Part shown: positions 1 to 64,000 of the stretch, one piece after another
Numbering within the stretch: the first letter of the stretch is position 1
How the letters are laid out: every line of letters starts with the position of its first letter
Source: the human T2T-CHM13v2.0 reference genome, Homo sapiens
Assembly: GCA_009914755.4 (NCBI GenBank)
Contig: CP068257.2
Coordinates: 43,328,001 to 43,392,000 of the forward strand
Direction: 5' to 3'
Length of the DNA stretch: 64,000 bases
Program-made: the position numbers and the translations under genes
Notes under the pieces: model-generated
What the model was told of the DNA's origin: nothing
The model's database searches: none
The model's input: the letters and a program-made list of their open reading frames with translations, nothing else

Positions 1-960
1 GTGGGGCTGACCCGGGTCCAGAGGTGGAGGGATATGAGTGGGAGCCACGGGCCACGGTGCTTCCTGAGCCTGCAGAGGCCGAGAGCTGGGGCTCCAGCCG
101 GTGCTCCGCACAGGTACCCTGTTCTCAGGGCGTGAGCTCGTGAGGCCCGTGGGGGCTGTGGGGGACGTTTCGGGGGCACCCAGGCCCACCCTTGTGAGGA
201 GCCTGGTGGCTCTGCTGATGCCGAGCTCCCTCATGTGCCCCTCCCCCGACATTGACCACAGCTCCTGCCGGGTCCCACTGGGGGTCCCCCCAACTCACTG
301 TTCTGCCACAGCCTCCACCCCACAGAGACCCTGCTGTGCTCAGCTGAGGCCCCTGAGCATCCACCATGCTCTTCTCGTGCCTCTGACAGGGGCTGCAGTC
401 TCCCCTCCTGAGTGGACCTTTCCCTGATGCCCACCTAACACTGCACACCCTGTCCTGCCCCTCACTCTGTCGCACAGAGGGTGGCCCGTGAGGACGGCTC
501 AGGCCTGCTGTCGGGTGTGGTGAGCGTGTGGGACCCACTCATGCAGGGCCCTGGGACACACATCCCAGAGCTTGTCCTCATGGGGCGGGAGCTGCCTCGT
601 GCGTCCTCCCCAGGAGGGACGGGGCCTGATGTGAGTGCGGTTGCTCTCCCGAGCTGTACCTACCTGTGTGGGAAGCACATGCCTCCCAGCCTCACCACGG
701 GTCTGGATGTGGTTTGTTCTTCAGGAAAGAGGCAGGCCCCTGCCCCACCCTTGGCTGCTGGCATCACAGCGCCCCTCCCCCGCCCCCTGCTGAGAGCTGG
801 GGTGGTGGGTTCTGGGCCCTTAGTGCATGAGTGGCCAAGCCAGCGGGCCTGGGCCTGGGCCTGGACCCCAGTGGGGCCCCTCCACCCCCCTGCCCTGGGC
901 AAGGCCTGGTCCCGAGCATGAGCCCTCCTCCTGACGCACTGAGGTGCTCCCTCCAGAACC

Positions 961-1120
961 CCATCACCCAGTGACACAACCCCGCCACCCAGTGACGCAA
1001 CCCCCAGTGACACAACCCTGCCACCCGGTGACGCAACCCCCAGTGACACAACCCCCAGTGACGCAACCCCGCCACCCAATGAAGATACCACCACCCGGTG
1101 ACGCAACCCCACCACCCATT
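961..1120. repeat. C-rich tandem repeat, unit about 15-21 bp (CAGTGAC[G/A]CAACCCC[GCCACC]), about 9 copies
   Basis: Direct reading: repeated cagtgacgcaaccccc / cagtgacacaacccc with gccaccc extensions. Confidence 0.7.
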
Positions 1121-1353
1121 GAGCCATTTGCCAGTGGCAGGTTCCATGTGCCCTGACAATGTGGACAGTGTTCCATGTGCCAGCCTGCTGTGGTGTGTGC
1201 ACCCCAGGACGGCTCAACCAGGAGGGCAGCGGCTGCATGACCCTCCCTGTCACCTCGCAGGGGATGCAGCCTGCTGATAAGCTGCTGCCTGTGGCGCCCG
1301 TCTCCCAGGAGCTTGGCTTTCAGGCTCTTTGTGCCTGGGTCACATGCACGTGA

Positions 1354-1837
<484 letters not shown>

Positions 1838-2094
1838 TAATTTTGCTGTTTAAAAAATAATTTTCTTTCTCCTACTAACTTTCCATATGGGCAGAAAGCA
1901 GGGGCTGTGTGCAGTGTCAAACCTGGGGTCCATCCTTTCATGGCCCAGCTGCCCAGGCTCGAGGGTGGCAGGTCACGCGCTGCAGGCCCAGGCAGCTCCA
2001 GGCTGGCATCCCGCGGCGGAGGCACCAGAGCACTGGGTCCAGAATAGGAGCGGCCGCCTGGAGTGGCGATGTGATGACCGAACATTCCTGGTTC

Positions 2095-2165
2095 TTGGAC
2101 AAAAATGTGACCCTGGTCAAGTATCCTTTCCCTGTTTTCAGTTTTCTCATCTGAAAAATGTGCTT
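2095..2165 (+). mobile_element. MIR SINE core fragment
   Basis: tgaccctggtcaag…cctgttttcagttttctcatctgaaaaatg resembles MIR core (gaccttgggcaag…cctcagtttcctcatctgtaaaatg). Confidence 0.35.
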
Positions 2166-2639
2166 GGCGCTCCCAGAAGGGAGAGGGCTGTATCAACACC
2201 CAGCCCCCAGGCCGAGGAGGATGTGCCCCTGCCTCCCTGCGGGGCTCTGGGCCGGGAAGGCACATCTGCTCTCAGCCCTGAGAGCCTCCTGTCGCTGGGA
2301 GTCCCCGTCCCTCCTCAGATGTGGCTCAGGCAGCAGTGCCTCCTGACCCTGGGGGAGCTCTTGGAATCAGCCCTATTTTAGACAGGCTTTAGATTCGTAG
2401 AAAAATGGCAAAGATGGTGCCAAGAGCTCCATGCAGCTCCCCCGTCCCCGCATGCTGTTGCTCTGACATGAGTGTGGTACGTTCGTCACATGGAAGGAAC
2501 CAGTATCAACAGAGAAATAGTGAGCGTTAAGTAATTAATAGTTAACTAAAGCCCATACCTTAGGTTTCCTTCATTTTTCCCTAACGGACTCTTTCTGCCT
2601 CAGGATCCGTACAGGATCCCATGTGACATTCAGATGTCA

Positions 2640-3180
2640 TGGCTCCCTCGGCCCGTCTTGGCTGTGAGTTTCTCAGACTCCTCTTGGTTTTAATGACCTT
2701 GACTGTTCTGAGGAAGCTGCCTGTCAGCTGAGATCTGTCTGATGTTTTTCTAATGGGTACAGGAAGGGACTGGGTTTGGGGAGGAAGCCCCCAGAGGCGA
2801 AGTGCCACTGTCACTCCACTGTATTGGGCACACCCTGTCACCTGACTCACCGTGAGGCTGAGCTGGCCCCTGCTGGGTTGAGTCCCCCCCTCCATGCTGT
2901 CCGCTTTGGGAGGAAGTCGCTCTGCAGCCCTGGCCTCGGGGTGGGGGTTGTGCTCTACCTCCTGGAAGACACAGCAGTGACAGAGACTGTTTGGAATCCT
3001 GCTGGGAAAGGAGCTTTGTCTCTTCTCCCCGTGTATGTGTCGCTCATGCGTCGGTGTTGGTCTGGACAGATGGATGTTTAGTTTACACACAGCGTTACTT
3101 GATTTTGGTGCCGAAACTGTTCCAGCATTGGCCGCTGGGAGTTCTTGCAGTTGCCCCCAGCTCCCTTTGGCCCCATTGAC
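2640..3180. repeat. ancient interspersed repeat, family not assigned
   Basis: Segments (ctcttggttttaatgaccttgactgttctgagg…tctgatgtttttct…ggaggaagcccccagaggcgaagtgccactgtcac…aattgttccagcattggccgctgggag) match, with substitutions, a common mammalian repeat consensus I recall but cannot name with confidence. Confidence 0.3.
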
Positions 3181-3837
3181 GTGGGGGTCGTATTTTTAGC
3201 TCTTTCCCACTGCCGAGCACCAACAGGTAACCCAGGCGCATCTTGGACATCTCCTGCCAGTCCTGCTGTTTCTCTAGGGAGCCCTGGCCCTGGTATTGCA
3301 GGAGGTGTGAGACCCTGAGATCTGGGGCTCGGTGCGCCTGTCCCAGGATCTGGGGTTTGGCGTGCCTGGGCGGCGGGCCGTGTCTCTGGGAACTGCATCT
3401 TGGTCCCGGCAGGCAGGTCTGCCCCACTGACCACCACTCTTGGACTCTGATGTGCTTTGGGCTTGAGGGGTCAGCAGGCGAGCACCAGTGGCCTGGGAGG
3501 CTGGAGGGTGGACAGCCTCTCCCTCCCAGCCTGGAGCTCTGTCTCTCACTTCTCCCCTTCCCACCTAGTGGGGAGAACATATGGCTTGGGCTGGCAGAGC
3601 TGTCCTTGTGGAACCCAAGCATTGGGTCCTTGCCCCACGGCCCCTCCCAACCCTCAGTCCCCTCAGTCCCCTCCCAACCCAGCTCCCTCAATCCCCTGTC
3701 CTGGCGCCCTGCCCTGAGGGCCTCATGCCCCTGGGGTGCAGGATGCAGAGCTGGAATCTCAGAGGCCAGGGCAGGGCCCGTGTTTGGGGTCCACGTCACT
3801 CCTGGCTGAGAAGCAGGCATCGAGCGACACTTGACTC

Positions 3838-4025
3838 CGGTGACCCCCATGCTCTGGACCTCCACCTCCTGTGTGCGCTTTGTGGGCAGTTGTCGGGAGG
3901 GGACCCCCCATGCTGTGGACCTCCGCCTCCTGTGTGCGCTTTGTGGGCGATTGTCGGGAGGGGACCCCCCACGCTCTGGACCTCCACCTCCTGTGTGCGC
4001 TTTGTGGGTGATTGTCGGGAGGGGA
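3838..4025. repeat. 61-bp minisatellite, about 3 copies
   Basis: ggtgacccccatgctctggacctccacctcctgtgtgcgctttgtgggcagttgtcgggagg repeated three times with point variants. Confidence 0.85.
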
Positions 4026-5793
4026 GTGGTGGTGACGCCGCTGCTCCTGCCTGGAGGGAGTGCCGTGGGGGCTGGTGAGGGTCCACACTGGGCGGAGTTA
4101 GGCTCCAATTCCTCCTCGGCTTCCTGCTGTTAGGCCTCGTGGAGTCGCGTCCCTGCCGGTGCTTGCCCTTGGCCCATGACGGTAACCGCCCAGCACTCTG
4201 TCCCCGGGGCCCTGAACTCCGGAAACCCCACTGGGAGGCTGTGCGTCCCGCCTGGGAGGATGGGGTGTGGGACGCGTGGGTGGGGGACGGTCCCCGCCGT
4301 GGGGAGGGGAGGTGCCGCGCCTGGCCTCGTGGGCACTGCAGCCACCCTGGGTGCAGCTCCTCTGCTTTGGGACCTTGGGAGGCATTGGTCCCACCCCCAC
4401 TGCTAGTTCATCTCTTAAAGTGAGGGTGCAGCTCCAGGGCCCGAGGTTTCCCCAACCAGGAAGGATGTCCTGGACCCGGGCTCAGGTCTCCTGACCCCAG
4501 CACGTGGCTGCCCAGAGCCCTGGCACCAGGGGTGCACCTAGAGGAGGGGGCCCCACGCTGATGGCTCCTGCAAGGATGGGGACCGGGGACAGCTCTGGGC
4601 AGTCAGTGAGGGAGCTGCTGCTCAGGGGTGGACACAGGGAGGGGGTCGGCTGGCCAGGGGGGCAGAGCTTCTGCATCGGGGCAAGGCTGGCCCAGGAGAG
4701 GCCTTGGGGAGATGTCGTCAGCCCCGGCAGAGCCCCTGCAATGAATGGAGCTGTGGCTTTGAGCGGGCAGAGGGGACGGGAGATGCAAGGGGCTGTCATC
4801 TGCCAGTGTGAGCAGGAAGGGATGGGGACTGATTCCTTCCCCAGATCAGCGCAGAGCTAGGGTTAAAAGAAAGCGGGTGCTGAGGGCTATTTTGGGCAGA
4901 CACAAAATGTCTGTCATTCATATTTTAAGAGATCCATGAATAAAAGATGAAGTCTCCTGGCCTGAGGCTAAGTGTAGGGCTGGTCTGAGGACTCTGCGTC
5001 TCTGCCTTCCCGCCGTCGTCTGGGTCCCATCTCACTGTGTGGACGGCAGATCTGAGAAGGCGCCTGGTGTGGCCTTGCGGGTTCTCTGTTCCTTTTAAGG
5101 CCCAGGTCGCTGTCCCATGTGAACATTCGGCCAGGTGGGCGGCTGCCTTGGCCGGCTGACCACAAGGAGTGCAGGCGAGCTCCCGAAGATTCCCACGGTT
5201 AACTGAGGGTGAGAAGCTCCGCGGGCAGCCGGAGCCTGCCTGGGGTGGACGTCAGAGATGAGAGTGTCCTGGCCCGCCCGTGCCCTTAGTCAAGGCCCAG
5301 CTTGGTGGTTTGGAGATCCCAGGACTAAAGGAAATAGCCAGCAGCACTCAGGAAACCTCCTCAGTTCCTCCACCTGTCCATGGGGGACTGCAGTGCTCGT
5401 TGGCACCCCCCGCAGGTGCAGGCAGGGCAGGATCTACGGTGGGTCCACGCCCCTGTCCCCAAGTTCAGTCATCAGGAGGGCAGGTGCAGCTTCCCACTGT
5501 AGCACAGCGTGCGCCTTCTTCTAAAGAGAGGACCTGGGGACATGTAGGCTTGGGTGGGTGACTCAGCCTTCCTGGGAAGTGGTGTGTACTGCGGGAGTGG
5601 GACTGGCTGTGCCTGCCAGGGTCCTTTGGCCCGAAGTGTGAGGTGTCTGCGCAGCCTGCCCTGGCCAGGCAGGTGGGGTGGAGACGCTGTATATCGTGAG
5701 ACGTGTTCCTGGCTGACCACTCCCTCCATGTCCCATGGAGCCAGGAGGAGCTGCAGGAGTCACCAGATTCCACACGGAGCAGCTTGGGGCCCG

Positions 5794-5912
5794 CGGTCAC
5801 AGGACGGTCAGGCAGTTGCACTGCTTGTCCGGGGCGGTCACAGGACGATCAGGCAGTTGCACTGCTTGTCCGGGGCGGTCACAGGACGGTCAGGCAGTTG
5901 CACTGCTTGTCC
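5794..5912. repeat. 41-bp minisatellite, about 3 copies
   Basis: ggtcacaggacggtcaggcagttgcactgcttgtccggggc x3. Confidence 0.85.
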
Positions 5913-6149
5913 AGGTCTCGCCTCCATGGCCACAGTGCAGCTTGGAACTTGTGGTTCTGCAGTGGTTTGGTCACCTCTGGCCACCACGACGTCTGCTCTA
6001 AGAAGGGAGGAGCCAGCCTCTGCCCACGGGAAGGTGTTTAGGGGATGCTGGATGCTGACTCATGTGGCTTCTCTGTGTCCACAGCAGGGAGAGCAACAAG
6101 CCCCGGCCCTCAGAGCTCAGCCGGATGAGCGCAGCCCAGAGACAGCAGC

Positions 6150-6480
6150 TTCTGTGAGTGCACCTGCCCACCTCCTCAGGGGTTCAGCTCCTGAGTGCCC
6201 TCACCCTGCCCACCCTCTCCAGGGGTTCAGCTCCTATGTGCCCTCACCCCGCCCACCCTCTCCAGGGGTTCAGCTCCTGAGTGCCCTCACCCCGCCCACC
6301 CTCTCCAGGGGTTCAGCTCCTATGTGCCCTCACCCCGCCCACCCTCTCCAGGGGTTCAGCTCCTATGTGCCCTCGCCCCGCCCACCCTCTCCAGGGGTTC
6401 AGCTCCTGTGTGCCCCCACCCCGCCCTCTCCAGGGGTCCTGAGTGCCTCCAGCCTGCCCTCCCAGGGGTTCAGCGGCTGA
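6150..6480. repeat. 43-44-bp minisatellite, about 7 copies, two alternating variants (ctgagtg / ctatgtg)
   Basis: ggggttcagctcctgagtgccctcaccccgcccaccctctccag repeated head to tail. Confidence 0.85.
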
Positions 6481-7261
6481 GAGCCCCGCCCGTGCCTCTA
6501 GTCCCCTCCACGCTGCTCCGCTGGCTCCTGCCTGTCTGCTCCAGGGGGGCTTTTCAGTGCAGTCAGGTCCTGTGGCCCTGGGTCAAGTCCCGCCTCCCAG
6601 GAAGGCTTCCAAGGGGAGTCATGGATCTAAAATGATGGGTGGACGCAGCCCCATCTCCGCCCCTCCCCTCCGCTGGCTGGTTGAAATCTGGATGATACGT
6701 TTGGTTCTGTGACTGGGCACTGCGGCCCCCAGTTAGCAGGGCTAGGACACTGATTTGCAGAAATTTGTACTCAGTTGTCCTCTTGGGTACAAAAATCTCC
6801 AGACCACGCACGCTCTCTTGCCTCTTTGCAGACTCAGCTCCAGTTTCCACTGAGAGAGCCACATTCTACGCCCTTGTAAGATGGTTTTAGTTAGCTGCTG
6901 GGATGATTTTTCCTGTGGTTTGAAATGGCTTTGCTCAGGTGTTTATCAGTGGGAGCGTTTTGTGTCAGTTCTACCAAGGCCCATTGTGCCTTTCCAGTTG
7001 AGAGTCTGAAGTCTGTTTTGTGAGTTCGATTATGCTTAGAAGCTGCTGTCTGTTTTGTGAGTACAGTTGTGTTGGGAAGCTGGTGTCGAATGGTAGCTCC
7101 AAAGATTTCTTTATTGTCTCGGCCCTTCTTCAGGGGCACCAATTATGCACTTACTGGATCTCTCTAATCTATCTGTCTTCCATCTCATGTTCTCTAATCC
7201 ATTTTTACTCTAGACACTTTGTAGGGTCTAGGTGAAGTATAGATAGTATAGTAAACTGTTT

Positions 7262-7410
7262 TTTTTAGTTTTTTAAAAAGTTTTTATTTTTATTTTTTAG
7301 AGACAGTTCCTTGCTCTGTGGCCCAGGCTGGAGTGCAGAGGTGTGATCAAGGCTCACTGCAGCCTCCGCCTCCTGGGCTGCAGCGATCCTCCTGCCTCGG
7401 CCTCCTGAGG
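7262..7410 (-). mobile_element. truncated Alu (right-arm fragment, about 110 bp plus A/T-rich tail), antisense
   Basis: tttt-rich tail then agagacagttccttgctctgtggcccaggctggagtgcagaggtgtgatcaaggctcactgcagcctccgcctcctgggctgcagcgatcctcctgcctcggcctcctgagg; Alu homology stops there. Confidence 0.75.
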
Positions 7411-8829
7411 AGCAGGGTCTTCCCGTAGATCTTTGTGTTTGTCCTCTTTGGTTTCTGCTTCTCTGTTTATGAACTGAGTTCTTCCCAGGCCAGTCTTGTC
7501 TGGAGACAGTTTGCGAACAGCAGAGCCCTCTCCGTGTGGCCATCGTCCTGCCTGGCCTCCCTCTCCGCCTCTCCCCAGTGCACAGCCTGGTCCGGGGAGC
7601 CCCTCCCTGCCTGGACAGGGCGACGGGTTTTCCTCTTGCAGACTGTCTGTCGCCCGCACCCCTCGGTGCCCCCATGTCCTTGCGGTCGCGGCATTTTGAA
7701 GCAGCTCAGGTTAACGGGTCTCCTGGTTTCATCAAAGATGGAGTTTGGTTTCTCGCTGCTTCTGAGAGGAGAGCAGGAGGCCCCTTCCTTGTTCACTCCG
7801 TGTTTTGGAGCCAGAGGTCTGTTCCCTTTCATGTCCATGGTGCTTTCTGGCGCCTGTGGACAGGGCTCAGGTGTTTGAGTGGCTTGGATCCTTCGATCCC
7901 AAGATCCCAGTGGGAAGCAAGAGTGTTCCCCTCCCTGGGTCATGCTCCCCTGGGGGCTTCATGTTGGGCATGAGCCTTGTAGCTCCTGGAGCTGGTGGTC
8001 CGTGCCCCAAGGCTGCTCCCCTGAGTACGAAACCAAGGAAGGGCTTTTCTCTCAGGTGGGAGGCCCCGTCTATGGGTCTCTGTTTACGGTTGTCCAGGAT
8101 GGCATCTGGAGGCCTGGCCCAGCATGGGAGCCACACAGTGCCAGGGGCACCGAACCCGTGTCCCATAGTGTCTAAACTCAGGCGCAGGCACAGGCTCCCC
8201 CTGCAGCCCCTCCCCGTGCAGCTTCGCTTCCAAGCGTCACTGTCACGGCTCCTTTCCTTCCCCAGCTCTGACCCAGGACTCTGCCCAGTGGACCACAGTG
8301 CTAAGAACCTGGCCTGGGCCTTCCCCTGGCCTCGGCTCCTCAGTTGCCCCAGGTGGGGCCTTGTTGGGTCCTGGTAGCCCCAGAGATCACTAGTAATGTC
8401 CAGGCTGTGACTGGGGCATTTCACCCTGACTTTACGGGGACAGCCCCAGCTGCCATGCTGGGGCCAGGGTGGCAGTGGCAGGAGGAGGTGGTGGTTAGTG
8501 ACCAGCAGAGCCCTGACCGCCTCCTGCTGTGGAGACGGCCCCAGCCCCACTGTCCTCTGTGGCTCTGGTGTGTGGGCACCCCGCCCAGGCGGTCGTCCAG
8601 CGGGGTGTGAAAGAGCCTTGTCAACTGCCCAGGAAACCAGGGCCAGTGTGGTCCAGCCTTGCACAAGGCTCCGTGCACACGGGGCACACAGGCCGGAGGG
8701 GTACAGGCCCCACCTCCCCGCCACCAGGCTCAGGGCCTCTTGGCAGCTGCGGCAGAGCCCGTCTGGGAGCTGCCCCCGAGGCTTCTGTGCCTGAGAGGGG
8801 ACCCAGGCCACCTTTTGTGTTCCACAGGG

Positions 8830-9140
8830 CAGCTCTCTGGCGTGCGGCTGGCTGCGCGGGGTTTAGAGCAGGAGCTGAGTGGCCGCCGGGCTGGGTGGCG
8901 GCTGGGGTGAGCTGGTGCCATGCTGGGTCGTCGCCGTGGCACCCATCTGGGGCTGCCGCGCCCCACTCTGCTGCAGGCCTCTGCCGGCTCAGGCTCTCGG
9001 CTCTCGGCTCTCGGCTCTCCTCTGTGTGCACCTATTTTGGTTGCCCGTGGAGGGAGCCGTCTCTCATGTAAGGAGTGAGTCTGCAGGGCTTGGGAGTTGC
9101 CGCCGCGTTTCTCAGCCTTGGCGGCAGCCCCATCAGCCCC
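8830..9140. promoter_or_regulatory. CpG-rich patch with an embedded (GGCTCTC)n microrepeat; possible weak CpG island or first exon
   Basis: Many CpGs (gcgtgcggctggctgcgcggg…gccgccgggc…gtcgtcgccgtgg…ccgccgcgtttc). A strong donor-like site CAT|GTAAGGAGTGAGT is at 9068. Confidence 0.3.
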
Positions 9141-9395
9141 AGACTTGCTGGCTGGGTGACACCTCAACGGCAGACCCCACAGTGGGCGCTGCCAGGGCTC
9201 TGGGATGCACGTGGCCACGAGGAGGGCCCGGGGCAGCCTCTCCCCTCCTGCCGGAAGTTTCCGAGGCCCCAGTACTCAGTCCCGTGGTGGCCCCAGGCCT
9301 CTGCCATTCATTTCGGTGTCTGACGTTTCCGGGTGTTGAGGGGCTGAGGGGTCCGGGGGTTCCTGCCTGCTGATCTGTGGTCTCCATTCTTTCAG

Positions 9396-9519
9396 CGAGG
9401 AAGAAAGGACCCGGTTTCAGGAGCTGCTGGCCAGTCCGGCCTACAGAGCCAGCCCCCTGGTGGCCATCGGGCAGACGCTGGCCCGGCAGATGCAGCTGGA
9501 AGATGGCGGCCAGCTCTGA
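9396..9519 (+). CDS. candidate 3'-terminal coding exon (…SEEERTRFQELLASPAYRASPLVAIGQTLARQMQLEDGGQL*), product unknown
   Basis: Polypyrimidine tract plus AG acceptor (tctccattctttcag|C) at 9381-9395. The open frame runs from 9340 to TGA at 9517-9519. AATAAA lies at 9643-9648. The peptide is non-repetitive with balanced composition, unlike the surrounding noise ORFs. There is no database confirmation. Confidence 0.3.
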
Positions 9520-9642
9520 CCAGGGCAGCGGGCATGCCACAACTCCTCAGGACACATGTGGGCCAAGTAGAGAGCGCCGGCCCCTCAAGGACCATGGCCT
9601 GAGCCTGGTGGACGCCCTTCCCTCTGGTCGGTTGTGGGGCTC

Positions 9643-9648
9643 AATAAA
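9643..9648 (+). promoter_or_regulatory. candidate polyadenylation signal AATAAA
   Basis: ggctcaataaatggctctgtgaa, about 125 nt downstream of the in-frame stop of the candidate exon. Confidence 0.3.
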
Positions 9649-11099
9649 TGGCTCTGTGAACTTCCCCTGCACTGCCAGGGCCGTTCCCATGAGCTGCTTC
9701 CCTGATTCACAGGGCTGGGCACACCCTGGGACAGCTGCCCCCACTCTCCTCAGGACAACAAGCCACATCCCTCCACTGGGGGCCCCAGCCCCCACGCAGT
9801 CAGGGTGGACCGTGCACAGGGTTTGTGGGGACTGCAGTTGTGGAGGCCCCAAGTCCGTCCCTGAGCAGGCGCTGGTGCCCACAAGATAGTCTGCTGGCTG
9901 TGTTGGGAAGGAATTGTGCCTGGGTGTGGCCCCAGCTGTGCCACCAGCCGCCCTGATTTGCTTCAGCCTCAGTTCCTGCTGCGGCCCTGGTAGGATCCAG
10001 GAGCACTGAGGCCTGCAGGGGCTGCCGTGGGGGCTGGCTCAGGGCCTTCACCACCTGGGGGTCTGTTTCCCTTCCAGTCTCCCCTGCCATCCTCAGTGAC
10101 CAGGGACACAGATGGCCCTGGCAAGGCCCCCGGCCTGCTCCTCGCCTGTTGTCTGCACCCCGTGGGCTGCACCCCCCCTACCCCACCCGTTGCCCTCACC
10201 CTACCCAGCTGCTCCACACCCAGGCAGCCCACTGCCTTGCTCTGGGGGCGGAGAGCAGAGGGTCCTTCTGCAGGGAGGAGACGCGGAGTGGGCCCAGCCC
10301 TGAAGCTCTTGCTGACCCGGAAGTGAGAGAGGTCCTCCTTTGTTGCTGGAAGCCCTGGGATTTGGGGGTTGGTTTTTGGACTGTGAATCAGTGACTGATC
10401 AGTCCTTGTTTTCAGGTTGTGGAAAGCAAGGGGGTGGTGCGTCCCCAGGCCCCTGAGGCCCAGCTTGGCTCCCCCTGCCCGAGCTCCCCCCGTCCCAGGG
10501 CCCTGCAGGGCCTCGCTGGCCCATGTCCTGCAGCGGGGCTGGGCAGGCTGGATGTGGTGGTGTACCCCACTCAGAGTGTCTGGGAAGTGCAGAGCAGGAC
10601 CACTCTCAGCTCCCAGGCGGGGGCCCAGCACCCTGAGCCTTCCCAGGCTGCCTGGGGTGGGGGTGGTCCCAGGGACTCTGGGGCCTCCTGGCTCCAGGGC
10701 ATGTGGGTGGCCCCTATGCACAGCCCCTCTTGTTGTGAGCCCCCATGGTCCGACCTCCTCTGGCCTTGCTGCCTGCTCAGGGTTCATAGCCCCAGCAGCC
10801 CCGCCAAGGATGCCTGGCGAGTGGGTGGCCGAGGCAAGTTGGAGCCTGTGTCCCTGCTGTTCAGTGTCCTGGCCCTTCCCTGACACGAGCAGACACGGCA
10901 TCCACAGAGACAGCCCGGACACCCTCCAAGGCCCCGGCCGATGGGACAGACGGGCGTACAGGAGCCATAGGCAGCAGATCCCACGCTCCCTCGGCCGGGG
11001 CCAGCTTGGCTGCCCAGCCCCAGCTCCTTAGAGAACGGGCTTCTCGCTTCAGAGGAGCTGGTCACAAACCAGTGGTCGCGACAAAACCATTCCTGTGGT

Positions 11100-11540
11100 G
11101 GAGCGCGTGTGGGGCGCGTGTGGGGCGCGTGTGGAGCGGGTGTGGGGCGCGTGTGGAACGTGTGTGGGGCGCGTGTGGGGCGGGTGTGGGGCGGGTGTGG
11201 GGCGCGTGTGGGGCGCGTGTGGGGCGGGTGTGGGGCGCGTGTGGGGCGGGTGTGGGGCGGGTGTGGGGCGCGTGTGGGGCGGGTGTGGGGCGCGTGTGGG
11301 GCGGGTGTGGGGCGCGTGTGGAACGTGTGTGGGGCGCGTGTGGGGCGGGTGTGGGGCGCGTGTGGGGCGGGTGTGGGGCGCGTGTGGGGCGGGTGTGGGG
11401 CGCGTGTGGGGCGGGTGTGGGGCACGTGTGGAACGTGTGTGGGGCGCGTGTGGGGCGGGTGTGGGGCGGGTGTGGAACGCGTGAGGGGCGCGTGTGGGGC
11501 GGGTGTGGGGCGCGTGTGGGGCGGATGTGGGGCGCGTGTT
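11100..11540. repeat. G-rich 12-bp minisatellite (GCGTGTGGGGCG / GGGTGTGGGGCG), about 37 copies
   Basis: Direct reading; periodic gtgtggggcg with g/c alternation at two positions. Confidence 0.9.
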
Positions 11541-11651
11541 GGGAACAGCGTCCGGGATGCACAGAGCACAGCGCGGTGGGGAGGCGGCAGGGGCGGCTTC
11601 CACTTCCTCCAGCATCCCAATCCCACCGTCTGGGTTTCTTGTGAAAAACCT

Positions 11652-11946
11652 GGCCGGGCGCAGTGGCGCACACCTGTAGTCCCAGCACTTGGGGAGGCCA
11701 AGGCAGTCGTATCACTTGAGGCCAGGAGTTCAAGACCAGCCAACATAGTGAGACCCCATCTTGACAAAAAAATAGAAAAATTAGCCGGGTGTGGTGGTGC
11801 GTGCCTGTAGTCAGCTACTGGGGAGGCTGAGGTGGGAGGATTGCTTGAGCCTAGGAGGCCGTGGCTATAGTGAGCCAAGATTGCGCCACAGCACTCCCAC
11901 CTGGGTGACAGGGTGATCCTCTCTCTAAAAAATAAAAACGTAAAAA
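11652..11946 (+). mobile_element. Alu SINE (full length), sense
   Basis: ggccgggcgcagtggcgcacacctgtagtcccagcacttggggaggccaagg … gagccaagattgcgccacagcactcc … A-rich tail. Confidence 0.92.
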
Positions 11947-12084
11947 TGTTTTTTGCTTCCTGGTTTTGAAATGACTCTTGTCTGGTTGTGGCTCGCAGCC
12001 CCTCTTCTAGGGATCCTTGCGGGCTCAGGGGCCTCTAACTCCTCCCTGGGTAAGCAGCCCCCGGCGGTGCCTGAGAGTCGTGTG

Positions 12085-12168
12085 GAGGAGGGTGCCGCGG
12101 AAGGGAGGAGGATGCCGCGGAAGGGAGGAGGGTGCCGCGGAAGGGCGGAGGGTGCCGTGGAAGGACAG
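12085..12168. repeat. 20-bp tandem repeat x4 (GGAGGGTGCCGCGGAAGGGA)
   Basis: Direct reading. Confidence 0.8.
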
Positions 12169-14211
12169 CGACAGGTACTTGGCCGGGCAGGAGTGGCAGC
12201 AGGTGTCCCATCGGCTGAGATGGATGCAGATTGTCCCAGGAAAGTAGCCCTTGATAGTATTTGCGGGGGTGCCACCCCAGCATTCTTTGCAGGTGCAGAG
12301 CCCAACCCTCAGCTAAGGCCGCAGCTGGGGCAGGGTCATCTTGTGACAGAAGGGCGTCCAAGTGTGGGGTTATCCGTGGCTGTCAGCTGAGCGCTCCTGG
12401 CCACCATTGAGAGGGAGGCTCCAGGCGGAGGATGGGGTGTGTGCATTCTCTGGACAGACACCTGGGGTAGAGCCCCTGAATCAGCAGATCAGAGAGGATG
12501 ACTGTAGGAGCTTCAGGAGCAGGAACATGAATCCCTCGGTAATCGATTTAAACAAGTTCTACAGTTGACTCGGCTTTCATGCCTTTTAGACCCTGGGGCC
12601 CTCGGTGCATTTTTCCGAGTTAAAGGGTTAACACAGCAGATCAAAGCTTCCTGGGGCCTGGAGGTGCCTGGCGCTGGCCTGCAGGACTCTGAGAAGCTCT
12701 GGGCTGGGACCGTGGATGCCAGGCTCAAGGCCCGCAGACCTGGGCTGGGCACGTCCCGGGTGCCTCAGCCCCAGGCCCAATGTTGGCATATGGGGGACTG
12801 TGGGGCACAATGGGAGACAGGAGAGGCAGTGGGAGGAGCCCCCCACCCTGCCAGTCCCGCAGGAAGGGCAGTGTCTGGTTGCAGGGGGTGTGGGGTGTTG
12901 GCCAAAGGAATAGCAAATGCCTGGCCCAGAGTGAAGGGCTCCTGGCTGGGATGGCCACAGGCCCTGGGGGGTCTCCCTCAGCCCCGGGCAGGCCCAGGTT
13001 CTCCTTCCAGGCGCCCGGGATCTCCTTTGTCCCTGGCTGTCCTCAGGCTGCACTTAGTGTGGCCACTCCAAGGGGGGCTGAGGAAACCACCTCTCAGCAC
13101 CTACCAGGCTTCTGTAAGGCCCACACCCAGCAGCTATTGGATCCGCCTTTCCCCAAGAAAGCCCCCGGCCCTCCCCTTCTTCTCAGGCCCCTCACTGAGT
13201 CAGCAATCCCTGTTCCCAGGAGCTGTGTGTCCGTCACCAACTGCCGTCCTGGTCCTCAAGCAAGCAGGGACCGTTCCCACTGCTCCGGGGCAGGCCCCGC
13301 ACACCCTGGCCAGCCTCGCTGGCTCCTGGAGCTGCCGTGACAAACGCACACAGTGGGGGCGTCAGGCAGCAGTGCATTGTCTGTGTCCCGGAGGCCGGTG
13401 GTCTGCACTTGGGGTGTCGAGAGCCGCCTCCCTCAGGCTGCAGGGCAGGGTCCTTCTTTGCCTGTCCGGCTGCTGGTGATTACTTGTGTTTCTGATTCCA
13501 GACGCTTCCTCCTGGTGCCACAGATGCCGGCAGCCCTTGGTTTCCTGGCTTGTGGCCACGTCACTCGCGTCGCTGTGTCTGTGACGCCCCATAAGGACAC
13601 CGGCCATGTTGGGTTAGGGCCCTCCCTGCTCCAGTGTGGCCTCATCTTGACTGGTTCCAAATATGGTCCGGCTCTGAGGTTCTGGGGGACGTGAGTTTTG
13701 GGAAATCTCCAGTCTAGGGGGTGGTCTTGGGCACCAGGGTTTTAGACGCCCCTGCCGCAGGTGGGAGGGGGCCTGCAGCTGGAGCTGAGCACCATGGGCG
13801 TGGTGGGGGCTGCGGAGGTGGTGTGGGCCTCATGGCCAGGAGTTGGGGCCTGGGCAGCCATAGGGGGCTGCTGATGGCCACGAATGGGCTGAGGCTGGGA
13901 TGTGAGGATGAGGGAAGGAAGGTGGAAGCTGTTCCAGGGCCCGTGGGGGCGTCCACGCCGGCTCCCCTTGCCCACCCGGACCTCTGGCCCCTTCTCAGGG
14001 TCTGATCTCCCAGCGCAAACAGAAGCACCCGGCCCCTGCCTTTGTCCAGCACCTTCCTGGCCTGGCCACGATGCTCCTGGACACTTTGGGCCCCGGTTTT
14101 CCTTTCTTATTTCCTCACCGGAAGGAAAGCTCCTGAGAGCAGGGTCTTTGCCCTGTGCGTGCTGTGTGAGCAGCACCGGGACTGTGCACAGATGAGTGAA
14201 TGAGAGGCAGG

Positions 14212-15500
14212 AGACAGCGGGGCCTGGATGGGCCCTGCACACAGAGCCTGCGTGTGGTGTTCAGGGGGGACAGCGGGGCCTGGACGGGGCCCTGCACACA
14301 GAGCCTGCGTGTGGTGTTCAGGGGGGACAGCGGGGCCTGGACGGGGCCCTGCACACAGAGCCTGCGTGTGGTGTTCAGGGGGGACAGCGGGGCCTGGACG
14401 GGGCCCTGCACACAGAGCCTGCGTGTGGTGTTCAGAGGGGACAGCGGGGCCTGGACGGGCCCTGCACACAGAGCCTGCGTGTGGTGTTCAGGGGGGACAG
14501 CGGGGCCTGGACGGGGCCCTGCACACAGAGCCTGCGTGTGGTGTTCAGAGGGGGACAGCGGGGCCTGGACGGGGCCCTGCACACAGAGCCTGCGTGTGGT
14601 GTTCAGGGGGGACAGCGGGGCCTGGACGGGGCCCTGCACACAGAGCCTGCGTGTGGTGTTCACGGGGGACAGCGGGGCCTGGACGGGGCCCTGCACACAG
14701 AGCCTGCGTGTGGTGTTCAGAGGGGACAGCGGGGCCTGGACGGGGCCCTGCACACAGAGCCTGCGTGTGGTGTTCAGGGGGGACAGCGGGGCCTGGACGG
14801 GGCCCTGCACACAGAGCCTGCGTGTGGTGTTCAGGGGGGACAGCGGGGCCTGGACGGGGCCCTGCACACAGAGCCTGCGTGTGGTGTTCAGAGGGGGACA
14901 GCGGGGCCTGGACGGGGCCCTGCACACAGAGCCTGCGTGTGGTGTTCAGGGGGGACAGCGGGGCCTGGACGGGGCCCTGCACACAGAGCCTGCGTGTGGT
15001 GTTCACGGGGGACAGCGGGGCCTGGACGGGGCCCTGCACACAGAGCCTGCGTGTGGTGTTCAGAGGGGACAGCGGGGCCTGGACGGGGCCCTGCACACAG
15101 AGCCTGCGTGTGGTGTTCAGGGGGGACAGCGGGGCCTGGACGGGGCCCTGCACACAGAGCCTGCGTGTGGTGTTCAGGGGGGACAGCGGGGCCTGGACGG
15201 GGCCCTGCACACAGAGCCTGCGTGTGGTGTTCACGGGGGACAGCGGGGCCTGGACGGGCCCTGCACACAGAGCCTGCGTGTGGTGTTCAGGGGGGACAGC
15301 GGGGCCTGGACGGGGCCCTGCACACAGAGCCTGCGTGTGGTGTTCAGGGGGGACAGCGGGGCCTGGACGGGGCCCTGCACACAGAGCCTGCGTGTGGTGT
15401 TCACGGGGGACAGCGGGGCCTGGACGGGGCCCTGCACACAGAGCCTGCGTGTGGTGTTCACGGGGGACAGCGGGGCCTGGACGGGGCCCTGCACACAGAG
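14212..15500. repeat. 57-bp VNTR, about 22 copies (GGGACAGCGGGGCCTGGACGGGGCCCTGCACACAGAGCCTGCGTGTGGTGTTCAGGG), G-rich on + strand
   Basis: Direct reading. Unit variants tcagggg / tcagaggg / tcacggg. The 57-bp period (19 codons) keeps all three + frames and two - frames open, which produces the 270-515-aa ORFs in the track. Confidence 0.95.
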
Positions 15501-16639
15501 CTGACTCCAGCGTCCCGATGGACCTCTCCCTGAGCTGTCCGTCTCAGCCTGCCCGTTCTACCTTCCCCTGTGGGCAAGCGTGGTGGGGTCCACCCAGATC
15601 ACCCCAGACGTGTGAGTGCGTCAGCTCCCGGCAAGGGGTGTGTTCCGTGCAGCATTGCCGTGGGAGGCGGCGGGAGCCTGTGCTGGCCCTGAGGGCTGGC
15701 TTGCATTCGGGTCCCTTGCTCCGCTGCCTGGATCGCTGGGCTCTGAGAGTGCCCCACGCGAGGGCTTTGTCTTGATGAGGCCTGCACCTGGCTTGTCCAG
15801 GCCCCACAGCGGCCTTGCACCAGCCTGAGTTTGTCCCTGAAGGTTACATCGGGTCTGTGACCTTCGTCTTGTGTGGGGAGGGAGGGCGGTGACGGGCCGC
15901 ATCGGGCAGGGGCAAGGCACAGCCGCGACCCCCAGGCTGGTGAGTCAGGGTTCTGTGCTGCTTGGAAGCCAAGTGTTGTACAAACACCGGGCGTGTTGAT
16001 TCTGGAATGTTCCCTATGTGGCGATAACGCCGGTGACGGCAGCCACTGTCGTTGCTCTGAGACGCTGGTGGGTGCTGGCTGCCGCCCAGGCCTTGTCTGC
16101 CTGCAGCCCCCGGCGGCCCCTCCAGCCTGGTGGGTTCTCAGCTGCCGCCGTGACCAGGGTTTTCCAGGGACACTGCTATCAGTGAGCGCTTCCAGGATGC
16201 CGGGGTGGCTGCCGGCGGGCGGGGAGGCAGGATGCTGGTCTTGCCTCCTTCCCCTTTGAAGTTGCCGTCTTGGGGCGTCTGTGCTAGGCCCTGGCTCCTG
16301 GCGCTGAGACCCTCATGGAAAGCTCCCTTCTTTTAAAGTCAAACAGACCCAATTAAAGTGTTTTTTCCAAAGATGTTAAAATAATGTGGGTCAGAGTGAT
16401 AATGACAGGCCTCTTCCTGGCTTGTTTCAGCCTTCCTGAAGATGAGGAAGTTTTCATTTTAAAATTTTTGGTGGGGTATTTCTCAGAGAAAACCGGTGAT
16501 GACATGTTTTCTGATTCTAAATACTTCTTCCCGGTGACACACATGCAGAGGCGCCTGGGGCCTGAGAGTCCCTGCAAGACTGTGGAGCAGAGGCCTCATC
16601 TCCTGGTGGCCGGAGCCACATAGGACAGAAGGCCCTGGA

Positions 16640-16800
16640 GCCCTGAGTGGGGAAACTGAGGCCCAAGAGGAGAGAGCCTCCCTCCCCAGCCAGCCAGGTG
16701 ATGGCGCTGAGATTCAGGAGCACGGAGCTTCTGACTCTCGCCTCCATGTTCAAGGTCAGCGTCCACCCCAGGCCCCGTGTTACTTGCTGAGCCTCCTGCT
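16640..16800. mobile_element. MIR-like SINE fragment
   Basis: gagtggggaaactgaggcccaagaggagagagcc… resembles the MIR core (ggggaaactgaggcacagagag). Confidence 0.35.
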
Positions 16801-16974
16801 GTGCTCAGGTCTGTGTGAGGGGGACCGCGGTGCACACTCCAGTGTCCCGGGAGGAGCGGCCCCCAGGCGTCACGGGGCCGGAGGCAGGGGCCGCCCCTCC
16901 ACAGGGTCCGAGACAGAATCTATTTTCCATTTGAGCCTCTCCCTCCCGAACTCCAAGTTCAGGGGTGGGATTCA

Positions 16975-18190
16975 CATACTCTCACACCCCGCTCCACACA
17001 CCCCACACTCACATCCCCTCACATACACACCCCTCCCCACACCCCACACACTCACACCCCACATACACCCCTACACACACCCTACACACACACACCCCCC
17101 ACACACACCCCACACACCCACACACCCCACACACCCCACACCCACACACCCCACACCCACACACCCCCATACACCCCCATACACCCCCATACACCCCCCC
17201 ACACACACCCCCACACACACCCACACACACCCCACATACACCCCCATACCCCCCACACACCCCTCCCCACACCCCACACACACCCCACATACACCCCACA
17301 CCCCACACACACACCCCACATATACCCCTACACACATCCTACACACACCCCACACACCCACACACACCCCCATACACCCCCACATACACCCCCACATACA
17401 CACCCCTCCCCACACCCCACACACCCCACATACACCCCTACACACACCCCACCCACACACACCCCCATATATCCCCCACACACACCTCACATACACCCCT
17501 ACACACACCCCACACACACACACACCCCCACACACACCCCACATACACCCCTACAGACACCCTACACACACACACCCCACACACACACCCCACACACCCA
17601 CACACCCCACACACCCACACACCCCACACCCACACACCCCTCCCCACACCCCACACACACCCCACACACACCCCACACACCCACACACACCCACACACCC
17701 CACATACACCCCACACCCCACACACACACCCCACATACACCCCTACACACACACCCCACACACCCACACACACCCCCATACACCCCCACATACACCCCCA
17801 CATACCCCTCCCCACACCCCACACACCCCACATACACCCCTACACACACCCCACACACACACACCCCCATATACCCCCACACACACCTCACATACACCCC
17901 TACACACACCCCACACACACACACACACACCCCACACACACCCCACACACACCTCCCACATACACCCCACATAACCCCCAAACACACCCCACACATACAT
18001 CCGACACATGCCCCCCACACTCACACCCCTCCATACACCCCGATACACACCCCCCACACTTGCACCCCTCCACTCACACATCGCACACACACTGCACACA
18101 CACACCCTCCCACACACCCCACAGTCCCACACACCCCACACACCCCTCCATACATCCCCCCCACACAGCCCCCCACACACCCCCAACACT
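16975..18190. repeat. 1.2-kb C-rich low-complexity array (CACACCCC / CCCCACACA / ACATACACCCCT motifs); G-rich on - strand
   Basis: Direct reading; near-total absence of G and T-rich words on + strand across about 1200 bp. Confidence 0.9.
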
Positions 18191-21100
18191 GGCGCCCACC
18201 CTGCTGTCTCAGGAGAAGCCCCCATGCTGGGCCTATGGCCTCTCGGGCTCTGGCATCCCCCACCGGCCCCGATGGTGGCGGTGACCACACGCAGTCGTAA
18301 GGACGGGCGGCGTGAGGGCCCCGCTGAGCCGAGTGTGACCTGTGTGCTCCAGCCTGGAGCTGGCATGGCCGGGGCGCCCTTCATGGGTGGCAGAGTCCTG
18401 GCCTCCCCGCCTTCCCAGTGGGTAGCACACTCCCCTCTTCCCCCGGCCTTAGCTCTGGATTTCCTGGCACAGCCGTGATTACTCCACCTCGGCCCCCTCC
18501 CCTGGGCCCGGAAGACTAATTAACCCTGATGTTTAATTGGAGAACACGGCCGGGCCTGTGTCTGTGCGGCTCCTGTGGGATGGGGGCAGCCTTCTGTCTC
18601 TCCCCTCTGGAACTCTGCATGGCTCCTGGGTGGCCTGGGGTTTGACTGGACCTGGCCTTTGCCCCACGGCCCCTCCACCCCCGGCGAAACTGCCCCCACC
18701 CACACAGGGCCTGGCTCCCGCTGCCTGAACCCTGTCCCTGGCAGGGCCCACAAGCTCTGTCTCATTTGTGCGACAGCCGTGATCCCTGCTCCAGCCCGCC
18801 CCCTCGGAGCTCAGCCACGGGGGCATAGGATGGCCACAGGAAGTCCTGTCCCCTGTGCCCTTGGGCCGGCCCTGAAGTCTCCCGGGAGGGAAAGGGGTGC
18901 CTGTGGGAGGCGGGAGAGTTCTGATTGGAGGGTGGTCAGCCCTGGGCCCTGGAGAGACAGCCCCAGTGGGGACTGAGGAGGGTGGAGGTGAGGCTGGGCG
19001 GGTAGCAGGCAGCTTCCGGCCAGGAGGTGCTCGGGGACCAGGATCCCCACTCCCGACTTTGCTGCTTTGGGATGAGCTCTGGCAGGTGGGGCGCAGGGGC
19101 AGGCAGAACTCAGGCCCATGTGGAACAGGCGGGGACGGGCTCGCCGGGCCTGGGAATGAGCGGGGCCTGCCGGCCTCCCAGTCTCATGGCAGGCTGCTTG
19201 TGAGAGAAGACCCGAGTCCTGGTGGCTTGTGTTTAAAATGCGGTGGGCCTTTCCGTCTCAAAGTGAGAAGTCTGGGCACAGGCAGTCCCAGCCTCTACGA
19301 TGCCATTGGTAGCCCGGGGCCACCACCCTTCCCTCGTTCTCATGCCAAACAGCTGCCAGAGCCCCAGCTGTCACGTCTGCATCCCAGTCCCCGAGATGAG
19401 GCTGTGGGCCCCACAAAGCTGGTGCTTTTGCTTACAGGTACTGAGCATGGAGGCAGCAGGGAAGCTGGCAGGAAGCTCCCTGCCCTCCAGGGAAGGTATC
19501 TGTCCCCTGTTGCCCAGGCCATGGGCAGGGACAGGAAAGCAGCTTGCAAATCCTCTGGGGTGACTGGGCTCGGGCAGGGGCCCCATGTCACAGACGCTCC
19601 CAGCCCTGCAGGCAGGAGCTTGCATTTTCCAGAGAGAAAGTCCAGAGCGGGTGGGGGGTGAACGGCGTGCCAGGGCTGATCCTCTGTCAGGCCCTTGTGG
19701 TCTGGTGCTGCTGGAGTGCTCTAGGGGGAGAGGGTGCCTGTCCCAAGGAGCAGGGACGGTGCCCTGTTTGCTGCAGAAACACAGGCACACCTGCTGTCTG
19801 TTAGAAGACAGCCGCTTACCTGCACCCCAGTATGCCCCCAGGAGATGCCTGCACCACCTCTGGGAGAGAGTGGGCAGCTCAGCCAGGGGCCCAGGCCAGC
19901 CCGGGCAGGGGTGGCCAAAACCCATGCCAACAGGACATCTCTGGCCTCTGGGGACAGAACCCGGCACCATCGAAGCCTCAGGAAGGCCTGGACTCTGGGG
20001 AGCCCTCCACAGAGCTGGGAGGGAGCCCCAGGGCCTCTCTGTTCCCATCGGCAGCTCTGCGGCCTGCGGTCCCGGGTTCCTGTGTCCGCTGACCACATGC
20101 CATGATCGCTGCCCGCTGGAGAGCAGGACCCAGGGTGAGGTCTCTGCCCCCAACATGAGGCCCAGTGGGTGGTTTGCTATTGGCTTGGCCTCAGACCTGG
20201 TGGCTGAGGCTTTGGGGAGGTCATGCTCCCTCTGTGGGCCTCAGTTGACCCTCCTCTGTAAGCCAGGGGAGCTGGAGTGGACCCCTGAGACCCTCCCGGC
20301 AGCTCTGTTCTGGGGCTTCTGTGCCCCTGTAATGGACGCGCTGCCTTGGCCCCAGACCCCATCCTTTGGCGGCTGCTGCTCCCCGCCTGTTTCCACTGGA
20401 CCCTTCAGCTGCCAACCAGCCTGGGCCTCCCCGCCCTGGGCAGTGGGCACATGGCCAAGCCCAGCTGGACTGACCCTCAGGGCCCTGCTGAAAGTGCCAC
20501 CAGGAGGCATCTATGCATGGGTGTCTCGAAAACCCAAAATCCTTTCCAACGGGCACTGCTGCTGGTCAGTGTCAGCCAACCTCTGTGGCCTGGTGCATGG
20601 GGAGGGTTGGGGCTCCAGGTCTGCAGACACGAGGCAGCAGCCACCTCTGCTCAGGATGGCGCAGGGCCCTGGGATCCCTAGGACCCAGCCCGTGGACCCC
20701 AGGCTCCGGGGTGCCATGCTGGTCACGTTCCTCCTTCCCAGAAGCATCCTGGCTCCCCCGGGCTCAGTGAGAAGTGGCCGAGGACTCAGGCCAGAGGACA
20801 GCTGAGCCCCGTGGCACTTGGGTCCACTCAGACAAGGCCCTGCCTGGGGGTGATGCCGGGGGCCGGGGTGGTGGCCGTGCTGACCACTGGCTGCTAGGGT
20901 GGGGGGCCCCATACTCCCCACTCAAGCTTCGGGGGTGGGCTGGTGTCCAGGTTTAGACGAGGCAGGTGGGACCCAGAAGCACAGGCTGCTTACAGAGCAG
21001 CAGGTGGTTCTCATTGCCAGACGGACAGGCCTGGGACCAGCCTCTCGGCCCTGGGGTTCCTGTGTGCTCCAAGGACCTGCGGCCTCGGCTGCAGGAGAGG

Positions 21101-22134
21101 CCAGTGCAGCCAGGCAGGCCCAGCTCCGAGAGCCAGGCTGGGGTGGGCTTCCCGCCGGGCACTGCTCCACCCGCCTTCTCCCTGAAGGTCCCATTCCACC
21201 ACAACTGGAACCAAGGCCTCTGCTCACCCCCAGGCCCCCAGCAGTGTTGCCCGCAGACTCATCTCTGCCACGTCCCCCATCGCAGTCTCCTCCCAGCGTA
21301 CTCCAAGGCTGCCTCCTCCGAGGAGCCTTCCCAGCTGCTCCGTGGGTGGCCCTGTCCCTGCCCCTCCCTCCCGTGGCCCTGTGCATCCCTCCTGGCCCTC
21401 TTTTCCAAGGCCGGAAGTCAGACACCTTTTGGGATCTGCGTGCCTGAGTCCTGCGGCCCTTCCTGGAGGGGAAGCTCGGCAGAGCCCCCCAATTCCCTCC
21501 CACTCCTCAGCACCCCTTCCTGCGGTCCCTGGGATGGGGAGGGCTTATTCACAGCCGACTTGGCCAGGGAGGTGTGGGCCAGGCCGGAGCCGCTGCAGGC
21601 GCTTCACCCAGACAGGCCGGAGCCCGTGGGCTGGGACCAGGGCAGAGTCGTAGAAGCTGCACAAAGATGTTTAGGGGCCACATGCTGCCGTGGAGGCCGT
21701 GCAATGAAATTGGCCCCATCCAGAGCCCCCGTCCTTGGAAGAACAACTGGCCTGTGGCTGTGTGGGCTCCTCAGGTGGCCCCCCCCGGGGCGTGGAGAGC
21801 GGCCGAGCCAGGGCCAGTGCTCTTGGTCCACACGGGCTTCCCAGCCGGCTTGCAAGGTCCCCGTTCACCCGATTCCCCAAAGGAGACCTCCTGTCACGAC
21901 AACGTGAGTGCTCCACAGCCAGGGGAGGTGCTGCAGCTGCAGAGGATGGGCACGCGGCACTGACCCCTGCCGAGGGGGCACCCAAGCGGCCTCGTCCTTC
22001 CCGCAACCCAAGGAAGGAAGCCCCAGGGTTTCCCAAAGTCCTCAGGGGAAAGCCTGCTGAAAAGCACAATTGCACCTAGAAAGTCAAGGCACACCCGCAG
22101 TCTCGCCCGTGCTCTCTGGGGCGGAGCTAGGGGG

Positions 22135-22320
22135 CATGTGTGCATGCATGTGTGTGCGTGTGTGTGCACGCCTGTGTGTGCATGTGTGTGTGTGCACATG
22201 TGTGCATGTGGGCGCCTTTGCGTGCATGTGTGCATGTGTGTGCGTGTGTGTGCGGGCAGGCGTGCATGTGTGCGTGTGCGTGCGTGTGCGTGTGTGTGCG
22301 TGTGCGTGTGCGTGTGCATG
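22135..22320. repeat. imperfect (GT)n / GTGTGCRTGTGCATG microsatellite
   Basis: Direct reading. Confidence 0.85.
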
Positions 22321-23923
22321 GTTTCAGAGGCAAACCCAAGCATTCTCAACCAGCATGTAGGCATTTGCTTTTATGCACGCAGTCTATCAGAGTAGGGATG
22401 AAGCCCATCATTCCTAATTGTGGAACACTTTTGTCAGGAGATTTTATTGACTTTCCTCTCGGTGCCCTTTGAGAAAATTGTGTTTTTCTATTGTTTGTCC
22501 TGCTGGCAGGTGAAAGGTGTTTTCCTCCTGCGTGCTGCACAGCCTGAGTTTCTGAAGTCCCGAGCTCACGGACGGGAATTCCTGGTCCGGGCTGTATTTT
22601 GCCTGCTGGGGCCTCGTTTTGGAGTTGTCCTCTGCCCATGAGTGAACTGGCCCGTAACCTTCTGTTCCAATTTCATATTCTGGGGCAGCAGAGGGTTCCT
22701 CCTGGCTGGTATCCGGCCCTGGCTGAACAGAGGCCTGCCCTGCAGCTCAGGAGTCGTGTCTCTGACGCCTTGGGGTTGCAGGTTTTCAGCAGTGTCACTG
22801 AAGTTGCAGCCAGTAGGGACGGGGACGTGCTTGCCGGCCACCTCCCTGCCCCTGCCCTGCCCTTGGCAGGTGGTCCCCCAAGGCGGGACCCCACCCTGCC
22901 TGCCCTGCTGCTCCCCGGCCTGGTGCGCATAGAGGTCAGGACCCCTAACTTCTCCCCTCCCCACAGCTGCAAACCTTGCTGGGGGCTCAGAGCCAGGCAG
23001 CCCAGGCCTGAGGGAGGCCTGTCTGACAGCAAGGCTTCTGTGTCGCTTCTCAGGACCAGGTGTCCTGTCTGTCCTTGTCCCCACCTGGAACTTCCCCCTG
23101 GGTGGGGGTCCTGGGGTTCTTTGAGGCCGCTGCTGCCCACTACTACCTGCTACTCCCAGGGGTCCCAGCACTGGTCTGGCCCTCTTATGTCCTGATGCTC
23201 GGGCCACTGTCCTGCTCCTGACATTCCAGGATGAGCCCCATCCCTGTGTTCTCTGGGTTTGTGGGCCTCTGACAAGGTTGTTCCCTTGAGTTTCTCACTA
23301 GACAATCCCCTCCCATCCTACCATGGGGCCTGCTCCTGTCTCCTTGTCACTGTTTGATGAAACCCTGTTTGTGGGATTCCACACTCTGGCGGGTGAGCAT
23401 GCAGCTGAGGTCGGCCCCCTGGGAACAGTGCCACTGCAGCTGCAATGTGCACACGTGAGGCACCCCCCAGGCACACAGGAAGGCTGGAAACAAGCCCTGT
23501 GTCTCACTGAGGTGAGAGGTGCTTGGACACTCACCCGATGCCCTCCAGAGCCGCTGTGAGGTCAGAGAGGAGCTGATGCCGCCGTGGCAGACAGCGCGGG
23601 GCAGCTTCCAGAAGGTGGCCAGAAACACGCTGGGAGGAAAACTTCTCATCTGAAATGTTTTTATTATAAATGAGAGAATAGAAAATAGATGAACTAAACA
23701 TTCAATTTCAGACAGTAGAAAAGAAAACCACTATAAGCCCAGAGGCTGAGGAAGCAGACCGTTGTGCGAGGGGAGATGAAAGCCAGGCTTGGCTTGGCAG
23801 ACGGAAAACAGCCGCTGTGATAAACCCAAGGCCGAAAGCCGTCTCCGGGGAGCAGCTCGCATGGCACCTGGGTGACCTGACAGCTTTCTGACCTGAAGCC
23901 ACCATCCGGAATGTGATTCATTC

Positions 23924-24066
23924 CCTCTCTGCCCGGAGGATCCGTCCCAGGAGGGTCAGGAGCAGCCCTGGGGCCGGATGACCACGGCGTCCCCTCTCTG
24001 CCCGGAGGATCCGTCCCAGGAGGGTCAGGAGCAGTCCTGGGGCCGGATGACCATGGCGTCCCCGGA
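23924..24066. repeat. 68-bp tandem duplication (2.1 copies)
   Basis: ccctctctgcccggaggatccgtcccaggagggtcaggagcagccctggggccggatgaccacggcgt repeated. Confidence 0.85.
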
Positions 24067-25051
24067 CCATTCTCTGGAGCTGGCAGCCTGGGGCAAGGCA
24101 CGTGGCCTCTCTGTGCAGCACCTGGCTCTTGTGTAACACGGATGGTGGCAGGCTCTGGGCAGAGGAGGGTGGAGAGGCCTAAGGTGCCCATGCTGGTCTG
24201 TACGTCGGACGGTGGGGCCGGCCTGCGCCCCGCAAGCAGGAGCTGAGCCCTGGGCCTGCAGATTCTGTGGTGTGTCGGTGCAGTGCTCAGCATCAGCCGT
24301 GACGGTCACACTGGCACTCGCTGTCTGTGTCACGCATTCGCATCCACTGTCAGCGCGTCACAGTGGCGTTCGCGGTGAGGATGGGGCGTTGCCGTTGGCC
24401 GGTGTCTCAGTGCACTGGCTGTCGGGCTGGTCCCCCTGGGTTCGCTGCTGGCGTGCTTGTTCTCCGAGCACTCGCCGTTCACGTCCTCTCCGTTCCACAC
24501 TGGCCTTTGCTATTTTCTCCACGCGGGTCTTATGGATGCTGTCCGAGCTGTGGAGCATCTGCCCTCCTGGCCCTCCTGCAGCTCGGGCTGTGCTCTGGAT
24601 GAGCGAGGGCAACGTTAGCTGAGCGTGGGGGGCCTTGAGGTCTCTGCTGCACTTTCCCGAAGGCTGAGGTCCCTGGGGACCACTGAGCCGCCCCATGGGC
24701 CCTCACAGCACTGCCGGTGCCAGAGGGCAGAACTCGGACCGACTCTTGCCTCATCTGCCCTCTGTTCCGAGGAGAACCCTTCCGGACTGGGCCACAGGGA
24801 GTCCAGCCGAGGTTCGGAGGGTGGTCAGGGGTCCGGCTGCCCCAAGGGGGTGCTTCTCAGAGCTTTGGGAAGACACCGGAGCCCAAGGGTCTGGATGGCC
24901 GTGGCTGAGCTGGGTCTGAGAGGCCAAGACCAGGAGGGCGTCACATGCACTCGTGTCAGGGCCAGCTGGGATGGGAGACTGAGGCCAGGGCGGGTGTCCG
25001 GGTGCCCCCCACAGCTGTGCTGGGGCAAGTCTGGGGACACCACCTCCTCAG

Positions 25052-25436
25052 CCCTGTCCAGGAGTGTGGACCCCAGGCATCAACTGTCCAGGGGCCTGTC
25101 CAGGAGTGTGGACCCCAGGCATCAACTGTCCGGGGGCCTGTCCAGGAGTGTGAACCCCAGGCATCAACTGTCCAGAGCCCTGTCCAGGAGTGTGGACCCC
25201 AGGCATCAACTGTCCGGGGGCCTGTCCAGGAGTGTGAACCCCAGGCATCAACTGTCCAGAGCCCTGTCCAGGAGTGTGGACCCCAGGCATCAACTGTCCG
25301 GAGCCCTGTCGAGGAGTGTGGACCCCAGGCATCAACTGTCCAGAGCCCTGTCCAGGAGTGTGGACCCCAGGCATCAACTGTCCAGAGCCCTGTCCAGGAG
25401 TGTGGACCCCAGGCATCAACTGTCCAGGGGCCTGGG
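25052..25436. repeat. 42-bp minisatellite, about 9 copies (CCTGTCCAGGAGTGTGGACCCCAGGCATCAACTGTCCAGGGG)
   Basis: Direct reading; variants gggg / agag / ggag at the unit junction and gtggacc / gtgaacc. Confidence 0.9.
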
Positions 25437-26444
25437 GCATCCATGGGCCACACGGCAGCGCTGAAAACACAGGGCCCTTGCACCCAGGGCAGACCTCAGC
25501 ACAGTTGGAGACATCACTCCTGCCCTCCTTGCGCTCGGCCCGAGAGCTAGAGCTTGCTCAGCTCAGCCCCAGGAGGAAGCAGAACCGCAGCCTCCAGAAC
25601 ATTGGGGTGACCCCGTCGCTGAGGGTCCCCTGGCCCAAGGCCAGCGTGTGTCTTCCGGGGGAGGAATGACCTCCGGAGCCGCCATCCCCAGCCTCGGCAG
25701 CAGGGGCTCCAGGGTCCGGGAGCCAAAACTCAGCAGCTGCTGGGTGTGCAGGGAAAGTTGTTTAGATAAAATCCAAACAAGCACCTCATATATTACAGGA
25801 GGCTGTAAAACAAACTTAGCCTTGTGCTAATATTTTGGTTTGGTTTCCACTATCCACACCTAGAAGAATGTGCGCGCCATCCCAGCCCGGCGGTCAGTAA
25901 CATTCCAGGAGCTTTGGGGAGCATCTCCATTGCCAGTCAAGAGCCAGGCGCCACGCACCCCAGTCCGGAGGGACCGCTCAGCCTCGGGCTAAAAAAGGGA
26001 GAGAGCGCAAGCAGACAGCGTCCACAGCCGCGTCTCCAGGCCACAGCGGGCACCTGCAGGGCAGCTGGGAATGGGAAGGGCAGAGGCGGCCAGAAGCTCG
26101 TGCCCTCACTGATGCCGGCCCTGGCAGTTCTTTCCAAAAATCTTCCCACTCAGCTCCCCGAGTCCCACGGATCAGGCGCCCTTAGCCTGCTGTGCAGGGG
26201 GTGGGGAAGACTGAGGCACAGAAGGCCGGGCCCCCCAGGCACCAAGCACGGCCCATGACCCAGAGCCATGGAGTCACCCAGGCCGCACAGCTGGTGAGAG
26301 CAGCCCCAGATGAGGCGGAGCCACTGGGTTCAAGGCCAGAGTTCCTGCTGCACCCCCGACCCCTGGTCCCGCCATGGAAGGTGCCAGGAGTCATGTTCCC
26401 TGGGCTCCTCTTCCCCCAAAAGCCCCTCCTCATGTATGCATGAG

Positions 26445-26480
26445 TGTGTGTGTGTGTGTGTGTGAGAGTGTGTGTGTGCA
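26445..26480. repeat. (GT)n microsatellite
   Basis: gagtgtgtgtgtgtgtgtgtgtgagagtgtgtgtgtgcacg. Confidence 0.9.
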
Positions 26481-26603
26481 CGTTTCCCTGCCTGAGCACT
26501 GAGCACACCTCCGCACAGGCAACTGCTGCCACCACCTCATGGTCTCCCAGTAGCCACTATGAGGAGGGCAGAGGCCACCGCCTCTAGCCCAGCAGGACGA
26601 GGG

Positions 26604-26768
26604 CCTCGTGACCCGTGGGGGGAGCAGAGCAGGGTCTGTGTGCCTCGTGACCCCTGGGGGGTGGGCAGAGCAGGGTCTGTGTGCCTCGTGACCCCTGGGG
26701 GGTGGGCAGAGCAGGGTCTGTGTGCTTCGTGACCCCTGGGGGGTGGGCAGAGCAGGGTCTGTGTGCAG
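26604..26768. repeat. 41-bp minisatellite x4 (CCTCGTGACCCCTGGGGGGTGGGCAGAGCAGGGTCTGTGTG)
   Basis: Direct reading. Confidence 0.9.
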
Positions 26769-27821
26769 GGTTCCTTGCCAGGCACGTGGCCAGCACTGCA
26801 GGAGCTGGCATTGTGGTGGCTCGGACGCCCTGACCCCGTGTTGATGTTTTTGGTGCAGCCCTGCCCGCGTGGCCTTAGGGTGACCCATGTGACCACAGCC
26901 CATGGCGGGCACAGCACAAGGGAGGCCACTTCCAGGCCTAGGGGGTTAGACTGTGGCTTCTGGCACCTGGAGGAGACTTGGCAGCCTGGGGGTGCCACAT
27001 GGTCAGGGGCTGAGGCCTCCCCACAGCCCCGTGAGCCCCGTCCTGGACAAGGGGCTGCCCGTGGCTGCCACCTGAGCCACAGCCACCAGCCATGCTGCCC
27101 CTGAAACGGGGGAGCTAACACGTGGAGGCATTTTTAAGCTGCTACGTTTTGGGGTATTTGCTACACGGCTATAGATGTCTGATACGCTGTGGGGTATGCC
27201 CTGAATGTGGGGTCTGGTTGGCCCTAGGCTAGCATCAAGCTTTGGGCAGCCAGGGCCCCAAAGCCCCCACTCCTGCCCACTGTGGCCACGCGCCTGCAGG
27301 ACCAGTCCCGCCGCTGTGTGGGCCTCGCCTCTGGACACAGGCCCCAGGACCCCCGAACTGAGGCTGGCCTGGCTCCACGTCCTCCCGCCCACTCCCGTTC
27401 AGCGCTGCCAGGCACCGTACCCTCTGCTGCCCACCAGGACCCGGCTCCTGGCAGGCCTGAGCCTCCTCCCCATCTCCCTTCACCCTCCCTGAGCACCCCC
27501 CGGGCCCATGGGCCCAGCCTGCTGAGGGTGACTTCTTCACACCCAGGCTCTTGGCCCAGCCTCCTCACCCCTGTCCCTGGGACTTCCTCCTGGCCACACC
27601 ATCCTTCCAGCAGTGCTCCCAACACACATGGCCATCCCTGGGGAGTCTTCCAGGCAGCCCTACCCACCATCTCCACCCACCTCCTTCCCACCTGCTCACC
27701 ACGAGGTCCTGTTCCCAGCATACGGCCCTGCTGCTGGCTGGGGAGGAGATCTGACCCCTCCTGGGCCACTGTCAGCATCCCCGGGACACAGTGCTGCCGG
27801 CCTCCCTTTGGAGTCCAACCC

Positions 27822-28100
27822 TGTCCTGTCCCCACCTGCCCCGTCCCCCACCTGCCCCATCCCCACCTGCCCCATCCCCCTGCCTGCCCCATCCCCTCAC
27901 CTGCCCCATCCCCCACCTGCCCCATCCCCCACCTGCCCCATCCCCCCCACCTGCCCCATCCCCCACCTGCCCCATCCCCCCACCTACCCCATCACCTGTC
28001 CTGTCCACCACCTGTCCTGTCCTCCACCTGTCCACCACCTGTCCTGTCCTCACCTGCCCCATCCCAACCTACCCTGTCCCCACCTGCCCCGTCCTCCTAC
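27822..28100. repeat. C-rich 15-bp minisatellite, about 18 copies (CACCTGCCCCATCCC and variants cctgtcctgtcc)
   Basis: Direct reading. Confidence 0.85.
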
Positions 28101-28682
28101 CTGTGCTGGTTCTGGTGAGCCTGTCAGGTGACACACCCTGGCTGTCTCCTCCATGGGGCACCCAGTGAAGCCGAGGGAGGACCCTGGGGCTGGGACTCAG
28201 TTTCCCCTCCTAGGGGCCACGAACTGGTCTGGATGCCACAGGCTGCTGAGGGAGGACAGGTCGAGGGCACCATCGAGGGTGAGTCTTGGTCGGCTGGCAG
28301 AGGGCTGGCCCAGGGAGCCCCGTCCCTCCCTGAGGGCCCCGCCTGCTCAGTACTGTGGCCTGTGGCCCGGGTTTGGCCTGTCCATCAGATCCAGCCCTTC
28401 GGCACCGGTGTCCCCAGGGCCCTGGGCTGTGAGGGGGTGTGGAGGGGAAGGAAGGACATCTGGGGGCGGCTGTCACACATGGGAGCATCGCTGACGGAGA
28501 AGTTTTCCTATAAATGCAGCTGTGTTCATGGATGTTCCAAATGGAACTGCCAGCTGGCTTTTGGTTTATGAGACTTTATTAAAGATTACATTTCTGTTTA
28601 GTTATTTATTAGGTGTTTAGCCAATATTTCTAAATAGAGGACATGATGCTGAGACTGGGGCTACATGGCCATGGTTGTGTGA

Positions 28683-28770
28683 GTGTGCGTGTGTGTGTGT
28701 TGTGTGTGTGTGTGTGTGTGCACGTATAAGTGCATGTGTGAGCATGTGTGCATGCGTGAGCGTGTCTGCA
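28683..28770. repeat. (GT)n-rich microsatellite
   Basis: gtgtgcgtgtgtgtgtgttgtgtgtgtgtgtgtgtgtgcacg…. Confidence 0.85.
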
Positions 28771-29889
28771 TGAAACAGAGCTTTCTTGTTCTTGAACTTC
28801 TGGGGCCCGAGGCGTCCGAATGCTCGAGGAACGATGATCTGCAAAGCAGGATTCCGCAGCAAGTTGGTGCCCGCGGAAGCTGAGCATCAATTTGCTCTTA
28901 GGGAATTTTCCATGTTCTTCCATCTCCCCGTTTAGGTGCCAGGTCCCGGCCTGCAGGGTGGGGCTATCGGGCCTCTGCCACCTGCTTCGTGGTGAGACTC
29001 CTGGGCGCCCACAGCCTCCGCCTGGCAGGCCAGCCCAACAGAGCCTGTTTCATCAGATGGTGTTTCCAGGAGCCAAATAACAAACACACTTTCTGGAAAC
29101 AGCCAGGAGGAGCAGCCGTCTCCCAAGAGGGGAAGGAAAACAAGAGGCCGCTGCGGCTCCACTCCCCATGACCGCCTGGACCTGCAGCAGGCTGGTGCAA
29201 AGGCCCTGGAGCAGTGGCCACTGCTGTCTGCACACCAGGGCCCAGCCCATGGCCAGACCTGGGGCCGGTGGGTGTGGACTGGAGCCTGGGGCTCTGCCAG
29301 CCCCTCCTCTGGTGCCAGGCTGGTCTCCCGAGGCCCAGAGGAGGTAAAAACAGAGTCTTTAATGACACCAGGAGCCATTGGCCTTCAACCACTGCCTCCA
29401 CAGTCTGGGCACCCCAGCCAGCAGCTTGAGGGCCTGGCCCAGGCAGAGGCTGGGGCAATGTGGGATGCTGTGAGGGCTGCAGGCTCTGGTGGGGGCGAAG
29501 CTGCCACCTGCTCAGAGGCCATGGCCTCCGCCTCGGGCACCTGCTCCCAGAACCGCCGGCTGCAGGGGAACCTGCCTCCATCACCCCTCAAGCCCGGGCC
29601 CTGATGCAGGGTGAGGGGGGAAGCCTCCCAGAGGAAGATGCAGGCTTGCAGGCAGCTGGAGGTCGTGGCCTGAGCTCTGCTGAGACTCGCGTACGACATT
29701 GTGTAGAAAATCTGCTTTTTAAACTCAGCCTGCTGCAGAGATGAAAGGAGGCTCTGTGCCTGCGGCGCTTTGCCGCCCATTGGAGTTGGGTGTTGGCTTT
29801 GCATGGGACCAGTGATTCTGGCAAGCTTGGCCTGTCGGCCGGGTCTGCAGCCCTTGCCGGCTAGGGCAAGGTGTGGAACGGGAGCCAAA

Positions 29890-29985
29890 GACAGGGTCCC
29901 AGCCCACCCCCTACAGGGGACCCATGTTGGGAAAGACAGGGTCCCACCCACCCCCCACAGGGGACCCATGTTGGGAAAGACACGC
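29890..29985. repeat. about 46-bp tandem duplication x2
   Basis: gacagggtcccagcccaccccctacaggggacccatgttgggaaa repeated. Confidence 0.8.
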
Positions 29986-31124
29986 GGGGGCTCGGGACGG
30001 GTTCTGCAAAACTTGCGGGGGCGGCCACATGGGGTTCCCAGTATGTGTGACCTGGGGATGCAGCGGCAAGGCAGCTGGCACCATGGGCAGGTAGGTGCAG
30101 AGCCAGTGAGGTGCCCAGCAGCAGCCCCGCCTGAGCCTCCAGGCCCACCTGCCTCCTTTCTCAGCCTCAGTGGGGAAGGAGGAGACTTTCAGGCCCCTAG
30201 AGTCTGACCAAGGCCCCAGCTCCAGTGCAGGACCCGTTGGCCAAGATGCAGGGGAGAGAAAGGGCCCCCCTCTGAGGTCCTCGGGAGGCTGGGGAGGACC
30301 TCTGGGGGCCGCTCAGTGGTGAGGTCTGTTCCGCCTGCCCCTGCCTGCCCCCCTCACTGAACAAGGGCATCCAAGGGCACATCAAAAAGATCCCAGAGTG
30401 GCTCTGGGTGGAAGCAAGAAACAGACCCCAAGAGGGGGCTTCACTGCCTCCGCTGGCCTGCTCCAGAAGCCGCTGGCCGTGGGTCTGAGTGCCCGTGGGC
30501 AGGCTGGCGGCTGCTGGCCTCTCAACCTCCAGCCACCAGACGGCAGTTGACACAGCCTCCTCCAGGTCCCTGGGCTCCTTTCAGCTCTGTAACCTGGGAA
30601 AGAGCTCACAGGGCACGAGCTCAGCCCTGTCGCCTCCAGGAGTCTCACCCTGTATTGTTTGTCTGCATCTTCAGCTTTGCGGGTGCCCTGAGGATGAGGT
30701 GCTGCTGCTGGGTGTTTTTTAAAGTGCCTTGGAGAAGGCGGAGTAGCTGGTGCCAGGCCAGGCATCTCCAGCCCTGAGCGGGAGGATCCCTTCCAGCCAT
30801 GGTCCAGGAGCCCGGGGCTGGGGCTGGTCTGGGGGCTCTGGGGCCATCTGCACCCTGGGGACTGCTCTGGAGGATGCCCTGGTCCCCTGTTCCCTGTGGC
30901 AGGAGGAAGGGGCTGTGGGGTGAGCCTCCAGCCCTCCCTGGGTGAGCAGATGACCCCATGTGGGAGAGGCCAGGCCCTGGTGTTTGCACGGCCTGGTCAA
31001 GGCCACCCTGGCTGGGAAGGTGCAGGTGCATCTGGAGGCTGTCATGAGACTCCCTGCCCAGGACTGGACACAGGCTAGACATGCTGCCCTCGCAGACACA
31101 GCTCCCTGGGAGCCTCATGCCGCT

Positions 31125-31475
31125 GGGAGGAAGATGGGGTGGGTGCCATGGGAGGAAGATGGGATGGGTGCCATGGAAGATGGGGTATCCTGGGAGGATA
31201 GTGGGTGCCCCTGGAGGAAGGCGGGTGCCCCCAGAGGAAGGTGGGTGCCCCAGGAGGAAAGTAGGTGCCTGGGAAGAAGGTGGGTGCCCTGAGAGGAAGG
31301 CACCTGGGTATCCCTGGAGGAAAGCGGGTCCCCGTGGAGGAAGGTGGGCACGCTGGGGAGGAAGGTGGGTACCCCGGGGAGGAAGGTGGGTACCCCGGGA
31401 ACTGTGGTGCTCCGGGAGGAGGGTGAGTGCCCCGGGAACTGTGGTGCTCCGGGAGGAGGGTGGGTGCCAAGGGTC
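31125..31475. repeat. 21-bp minisatellite, about 17 copies (GGAGGAAGGTGGGTGCCCCAG)
   Basis: Direct reading; degenerate copies at both ends. Confidence 0.85.
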
Positions 31476-32530
31476 AGAGTTGCTCAGAGCTGTGATTTGC
31501 TCAGCCCTGAGCAGCTGGGAACGGGGGTGCTCGGCCCAATGCCAGCTCTGTTCCTGCCCTCTGAGATGGGGCCCTGAGTCCTGTTTCTGCTGCTGGGCTG
31601 AGCAGGGTGGCAGGGCGGGGGCCAGGCTGAGGCCTCAAGGCCACCTCCACAGCAGGCGGGAGGGAGCCACTGTCCTGATGCCCCTGCAGCTCTGGGAGCT
31701 GGGCCCCGGGCTGCTTCCTCCTCCCCCGGCGATGGGGGTCGCTCACACGAGCCCTGCAGGGGAACAGCCGACGGGGCCGAGTGGCAGCAGCTGTGTGTGG
31801 GCCCCTGCATCTCCCTCAGTGGTGGGCTCGGTCTGAGGCAGCACACACAGCTGTGCGGGGCAGGCCCTGGGCCCATCTCACGGCCAGGAGGAGGAGCACA
31901 GGCTGAAGTTGCCCCCTGGGAGGTGGCACCGGACTGCAGCCTCCACAGTGGCCAGGGGTGCCGGGGGAGGCCCGGGCCTGTGGCAGACGATGCCACGTGG
32001 CTGCTCAGGTCCCACAGCCCTGCTGGTTCAGACGCCAGCGCCGTGTGGACTCTGAAGCCTCGCTGGCCTGGCTCTCCCTCCACCCCACCCAGGGCCACGA
32101 GTGCTGTGCCGTAGAGGCGTCCCTTGGGCAGTGGTGGTGGCAGTGGAGACAGCCTGGCCTCCTCCTGCACGCCCTCGCCATCCCTGCTGTGTGGAGCTGT
32201 CCCCGCACCGGGCCGCGGGCTGGCAGCAGGGACAGTAGCCAGAGTCTGGCCTGCCCCCTCTGGACCTCCTGCGCCCCAGTCCCCATCTTCTGAGGGTGGG
32301 AGGGGTCCCCTGGCCTGGGCCCCATCAGACACCTTCCAGCCTCCCTGGGACGGGGAGAGACAGGTGCACGAGGAGTGGGGCTCAGCCGGGCTGAGCTCAA
32401 CCTCTGACCCTGCAGGGAGTGGTTTGGGGACCCCCCTGGCCTCAGTTTCCCTCATCTGAAACAGGAACCTGGACATGTCCTTGGAGCCTCTGCCCATGCC
32501 ACAGTCCTTGACCCACCCTCCAGAAGGTTT

Positions 32531-32656
32531 GGCAGGGAGCCTGGCAGGATGGTGCCCTGTCCCCTCACCTTGGCAGGGAGCCTGGCGGGATGGTGCCCTG
32601 TCCCCTCACCTTGGCAGGGAGCCTGGCGGGATGGTGCCCTGTCCCCTCACCTTGGG
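32531..32656. repeat. 42-bp minisatellite x3 (GGCAGGGAGCCTGGCGGGATGGTGCCCTGTCCCCTCACCTTG)
   Basis: Direct reading. Confidence 0.9.
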
Positions 32657-34599
32657 CTGGGAGCTTCGCAGGGGGAGCAGCTTCTGTGCTTCGTGCTAGG
32701 AGCCTCTTGGGGAAGGCACTGTGTGCCACCCTGCCTCTCCGGGGAGAACAGGGCTGGTAACACGGGCCTGGCTCCCTGAAGACGGTTGGGGAGGCATGGC
32801 CAGAGCTGCTTCCCAGGCCAGTTCTGCCTACCTCTCGCCCGAGACAAGCCCTGTGCAGAGCAGCGGCTCACCAGACAGCGGCCCAGGGGGCCCTTCCGTT
32901 CTCAGAAAAGGGGAATAGGAACCCTTCACTCTTGTCTGTCCCTGCCAGCCAGGGTTCCAGGGCTCTGGGGCTCTGTGCAGGGTTGGGGCTCGCATCTGTG
33001 TGGATCCCGGGAACCTGACAAAAGGCCAGGCTGTGCGGCACCATCTTGGCCGTGGGGCCAGTCCTGGGCGTGACCAGTGCCCGGGACCCCCGACCGGGCA
33101 GTACGGCGGCTCTGCGCAAACGTCCCCCCTGCAGGGTCAAGCAGAACTGTGGTCGCTGCCAGGCTGCCTGGCACCTCAGCACCTCGGCCCTCACTGCCCA
33201 CAGGAATCTGTCAGGAGCCCCACCCCGGCCATGAGCTCGGGGGGCTGGCGCCCCTGGGCTGGGCATGGCGCCGGGCAGAGGCTCATGGATCTGTTGAGTG
33301 GATGGACAGACACAGCCCACAGGTGAGCGATGGCCTTGCCAGTGTGGACCTGTGTTCCTGCAAGGCTGCTTTAAATTGCTTTTGATAAATTGATTTCCCA
33401 CTGACTTGTTATATTTTCAGAAACATTTCCTCTGTTTTCACTCATGACTGAGCTTTCCGTCGGCCGTGGCCCCCACGTGTAGCAGGCACCTGCAGGCTGC
33501 CCATCTTCACCACATGTGCTCCCCACCTAAGCAATGCAGAGAGGCCGCTGTGGGGGTCGTCCCTACTCAAGGAAAAGGACTGGGCTGGAGGCTGGAGCCC
33601 TGAGTTAGAGCTCCACGTTGGCCGTGGCTGTGCGGTCTCCTCTTGGGTAGGGTGTTGGCCACTTCTCAGGGCACCCGGCTGGAGCCTCATTCACTGTGAA
33701 GTGACTGCAGATGTCTGAGGAAGAGGCACCTGCTCCTTCAGGTCCCTCTGCTCACCAGGTACTGGGCACCTCTCCGGAGCTGGAGCTCTCAGTCAGCAGA
33801 CACTTGGCGGCCAGGGACGGTCAGGCCTCAGAGCAGAGCTGGAAAACAGAGGGCATCAGACAAACATCACGTGGCTCTGCAGGACCCGGGGCAGGGGCCT
33901 CCAGGATGGAGAGGCTGGGCTGTGTTGGTGGCAGGTGGCCGGGAGGATGCCCCGGGGACCTCACAGCTGTTGTTGCACCCCTAAAACTCCCTCTGCCCAG
34001 AGTCCTTAGGGAGTCCGTGCTGCGCAGGTGCTGGGGCCGCTGTGCGGTGCTGTCCGAGTCACTGTGTGGAGCTTAGCTCAGCGCTTTGCTTTGAGATCAG
34101 CCAGGCAGGAATATTTACACCACAGTAACTGGCAAACACTGCACATGGGCAGCCGGGTGTCAGATGGGCACCCTGGCGCTGGAGATTTCACTGGCCAGAC
34201 CCCCACCCCCAATTCCACAGGAAACCCAAGAGGGACGGTGCTCACCGTCCTCCCCTGGTGGGCTCTCAGTCCATTCCTGGGTCACAGCGGCGCCCCACGC
34301 AGGCTGCCCCACAGGGACTCCACCCTGGGCGCCATGCTGGCATCTCTCCCCCAAGTTCCTGTGTCATGGGCATTAACACAGTGAGGACAACACCTCCAGG
34401 CACCCATGCTGGGCGTGGAGCATGGATGGGAAGGCCACAAGTCCTGAGGGCCGCTTGTTACGTGGCCTGGCCCCACCCATCCCCACCTCCGTGGTCAGGG
34501 AGTTGCTGGCTGCTGCCGTAGAGGACGAGTGATTGCAGGCACCTGTGCGTCTCACGTGTGATGCCTTCTTACCAAACTCGCAAAACCTGCAGAGCCTCG

Positions 34600-35150
34600 G
34601 GTTCCCAGCAAGCTGCCTCTGCCCGCCAAGGAAGAGCATTCTGGAAACTGCCGCTGAGGCTGCTGCGCTTCCTCGCCCACACTCAGCACTTCCAGCGTGA
34701 CCACCCCTTTGTCCGGGCGGACCCTCCAGTCAGAGGAGCCAGGGCTCAACAGAAACCTGTCCTGGGCGTGCACCCGAATGAACCGAAAACCTGTATTCAC
34801 ACAAAACCCGGGAGTGAATGTGGAGAGATGCTGGTGTGTAACCCCCTACGCGCTGGAGAGAACTCAGGTGCCCATCACCGGCGAGGGGATAAAACAGCTG
34901 CGGACCCCCCATACCGCAGAATCTTGGGGGCAAAAGGCACGCGCTGGCACTTCACAGCACAGGCGAGTCCTAAACGCGCTTTTCTAAGTGAAGGAAGCCA
35001 GACAGGCCGCATCCTGTGAGACCTCATTTCTGTAACATTCCGGAAAAGGCAAAACTTTGGCGACAGAGCAGAGACGTAAATCGGATCCAAAACCAGACCC
35101 TGCAGATTTCCGCACCGCCTCAGCCTAAGCTGCGCGAGCCGAAGCCTGGA
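34600..35150 (+). mobile_element. ancient L1 (L1M/L1P-type) 3'-end fragment, sense, heavily GC/CpG-shifted
   Basis: cacccgaatgaaccgaaaacctgtattcacacaaaacccgggagtgaatg … ctaagtgaaggaagccagaca … cgacagagcagagacgtaaatcgg aligns to my recollection of the old-L1 3' consensus (acccaagagaattgaaaacatatgtccacacaaaaacttgtacacgaatg … ctaagtgaaataagccagacacaaaag … catagagacagaaagtagaatgg). Confidence 0.5.
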
Positions 35151-36234
35151 CCCCGCAAGTACTCATGGCTCTTCTGCCCCGGGGTGTCTGTGACTCCAAG
35201 TGCACCCTGAGAAGAAGCCCCCCGTCACTCGTCCTGGGGGCACAGCAGTAGGTGGCCAGGCCAGTGCCCCTGACCACACACACTGAGGACGCTTTCCACC
35301 CTATCGGCTTCCTTTCTTGGCGTGGTGGCTCCTGCCCAGTGACTCACGCACAGAGAGTGGCAGGAAGCCAGGGAGGACGGGCTGGCAGAGCTCTGAGCGA
35401 GGAGCATGGACACCAGCTTGGGCCAGGGCCTGTGGGGCAGGAGAGGCCGAGAGGCAGCGTGGGCTCTGAGGCTGGGCCTTGGTCGCGCTCGCTCAGCCCG
35501 GGGCCTGGTAGCAGCAGGGACGTACACAGACGTGGAGGGGCATCCGGGCAGGAGCCGTGGACATGGGAGCCCCACACGCCTGAGAGCATGGCACGCACCC
35601 ACGTGGCCACGAGGGGCCAGGACGCAGCCGGTTTGCGGCTGAACCAGAACTGCAGTCGGGGTGTCCTGCATTCCCTAGGCTCGTGCTCCCACCCCCTGCC
35701 CACGAGTGTCTGCAGAGGAAGGCGGCCCTGGATCCAGCCGTGGCAGCAGGGGGTGGGTCCGGCAGCCCATGTCCCCGCGTGGAGGTCCCGGGAGGTCCGG
35801 CCCCCTGCAGGGCACCCATGCTGGGGCAGTGGATCCCGAGATGCTGAGCTGGGGCAACAGGCCTGGAGGCGCGGCTCTGCACCCCCAGAACTTGGTCTCA
35901 GCCCTGAGCTTGCCAGGATGGCCAGGTGTGAATGCGGCCAGGCTGGAGGCCCAACGTCCCGTGCAGCTACTGAGTCAGCCCTGCTCACCTGGAGGCTGCT
36001 GCCCCTCGAGGTACTGTTGTCCCGAGCCCATAGTCAGTCCCCGCCTGGGGTCTGGCGTCTGCCCTGCTAACTCTCCTGTGAGTGGGCTGGGCACGGAGGC
36101 TGAACGACTGTGTCTGCCCCTGCCCCTGCCCCCTTAGGCCTCCAGGGAGCTGCTCCAGAAAGTCCAAGAGCCAGCACCGCGGCCAGCTGGTCTGTCCTTG
36201 CAAGAGGCCGCGATACAGCCTTGACACCCAGGGG

Positions 36235-36565
36235 CTGAGAAGGGAGCTGGGGAGGGGCTGGAGAGGGGCTTGGGGAAGACCTGGGGAGGGTCTGGGGAGA
36301 GTGCTGGGGAGGGGTCAGGGAGGGGGGCTGGGGAGGGGGTTGGGGAAGGGTGGGGCAAGGATCTGGGGAAGTGTTGCGGAGGGGTGGGGGAGGGGTTAGG
36401 GAGGGGGCTGGGGAGGGGTTGGGGATGGAGCTAGGGAGGGGCTGTGGAGGGAGCTGGGGTGGGAGCTGTGGGGGGAGCTGGGGATGGGCTGGGGAGGGAT
36501 CTGGGGAGGGGTTAGGGAGGGAGCTGGGGAGGGAGTTGGGTGAGGGGCTTGGGAGGGGGCTGGAG
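36235..36565. repeat. G-rich 12-bp minisatellite, about 27 copies (CTGGGGAGGGGN)
   Basis: Direct reading: ctggggaggggct / tggggaagacc / agggagctgggga …. Confidence 0.85.
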
Positions 36566-38959
36566 GCCACTCAAGTCAGGACGAAGAAGATGCCGGTTTG
36601 TGCGGCGGTGCAGGGAGTGCCCTGCCTGCTGGCGTGCCCTTGACACGCAGACAGGGAGAGGCTGAGTGGACTTGATCAGAACAGCCCCTGCGGGCATTCA
36701 CACCACCTCCTGTGGTCACCCCTAGTGGAAGGAAGGCCCAGCAAGGAGACCTTGACCTCGCTGGCCCTGGGGCTGGGACCGGCGCCCTGGACAGTGTCCA
36801 CTCTCCCATTTCCATGGAACCACCATCCTCTCGGGCCTCCCCAGCCGCCAGCACACGTCCTGGAGTAGAGCCCTGTGAGGGGCCTGCCGCGTGCAGGGGG
36901 AGGGGTGTATCACGTGGGGTGGGACGAGGCTCATCTCTGGGCCTGGGGCCCCAGTACCGTCCTCTTAGGGCAGCGAGCTGCCTCCCAGTCCCCACGACCT
37001 CTGCTTGGGATGTGGGGCCTGACCCGTTCCTGCTACCAAAACCCAACTCAAGAGTTTTCCCAGATGCCCCCGGGACCCATAAAGCCTCGAAGGAAGCCAG
37101 GTTGGTGCCAGGCCCAGCTCTGTCTCCCACCTGCTAGGTGCCTGCTTGGGCTGCCCCCTCATCTGGAAGGGGTGCTAAGTGCCAGGACAGCGCCCCAGGT
37201 CCGGGGCACTCATGAGTGACAGCATCCTCCAGGTGTGGACTACAGGGTAGTCGGGCAACTGGGATCCTGCTCCTGGCCCAGCGCAGCGGAAAGGACAGAG
37301 CCAGACCCTCCAGCCACCCCTTCCAGGCTGTCTCCTTGTCCTCAGAGTGGGCAGAAGATCCCTGCCCTCCCCACCTGCCTGCTGTGGGGTCAGCTAAGAC
37401 AATGGGTGTGGGACCCTCCACAAGAACAGCCCCCTGTTAACAAAATGAGACTTGAAGGAGTGAGAGCACTTCGGGGGGCCGGGTTTGTCAGGCAGAGATT
37501 GCACCAGGCAGGGGGCCGAGACTTTGGAGAGGACCTGGCTGGAGCACTCGTCTGCACACAAGGAAAACAAAGGCTCAAAGACAGGGCAGAGTTCAGACCC
37601 TCCGTTCCCAAAGTGGTGCCCCCCACCCCTCCCAGGACTGTGTCCACACAGTGGTGCCCGCCAGGGTGGGCAGGAGGTGTCCATGGACATGACTACAGCA
37701 AGGCCAGGGGCCGAGAGGGAAGGGTCAGGGAAGACTGGCCAGCTCGAGGGGATCACAGAGGCTGCCCTGGCCTTGTTCCTAGCGGACAAAATAGGACTGA
37801 CAGCTACAGACAAAGCCAGGCACAGCCCAGCACAAAGACAGACAGCCGAGGAACTGTGGTGCCCCAGTAGTTAAGGGCCAGAAAGAACATTTTTAAAGAT
37901 GTCAGGGTTGGCTGCCAGAATCCTCTTGTACAACATTCCATGACTGGGAGTTGTTGGGGACTTGAGTTCCAGGCTGGCTCTGCCCAGCCTTGAAAGCCTG
38001 GCTGGGCCTCGGTTGCCTCCTTGGAAAATGAGGGGCTAGACTGAGGCCCTGGGGGTCCTGGCTGTGCCCAGAGCCTGCCGTGCCAGGCCCACGAGGAGAG
38101 GTCAGGGCTGGGGGTGCCGAGCCAGCTTCCCCAGGCTCCGGGTCAGGTTATCCAGGTGGGAGGGAGGCCTAGCACCTCCCCCACTCCGAGGTCTGGCTTC
38201 TAGAATCTCCTGCAGAAACACAAACCCATCTCACTACACTGTAAACACAACATCCTTGGAATTGGAAATCAATGGCAGATGCAGGCAGATTCAGCCTCCA
38301 AAGCCACAGAAGGGCTGGGAGCGGACCGGAGCCAGGAGTTGCCACGGGAGGTGGGTGCCTGGGAGCCCCAGCACAGAGGTGGCCCCTCTCAGGCCAGGCT
38401 GGGCCGCAGCATCTGTGGGCCCCTCCACGCCCCCTCCCATCCGTGCTGGCCCCATTGGCCTGGGCTCGCAGCTGGACTGCTTCCTGGGTGGAGGCACCAG
38501 GGCCCACAGTGGTACGGCCTGGCATTGGTGCAGGCTTTTAAGCATAGATGGCATCTTTAACAAAAATGGGCTCTCACAGAATGTTTTTAAATTAAAATGT
38601 AATTCACATACCTCGGAATTTACCTCTTGAAAGTCCAGGCAGTTCAGCGGCATCCGGTCCACCCCCACTGCGGTGCAGTGCCAGGGTGAGCCAGCCACCC
38701 CCGGCGGGAGAAACACCATCCCCACAGCCGGCGCTCCTGTGCCCCCTCCTCCCAGCCCCTGGCAGGCCTCGCCTCTGTGCGTTTCCCATGGATGAGGTCA
38801 TAGAGCGCGTGGCCTTCCGTGTCTGCCTCTTCCGGGCAGCAGCATGGTGGGTGTTTCTGAGGCTCCTCCGTGTCGCTCCACCCGTCAGCACTTCATGCCT
38901 CTCGGGGCTGGGCCACATTTCGTTGCAGGGATGGGCCACGTTTTTAACCTGTCCATCAG

Positions 38960-39085
38960 CGGACGGACGTTTGGGCTGATTTTATCTTTTGGCTATGATG
39001 AATAACGCGGTGATCAACATTGATTCACAAGTTTTGTGCGGACCCGTTTTCAGTTGTCCTGAGTATCAGCCCGGGCCTAGACTTC
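38960..39085 (-). mobile_element. L1 3'-end fragment, antisense, GC-shifted
   Basis: ttttggctatgatgaataacgcggtgatcaacattgattcacaagttttgtgcggacccgttttcagttgtcc versus recalled consensus ttttggctattatgaataatgctgctatgaacattcatgtacaagtttttgtgtggacatatgttttcagttctc. Confidence 0.5.
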
Positions 39086-39500
39086 CCGGGTTATATGGTG
39101 ATACAGTTTAAACGCATGTCCTTGCCAAGCCTCGTGTTGAACTGTCATCCCCCGTGTTGGAGGTGGGGCCTGGGGGCAGGTGTTTAGGTCACGGGCGTGA
39201 CTCCCTCAGGAATGGCTTGAGCCATCCCCGTGGTGAAGAGTGAGCTCTCACTCTGGGTTCCTGTGAGATCTGGTGTTTAAACGTGTGTGGCACCTCCCCG
39301 ACCCCGCTGCTCCCGCTTTCACCACGTGACTCGCCTGCTCCCCCTTCACCTTCCACCATGAGTAAGAGTTTCCTGAGGCCTCCCCAGAGGAAGAAGCCCT
39401 TATGCTCCTGTACAGCCTGCAGAACTGTGAGCCACTTAATCCTCTTCTCTTATAAATGACCTGGTCTCAGGTATTTATAGCTCCATAAAAACAGCTTAAC
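39085..39500 (+). mobile_element. MaLR (THE1/MST-like) solitary LTR
   Basis: …ggtgaagagtgagctctcactctgggttcctgtgagatctggtgtttaaacgtgtgtggcacctcc…ccaccatgagtaagagtttcctgaggcctccccaga…cctgtacagcctgcagaactgtgagccacttaatcctcttctcttataaatgacctggtctcaggtatttat matches the THE1/MST LTR 3' half. Confidence 0.7.
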
Positions 39501-39869
39501 ACGTATGGTAACTCTGTGTCTAAGCATACAAGATTAAAAAAATACATTCACACCGTCTTCTGTATTGACTTCCATGGTTACCTTTACTAATGTTTTTATT
39601 TCTTCAAGTTGGTGTGAGTGGCTGTCTAGTGTCCTTACATTTCAGCCTGTAGACCTCCTTGTAGTTATCTGGTCTGCTAGTGATGAATTATCTCAGATTT
39701 TGTTTAAAAACTGTTAAAAATATTGATATATAGTATGTATACACACACACATATATAATTGTATTTATATTTAGAATTTTTAATATATATAGTTTTATAT
39801 ATAATACATGGTATTTATATAATTTTATTTATATTTTATCATTTTATTTTGTTTATTTATTTGTATTAA

Positions 39870-40930
39870 TTTCTCCTTCACTCCTGAAGGATAGCTATAC
39901 TATTATACAATTCTCGGTTGGCAGTCTTTTTCTTTCAGCACTTTGAATATGTCATCCTACTGCTTTCTGGCCTCATGACTTCTAATAAGTCATCTGTTAA
40001 TCTTATTTAGGATTCCTTGTATGAGATGAGTCCCTTCTCTCTTGCTATTTTTAGAATTCTCTCCGCTTTTCACGTTTCACAGCTTGATTATGATGTGTCT
40101 GGGTGTGGGTCTCTCTGAGTTTATTCTACTTGGAGTTTGTTGAGCGTCTAGGATGTGTAGATTAATGTTTTCATCAAAGTTGAGTTGGCTGTTATTTTTT
40201 CAAATATTCTTTCTTCCCTTGCCTCTGTCTCCTCTCCTTGTGGGACTTCATGATGTGTGTGTTTGTGTGGTTGATGGTGTCCCGGAGGTCTCTGAAGGTC
40301 TCTGTTCATTTTTCATCATTCATGTTGTTTTCGCTGCTGTTCTGTTTCTCAAGCTGGACAGGCTGACCTGTCTTCTAGTTTGTCCATTCTTCTGCCTGCT
40401 CAAATTTCTGGTGAGCCCCTACAATGAAAGCTTCATTTGAGTTATTGTACTTTTCACCTCCAGAATTTTTTTAAAGAAATAATTTACATCTCTTTGTTGT
40501 ATTTTCTACTTGGTGATACACTGTTCTCATACTTTCTTTTAGCTCTTTATACATAGTTTCCTTTAGTTCTTTGGACCTATTTAAAGCAACTGATTTAAAG
40601 TCTTTGTCCGTAACTCTAATCTCTGGGCTTTCTCAGGGACAGATTCTATTGTTTGCTTTTTTCCCCATGTTTGAGACTTCTTAAAATTTCTTTGTATATC
40701 TCTAAAACTCTTTTTTGAAAACTGGACATTTAATATAATAGAATGTTGTAATTCTAGAAATCAAATTCTCTTCCCTTCCCCGAGTTTGTTGTTTCTACTT
40801 GTTATTGTTGTTATTTGTTTAGTGATTTCTGGACAAATTCTGTCGAATCTATATTCTTTATCATGTGTGCCCACTGAAGTCTCTGCTCGCTTAGCTTAGT
40901 GGCCATCGAATAATTGGGCAGAGATTTCCT
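39870..40930 (-). mobile_element. L1-family LINE fragment (older subfamily), antisense
   Basis: cagcactttgaatatgtcatcctactgctttctggcctcatga…gagtcccttctctcttgctatttttagaattctctccgctt…gattatgatgtgtctgggtgtgggtctctctgagttta resembles L1 antisense ORF2-region consensus; AT-rich. Confidence 0.45.
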
Positions 40931-41639
40931 TAAGCATCTGGAACTGAAGAGTCTCCGTCTATGCTGAGGAGCTCCGTACAGTGATGGGGCATGCCGTCAA
41001 CACTCAGCCAGGCAGCTGTCAACTCTGCCTCAGCCTTCACTGCCTGCCTAACGATTAGTGGGAGATGAGCACGTGTACAGCCCTGGGCATGAGCATGGCC
41101 TTTGAGGTTCCCAGGAGTATGCAGGAGCTTTTCAGATCTCCCTATGGATGTCTCATTCCCCCAGATTTTCCTGTTAAACATTTTTGTTAGCCTATTTCCC
41201 CCCCCAACCTGTTATCCACTGCCTCAGGCACCTGCAATGTTAAATAATTGCCTGGTTTTTTTTTTCTTCTTCTTTTTAACAAATGCCCCTGGGCTGTTCC
41301 TACGGGTTAAGCTCCGAGTCAATCAGGCAAAGATAGTCTTGCAAGTAGAGTCTTCCACGGAACAGAGAGGCAGCTCAGATAATGACAGTTCTCCGGGAAG
41401 AGGCTTTGGGGGAGCTCGGCTTCAGTTCTCCACCCCAGTGGCTGCTAGGATATTGCTTTTCACTGAAATTTCATTCCTCACTGCAAATCTTTGGTTAATT
41501 TCCAGAGGTCTGAAAAAGCCGATTCTGATCATTTTTGCCAGCGTTCTCATTGCTTTCATCAATGAGGCTTTTTGGACGTCCTTATCCTGCCATTTTGCAG
41601 TCGTCATTATCTAGAATTTTAAAAACAGAGGTAATACTG

Positions 41640-42320
41640 ACGTGAAATAAACACACTTCTAAAGCATGCAATTTGGCAAGTTTTGACATGTGTACACTTA
41701 TGAAAACATCATCACAATCAAGATAACGAACCTATGCAGCACCCCCAACATTCCCTCTTGTCCCTCTGTGCAACCCCATCCCCCTTCTGCTCTCCGAGTA
41801 ACCCCATCCCCAGGCAACCACTGATCTGTTTCTGTCACTATAGATTAGTTTGCATTTTCTAGAAACTTGTATCAGTGGAATCATCCAGTATGGTTTTTTG
41901 TTGTTGTTGCTGTTGTTGTTGTTTTGGTTTGTTTCTTTTGGTCTGGCTCTTGTCACTCAGCATGATTATTCTGAGATCCGTCTGTGCTGCTGTGTGGATC
42001 AATGTGGCATATTCCTATTAGGATTCCATGGTATGGAGAGACTGCAATGATTATTCTGAGATCAATCTGTGCTGCTGTGTGGATCAATGTGGCATATTCC
42101 TATTAGGATTCCATTGTAAGGAGAGACTGCAGTTTGTTTACCGGTTCCCCTGTTGCTGGATATTTGGGCTGTTTCTAGTCCGTGGCCACTGCAAACAAAG
42201 CTGCTGTGAACATTCGTGAATATTTGTAGACAAGTCTTTGTATGGACGTATATGCTTTCATTTCCCTTGACAAAAAACTTAGGGTCAAAGGTCTGGATCC
42301 TGTGGGAGGCATATCATTAA
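41640..42320 (-). mobile_element. old L1 3'-end fragment, antisense
   Basis: …ggatatttgggctgtttctagtccgtggccactgcaaacaaagctgctgtgaacattcgtgaatatttgtagacaagtctttgtatggacgtatatgctttcatttcccttg… versus recalled L1 antisense consensus (ttgggttgtttccactttttggctattatgaataatgctgctatgaacattcgtgtacaagtctttgtgtggacatatgttttcatttctcttg). Confidence 0.6.
41962..42131. repeat. 85-bp tandem duplication (2 copies) inside the L1 fragment
   Basis: atgattattctgagatc(c/a)(g/a)tctgtgctgctgtgtggatcaatgtggcatattcctattaggattccat(g/t)gta(t/a)ggagagactgca repeated head to tail. Confidence 0.9.
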
Positions 42321-42322
42321 CT

Positions 42323-42638
<316 letters not shown>

Positions 42639-42719
42639 TTAATAAACTGTCAAACTGCTATTAAAAGTGGCTGTTCCATTTTCTGCCCCCACCAGCAGTG
42701 TCAGTTTCTCCACATCCTC

Positions 42720-43115
42720 AGTTATTTGATATCTTGGTCTGCTCATGCTGCTCTAGCAAAATACCACAGAAAGGCGGTGGGGGTTAAACCACAAAAGTTA
42801 ATTTTCCCACCGTTCTAGAGGCTGGAAGTCCCTGACCAAAGTGCTGCTAGATTTGATTCCCCGTGAGGGCTCTCTCCTGGCTTGTTGACAGCCACCTCCT
42901 TGCTGTATCCTCACAGGGCCTTCACAAGTGCACACATGCAGAGAAAAAAGAGCAAACTCTCTGGTGTCTCTTCTCATAAGGACACTAATCCTATTGGATC
43001 AGGGCCCCACCTCTAGGACCTCATTTTACCTTAATTGCTTCCTTAGAGGCCCATCTCCAATACAGCCCCACTGGGGGCTAAGGCTTCAGTATACGAATTT
43101 TGGAGGGACACAGAC
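42720..43115. repeat. nested interspersed repeat (family not assigned) inserted within the L1, bounded by a direct repeat ctccacatcctca
   Basis: The L1 antisense alignment breaks at …gtttctccacatcctcag (about 42710) and resumes at tccacatcctcatcaacacttgat (about 43120). The intervening sequence (…gttctagaggctggaagtccctgaccaaagtgctg…cttataaggacactaatcctattggatcagggccccacc…gacctcattttaccttaattgcttcc…) resembles a very common human repeat I cannot name reliably. Confidence 0.35.
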
Positions 43116-45090
43116 ATTCAACCATGACACTCCACATCCTCATCAACACTTGATACTGTCAGTCTTTTTCATTTTAGCCATTTTAATGTGTGGACAGTGG
43201 CATTTTATGGTGGTTTTAATTTCCGTGGTAACTAATGATGTCGATCATCTTTTTTTTGTGTTTTGATCTGAATTTCTATGTCTTCTTTGAGGGATTTTCT
43301 ATTCAAAACTTTTGCCCATTTTTTAATGGTGTTATTAGTTTTCTTATTATTGAATTTTGGGAGTTCTTTAAGGCATGCTGGAGTCTTATCAGATTCATCA
43401 TTTGCAAATATTTTCTCCTGCTTTGTTGCCAATCTCTTCATTCTCTTAAACATGTCTTTTGCAGAGCAGAAGTTTTACATTTTGATGAATTCTAGTTTAT
43501 TCATTTATTTTGGCGTTGAATTTAAGAAATTTCTGCCTAACCTACAAAGATTTTCTCATATGTTTTCTTCTGGAAGTTTTATAGTTTTAGGTTTTACATT
43601 TAGATCTATAATCCATTTTGAGTTCATTTTTTATATGGCCCTGGGGTATAGATCAATGTTCCCTCTTCCATGTGGCTATTCCGTTGTTTTAGCACCGCTT
43701 GTTGAAAAGACCCTCTTTTCTTCACTGAGAGTCTTTTGTCAAAAACCAATTGTCCATGTGTGTATGGCTCTATTTCTGAGCATTTTATAAACACACTGTC
43801 TTGGTTACTACAGCTTTATAAAGTCTAAAAATCAGCTAGTGTAAATCCTCCAACTTTGCTCTTATCTTCCAACGATGTTCTGGTTGTTATAGGGCCTTTG
43901 CCTTTCTATGTGAATTTTAGAATGAGTTTGTCAAATCCTCTTCGAAAAAAAAGCCTTTTGAGACTTCAGTTGGGATTTTGCTGAATGTGCAGATCAATTT
44001 GGGGATAACTTCTGTCTTACGCACATGGAGTCTCAGCCCATGAAGATGGTGTAAGTTTTCATTTCTTATGTCCTCTTTCGTTTACTCAGCAATGTTTTCT
44101 CATTTTATGTGTACAAGACTTTCACACCTTCTATCAGATTTATCCCTAGTTCATAATTTTGATGTTACGACAAGTGTGTTGTTCTTTCCATTTTAATTTC
44201 TGGCTGTCCGTTGCTGGGGTATGGAAATGCAGTGACTCTTGGCATTGATCTTGACCTTGCAACCTTGTGATGCTCACTCTTCAGCTCCAGCAGCTTTTTG
44301 TTTCGTGAATTCCATTAGATTTTTTTGCATAGATGAACTTGTCTTCTGCAAATAAAGACAGTATTATTCTTTTCTTCCCAATAACGATGCCTTTCATTTT
44401 CTTTTTTCCTTCCTAATTGCCCTGACTAGAACCTCCTGTGCAATGCTGAATGGGACCATTGAGAGTGCTGTCCCTGACTTGTTCCTGGCCTCAGGGGAAG
44501 CACTCAGTCTTTCACAAGTAGGTGTGATGTCAGCTGTCGGGTGTTCAGAGATGCCTTTTATCAGGTTGAAGAAGTTGCTTCTACTCCTGTTTGCCAAGAG
44601 TGTTTTGAGAATGCATGTTGGAATTTGTCAAATGCTTTTTCTGTGTCTATTGAGACAATCACATTGTTCTTCTTTCAGTTTGTTAATATGGTGACTTAAA
44701 TTGATTTTTACGTGTTCAATCCTTAAGACAATCCTGATATATTGGGGAAAATTCTCCTTGGTTATGATGTATCATCTTTTTAATATGTTGTTGGGTTCAA
44801 TTTAGTAAGCTTTTGTTTAGGACTTCTAAAGGGGGATGCTTGTTCCTATATTCTTCTCCTGTAATGTCTTTGGTTTTCATATCAAGATCATGCTGGCCTC
44901 CTGGAAGGACTTGAGAAAAATCCCTGCTTTTCAACTTTCTGGAAGAGCTTATGTAGAATTGCTATTAGCTCTTTCTTAAATGTTGGCTGGAGCTCCCCTG
45001 TGAAGCCGTCTAAGCCCGGGGTTATTTTGTATGTGAGAGGGGAAGATTTTTAACTACAGATTCAATTTGCTCATCAGCCTTCTGCTGCCT
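43115..45090 (-). mobile_element. L1 LINE, about 2 kb of the ORF2 region, antisense (older L1P/L1M-type)
   Basis: Long collinear similarity to L1 antisense consensus: ggtggttttaatttccgtggtaactaatgatgtcgatcatc…ttttgcccattttttaatgg…ccattttgagttcattttttatatgg…gcaccgcttgttgaaaagaccctcttttc…caattgtccatgtgtgtatggctctatttctg…gcagatcaatttggggataacttctgtcttac…ctgcatagatgaacttgtcttctgcaaataaagacagtattattctttt…. Confidence 0.85.
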
Positions 45091-47846
45091 CTCAGGGGCC
45101 CTCTGTGCCTTTCCAGGGTTCTCGCTAGGTGCAGCTCCCCTCTCTCACCCTCTGCCCTGCAAGCTGTGGCTGCCTTGGTCTCCCCGACTCTCAGCGTCCT
45201 CAACTCAGGAGATCCCTGGCTCCACCTGCGTCACCTCCCAGCACTGTGACCTGGAAACTCTCTCCGGGAGGTCGGCCGGGCCCTCAGAGGGCTCATCGCG
45301 TCCGTGTCCCATTTCTCGGGTCACGGCTCCTTTTTGTCTGATGCCCATTGCCTTGAGGACCCTGGTTTCAATAGTCTTGTCTCTTATTTAGTTGTTTTGG
45401 GCAGATAAGTACATTCAGCCCCTGTCACTCCATCTTGTCTAGAAGTGGAAGTCTACTGTCTTTTATTTCTTTCACTAGAATAGTAATTTAATACATGTTT
45501 ATTGTAGGAAATCTAGAAATACAAAGATACATGAAGAAAATGGTAGGAATCACTTATAGTCTCACCGACAGCTAACACGTTTAGTGTTCTCAACAGCACA
45601 ATATTCTCCATCTCTGCTGAGACCCATCCCAGCAGAGGGGTGCCCGCACGGCGAGGCCGGCACAGGCCCGCGTGGGACCCACTGCCAACGCCGAAGCCAG
45701 GGTGTGACCTCTAGCTGCAGGGCCAAGGCACTGAGGGGCAGCCCCACTCACCCCTCCTTCCAACCTCTCCAGCAACAATCGGTGAGCCCCGACCCTGCCT
45801 GGAACCCTGGGGCCAGGTCGTCTGTCTGGACAGCGGCCTACAGGGAACGCACCAGAAGGTGTGGTGGGGTGGTGCCTCCCACCAAATCCACCAAAATTTG
45901 AGGAGCAGCCGCATCAAGCCCCTTTCATTGCACGTCTGAATCCCCACGCGTGGCGTTTCCTTAGAGGCAATTTCTGAAAAAGGGATTTCTGCTCAAAGTG
46001 TGTGAGCCTGTCAGGCTCTGCCCAGTATGCCAAGTCTGCAGGACCGCGTCACATTTGACCAGATAATTATTTGGGAACAGCACCCGCATGGAGCAGCCCC
46101 ACAGAAGCTTCGAGCCCACACCTGGGTTCTGGCCCATTGTGTTCACGCCCCCCACACCCCGCCCGACCCCAGCTGCCGCAGGAGGGCCGGCTGATAGAGG
46201 TGGTGCAGACATTGGTCCTCACAGCCGGGCAGCCTTGAGGGGACCACACACCGCCCCGCCCAGGGCCTCCAGCACCTCGGCTCACTGCCCCGGTTCCAGC
46301 AGGAATGGGGGCCACACAACCCGAGAAACACAGACCACGCCACTGCCGAGCTGCACGAGCTTCAGCTGCAACAAATCGCCACAGAGCAGGCAGCTGCAAC
46401 ATCAGAAATGGACGTTCTCACAGCTCCAGGTCCAAAGTGGTTTCACTGGGCACAATAAAGGTGTAAGGTGTCTGCAGGACTCCTCGAGGCTCCTGCCGCC
46501 TCAGCCCCCGCGCTGCCCCCTTGGCCTCCCTCTCGTGGCCAGCAGAGCAGCACAGCGCTGGTGACACGTGGTCTGGTGGGGCAGACCTCCCCTGCTAAGA
46601 ACACCAGAGGCGCCTCAGTCCCACCCGGATGATCCGAGATAATCCCCCGTCTCAGGGCCTCTCACTGAGTCCCCCCTGCAAACATTCCTGCCAGGTGAGG
46701 TCACTTTCCAGGGATTGGGGCCCGGACATTCCAGGGCCATCACTCAGCCCACCACACAGTGAAAGCACAGGATGCAGTGTCACAATCAGACCAAAGAACT
46801 GTTCCTTAGCTCCTCTTAGGGGCAGAATAGAGAGCACAGGGCTGAGGAGTGGCCCCCTCATGGTCCCCCTATCTCACCTGCCTCAGGTCACCTCCAGACC
46901 CTTTAACACCCAATGGTGACATTTCAGAGGCAAGGAACAGATGGACAGAAATCAGGGATTTGTGCCTGCAGGGAGTGGTGGGCGGGGTTCAGGGCTGAGC
47001 GAAGGAAGCTCCGGCAGACAGGTCCTGGCAGGAGGCTGCAGAGAGGAGGCGGCACCTGAGCCCGAAGGGAGCAGCTGGGGAAGAGGTGTCTGGATGGGAC
47101 ATGCCTGCCACTGACCCAAGTCTGTTCCTGTGGGTTACCCATTTCCCACGTAGACTTCTTAAGGATGGCAGCCTGGGCAATGCCCTTGTCTCTGTCCCCA
47201 ACGCACACCTGGAACTGAGGGGGGAACGCATCTGTAGTGAAAGGAAGAGAAAGAGTAAAGCTGCAGCAACTCTTGGAGGGCTGAACCTGGGAGCCCAGGG
47301 AGGTGAAAGCAGATGGAGGCCCCAGTCCTGGGGAGGTGAAGGCAGGGGCAGAGGGGCCTTGATGGTGGTGGGGCGTGGTGGGGGCGTTGCAGAAACAGCA
47401 GCCAGGCTGGTGACTCTGGGGACTCCCCCTGCAGGGAGAGGGAGGCCCCGGCTAAAGGCCAAGGCTGCCCCGCACCCAGCGAGCTGTGCAAACAGCCAGC
47501 AGAAGGCCCACCGGCCCTCTGGGGACAGAGCTGAACTCACCCTGGGCTCTGCAGTACCACCAGGGGCAGCCTGCTGCTACAGGGCGGGCTCACACCTGGG
47601 GGAGCTGTGGGCAAGCAGGCCCTACCTTGGGGGCTGGCACTGCTGTGGGTCCCCTGGCTTTCACAGACCGACCACTCATGCCACCGGCACCAAGCGGACC
47701 TGGGACCTGCACGCCCTCGGCTCATCTGAGGGTGATACTGATGGGCTGTGCAAGGTCCCCAGACGCTGATGGGACCTCGATCCCAGCCAGTGTCAGGGCT
47801 CTTGACACCACCGCGAGAAGGAATTCAAGGACAAGTCCGAAAATAG

Positions 47847-48406
<560 letters not shown>

Positions 48407-51400
48407 TAGGATGTTAATGAGCGTATCATGAGGTCCTAGGTGAAACCCGGGTCAAATCCAGCACCGGGGTGGGTCCAGTTGGTCTTAGCCAGCTGGGCCC
48501 GCACTCTGGTTTTCAGGGTCTTACAGCCTGAAATCTATTTCAACAGTTCCCTTTGGCTGGTCCTGGAAAACTGCTGCCTGGAATTTTCTATCCTCTTGCA
48601 ACCACCCTGTATGATTCCTGTCTCAGGGGATCTGAACTCCTGTTCCCAGGGGGAAGACAGCAGGAAGCCAATACACACACACACTGTGGGCAGAGAGAAA
48701 CCAAGTGGCAGAGGGGAGAGAGACAAGAGGGGCCGCCCCCGCCGAGCAGGGCCTGGTTGGGGGAGGAGCCACTCGGGGCCCTGGGCGGAGACAGAAGGGG
48801 CAGCAGGTGCGAAGCTGGCAGGTTCAGCCCGGGCCAGGGGAGCCGAGAGAGGTGCGGCGAGGGGCAGGGAGGCAGGAAACAGTGTGCCAGGCCCCTGGGC
48901 CTTGAGAGGGGTTAGGGTTGAACTCTGAGTGCAACAAGAGGCCCAGGAAGTTTCCAGCACGGAGGCAGACAGGACCTAGTGTGACAGCGAGGCTCCCATA
49001 GTGCCGTGCGCCAGCTAGCATTATAAGGACTTTGCATTTATTAACTATTCTTATTTCAATGTACGGAAAAGGCTGAGGCCAGACGCACAGGCAGCTGCGC
49101 CAGGCTGGGACTCCCCACTGGCAGCCACCATGGGGCTCTGGAAGCCCCTCCTGTGCTGAATGGAGAGCCCCAGGATCTTTGCTCATCTCAATCTTTGTCA
49201 ATTCTTCCGACACCCCTCACAAATGTGAGTGGTTGGTCTAAGCTGGTCACAGTGGGAGAACCCCTGGCTTTGGGGATTGGCTCACGGTGGTCCAATCAGC
49301 ACAAAGCCCTGTTGCGGTCACAGCCACCCCAAGATGGGAGGGGCAGCGTGGGCAGAGGGTGGAAATGGCCCCCCATCTCAACCATCCCACAGCCCTGGAT
49401 CAGCCATGCCTGAAGCCCCTGCTGCCCTGAGCTGCCCAGCTCTGGGAGCAGTGAAGGTTCTGGGAGCCAGTGAAGGTTTTGAGGGGTGGGCAGTGTGAGA
49501 AGAGGCTCCTGTTCGTTGCACCTGGAGCATCCTGAAGGTAGCAGGAAGGTTGTAGAACCGGGATGGGGCCACAAGACAGGAGGAAAGGAAAAGCAGGGGA
49601 GGGGAGGGGCAGGGCAGGGGAAAGGGGGCCGTGGAGGTGCTCGGGGGGCATCAGGAGCAGAATCCACACCTTGTCACCCCCACAGCCCCCACCTCTGCAG
49701 ATCTCCAAGGCTTGAGGAGCCCCTCACACTCACTGAATGAGCCCTGAGGACCCCTGACGGGGCCTCCAGACTCAGAGTCCTGTTTGTGGGGCCACGGCCC
49801 AGCCTGCCCTTGCTAAGTAACTCTGAACTCGATTTAGACACTGGGGAAGGATTCTGAATTCAGTCCAGCGTGAATGCAGCCGTGAGGCCAGGGTGAGGCG
49901 GCCCTCACGGTGGTGATTGCCTAGAAGTTTCTTATGAAGCAGCACACACATAGTGTGACCGTCTATATGGGACTCAAAACAGGCAGAGACACCCGTGGAG
50001 ACAGAGGTTAGAGCCACAGCCACGTGGCCAGGGTGGTGTGGACCTGTTTCTGGATCTGCCGCTTTAAAGTGTGTGTTTGGTTCGTGAACACTTGCTGGGG
50101 GTCCACTTACGCTTTGTGAAACTGGGCTGGGAACCTCACCTTGTAGAAGCTGCTGGAAGCAGAACACAGCATCCCTATGAGGGGGTGTGCAACTTTTAGG
50201 GGGCTGTGTCCCACAGCACAATGGGTAACTCATTTGTTTGAAAGCTGTAAGGCAAAACACATTTTTTTCTTTGCCTTTTTGTTGGTAGTCTGCATAAACT
50301 CAGCTGTTTTCTAGAAGTCAGCAAATAGCCATCCGTTTCCCTCCATGATGCCAAGGGGCCAGATGTTCGGGGAATTGCCCAGCAGACGTGGCTGCACCCC
50401 TCTGAGAGCCAGCCCAACCCAGCTCCGGCCTTGGTGGCTCCTGGTGGAAAAGCCTCTGCCCCCAAGCGTCCCCTTGGTCCAGGAGAAAGGCGGAGGCAGC
50501 CCGGCTGCTCATGCCAGCACAGCCTCCATCAAATTAAACATTCTATCCATTTACTTGATGGATGTTTGACCAGAGGAATCCAAAATTTAAATGTAAGCAG
50601 TGAGCCTGCTTTAAAGTGAATGGCTCATTAGGAAACAAAGCATCCCATGAGATCAATACTTGGCTTCTGAGCTCTGCTTTTCTGAAGGGATCGCTAAACG
50701 CCAGCAGGCAGGAGCAGCCAGGAGCTCCAATACCTTGGAGGGGGCGTTGAGCAGGCATCTGCACCAGCTAGGTTTTGGGGTGACTGCACCCCTTGAGTTG
50801 TGCGGCTGGGTGTCTTCTGGTGACGGACAAGCATGCTTCTCACTGTGGGAGCTGTCACCATCGCACACACCAGGCCCTGTTGAGACGTCAGGGCAGTAAC
50901 AGGGAAGCTTCCTCAGGCTCAGAAGGAACAGATGGGCCCTGTCGGGGAGTCGGGGAGTCAGGGAGCCGAGGCCAGCCATGGAAGTCCTCAGCCAGGGAGG
51001 GTCCACATCTGGGGGAATCATGCCCAGGTGTGAGGCCCTGGGCTGGACAACAGCAGAGACAGGATGACCCAGGGGTGGTCTGCTGGTCCTGGCCCTCGTC
51101 CCCTGCTGGGAGGATGTCCAGTTAGGCCTGGAGCAGTGCCAGACCGTCCACCGCAGCCAGTGGGGGCTGCTGACGAGGATGCCTCCGATGTGTTTATCCA
51201 CAGTGTCACTTCCTTTTTATTATAAAGGGAATGTGTTTCCTTTTGGGAACTTGAGAAAATACAGATTGGCAAAATGAGGACAATGCAAATCGATCGTATT
51301 CCAGCCACTCAGATACAATGACTGTTGGTGTTTATTCCACTGCGTGACATTTCATCTGGACATGGGGCCCCACTGTTGGTGTCCATCACTGTGCACCATC

Positions 51401-51840
51401 CTTGTGACCGGATGCTCCACGTTCCCTGCGTGCACACACTACAAAGCCCAGCCCGCTTTGTAGACATTTGGTTATTTCCAGATTCTCACTATTGTGAATA
51501 ACACAGCAATGAATACTGTGGTGACCTTATGTCGTTCATCTGCCTAATGTCTATTTGGGGACCCTCCCCCAACTCTTGGCTTGGTTGGGGCTGGTCCCAC
51601 TCCCAGCTCCAGGTGTGGGTGAGTCAGGCTGGGCTAGTCAGAGCCTCTCACCCTCCTAGTCACAGAAATGGGGTTGGGGATGGTTGCGTGGCCTGAGCCA
51701 AACCCATCAGAGCCCTCCCAGGGCTTCTGCCGAAATGCAGGGAAGGAGACACCCTCTGTTACTGGAGCTTGCTGGCCCCCGAGGGGACCTCTGGCCCACC
51801 ATGGGGGAGAGCCAAGCTGGAAAGTATCAGGGCTGTAAGA

Positions 51841-51915
51841 GACTTGAGTGGATAGGACTTGAGTGGACAGGACCTGAGTGGACAGGACCTGAGTGGACAG
51901 GACTTGAGTGGGCAG
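51841..51915. repeat. 15-bp tandem repeat x5 (GACTTGAGTGGACAG)
   Basis: Direct reading. Confidence 0.85.
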
Positions 51916-51989
51916 CTCTCCAGGGGAGACGTGGAGATGGCCAGTTGGCACATGTAAAGATGCTCAGCACCTGTAATCACCAGGGGAGT

Positions 51990-52290
51990 GCAGGGAAAAG
52001 TTACACCCATTAGGATGGCTACTATTAAAAAAAAAAACAAAACAGAAAATGACAAGTGTGAGGATGTGGAGAGACTGAAACCCTTGCGCTCTGCTGGCGG
52101 AGTGTAAGATGGTGCAGCCGCTATGGAAACCAGTATGGCGGTTCCTCAGAAAATTAAAAATAGAATTACCATAGGAGCCAGCAACCCCCTTGTGGGTCTA
52201 TACCCAGAAGAATTGCGGGTCTGGAAAAGACCTTTGTAGCCCATGTTCACAGCCGCGTTGTTCACGTTGGCTAAACGCCGGAGCAGCGGC
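51990..52290 (+). mobile_element. ancient L1 3'-end fragment, sense, strongly CpG-enriched, abutting the CpG island
   Basis: gtgtgaggatgtggagagactgaaacccttgcgctctgctggcggagtgtaagatggtgcagccgctatggaaaccagtatggcggttcctcagaaaattaaaaatagaattaccataggagccagcaaccccttgtgggtctatacccagaagaattg…cccatgttcacagccgcgttgttcacgttggctaaacgccgg versus recalled consensus …tggtgaggatgtggagaaactggaacac…cattgctggtgggaatgtaaaatggtacagccactttggaaaacagtttggcagttcctcaaaaagttaaacatagaattaccatatgacccagcaattccactcctaggtatatacccaagagaattg…cgaatgttcatagcagcattattcacaatagccaaaaagtgg. Confidence 0.6.
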
Positions 52291-53740
52291 GCCTCCAGGG
52301 AGGGTGGATGGGTGAACACGATGTGGGCCCCACGACAGCAGGACCGATGCAGCCTTTGAAGGAAGGGAATTGGGACGCAGCTGCCAGGGGTAAGCGTCGG
52401 GCCACGAAGGCCACGGGCCTGGGTCTCGCGTGGGGCCTTCATTGGGAGGAACAGCGAAGAGGCCACCCCCGCCCTCAGCCGTTCGTGCACTTGGTCCAGG
52501 CGGGACCCGGCAGGACCCCCAGCAGCCCCGGGAAGCGCCCGGACGACGGCACGGGGGCCCCAGGGCGCCGCGAAGGAAGCCCCCCGAGGGCGAGGCCGGG
52601 CGAGGCCAGGGGGCCGGGGCCAGAGGCGGTCGCGGCGGGGGTGGGTGTCCTGGAGCAGGAGCGGCAGCGGGAAACGAAGACACGCGCTTCTTCCTACTGG
52701 GGGGATGGCTGGGAAGTAAGACCGGCCGGGCCGCCGAGCCCGCTGCGAGGGGCTTCGCGTGGCGGCCGCACCTGAGCCCGAGCGCGCCCTTGAGAGGCGG
52801 CGCCCACGGGGGCAGAGACCCACGGTCCACGCGCAGACCCGGAGAACCCGCGATGTCGCCGCACGCAGCGCCGCTGTGAAGGACGGAGGCGGGGCGGGGC
52901 CCTGGGACAGGGAGCGGGTGGGGGCGGGGTGGGGGGGGACGGGACGGGGACAGGGAGCGGGTGGGGGCGGGGTGGGGGGGGGACGGGGCGGGGTGGGGGG
53001 GGACCGGACGGGGACAGGGAGCGGGTGGGGGCGGGGACGGGGGGCTCGGGGCCGGGTGGGGGGAGGGCCCGTCCGGGGCTGCGCGGGAAGCCCTGGGTTG
53101 GCCTTGGTGCTCTGTGATGCCCACGCTGGGTGCAAATGTTGCTTTGGTAAAAATAACAACAACGAAAGGAAAAGCCAAGCCGGACCAGCCCCACCCGCAG
53201 GGCCCCGGCCCCGGCCCCGGCCCCGCCCTTGGACTCTTCCCCGCCCCACCCCCACCCGTGGGCGAGCGAGCCCGGACCGTGAAGGGAGGGGGCGGGGCGG
53301 GGGCCCGGAGGGGCGGGGAGGGGCCGGGTCCTCCCGCGCGGGGTCCTGGAGGTCGCGGCACGCGCTCCCTGCAGGCGACCCTGGGGCGCGTCTGTCCCAG
53401 GCCCGGGCAGGACCCCCGCCCGCTGGTTGTCTGCGCGGCTGCCCCGCGCCCGCCGCCCCCGGCCGCTGTCGCGCGTTCCCAGACATTCTTTGGGCCCAAG
53501 GCTCCGGGCGTTCTGGCGGCGGCGCTGGGAAGAGGCCGGGCGCCGGCTCCCACAGCCGGGCCCTGTCCCGCTGGGCGCGGGCGATGCCATTCGTCACGCT
53601 CTATTATTGTAGGCAGCGCACCCCGGGGCTCGGTTCCCACACTGCGCCTGAGGCCTGGGGCCTGAGCGTGGGCCGCACCCGCCGACCTGGGGGGCCCTGG
53701 AGGGAGCGGCTCGGAGGGGCGCCGGTGCCTGGGCAGGTGG
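52280..53740. promoter_or_regulatory. CpG island (about 1.45 kb, very high GC and CpG density); candidate unmethylated promoter or first-exon region, strand undetermined
   Basis: Direct reading: dense CpG throughout (cagcggcgcctcc…cgtcgggccacgaagg…gccccgggaagcgcccggacgacggcacggg…gcgcgttcccag…cgggcgcgggcgatgccattcgtcacgc). No TATA box; typical CpG-island promoter look. Confidence 0.6.
52895..53065. repeat. G-rich imperfect tandem repeat inside the CpG island (GGAGCGGGTGGGGGCGGGGTGGGGGGGGACGGGACGGGGACAG, about 3.5 copies)
   Basis: Direct reading; G-runs of 4 to 10. Confidence 0.8.
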
Positions 53741-55194
53741 ATCTGGGAAAGATGCCACTGTTCCTGCCACGTCACTGCTGGCTGCAGGGTCCTGAGGTGG
53801 TGGCGGTGGTCCGTGGCCTGTGTCAGCTGTCATGTGCCGGCTGCAGGGGGCGGACAGGCCAAGGGACCCACCCCGACTTTACGATTAGAGTGTTGGGCCA
53901 AGGGTTTCTCTGGTTAAAGACCTGATGACCCTCCCATTGACAGCCACGGCCCAGCCAAGACCAGCACTACGCATCCCCTGGGCACACACCCCGGTGTCAG
54001 GACTCACCATGTGAGATCTAACCTGGCGGGCGCTATTTCCAGCCACACTGGAGGTCGGAGTCCAGACTCAGTTTCCTCACCTGGGAGACCGCATGGTAGC
54101 ACCCTCTCCAGAGGTGTCTGCATGGCGCTCCGAGAAGGGCCTGGCACCCCTGTCTATGGAAGCATGTTTAAGTTCTCCCATCCACACACAGAATGCCGCT
54201 GCCTCTGCTGCCACAGTCGCATGACACAAACCACAGTTACGGGACCTGGACTCTGGAGAAACGCAGAGAACCCACGGGGCCTGGCCCTCCGCCCTCACGA
54301 GCTCCACAAGGACTCAGCGGTGACCTGTGTGAGTGAGAGTGTGTGGTCCCATCGGGACAAAGGGAGCCACGTGGCCCACTCTTGGGCTGGAAGACAGGAA
54401 AGTAGAACTGTTTTCCCCCAAAAGTGAGCAGGGCAGCCACCTGCCTGGCAACACGGGTTCCCCACACTGGGAAAACTGAGGTCAATCAGTTCGACCTGTA
54501 CCTGTGCCACAGCCACTGTCTCTGCAGACCCATGGGTGCGACCTGAACACTAGGAACAGGCCTGTGCCCTGCTCCCCAGTGGAGGTGTCTGCTCCCGCCT
54601 GTGCACACTCAGGGTCAGTTGTCATGGGGGCCATCTGATCACTGCTGCTCCTTAGCAGCCAGGACAAGCCCAGGGACGCTGCACACTGCCAAGCCCACTT
54701 CATGCAAGTCCTGGCCGGAAGTCCATGCGATTCATGCAGAATTATGTCCCCACCCCCACCCCTCCCGCAGCCTCCACAGAGCCTGACCTGAGCTGTGGGC
54801 GGTCACTGGGGAGCAGTGACCAGAAGGCACATGGTCTATGCCCAGTGAGACCCCAGCCACTGCCTGCCTTCTCTTTCCGGCGGGTCCTGGGACCACCTCC
54901 CAGATAGATGACTTACACTCAAATCCTGGACTTGAGATCTAGTTCTGAAGAAACCAAACCAAGATGGGCAAAACGTCCACAAAAAGAGAAACACGAATAG
55001 CCAACAACGACATGAAAAATGTTTAGGAATCTAAGAGAGACAAATTCTAAGGGGAGATCGTATTTCACCCTCCAGACTGACGACCTTCAGTGGCGTGGTA
55101 AGAAAGCCAGGCGTGGCGAGGCCAGCAGCACAGGATGTCCGCGCCTGACCCTCCCACGACCCTTCGGGAAGTCTTTTGGGCAATATGAACTGAG

Positions 55195-55310
55195 GTCATC
55201 AGAAACATGCGTTTCTGCATCTCAGCAATTTCACTGTGATGATTTACCCCAAGGAACTAATTGGATAATCGTGCAAAGAGATTCAGGTGTGTATAAGATA
55301 CTCAATGCAG
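55195..55310 (+). mobile_element. short L1 3'-end-like fragment
   Basis: gtttctgcatctcagcaatttcactgtgatgatttaccccaaggaactaattggataatcgtgcaaagagattcaggtgtgtataagatactc resembles L1 ORF2 3'-end sense (…tttaccccaaggaaatgaaaacatatgtccacacaaagacttgtacacgaatgttcatag). Confidence 0.35.
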
Positions 55311-57442
55311 GGCAAGGGCCAGGGCCAGGGATGGCTCTATCAGCAACGGGGGAAGAGGGCCAGGCCGAGGGAACATCGGGAGGCCAGTGCCAGCGGGAAC
55401 CCGTGTCCCTGTGCCTCACAGCCCCTCCCCAGACTGTCCAGCCAGTCCAGGAATCTCCCAGTCCCCCGTGATCCTGGCCATACTCCCCTGGGAGTAGCAG
55501 GAAGGTGGCCGAAAAACACAAAGCCACAGCCAACTCCCTGCACCAGCTGAGGTCCAGTGATCTCGGACACACAGGGCACTGAGAACGTGGGCTGGACGGA
55601 CACGTGGCCAGCTAGGCCCAGGACAGCCCGGACATGCTGCCCTCTTGGGTCTGATTCTCCTCCCTGGGACTTCAGGGTAAATAAGAGGCCAGAGGCCCTC
55701 TCTCCACTGGGATCGCCTGGCGGAGGGGCCACGGCCCTGGGGCTGGTGGGACCACAAGTGAGGCTGGCAGGGAGCCTGTAAAGTGAGCAGGACGAGAATC
55801 CTCTCCACAGAACGGTGACGGGCAATAAGGATGCTAATGTGGCAAAAGCTCTCCATAAACAGTAAGCGCTGAGTGTGCAGAAATAATTTTATTTTTATCA
55901 TCGCGTGTCCTGCTGTGCTGATCATCTGACTGCACGTTGAGACTGTGCTTTTCCGATCTCTCAGGTAGGGTGGCCCTACCAGGATCACTAACCCATGAGC
56001 AGGACAGGTGTGCAAGAGACCCCTGCTCACTCCAGTCCCCGCTCAGAGAACCATGGCCCCAGCAGGGTGCACGTGGCCTGCCCTTTGATCTAGTTGTCTT
56101 GGCCGATGACACAAGGTCATCATTCCTCAGCACTGGGTTGCCGCGGGAACAGAGAGGCCAAGGCCAGGCGAGTGTCCGTCCTGTCCAGTGGGATCCTTGC
56201 AGCGACCGGTGGAGCCTGTCAGAGCCCTGGGGCCAGGCCACCCAAACGCTGTGAGGTGGGGACAATGATAGAAGGGCCAGCACAGCACTCACTAAGAGAC
56301 AATTGTAGTTCGTACATTTATAAAGAAAAGCCGGCCTCACACTGTGCACCCACCCCGTGACAAGACGCTTTTTCGTTTATGTCATGTAGCCATCGTGCAG
56401 AGCGTTTCTCCCGGGGCCTCGGGATGGGGCATCGTTGATTTCACCAGAGCCCCCGCACCCCATGTAAGGGGGCAGAAGGCCATGTGTAAGGGGGCAGAGG
56501 CCTTTTCCTGCCTCCACCTACCACACCCCAGGTCCCAGTGGGGAGCCCTCCCAGCACCAGGGGTCTTACACACACACAGAGGACTTCTATTTATGGCAGA
56601 TCAGGGAACTTGGTTCCCTTCCCATCACTCCCACTGGAAGCAGAAAGTGCTGAGTGAAACACAAAACACACACAGTGTTTTCTCAGACACACGAGTGAGC
56701 TGGCAGGTGAGAAATGAACTCAGAAGCTGTAGCTGGCGCGTGGGCAGGAACCTGGAGGGCTGAGGGGAGCTCTGGGCTGGCTGGGCCTGCGAGGGCATTT
56801 ATTGGATTACAAACGTGAACTTGAGCTTGGCCTGGAGGCCCGGGTGGAAGACGGCACAGCTCAGGGCGGACTGAAGAAGGGCAGTCTGGAGGGAGACCCT
56901 GTCCACATAAAGAACCACAAGAGGCTGGGCTAGAACAGCATTCTCTGGCCCCCACCCCTGGGCACTATCCCTGATTTGGGCACGGAGTGGAGGAGAAACC
57001 CTCTCCCTAAAGATTTGTGACCACAAGCTGGCACTCATGAGGTCAGCCCCCAAAAGTCACACAACCTGGGGGTCCAAAGCCCAGGATTTAATGTGAGTTG
57101 GTTTGAGACTGGTCAGGATTGCAGCAAACACAAGTTCTCTGTGGGAGAAACCAGGTCAACCCACACCTCAAGGCATTGCCGCACACATGTGGACCCATCG
57201 CGGAAACTCACAAAGCACACCAGGACTCAAGGCACATGGCGAGCTGGAAGCACACAGGCAGCAGAGCGTGGCTCACAGATCCTGCAGCTGTGGGATTTCC
57301 AGGGCAGAGGATATAACTCAGATGTGCTTAAGTAAGTAAAAAAGGGATTTAAAATAATGAATATAGAGTGTGTGATATAAAAATATGATAAAGCCAAATT
57401 GAAAAAGGCCAAATAGAATTTCTAGAAATGAAAACTAAATAG

Positions 57443-57796
<354 letters not shown>

Positions 57797-58278
57797 TCAT
57801 AGTAACACTTTAAAAAACCCTCAATGGATAGATTTAACTGCTGTTAGATATAGTTAAAGAAAAAGCTAGTGAAATGGAAGATTAATCTGAAGAAATAATC
57901 TCTAATCCAACACAGAGAAACAAAAACATGGACAATGTGAAGAGCACATGGTTCATAGAAAAGAAAGTGGCAAATATGTACAGCTAAACCCTATAAAGCA
58001 GACAATATGAAACAACACATGGACTGTCTAATGGGGCTAAGACAATAAAGATAAAACAAAATACAACACACAAGCGTGCATGGAGCAGGGGAGACTGACT
58101 TTAGACTGGAAGGGTCAGTAGGCAGTGAAATGACCAAGAAGACAGGAAGGGCAGGACACATAACTTTCACACTCATTCAGGGGAAGGAATGAGGGAAGTG
58201 TGATTTATTCAAAGAAAGCAAGAAAGGAGAGAAAAAAGGAAAAGAGAAGGTGAGATGACTATACGGTATAAAACAGAC

Positions 58279-58603
<325 letters not shown>

Positions 58604-58663
58604 TCATATCTTAGTGGTGAAGTCTTGGAAGCATTCCCCCTTTTTAATTCTCATTTGATTACT

Positions 58664-59868
58664 TTTTTTTTCTTCAACTTTTATTTTAAGTTCTGGGTAC
58701 ATTTGCAGGATGTACAGGTTTGTTACATAGGCAAATGTGTGCCATGGTGGTTTACTGCACCTATCAATCCATCACCTAGGTATTAAGCCCAGCATGTGTT
58801 AGCTATTCTTCCTGATGCTCTCTCTCCCCTCATCCCGCCACCAACAGGACCCCATGTGTGTTGTTCCCCCGATGTGTCCATGTGTTCTCATCATTCAGCT
58901 CCCACATATAAATGAGAACATGTGGTGTTTGGTTTTCTGTTCCTGCATTAGCTTGCTGAGGATAATGGCTTCCAGCTCCATCCATGTGCCTGCAAAGGAC
59001 ATGATCTCTTTCCTTTTTATGGCTGCATAGTATTCCATGGTGTATATGGATGACGTTTTCCTTATCCAGTCTATCATGGATGAGCATTCAAGTTGATTCC
59101 ATGTCTTTGCTATTGTGAATAGTGCTGGGTCAATTGGTGCTTCTGCCTGTAGGTCTTCAAGGAATCGCCACACTGTCTTCCACAATGGTTGAACTAATTT
59201 ACACCCCACCAACAGTGTAAAAGCGTTCCTATTTCTCCACAACCTCATCAGCATCTGTTGTTTTTTGACTTTTTAGTAATAGCCATTCTGACTGGTGTCA
59301 GATGGTATCTCGTTGTGGTTTTGATTTCTCTAATGATCAGTGATGTTGAGCTTTTTTTGTGTGTGTTTGTTGGCCCCGCATGTATGTCTTCTTTTGAGAA
59401 GCATCTCTTCATGTCCTTTGCCCACTTTTTAATGGGATTGTTTTGTTTTTTCTCATAAATTTGTATAAGTTCCTTTTAGACTCTGGATATTAGACATTTG
59501 TCAGATGGATAGATTGCAAAAATTTTCTCCCCTTCTGTAAGTTGTCTTTTCACTCTGATGATAGTGTCTTTTGTTGTGCAGAAGCTCTTTAGTTAGATCC
59601 CATTTGTCAATTTTTTTCTTTTGTTGCCATTGCTTTTGGCATTTTCATCATGAAATCTTTGCCTGTGCCTATGTCCTGAATGGCATCGCCTAGATTTTCT
59701 TCTAGGGTTTTTATAGTTTTGGGTTTTACATGTAAGTCTTTAATCCATCTCAAGTTAATTTTTGTATATGGTGTAAGGAAAGGATCCAGTTTCAATTTTC
59801 TGCATATGGCTAGCCAGTTCTCCCAGCACCATTTGTTAAATAGGGACTCTTTTCCCCATTAGAAGCAT
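58664..59868 (-). mobile_element. L1 LINE 3' end (3' UTR plus C-terminal ORF2 region), antisense, 5'-truncated
   Basis: Reverse complement of L1 3' UTR (…gttctgggtacatttgcaggatgtacaggtttgttacataggcaaatgtgtgccatggtggtttactgcacc…). The antisense ORFs translate to L1 ORF2p C-terminus: [32 protein letters not shown]…ALFTIAKTWNQLECSSMIDWIRK…IYTMEYYAAIKRKEIMSFAGTWMELEAIILSKLMQEQKTKHHMFS and [61 protein letters not shown]. Confidence 0.9.
58895..59254 (-). pseudogene. L1 ORF2p C-terminal coding remnant (non-functional, element truncated)
   Basis: 119-aa ORF with clear L1 ORF2p C-terminal motifs (FTIAKTWNQ…, IDWI…IYTMEYYAAIK…, …SKLMQEQKTKHHMFS). It is not an intact gene. Confidence 0.85.
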
Positions 59869-62344
59869 TCCCCTTAAGATCAGGAGCAAGGCAGGGTGCC
59901 CACTGTCATCATTCTAGTCCACACTGTACAAGGCCTAGGAAAGGGTCACAGGAAAGACAAGAAAAAGAAATGAAAGGGGCTTAAAAAGATAGAGTGTCCA
60001 TTTCTAGATAGAATGTCAACACACCAGGGCTGGGATCAGGGGCTCCACCCTCTTATCCTGCTGTGCAGTCGTCCTCAATATGTGGTTGCTAACTCCTAGT
60101 CTAGGATGGCCGCCCATGTGCCAGCCATCATGCTTGTCTTCCAGCCAACCGTAGAGAGGTAAATGAAAAGGAGGTATACCTCCTTCTCCCTGTTAGGACA
60201 TTACTAGTGAGGCCTAGACCACTTTTACTTCCATCCCACTAGCCAGAGTATAATTGTATTGTTGGAGTTAGAATCCATCGTTTCTGGATGGCCCAAGTCC
60301 TTAACAAACGGAGGATGGGACGGGGGACCATTAGCTCAGCCTGGAGACAAACACACGGAACTGAAGGAAAAGCCCAGGCAGTGGGCAGACTGGTGGCCAA
60401 GCCAAGACCTGAGGTCCTCTCTCCCTGCGGGGAGCTGTGCTGGGCCGCCATTGTCTGCCACCATCCATGGCCTGCGCAGGCCTCCAGCCCCTCGGAGGCT
60501 AGTTCAGGAGGCTGGGGACAGCCTTGTTCGTTGATGGCACCTGGAGCAACGTGAGGGGTGCATGAGCACTGGCCGGGTTGTAGGACACCGAGTGACGTTG
60601 TGCCCCAGCGTCACTGGGAGAGATGCTGGAGCAGCGGTTTTGCCTTGCGGAGCTGTGTATTGGCGGGGAGGGCTTCTAGAAAATGTGCAGAGCACAGTTG
60701 GATTTTGTTATAAATTTCAGCAGGGATATTTTTAGCTCAAGGACTCAGGAGAAACCTGACTGTGCAGCCCCAAAGTCCCGAAGGTGCCGTCATAGCCTGG
60801 ACACCGGCTGCACAGGCTCCACTGGGTCCAGGCAGCCGCCTTTGGGAGGGCCAAGCTCTAGGTCTTGAGGGGAGTTGAGGCCGCACAGCTCCTGTTATGG
60901 GCTTCGTGCGCCCTGGAAGGTTTTCCCTGCTGGGCACAGGGACCGCTGGGCCACAGTGAGGCACTGGCTCTACATTTAAGCCATGAGGATGTTGGGGCTA
61001 CACTTGCTGCAGAAAGAAACAGACATTGCGCAGGGGACATGGCACTGGAGTCTGGCCTGCGCTGTGGCTGGGTGACAGCGCACAGGTCATCAGGGCCTCT
61101 GGAGTGGATATGGTCATTCCTGCAGGGGAGAGGACAGCGTGAGACGTGCCCATGGGAGGCACCTGTATTTCACTGAACGCCTTTCAGACAGTCTCAGAGA
61201 GATGGAAGAGCTGACAGCGTCTTCCAGAGGGAGTGGGGACGGGGTGGCCATCTGGCGGCCACGCCGGGCCTTGGCTTTCTTCGAGTTTCGGTAGAAGAAT
61301 CCTCTGACCCCACCACAGGTCCAGCCCAGGCAGGGTCTCTGTGATGGTGGAGCCAGGAGGCCGTGACCTTGCAGATTTCTCCTCAAGCTCATTTGTAAGG
61401 AGGGAGTGGCCAGAGGACTGGAGGATGTTTTGCCATGGATGGGGCCTGCACAATAAATAGGCAGCTCTTGGAGGAAACGTGAGGTTTCATCCAGCAGACC
61501 CCCCAAGCCACTGCATCTAACGTCTGTCCTGCAGCTGGGGGAGGGGTGGTGAACTCGTCCTGTCACAAGGCAGGGACCAGGCAGTGAGGAGGTGCTCCGG
61601 GCTGGGTGCCGAGAGAGCGGGTCCTTCTGGAAAGGGCTGTGGACACAGCAGGGAGGCTGGGCATTCAGGTTAAAGTCAAACCAGACCAGATGTGCAGAGA
61701 CTCTCAGGACGGACAGAGGGTCACACAGACACAGGGGCAGGAGTACTGAGCTGGGGCCTCCCCACCAAGCAGGGTCTCGGGCCGAGGGATCAGCCCTGGC
61801 AATGGAGCACGTGGGGAGAGTGCCTCCTCCCTGCACACATGGGCCCTGAGTCCACAGGGGCCACAAGATCCCCAGGCAGTGTGGCCCTGGCTTTCGGGAC
61901 CTGGGGCCTCCCCAGGCATGTACACCGGAATCCCCTGAGCACCGCCAACGACAGGTACCCCACACCCAGGAGGGCATGTGGATGAGGAGAGGGGCTCAGG
62001 CAGGGCCTTTGCTGAAACGCCCAGGGGTTAAGATTTGCTTGTAGATAAAAAAATCCCTATTCTAGGAACTTACCTGGGATACCTATCCATTAAGATATGT
62101 GCCCCTAATACTGTGTCAACACCTCACCTCATCTTTGTGGAGGGTCCTTGCCCCCTGAGGAGAGGGGAAGAGTTGAGCTGGGTGGGCCAGAGCCCCCTGT
62201 ACTCCTGGGTGCTCCCCAGCCTACACTCAGCTCTGGGTCCTGACCCTGTCTCCCTAGGCAGCCGGTTGCATCCCCTCTGTGCAGAATGTGAACCCCCAAG
62301 CAAGGCCCTGCTCCCCCTGGGCCCCAGAAGCCCCTGGGGGCCAT

Positions 62345-63125
62345 AGGGTCCTGAGGAGTGACCGTCTGTCTGGGGGTCACAGCGTCCTGCGGAGGGACCG
62401 TCTGTCTGGGGGTCACAGGGTCCTGAGGAGGGACCGTCTGTCTGGGGGTCACAGGGTCCTGCGGAGGGACCGTCTGTCTGGGGGTCACAGCGTCCTGCGG
62501 AGGGACCGTCTGTCTGGGGGTCACAGCGTCCTGCGGAGGGACCGTCTGGGGGTCACAGGGTCCTGAGGAGTGACCGTCTGTCTGGGGGTCACAGCGTCCT
62601 GCGGAGTGACCGTCTGTCTGGGGGTCACAGCGTCCTGCGGAGGGACCGTCTGTCTGGGGGTCACAGGGTCCTGAGGAGGGACCGTCTGTCTGGGGGTCAC
62701 AGCGTCCTGCGGAGTGACCGTCTGTCTGGGGGTCACAGCGTCCTGCGGAGGGACCGTCTGTCTGGGGGTCACAGCGTCCTGCGGAGTGACCGTCTGTCTG
62801 GGGGTCACAGCGTCCTGCGGAGTGACCGTCTGTCTGGGGGTCACAGCGTCCTGCGGAGGGACCGTCTGTCTGGGGGTCACAGGGTCCTGAGGAGGGACCG
62901 TCTGTCTGGGGGTCACAGCGTCCTGCGGAGTGACCGTCTGTCTGGGGGTCACAGCGTCCTGCGGAGGGACCGTCTGTCTGGGGGTCACAGCGTCCTGAGG
63001 AGTGACCGTCTGTCTGGGGGTCACAGCGTCCTGCAGAGGGACCGTCTGTCTGGGGGTCACAGGGTCCTGCGGAGGGACCGTCTGTCTGGGGGTCACAGGG
63101 TCCTGTGGAGGGGCCGCCTGCCTCT
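62345..63125. repeat. 36-bp VNTR, about 21 copies (GGTCACAGCGTCCTGCGGAGGGACCGTCTGTCTGGG), two alternating variants (cagcgtcctgcggag / cagggtcctgaggag; gggacc / gtgacc)
   Basis: Direct reading. The 36-bp period (12 codons) explains the 215-aa minus-strand ORF (PQDAVTPRQTVT)n. Confidence 0.95.
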
Positions 63126-63231
63126 TCTGGCTTCTGGAGGTGCCTGGGGCTCCTTGGCTTGTGGCCACACTATCCCCATTCCTGCCTCTTAGTCTCTCAT
63201 AAGACTTGTCATTGGATCTAGGGCACCCTCA

Positions 63232-63546
<315 letters not shown>

Positions 63547-64000
63547 ATCCTTAACATAATGACCTCTGCAAAAACCCTATTTCCAAATAAGCCACATTGA
63601 CAGGTTCCAGGGTTACGGTGTGGACATCTTGAGGGGTCACCATTCAGCCCACTCCAGAGGGGTCCATTGAGCTGGGTCCTCTGCAGGGCTGTGGCCTGTG
63701 CTGGGTGGAGACAGTCCTGGGGTGCTGGAGGCAAGCGGGGCTTCACTCAGGGCTGTATCTGGCTGCCTCCGAATCGCAACAGAAGCTCAACAAGCCTGGA
63801 GCTCCCTCAGGGGGCTCAGTGGCCTCTGAGACCTCCCATCTTCCATTTTCCCCTAGAGCTGGCCATGCCTGGGGACTCTGACCATGGGCCCCAGAGAGCG
63901 CTGCTCCCCTTTGGCCAGCGACAGGGTGGCCAGGCCCAGGATCTGGAGGGAGAAAGCTGCTGGCCTTCTCCAGGGTGCAGCCTGGAGCTTCCCTGCTCTT

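What the first reader, a model, noticed from the sequence alone, without database searches (positions are those of the whole stretch)
51990..52290. CpG-enriched ancient L1 fragment grading directly into a CpG island
The L1 3' piece shows cagcca to cagccg, tttggcag to tatggcgg, attgaaaac to attgcgggtc, catagcagcattattcacaatagccaaaaagtgg to cacagccgcgttgttcacgttggctaaacgccgg. These are repeated CpA/TpG to CpG changes. Its 3' edge (about 52290) is continuous with the CpG island. Either the island boundary has spread into the repeat through unmethylated germline status plus gBGC, or the repeat was partly converted by GC-rich paralogous sequence.
Basis: partly seen in the sequence, partly recalled or inferred. 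Interest (0 to 1): 0.55.

Follow-up and report, generated by a model that had tools for sequence, protein, structure and literature searches.

The report
Old L1 fragment absorbed into CpG island
An ancient LINE-1 fragment next to a CpG island has been rewritten by a strong excess of A/T-to-G/C substitutions, so the island's edge now lies inside the repeat; this is a clear single-locus example of already described processes, not a new kind of element.

Summary
Window 51,895-52,372 (+) is a decayed L1 ORF2 C-terminal fragment of the mammalian-wide (L1M) type, in a primate, GC-rich, minisatellite-rich region. It does not stop at 52,290. Colinear L1 homology runs to about 52,372, and possibly to 52,420. 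The formal CpG island (52,151-53,750; GC 73%, CpG o/e 0.79) starts inside the repeat.

In the homologous 283 bp, 74 other L1 copies carry a median of 2 CpGs (maximum 5); this copy carries 14.

Nearly all of these CpGs are derived rather than ancestral. About 22 reference L1s carry CG at 0-2 of them per site. Six sites are uniformly TG or CA in the references, which means single-transition gains. The rest arose from AA, AG, TA, AC or CT.

CpG gain is part of a general bias: W>S 62/201 against S>W 9/93. Control old L1 copies show 193/2028 and 180/992 (p = 7e-9). Implied equilibrium GC is 0.76 against 0.34. The bias rises towards the island.

The best reading is GC-biased gene conversion plus germline hypomethylation spreading from the island. 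Neither methylation nor recombination could be tested. A paralogous donor is not supported. A second CpG-rich L1M fragment at 38.6-39.1 kb shows the effect is not unique. The phenomenon is known; interest is low.

The parts
51895..52372 (+). Decayed L1 (L1M-type) ORF2 C-terminal fragment with frameshifts, stop codons, an internal ~25-bp deletion near 51,997 and a 5-bp deletion at 52,216
   Evidence: tblastn of P0001-P0120; nhmmer E = 3.7e-52 for 52,001-52,274; W>S-tolerant colinear alignment 52,280-52,370 scores 52 against a shuffle maximum of 36, 0/500
52373..52420 (+). Possible continuation of the L1 fragment, nearly erased by W>S substitutions
   Evidence: Anchored alignment to an L1M-type consensus, which was partly hand-corrected from memory: 16/1000 shuffles and 3/122 other island segments reach the score; not significant with plain scoring
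52100..52200 (.). Transition zone inside the L1 where CpG depletion stops (CpG/GpC rises from 0.25-0.38 to 0.88)
   Evidence: Binned CpG o/e and CpG/GpC
52151..53750 (.). CpG island, 1.6 kb, GC 73%, CpG o/e 0.79, 166 CpGs; its first ~220 bp are L1-derived
   Evidence: Sliding-window scan at 200 bp, GC >= 0.55, o/e >= 0.6
51841..51915 (+). 15-bp x 5 minisatellite (GACTTGAGTGGACAG) at the 5' end of the L1 fragment; the unit aligns with L1 'GATATGAACAGACAT'
   Evidence: TRF; multiple alignment
52904..53063 (+). G-rich 43/64-bp minisatellite in the island core; no demonstrable L1 origin
   Evidence: TRF; L038-based alignment not above shuffles
38640..39130 (-). Comparator: a second ancient L1M 3' fragment, also GC- and CpG-enriched (GC 59%, o/e 0.68), with no large island next to it

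Best explanation
An L1M element inserted long ago, in a mammalian ancestor, next to what is now a CpG island, or the island formed beside it. Two processes have acted on the fragment since.

1. A GC-biased fixation process, most likely GC-biased gene conversion. It is strong across this subtelomere-like region and strongest near the island. It converted about a quarter of ancestral A/T sites to G/C at the far end of the fragment and about half at the island end, and it suppressed G/C-to-A/T changes. New CpGs are a by-product, formed from CpA/TpG by one transition or from other dinucleotides.

2. From about 52,150 onward the DNA lies within the island's germline-hypomethylated domain. The new CpGs there are not lost by methyl-cytosine deamination, so CpG o/e climbs to island values.

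The net effect is that the island boundary has moved at least 220 bp into the repeat.

Shown: L1 identity and extent, derived status of most CpGs, the W>S bias and its gradient, the sharp change in CpG depletion, and ordinary CpG decay in Alus a few kb away. Inferred: that the bias is gene conversion rather than mutation bias, and that the CpG-rich part is unmethylated in the germline.
For: Substitution spectrum: t52 has W>S 62/201 and S>W 9/93. Eight control old L1 copies have 193/2028 and 180/992. Fisher p = 6.8e-9. GC* is 0.76 (bootstrap 0.64-0.88) against 0.34.

Gradient: W>S per W site is 0.26, 0.20, 0.22, 0.40 and 0.47 in successive bins. Converted sites lie nearer the island (one-sided Mann-Whitney p = 0.0055).

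Strand symmetry: A>G 33/137 against T>C 11/64 shows no strong asymmetry, which argues against a transcription-strand mutational cause.

CpGs are derived: the references carry CG at 0-2 of ~22 per site, and six sites are homogeneous TG or CA, not the TG/CA mixture expected from decay of an ancestral CpG.

CpG depletion: the upstream flank 51,500-51,894 has GC 57% but o/e 0.12, whereas 52,190-52,289 has o/e 0.97. Alus 4-6 kb on either side kept only 2-5 of 24 consensus CpGs, with TG/CA products. Methylation-driven decay therefore operates in the flanks but not in the 3' part of the L1.

Literature:
- gBGC is stronger in germline-hypomethylated regions in many mammals and is proposed to explain the GC-richness of CpG islands (PMC11161765).
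- New CpGs arise as a by-product of biased gene conversion (PMC3469460).
- Sperm hypomethylated regions widen over evolutionary time, notably in primates (PMC5793779).
Against: - No methylation, recombination or polymorphism data were available, so both mechanistic steps are inferred from sequence alone.
- PMC11161765 reports that in humans and mice hypomethylated promoter-like sites currently show a deficit of recombination. The conversion would therefore have to be largely historical or driven by the regional, subtelomere-like rate.
- The proxy ancestor is a majority consensus of mostly younger L1 lineages, not the true source subfamily. Some apparent substitutions are subfamily differences: t52 shares more derived sites with L066 than expected (p = 0.026).
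- The second CpG-rich L1 at 38.6-39.1 kb has no large island beside it, so adjacency to an island is not necessary for the effect.
Confidence: 0.6

Rival explanations
1. Biased gene conversion alone in methylated DNA (the 'BGC island' regime). CpG density at the L1 edge is held up only by a very high W>S gain rate, with no hypomethylation of the repeat.
For: The whole window is GC-rich (59%) and full of minisatellites, which looks subtelomere-like. The L1 at 38.6-39.1 kb became CpG-rich without a neighbouring large island. BGC islands are a described class (PMC8286816, summarising Cohen et al. 2011).
Against: The adjacent upstream flank is equally GC-rich (57%) but has CpG o/e of only 0.12. 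CpG/GpC reaches 0.8-0.9 in the L1's 3' part and 0.95-1.0 in the core, which fits little or no deamination loss.
Confidence: 0.15
2. A local mutational bias, not a fixation bias. Open or unmethylated chromatin, or transcription initiation at the island, alters repair so that A/T>G/C mutations are over-produced near the island.
For: The W>S excess rises towards the island. Sequence alone cannot separate mutation bias from fixation bias.
Against: S>W is also reduced: 0.10 against 0.18 per site in the controls. That is expected from a fixation bias. There is no clear strand asymmetry between A>G and T>C.
Confidence: 0.1
3. Retention, not gain. The CpGs were in the L1 at insertion and were simply protected by the island's unmethylated state.
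For: 52254 is CG in t52 and in the second window copy, and CA in L066, the three copies that share the diagnostic GCC. 52139 is CG in the L1PA family consensus.
Against: At 13 or more of the 15 sites the ~22 references agree on a non-CpG dinucleotide. Where it is TG or CA it is homogeneous (for example CA 19/21 at 52119, CA 20/23 at 52256, TG 19/22 at 52098). Five to seven L1M-like copies show the same state. Retention cannot explain the 62 W>S changes, most of which are outside CpGs.
Confidence: 0.05
4. Non-allelic gene conversion. Part of the L1 was overwritten by a GC-rich paralogous sequence.
For: Donors elsewhere in the genome could not be searched.
Against: Alignment to L1 stays colinear with scattered point changes and only 1-nt gaps, with no block replacement. 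There is no GC-rich paralogue of 52,050-52,420 in the window. The other CpG-rich L1 shares only 13 of 53 derived states, no more than the unrelated copy L066 does.
Confidence: 0.03
5. Selection. The L1 edge was recruited into a promoter or CpG-island function, and GC/CpG content was raised by positive selection.
For: None directly. The sequence lies in the first 220 bp of a strong island.
Against: Changes are spread evenly as W>S across former coding sequence with no motif structure. The same pattern occurs in the L1 at 38.6-39.1 kb. Published modelling finds little selection on island CpG density (PMC8286816).
Confidence: 0.05

Closest known systems
Heterogeneous evolutionary regimes of primate CpG islands (Cohen, Kenigsberg & Tanay 2011, as summarised in PMC8286816): hypo-deaminated unmethylated islands versus biased-gene-conversion islands
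   Same: High CpG density is explained by low deamination and/or GC-biased gain without invoking selection. This locus shows both signatures: W>S bias and no CpG depletion.
   Different: Here the two signatures are read on a datable substrate (an L1 fragment) at one island edge. Which regime applies cannot be settled without methylation data.
gBGC at germline-hypomethylated, PRDM9-independent recombination hotspots (PMC11161765)
   Same: A sharp, sub-kilobase rise in equilibrium GC centred on a hypomethylated, promoter-like region. The same GC* statistic gives 0.76 here against 0.34 in control copies.
   Different: That study found humans and mice currently have a deficit of recombination at such sites and warns that the method is not suited to single loci. 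The signal here integrates the whole history since the L1 inserted.
Evolutionary widening of sperm hypomethylated regions (PMC5793779)
   Same: The boundary of a non-depleted CpG domain lies inside sequence that was once an ordinary repeat, as expected if the hypomethylated interval widened.
   Different: Widening there was measured from methylomes. Here it is only inferred from CpG o/e.
CpG 'beacon' clusters and biased clustered substitutions near chromosome ends (PMC3469460 and references therein to Dreszer et al. 2007)
   Same: Clusters of newly created CpGs that accompany W>S substitution bias in GC-rich, recombination-prone regions.
   Different: Beacons are human-specific gains polarised with chimpanzee. 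The gains here are undated and probably much older.

Membership tests
LINE-1 (L1M-type) ORF2 C-terminal fragment | Significant sequence homology to L1 ORF2, at protein and DNA level | tested here: met
   612 L1 ORF2 fragments at E <= 1e-3, best 9.5e-20; tblastn 51,895-52,401; nhmmer E = 3.7e-52
LINE-1 (L1M-type) ORF2 C-terminal fragment | Colinearity with the element over its length, as opposed to a short motif match | tested here: met
   Model positions 30-306 map to 52,001-52,274, and positions 313-408 map to 52,280-52,370 with only 1-nt gaps
LINE-1 (L1M-type) ORF2 C-terminal fragment | Assignment to a named ancient subfamily (L1MA/MB/MC) by the Dfam/Repbase consensus | not testable with these tools
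   No repeat library is available. The closest real copies are L066 (73% over 270 bp) and L038, L084 and L089, which carry an L1M-type ORF2 end and 3' UTR. 'L1MB/MC-like' rests on recollection only.
LINE-1 (L1M-type) ORF2 C-terminal fragment | 3' UTR, poly(A) tail and target-site duplication | tested here: not met
   No L1 homology is demonstrable beyond 52,420. The element is either truncated or its 3' end has been erased inside the island.
CpG island (Gardiner-Garden/Takai-Jones type criteria) | Length >= 500 bp, GC >= 55%, CpG o/e >= 0.6-0.65 | tested here: met
   52,151-53,750: 1,600 bp, GC 73.3%, o/e 0.79
CpG island (Gardiner-Garden/Takai-Jones type criteria) | Unmethylated in the germline; promoter or other regulatory activity | not testable with these tools
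   No methylome or transcript data. No Rfam match in the window. The associated gene was not identified.
GC-biased gene conversion tract / BGC-driven GC enrichment | Excess of W>S over S>W substitutions relative to comparable sequence elsewhere | tested here: met
   62:9 against 193:180, p = 6.8e-9; GC* 0.76 against 0.34
GC-biased gene conversion tract / BGC-driven GC enrichment | Spatial clustering or gradient on the scale of conversion tracts (hundreds of bp) | tested here: met
   W>S per W site rises from about 0.2 to 0.47 over 380 bp; p = 0.0055
GC-biased gene conversion tract / BGC-driven GC enrichment | Coincidence with high recombination or a DSB hotspot, and W>S derived alleles skewed to high frequency | not testable with these tools
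   No recombination maps or polymorphism data. The degenerate PRDM9 13-mer has one match, in the G-rich repeat at 53,031, which is uninformative.
Non-allelic (paralogous) gene conversion | An identifiable donor with block-wise shared derived states | tested here: not met
   No paralogue in the window. Sharing with the copy at 38.6-39.1 kb is 13 same-base sites out of 53, similar to the unrelated L066. The genome-wide donor search was not possible.

The most novel reading that the evidence does not exclude
The island may be built from the L1 to a much larger extent than can be shown. The missing ~600 bp of ORF2 end and 3' UTR, including its G-rich tract, could lie under 52,420-53,060. They would have been driven past recognition by W>S substitution and minisatellite expansion. 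A strong 1.6-kb CpG island would then be largely a transformed ancient retrotransposon 3' end. The only hint is a colinear alignment of the other GC-enriched L1M 3' end (38.6-39.1 kb) to 52,499-52,796. It scores 98 against shuffles of 77 +/- 8 (3/200) and other islands at 42-65. However, it is offset by about 115 bp from the expected position and is not significant with plain scoring or with L038.
Probability: 0.12. Interest if true: 0.45.

Novelty: already known. Interest (0 to 1): 0.2.

Why it matters
A datable repeat at an island edge acts as a natural recorder. Its ancestral sequence can be reconstructed, so the locus shows directly that island-like sequence can be made from AT-rich transposon DNA by biased substitution plus escape from CpG decay, and that the island boundary is not fixed. 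It illustrates published genome-wide models (island regimes, gBGC at hypomethylated regions, widening of hypomethylated regions) and does not extend them. The practical lesson is for repeat annotation near islands: standard scoring lost the last 100-150 bp of this L1.

Tried and rejected
- Pfam scan of the repaired translation: no family. The fragment lies outside any Pfam model region that scored.
- L1 pattern scan of viral contigs: 0 hits.
- Rfam over the whole window: 0 matches, so the locus could not be named.
- Plain-scoring alignment beyond 52,275: not significant (z = 1.6). Only a W>S-tolerant matrix recovers 52,280-52,370.
- Extension beyond 52,420 with the general profile, the L1M-type consensus and L038: no signal. 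With the 38.6-39.1 kb copy as reference the result is borderline (3/200) and positionally inconsistent, so I did not accept it.
- PRDM9-type 13-mer: 18 matches in the window against 9.7 expected, one inside the island's G-rich repeat. Not informative.
- Strand asymmetry as a sign of transcription-coupled mutation: not seen.
- Shared derived states between the two CpG-rich L1 copies as a sign of conversion or duplication: weak (26 against 19.3 expected, 13 same-base). This is comparable to an unrelated copy and is attributed to subfamily-diagnostic sites.
- A search of all fetched loci for further members of the GCC-carrying subfamily at 52,252-52,257 found none beyond t52, the 38.6-39.1 kb copy and L066.
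- I ran no further search on primate orthologues. The first search returned only 621 L1 candidates, all from metagenome host contamination. Primate genomic ORFs are therefore evidently not represented at scale.

Full report
**Context.** The window is primate: seven Alu copies match an Alu consensus at 81-91% identity. It has 59% GC, a CpG o/e of 0.37 overall, and many long minisatellites. That is the character of a recombination-prone, subtelomere-like region. I could not name the locus: Rfam gave no match and no gene was recognised.

**Is the repeat real, and where does it lie?**
- Translating 51,960-52,420 gives broken but recognisable L1 ORF2 C-terminal sequence in two frames.
- A repaired 110-residue translation finds 612 L1 ORF2 fragments (best E = 9.5e-20).
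- Those proteins hit the window at 51,895-52,401 (+) by tblastn. They also hit four other L1 pieces on the minus strand: 38.8-39.1 kb, 42.0-43.5 kb, 51.45-51.54 kb and 58.9-59.6 kb.

For DNA references I fetched 80 L1 loci from host-contaminated metagenome contigs and 9 from contaminated bacterial assemblies.
- Clustering gave five multi-copy families, one of them L1PA-like, plus many old singletons.
- The closest copies to the target are L066 (73% over 270 bp) and L038, L084 and L089. These carry an L1M-type ORF2 end and 3' UTR.
- A profile of 22 references hits 52,001-52,274 with E = 3.7e-52.

The subfamily name could not be tested without a repeat library. 'L1MB/MC-like' is my recollection only.

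**Where does the L1 end?** Standard scoring stops near 52,274-52,294, but the sequence beyond is visibly L1: GGTGGATGGGTGAACACGATGTGG against GATGAATGGATAAAGAAAATGTGG.
- With a matrix that tolerates A/T>G/C changes, model positions 313-408 align colinearly to 52,280-52,370. The score is 52. Five hundred dinucleotide shuffles reach at most 36, and 55 other segments of the same island reach at most 18.5.
- With an L1M-type consensus, partly hand-corrected from memory, 52,373-52,420 is borderline: 16/1000 shuffles and 3/122 island segments reach the score.
- Beyond that point nothing is demonstrable.

By sliding-window criteria the island spans 52,151-53,750 (GC 73%, o/e 0.79).

**Is the CpG enrichment more than chance?** In the segment homologous to 52,090-52,372:

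| Copies | CpGs | GC |
|---|---|---|
| 74 other L1 copies | median 2, maximum 5 | mean 38% |
| target | 14 | 54% |
| window copy at 38.6-39.1 kb | 15 | 51% |

All figures are; the chimeric contig L053 is excluded. Along the target L1, CpG o/e runs 0.14, 0.26, 0.50, 0.97, 0.55 and 0.80, then 0.77-0.90 in the core. CpG/GpC climbs from 0.17 to 0.88. The switch from depleted to non-depleted happens inside the repeat, at about 52,100-52,200.

**Ancestral or derived CpGs?** For the 15 CpGs between 52,087 and 52,345, the ~22 references carry CG at 0-2 sequences per site.
- Six sites are homogeneous for one decay-type dinucleotide: TG 19/22 at 52098, CA 19/21 at 52119, CA 20/23 at 52256, CA 17/22 at 52265, TG 18/23 at 52279 and TG 19/23 at 52290.
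- The others sit where the references have AA, AG, TA, AC or CT, so they needed other changes.
- Exceptions: 52254 is probably CpG in the source subfamily. The target, the 38.6-39.1 kb copy and L066 share a diagnostic GCC; the first two have CG and L066 has CA.
- 52256 and 52139 are ambiguous. 52139 is CG in the L1PA consensus but CA in five L1M-like copies.

**The wider pattern.** I compared sequences at columns where at least 70% of the references agree.

| Sequence | W>S | S>W | Implied GC* |
|---|---|---|---|
| target, 51,990-52,372 | 62/201 | 9/93 | 0.76 (bootstrap 0.64-0.88) |
| eight control old L1 copies, pooled | 193/2028 | 180/992 | 0.34 |

- Fisher p = 6.8e-9; the bootstrap is.
- The L1M-like controls L038 and L066 show W>S of only 0.07-0.12 against the same proxy. 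The source subfamily was therefore not intrinsically GC-rich.
- W>S per ancestral W site is 0.26, 0.20, 0.22, 0.40 and 0.47 in successive bins towards the island, and 0.61 in the uncertain 52,373-52,420.
- Converted sites lie significantly nearer the island (p = 0.0055).
- Identity to the proxy ancestor falls from 81% to 61%.
- A>G (33/137) and T>C (11/64) do not differ much, so there is no clear transcription-strand signature.

CpG gain is thus one facet of a general GC-biased process.

**Local or regional?** Both.
- The upstream flank 51,500-51,894 is GC-rich (57%) but strongly CpG-depleted (o/e 0.12).
- Alus 4-6 kb on either side kept only 2-5 of 24 consensus CpGs, with the usual TG/CA products. 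Methyl-CpG decay therefore operates around the island.
- A second ancient L1M fragment at 38.6-39.1 kb has W>S 87/208 and S>W 20/96, with CpG o/e 0.68, yet has no large island next to it.
- The L1 at 41.6-43.5 kb, only 3 kb further, is not enriched.
- The bias is therefore patchy on a kilobase scale, as expected for recombination-linked processes.

**Mechanism.** Hypomethylation alone cannot create 62 W>S changes, most of them outside CpGs. Retention of ancestral CpGs is largely excluded.
- A fixation bias of the gBGC type predicts exactly what is seen: raised W>S, lowered S>W and a sub-kilobase gradient.
- gBGC is reported to be stronger at germline-hypomethylated regions in many mammals (PMC11161765). 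That paper notes a present-day deficit in humans, so the signal here is probably historical and/or regional.
- CpGs created as a by-product of biased gene conversion are described in PMC3469460.
- Evolutionary widening of sperm hypomethylated regions, especially in primates, is described in PMC5793779.
- The heterogeneous island regimes are summarised in PMC8286816.

My best reading (confidence about 0.6) is gBGC-type enrichment plus spread of the island's hypomethylated domain over the 3' part of the L1. The rivals are BGC alone in methylated DNA, a chromatin-linked mutational bias, pure retention, paralogous conversion and selection. They are scored in the rival section.

Paralogous conversion is disfavoured for three reasons. 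L1 colinearity is unbroken. No GC-rich paralogue exists in the window. The two enriched copies share only 13 derived states.

**Limits.**
- The proxy ancestor is a majority consensus of mostly younger lineages.
- Only three copies of the putative source subfamily were available.
- No methylation, recombination, polymorphism or orthologue data could be consulted.
- The L1M-type consensus used was partly corrected from memory.

**Verdict.** The phenomenon is a clean single-locus illustration of known processes. Interest is 0.2.

Noticed in passing
window 38,500-39,250 (- strand): A second ancient L1M 3' fragment (ORF2 end plus 3' UTR), with an adjoining old repeat, forms a small CpG-rich patch of its own. 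It has GC 59%, o/e 0.68, W>S 87/208 and S>W 20/96, and no large island beside it. It shares CG with the target at 52254, 52256, 52290 and 52376.
   Followed up: partly
window 51,841-51,915: A 15-bp x 5 minisatellite (GACTTGAGTGGACAG) lies at the 5' end of the L1 fragment. Its unit aligns with the L1 ORF2 sequence GATATGAACAGACAT, so the array appears to have grown out of L1 sequence.
   Followed up: partly
window 51,463-51,526 (- strand): A small separate L1 ORF2 piece in the opposite orientation lies about 400 bp upstream of the main fragment (nhmmer E = 1.1e-6).
   Followed up: no
window 52,904-53,063 and 53,201-53,225: The island core contains a G-rich 43/64-bp minisatellite (runs of GGGG, G-quadruplex-like) and a (GGCCCC)x4 repeat.
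   Followed up: no
window ~54,040-54,150: By eye, a MIR-like core (CTCAGTTTCCTCACCTGG...) lies on the far shore of the island, with moderately raised CpG (o/e 0.42-0.5). It was not recovered by blast with a remembered MIR consensus.
   Followed up: no
window 11.0-11.7 kb, 14.1-15.5 kb, 16.8-18.3 kb, 25.0-25.5 kb, 62.1-63.2 kb: Large GC-rich minisatellite arrays show up as long repetitive ORFs in several frames. Together with 59% GC they suggest a subtelomere-like setting.
   Followed up: no
window 42,343-42,622 and 42,760-43,130 (within the L1 at 41.6-43.5 kb): This L1MA-like copy is interrupted by an Alu and by another interspersed repeat. It carries an internal ~60-bp duplication and a (CAA)n-like tract near 41,900-41,960. 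Unlike its neighbour 3 kb away it is not GC-enriched.
   Followed up: no
loci L081-L089, L053: Mammalian L1 fragments sit in assemblies labelled Legionella sp., Streptococcus mitis/oralis, Chromatium weissei, Actinomadura cremea and several MAGs, which indicates host-DNA contamination. L053 is a chimeric contig: L1 followed by unrelated GC-rich DNA.
   Followed up: no
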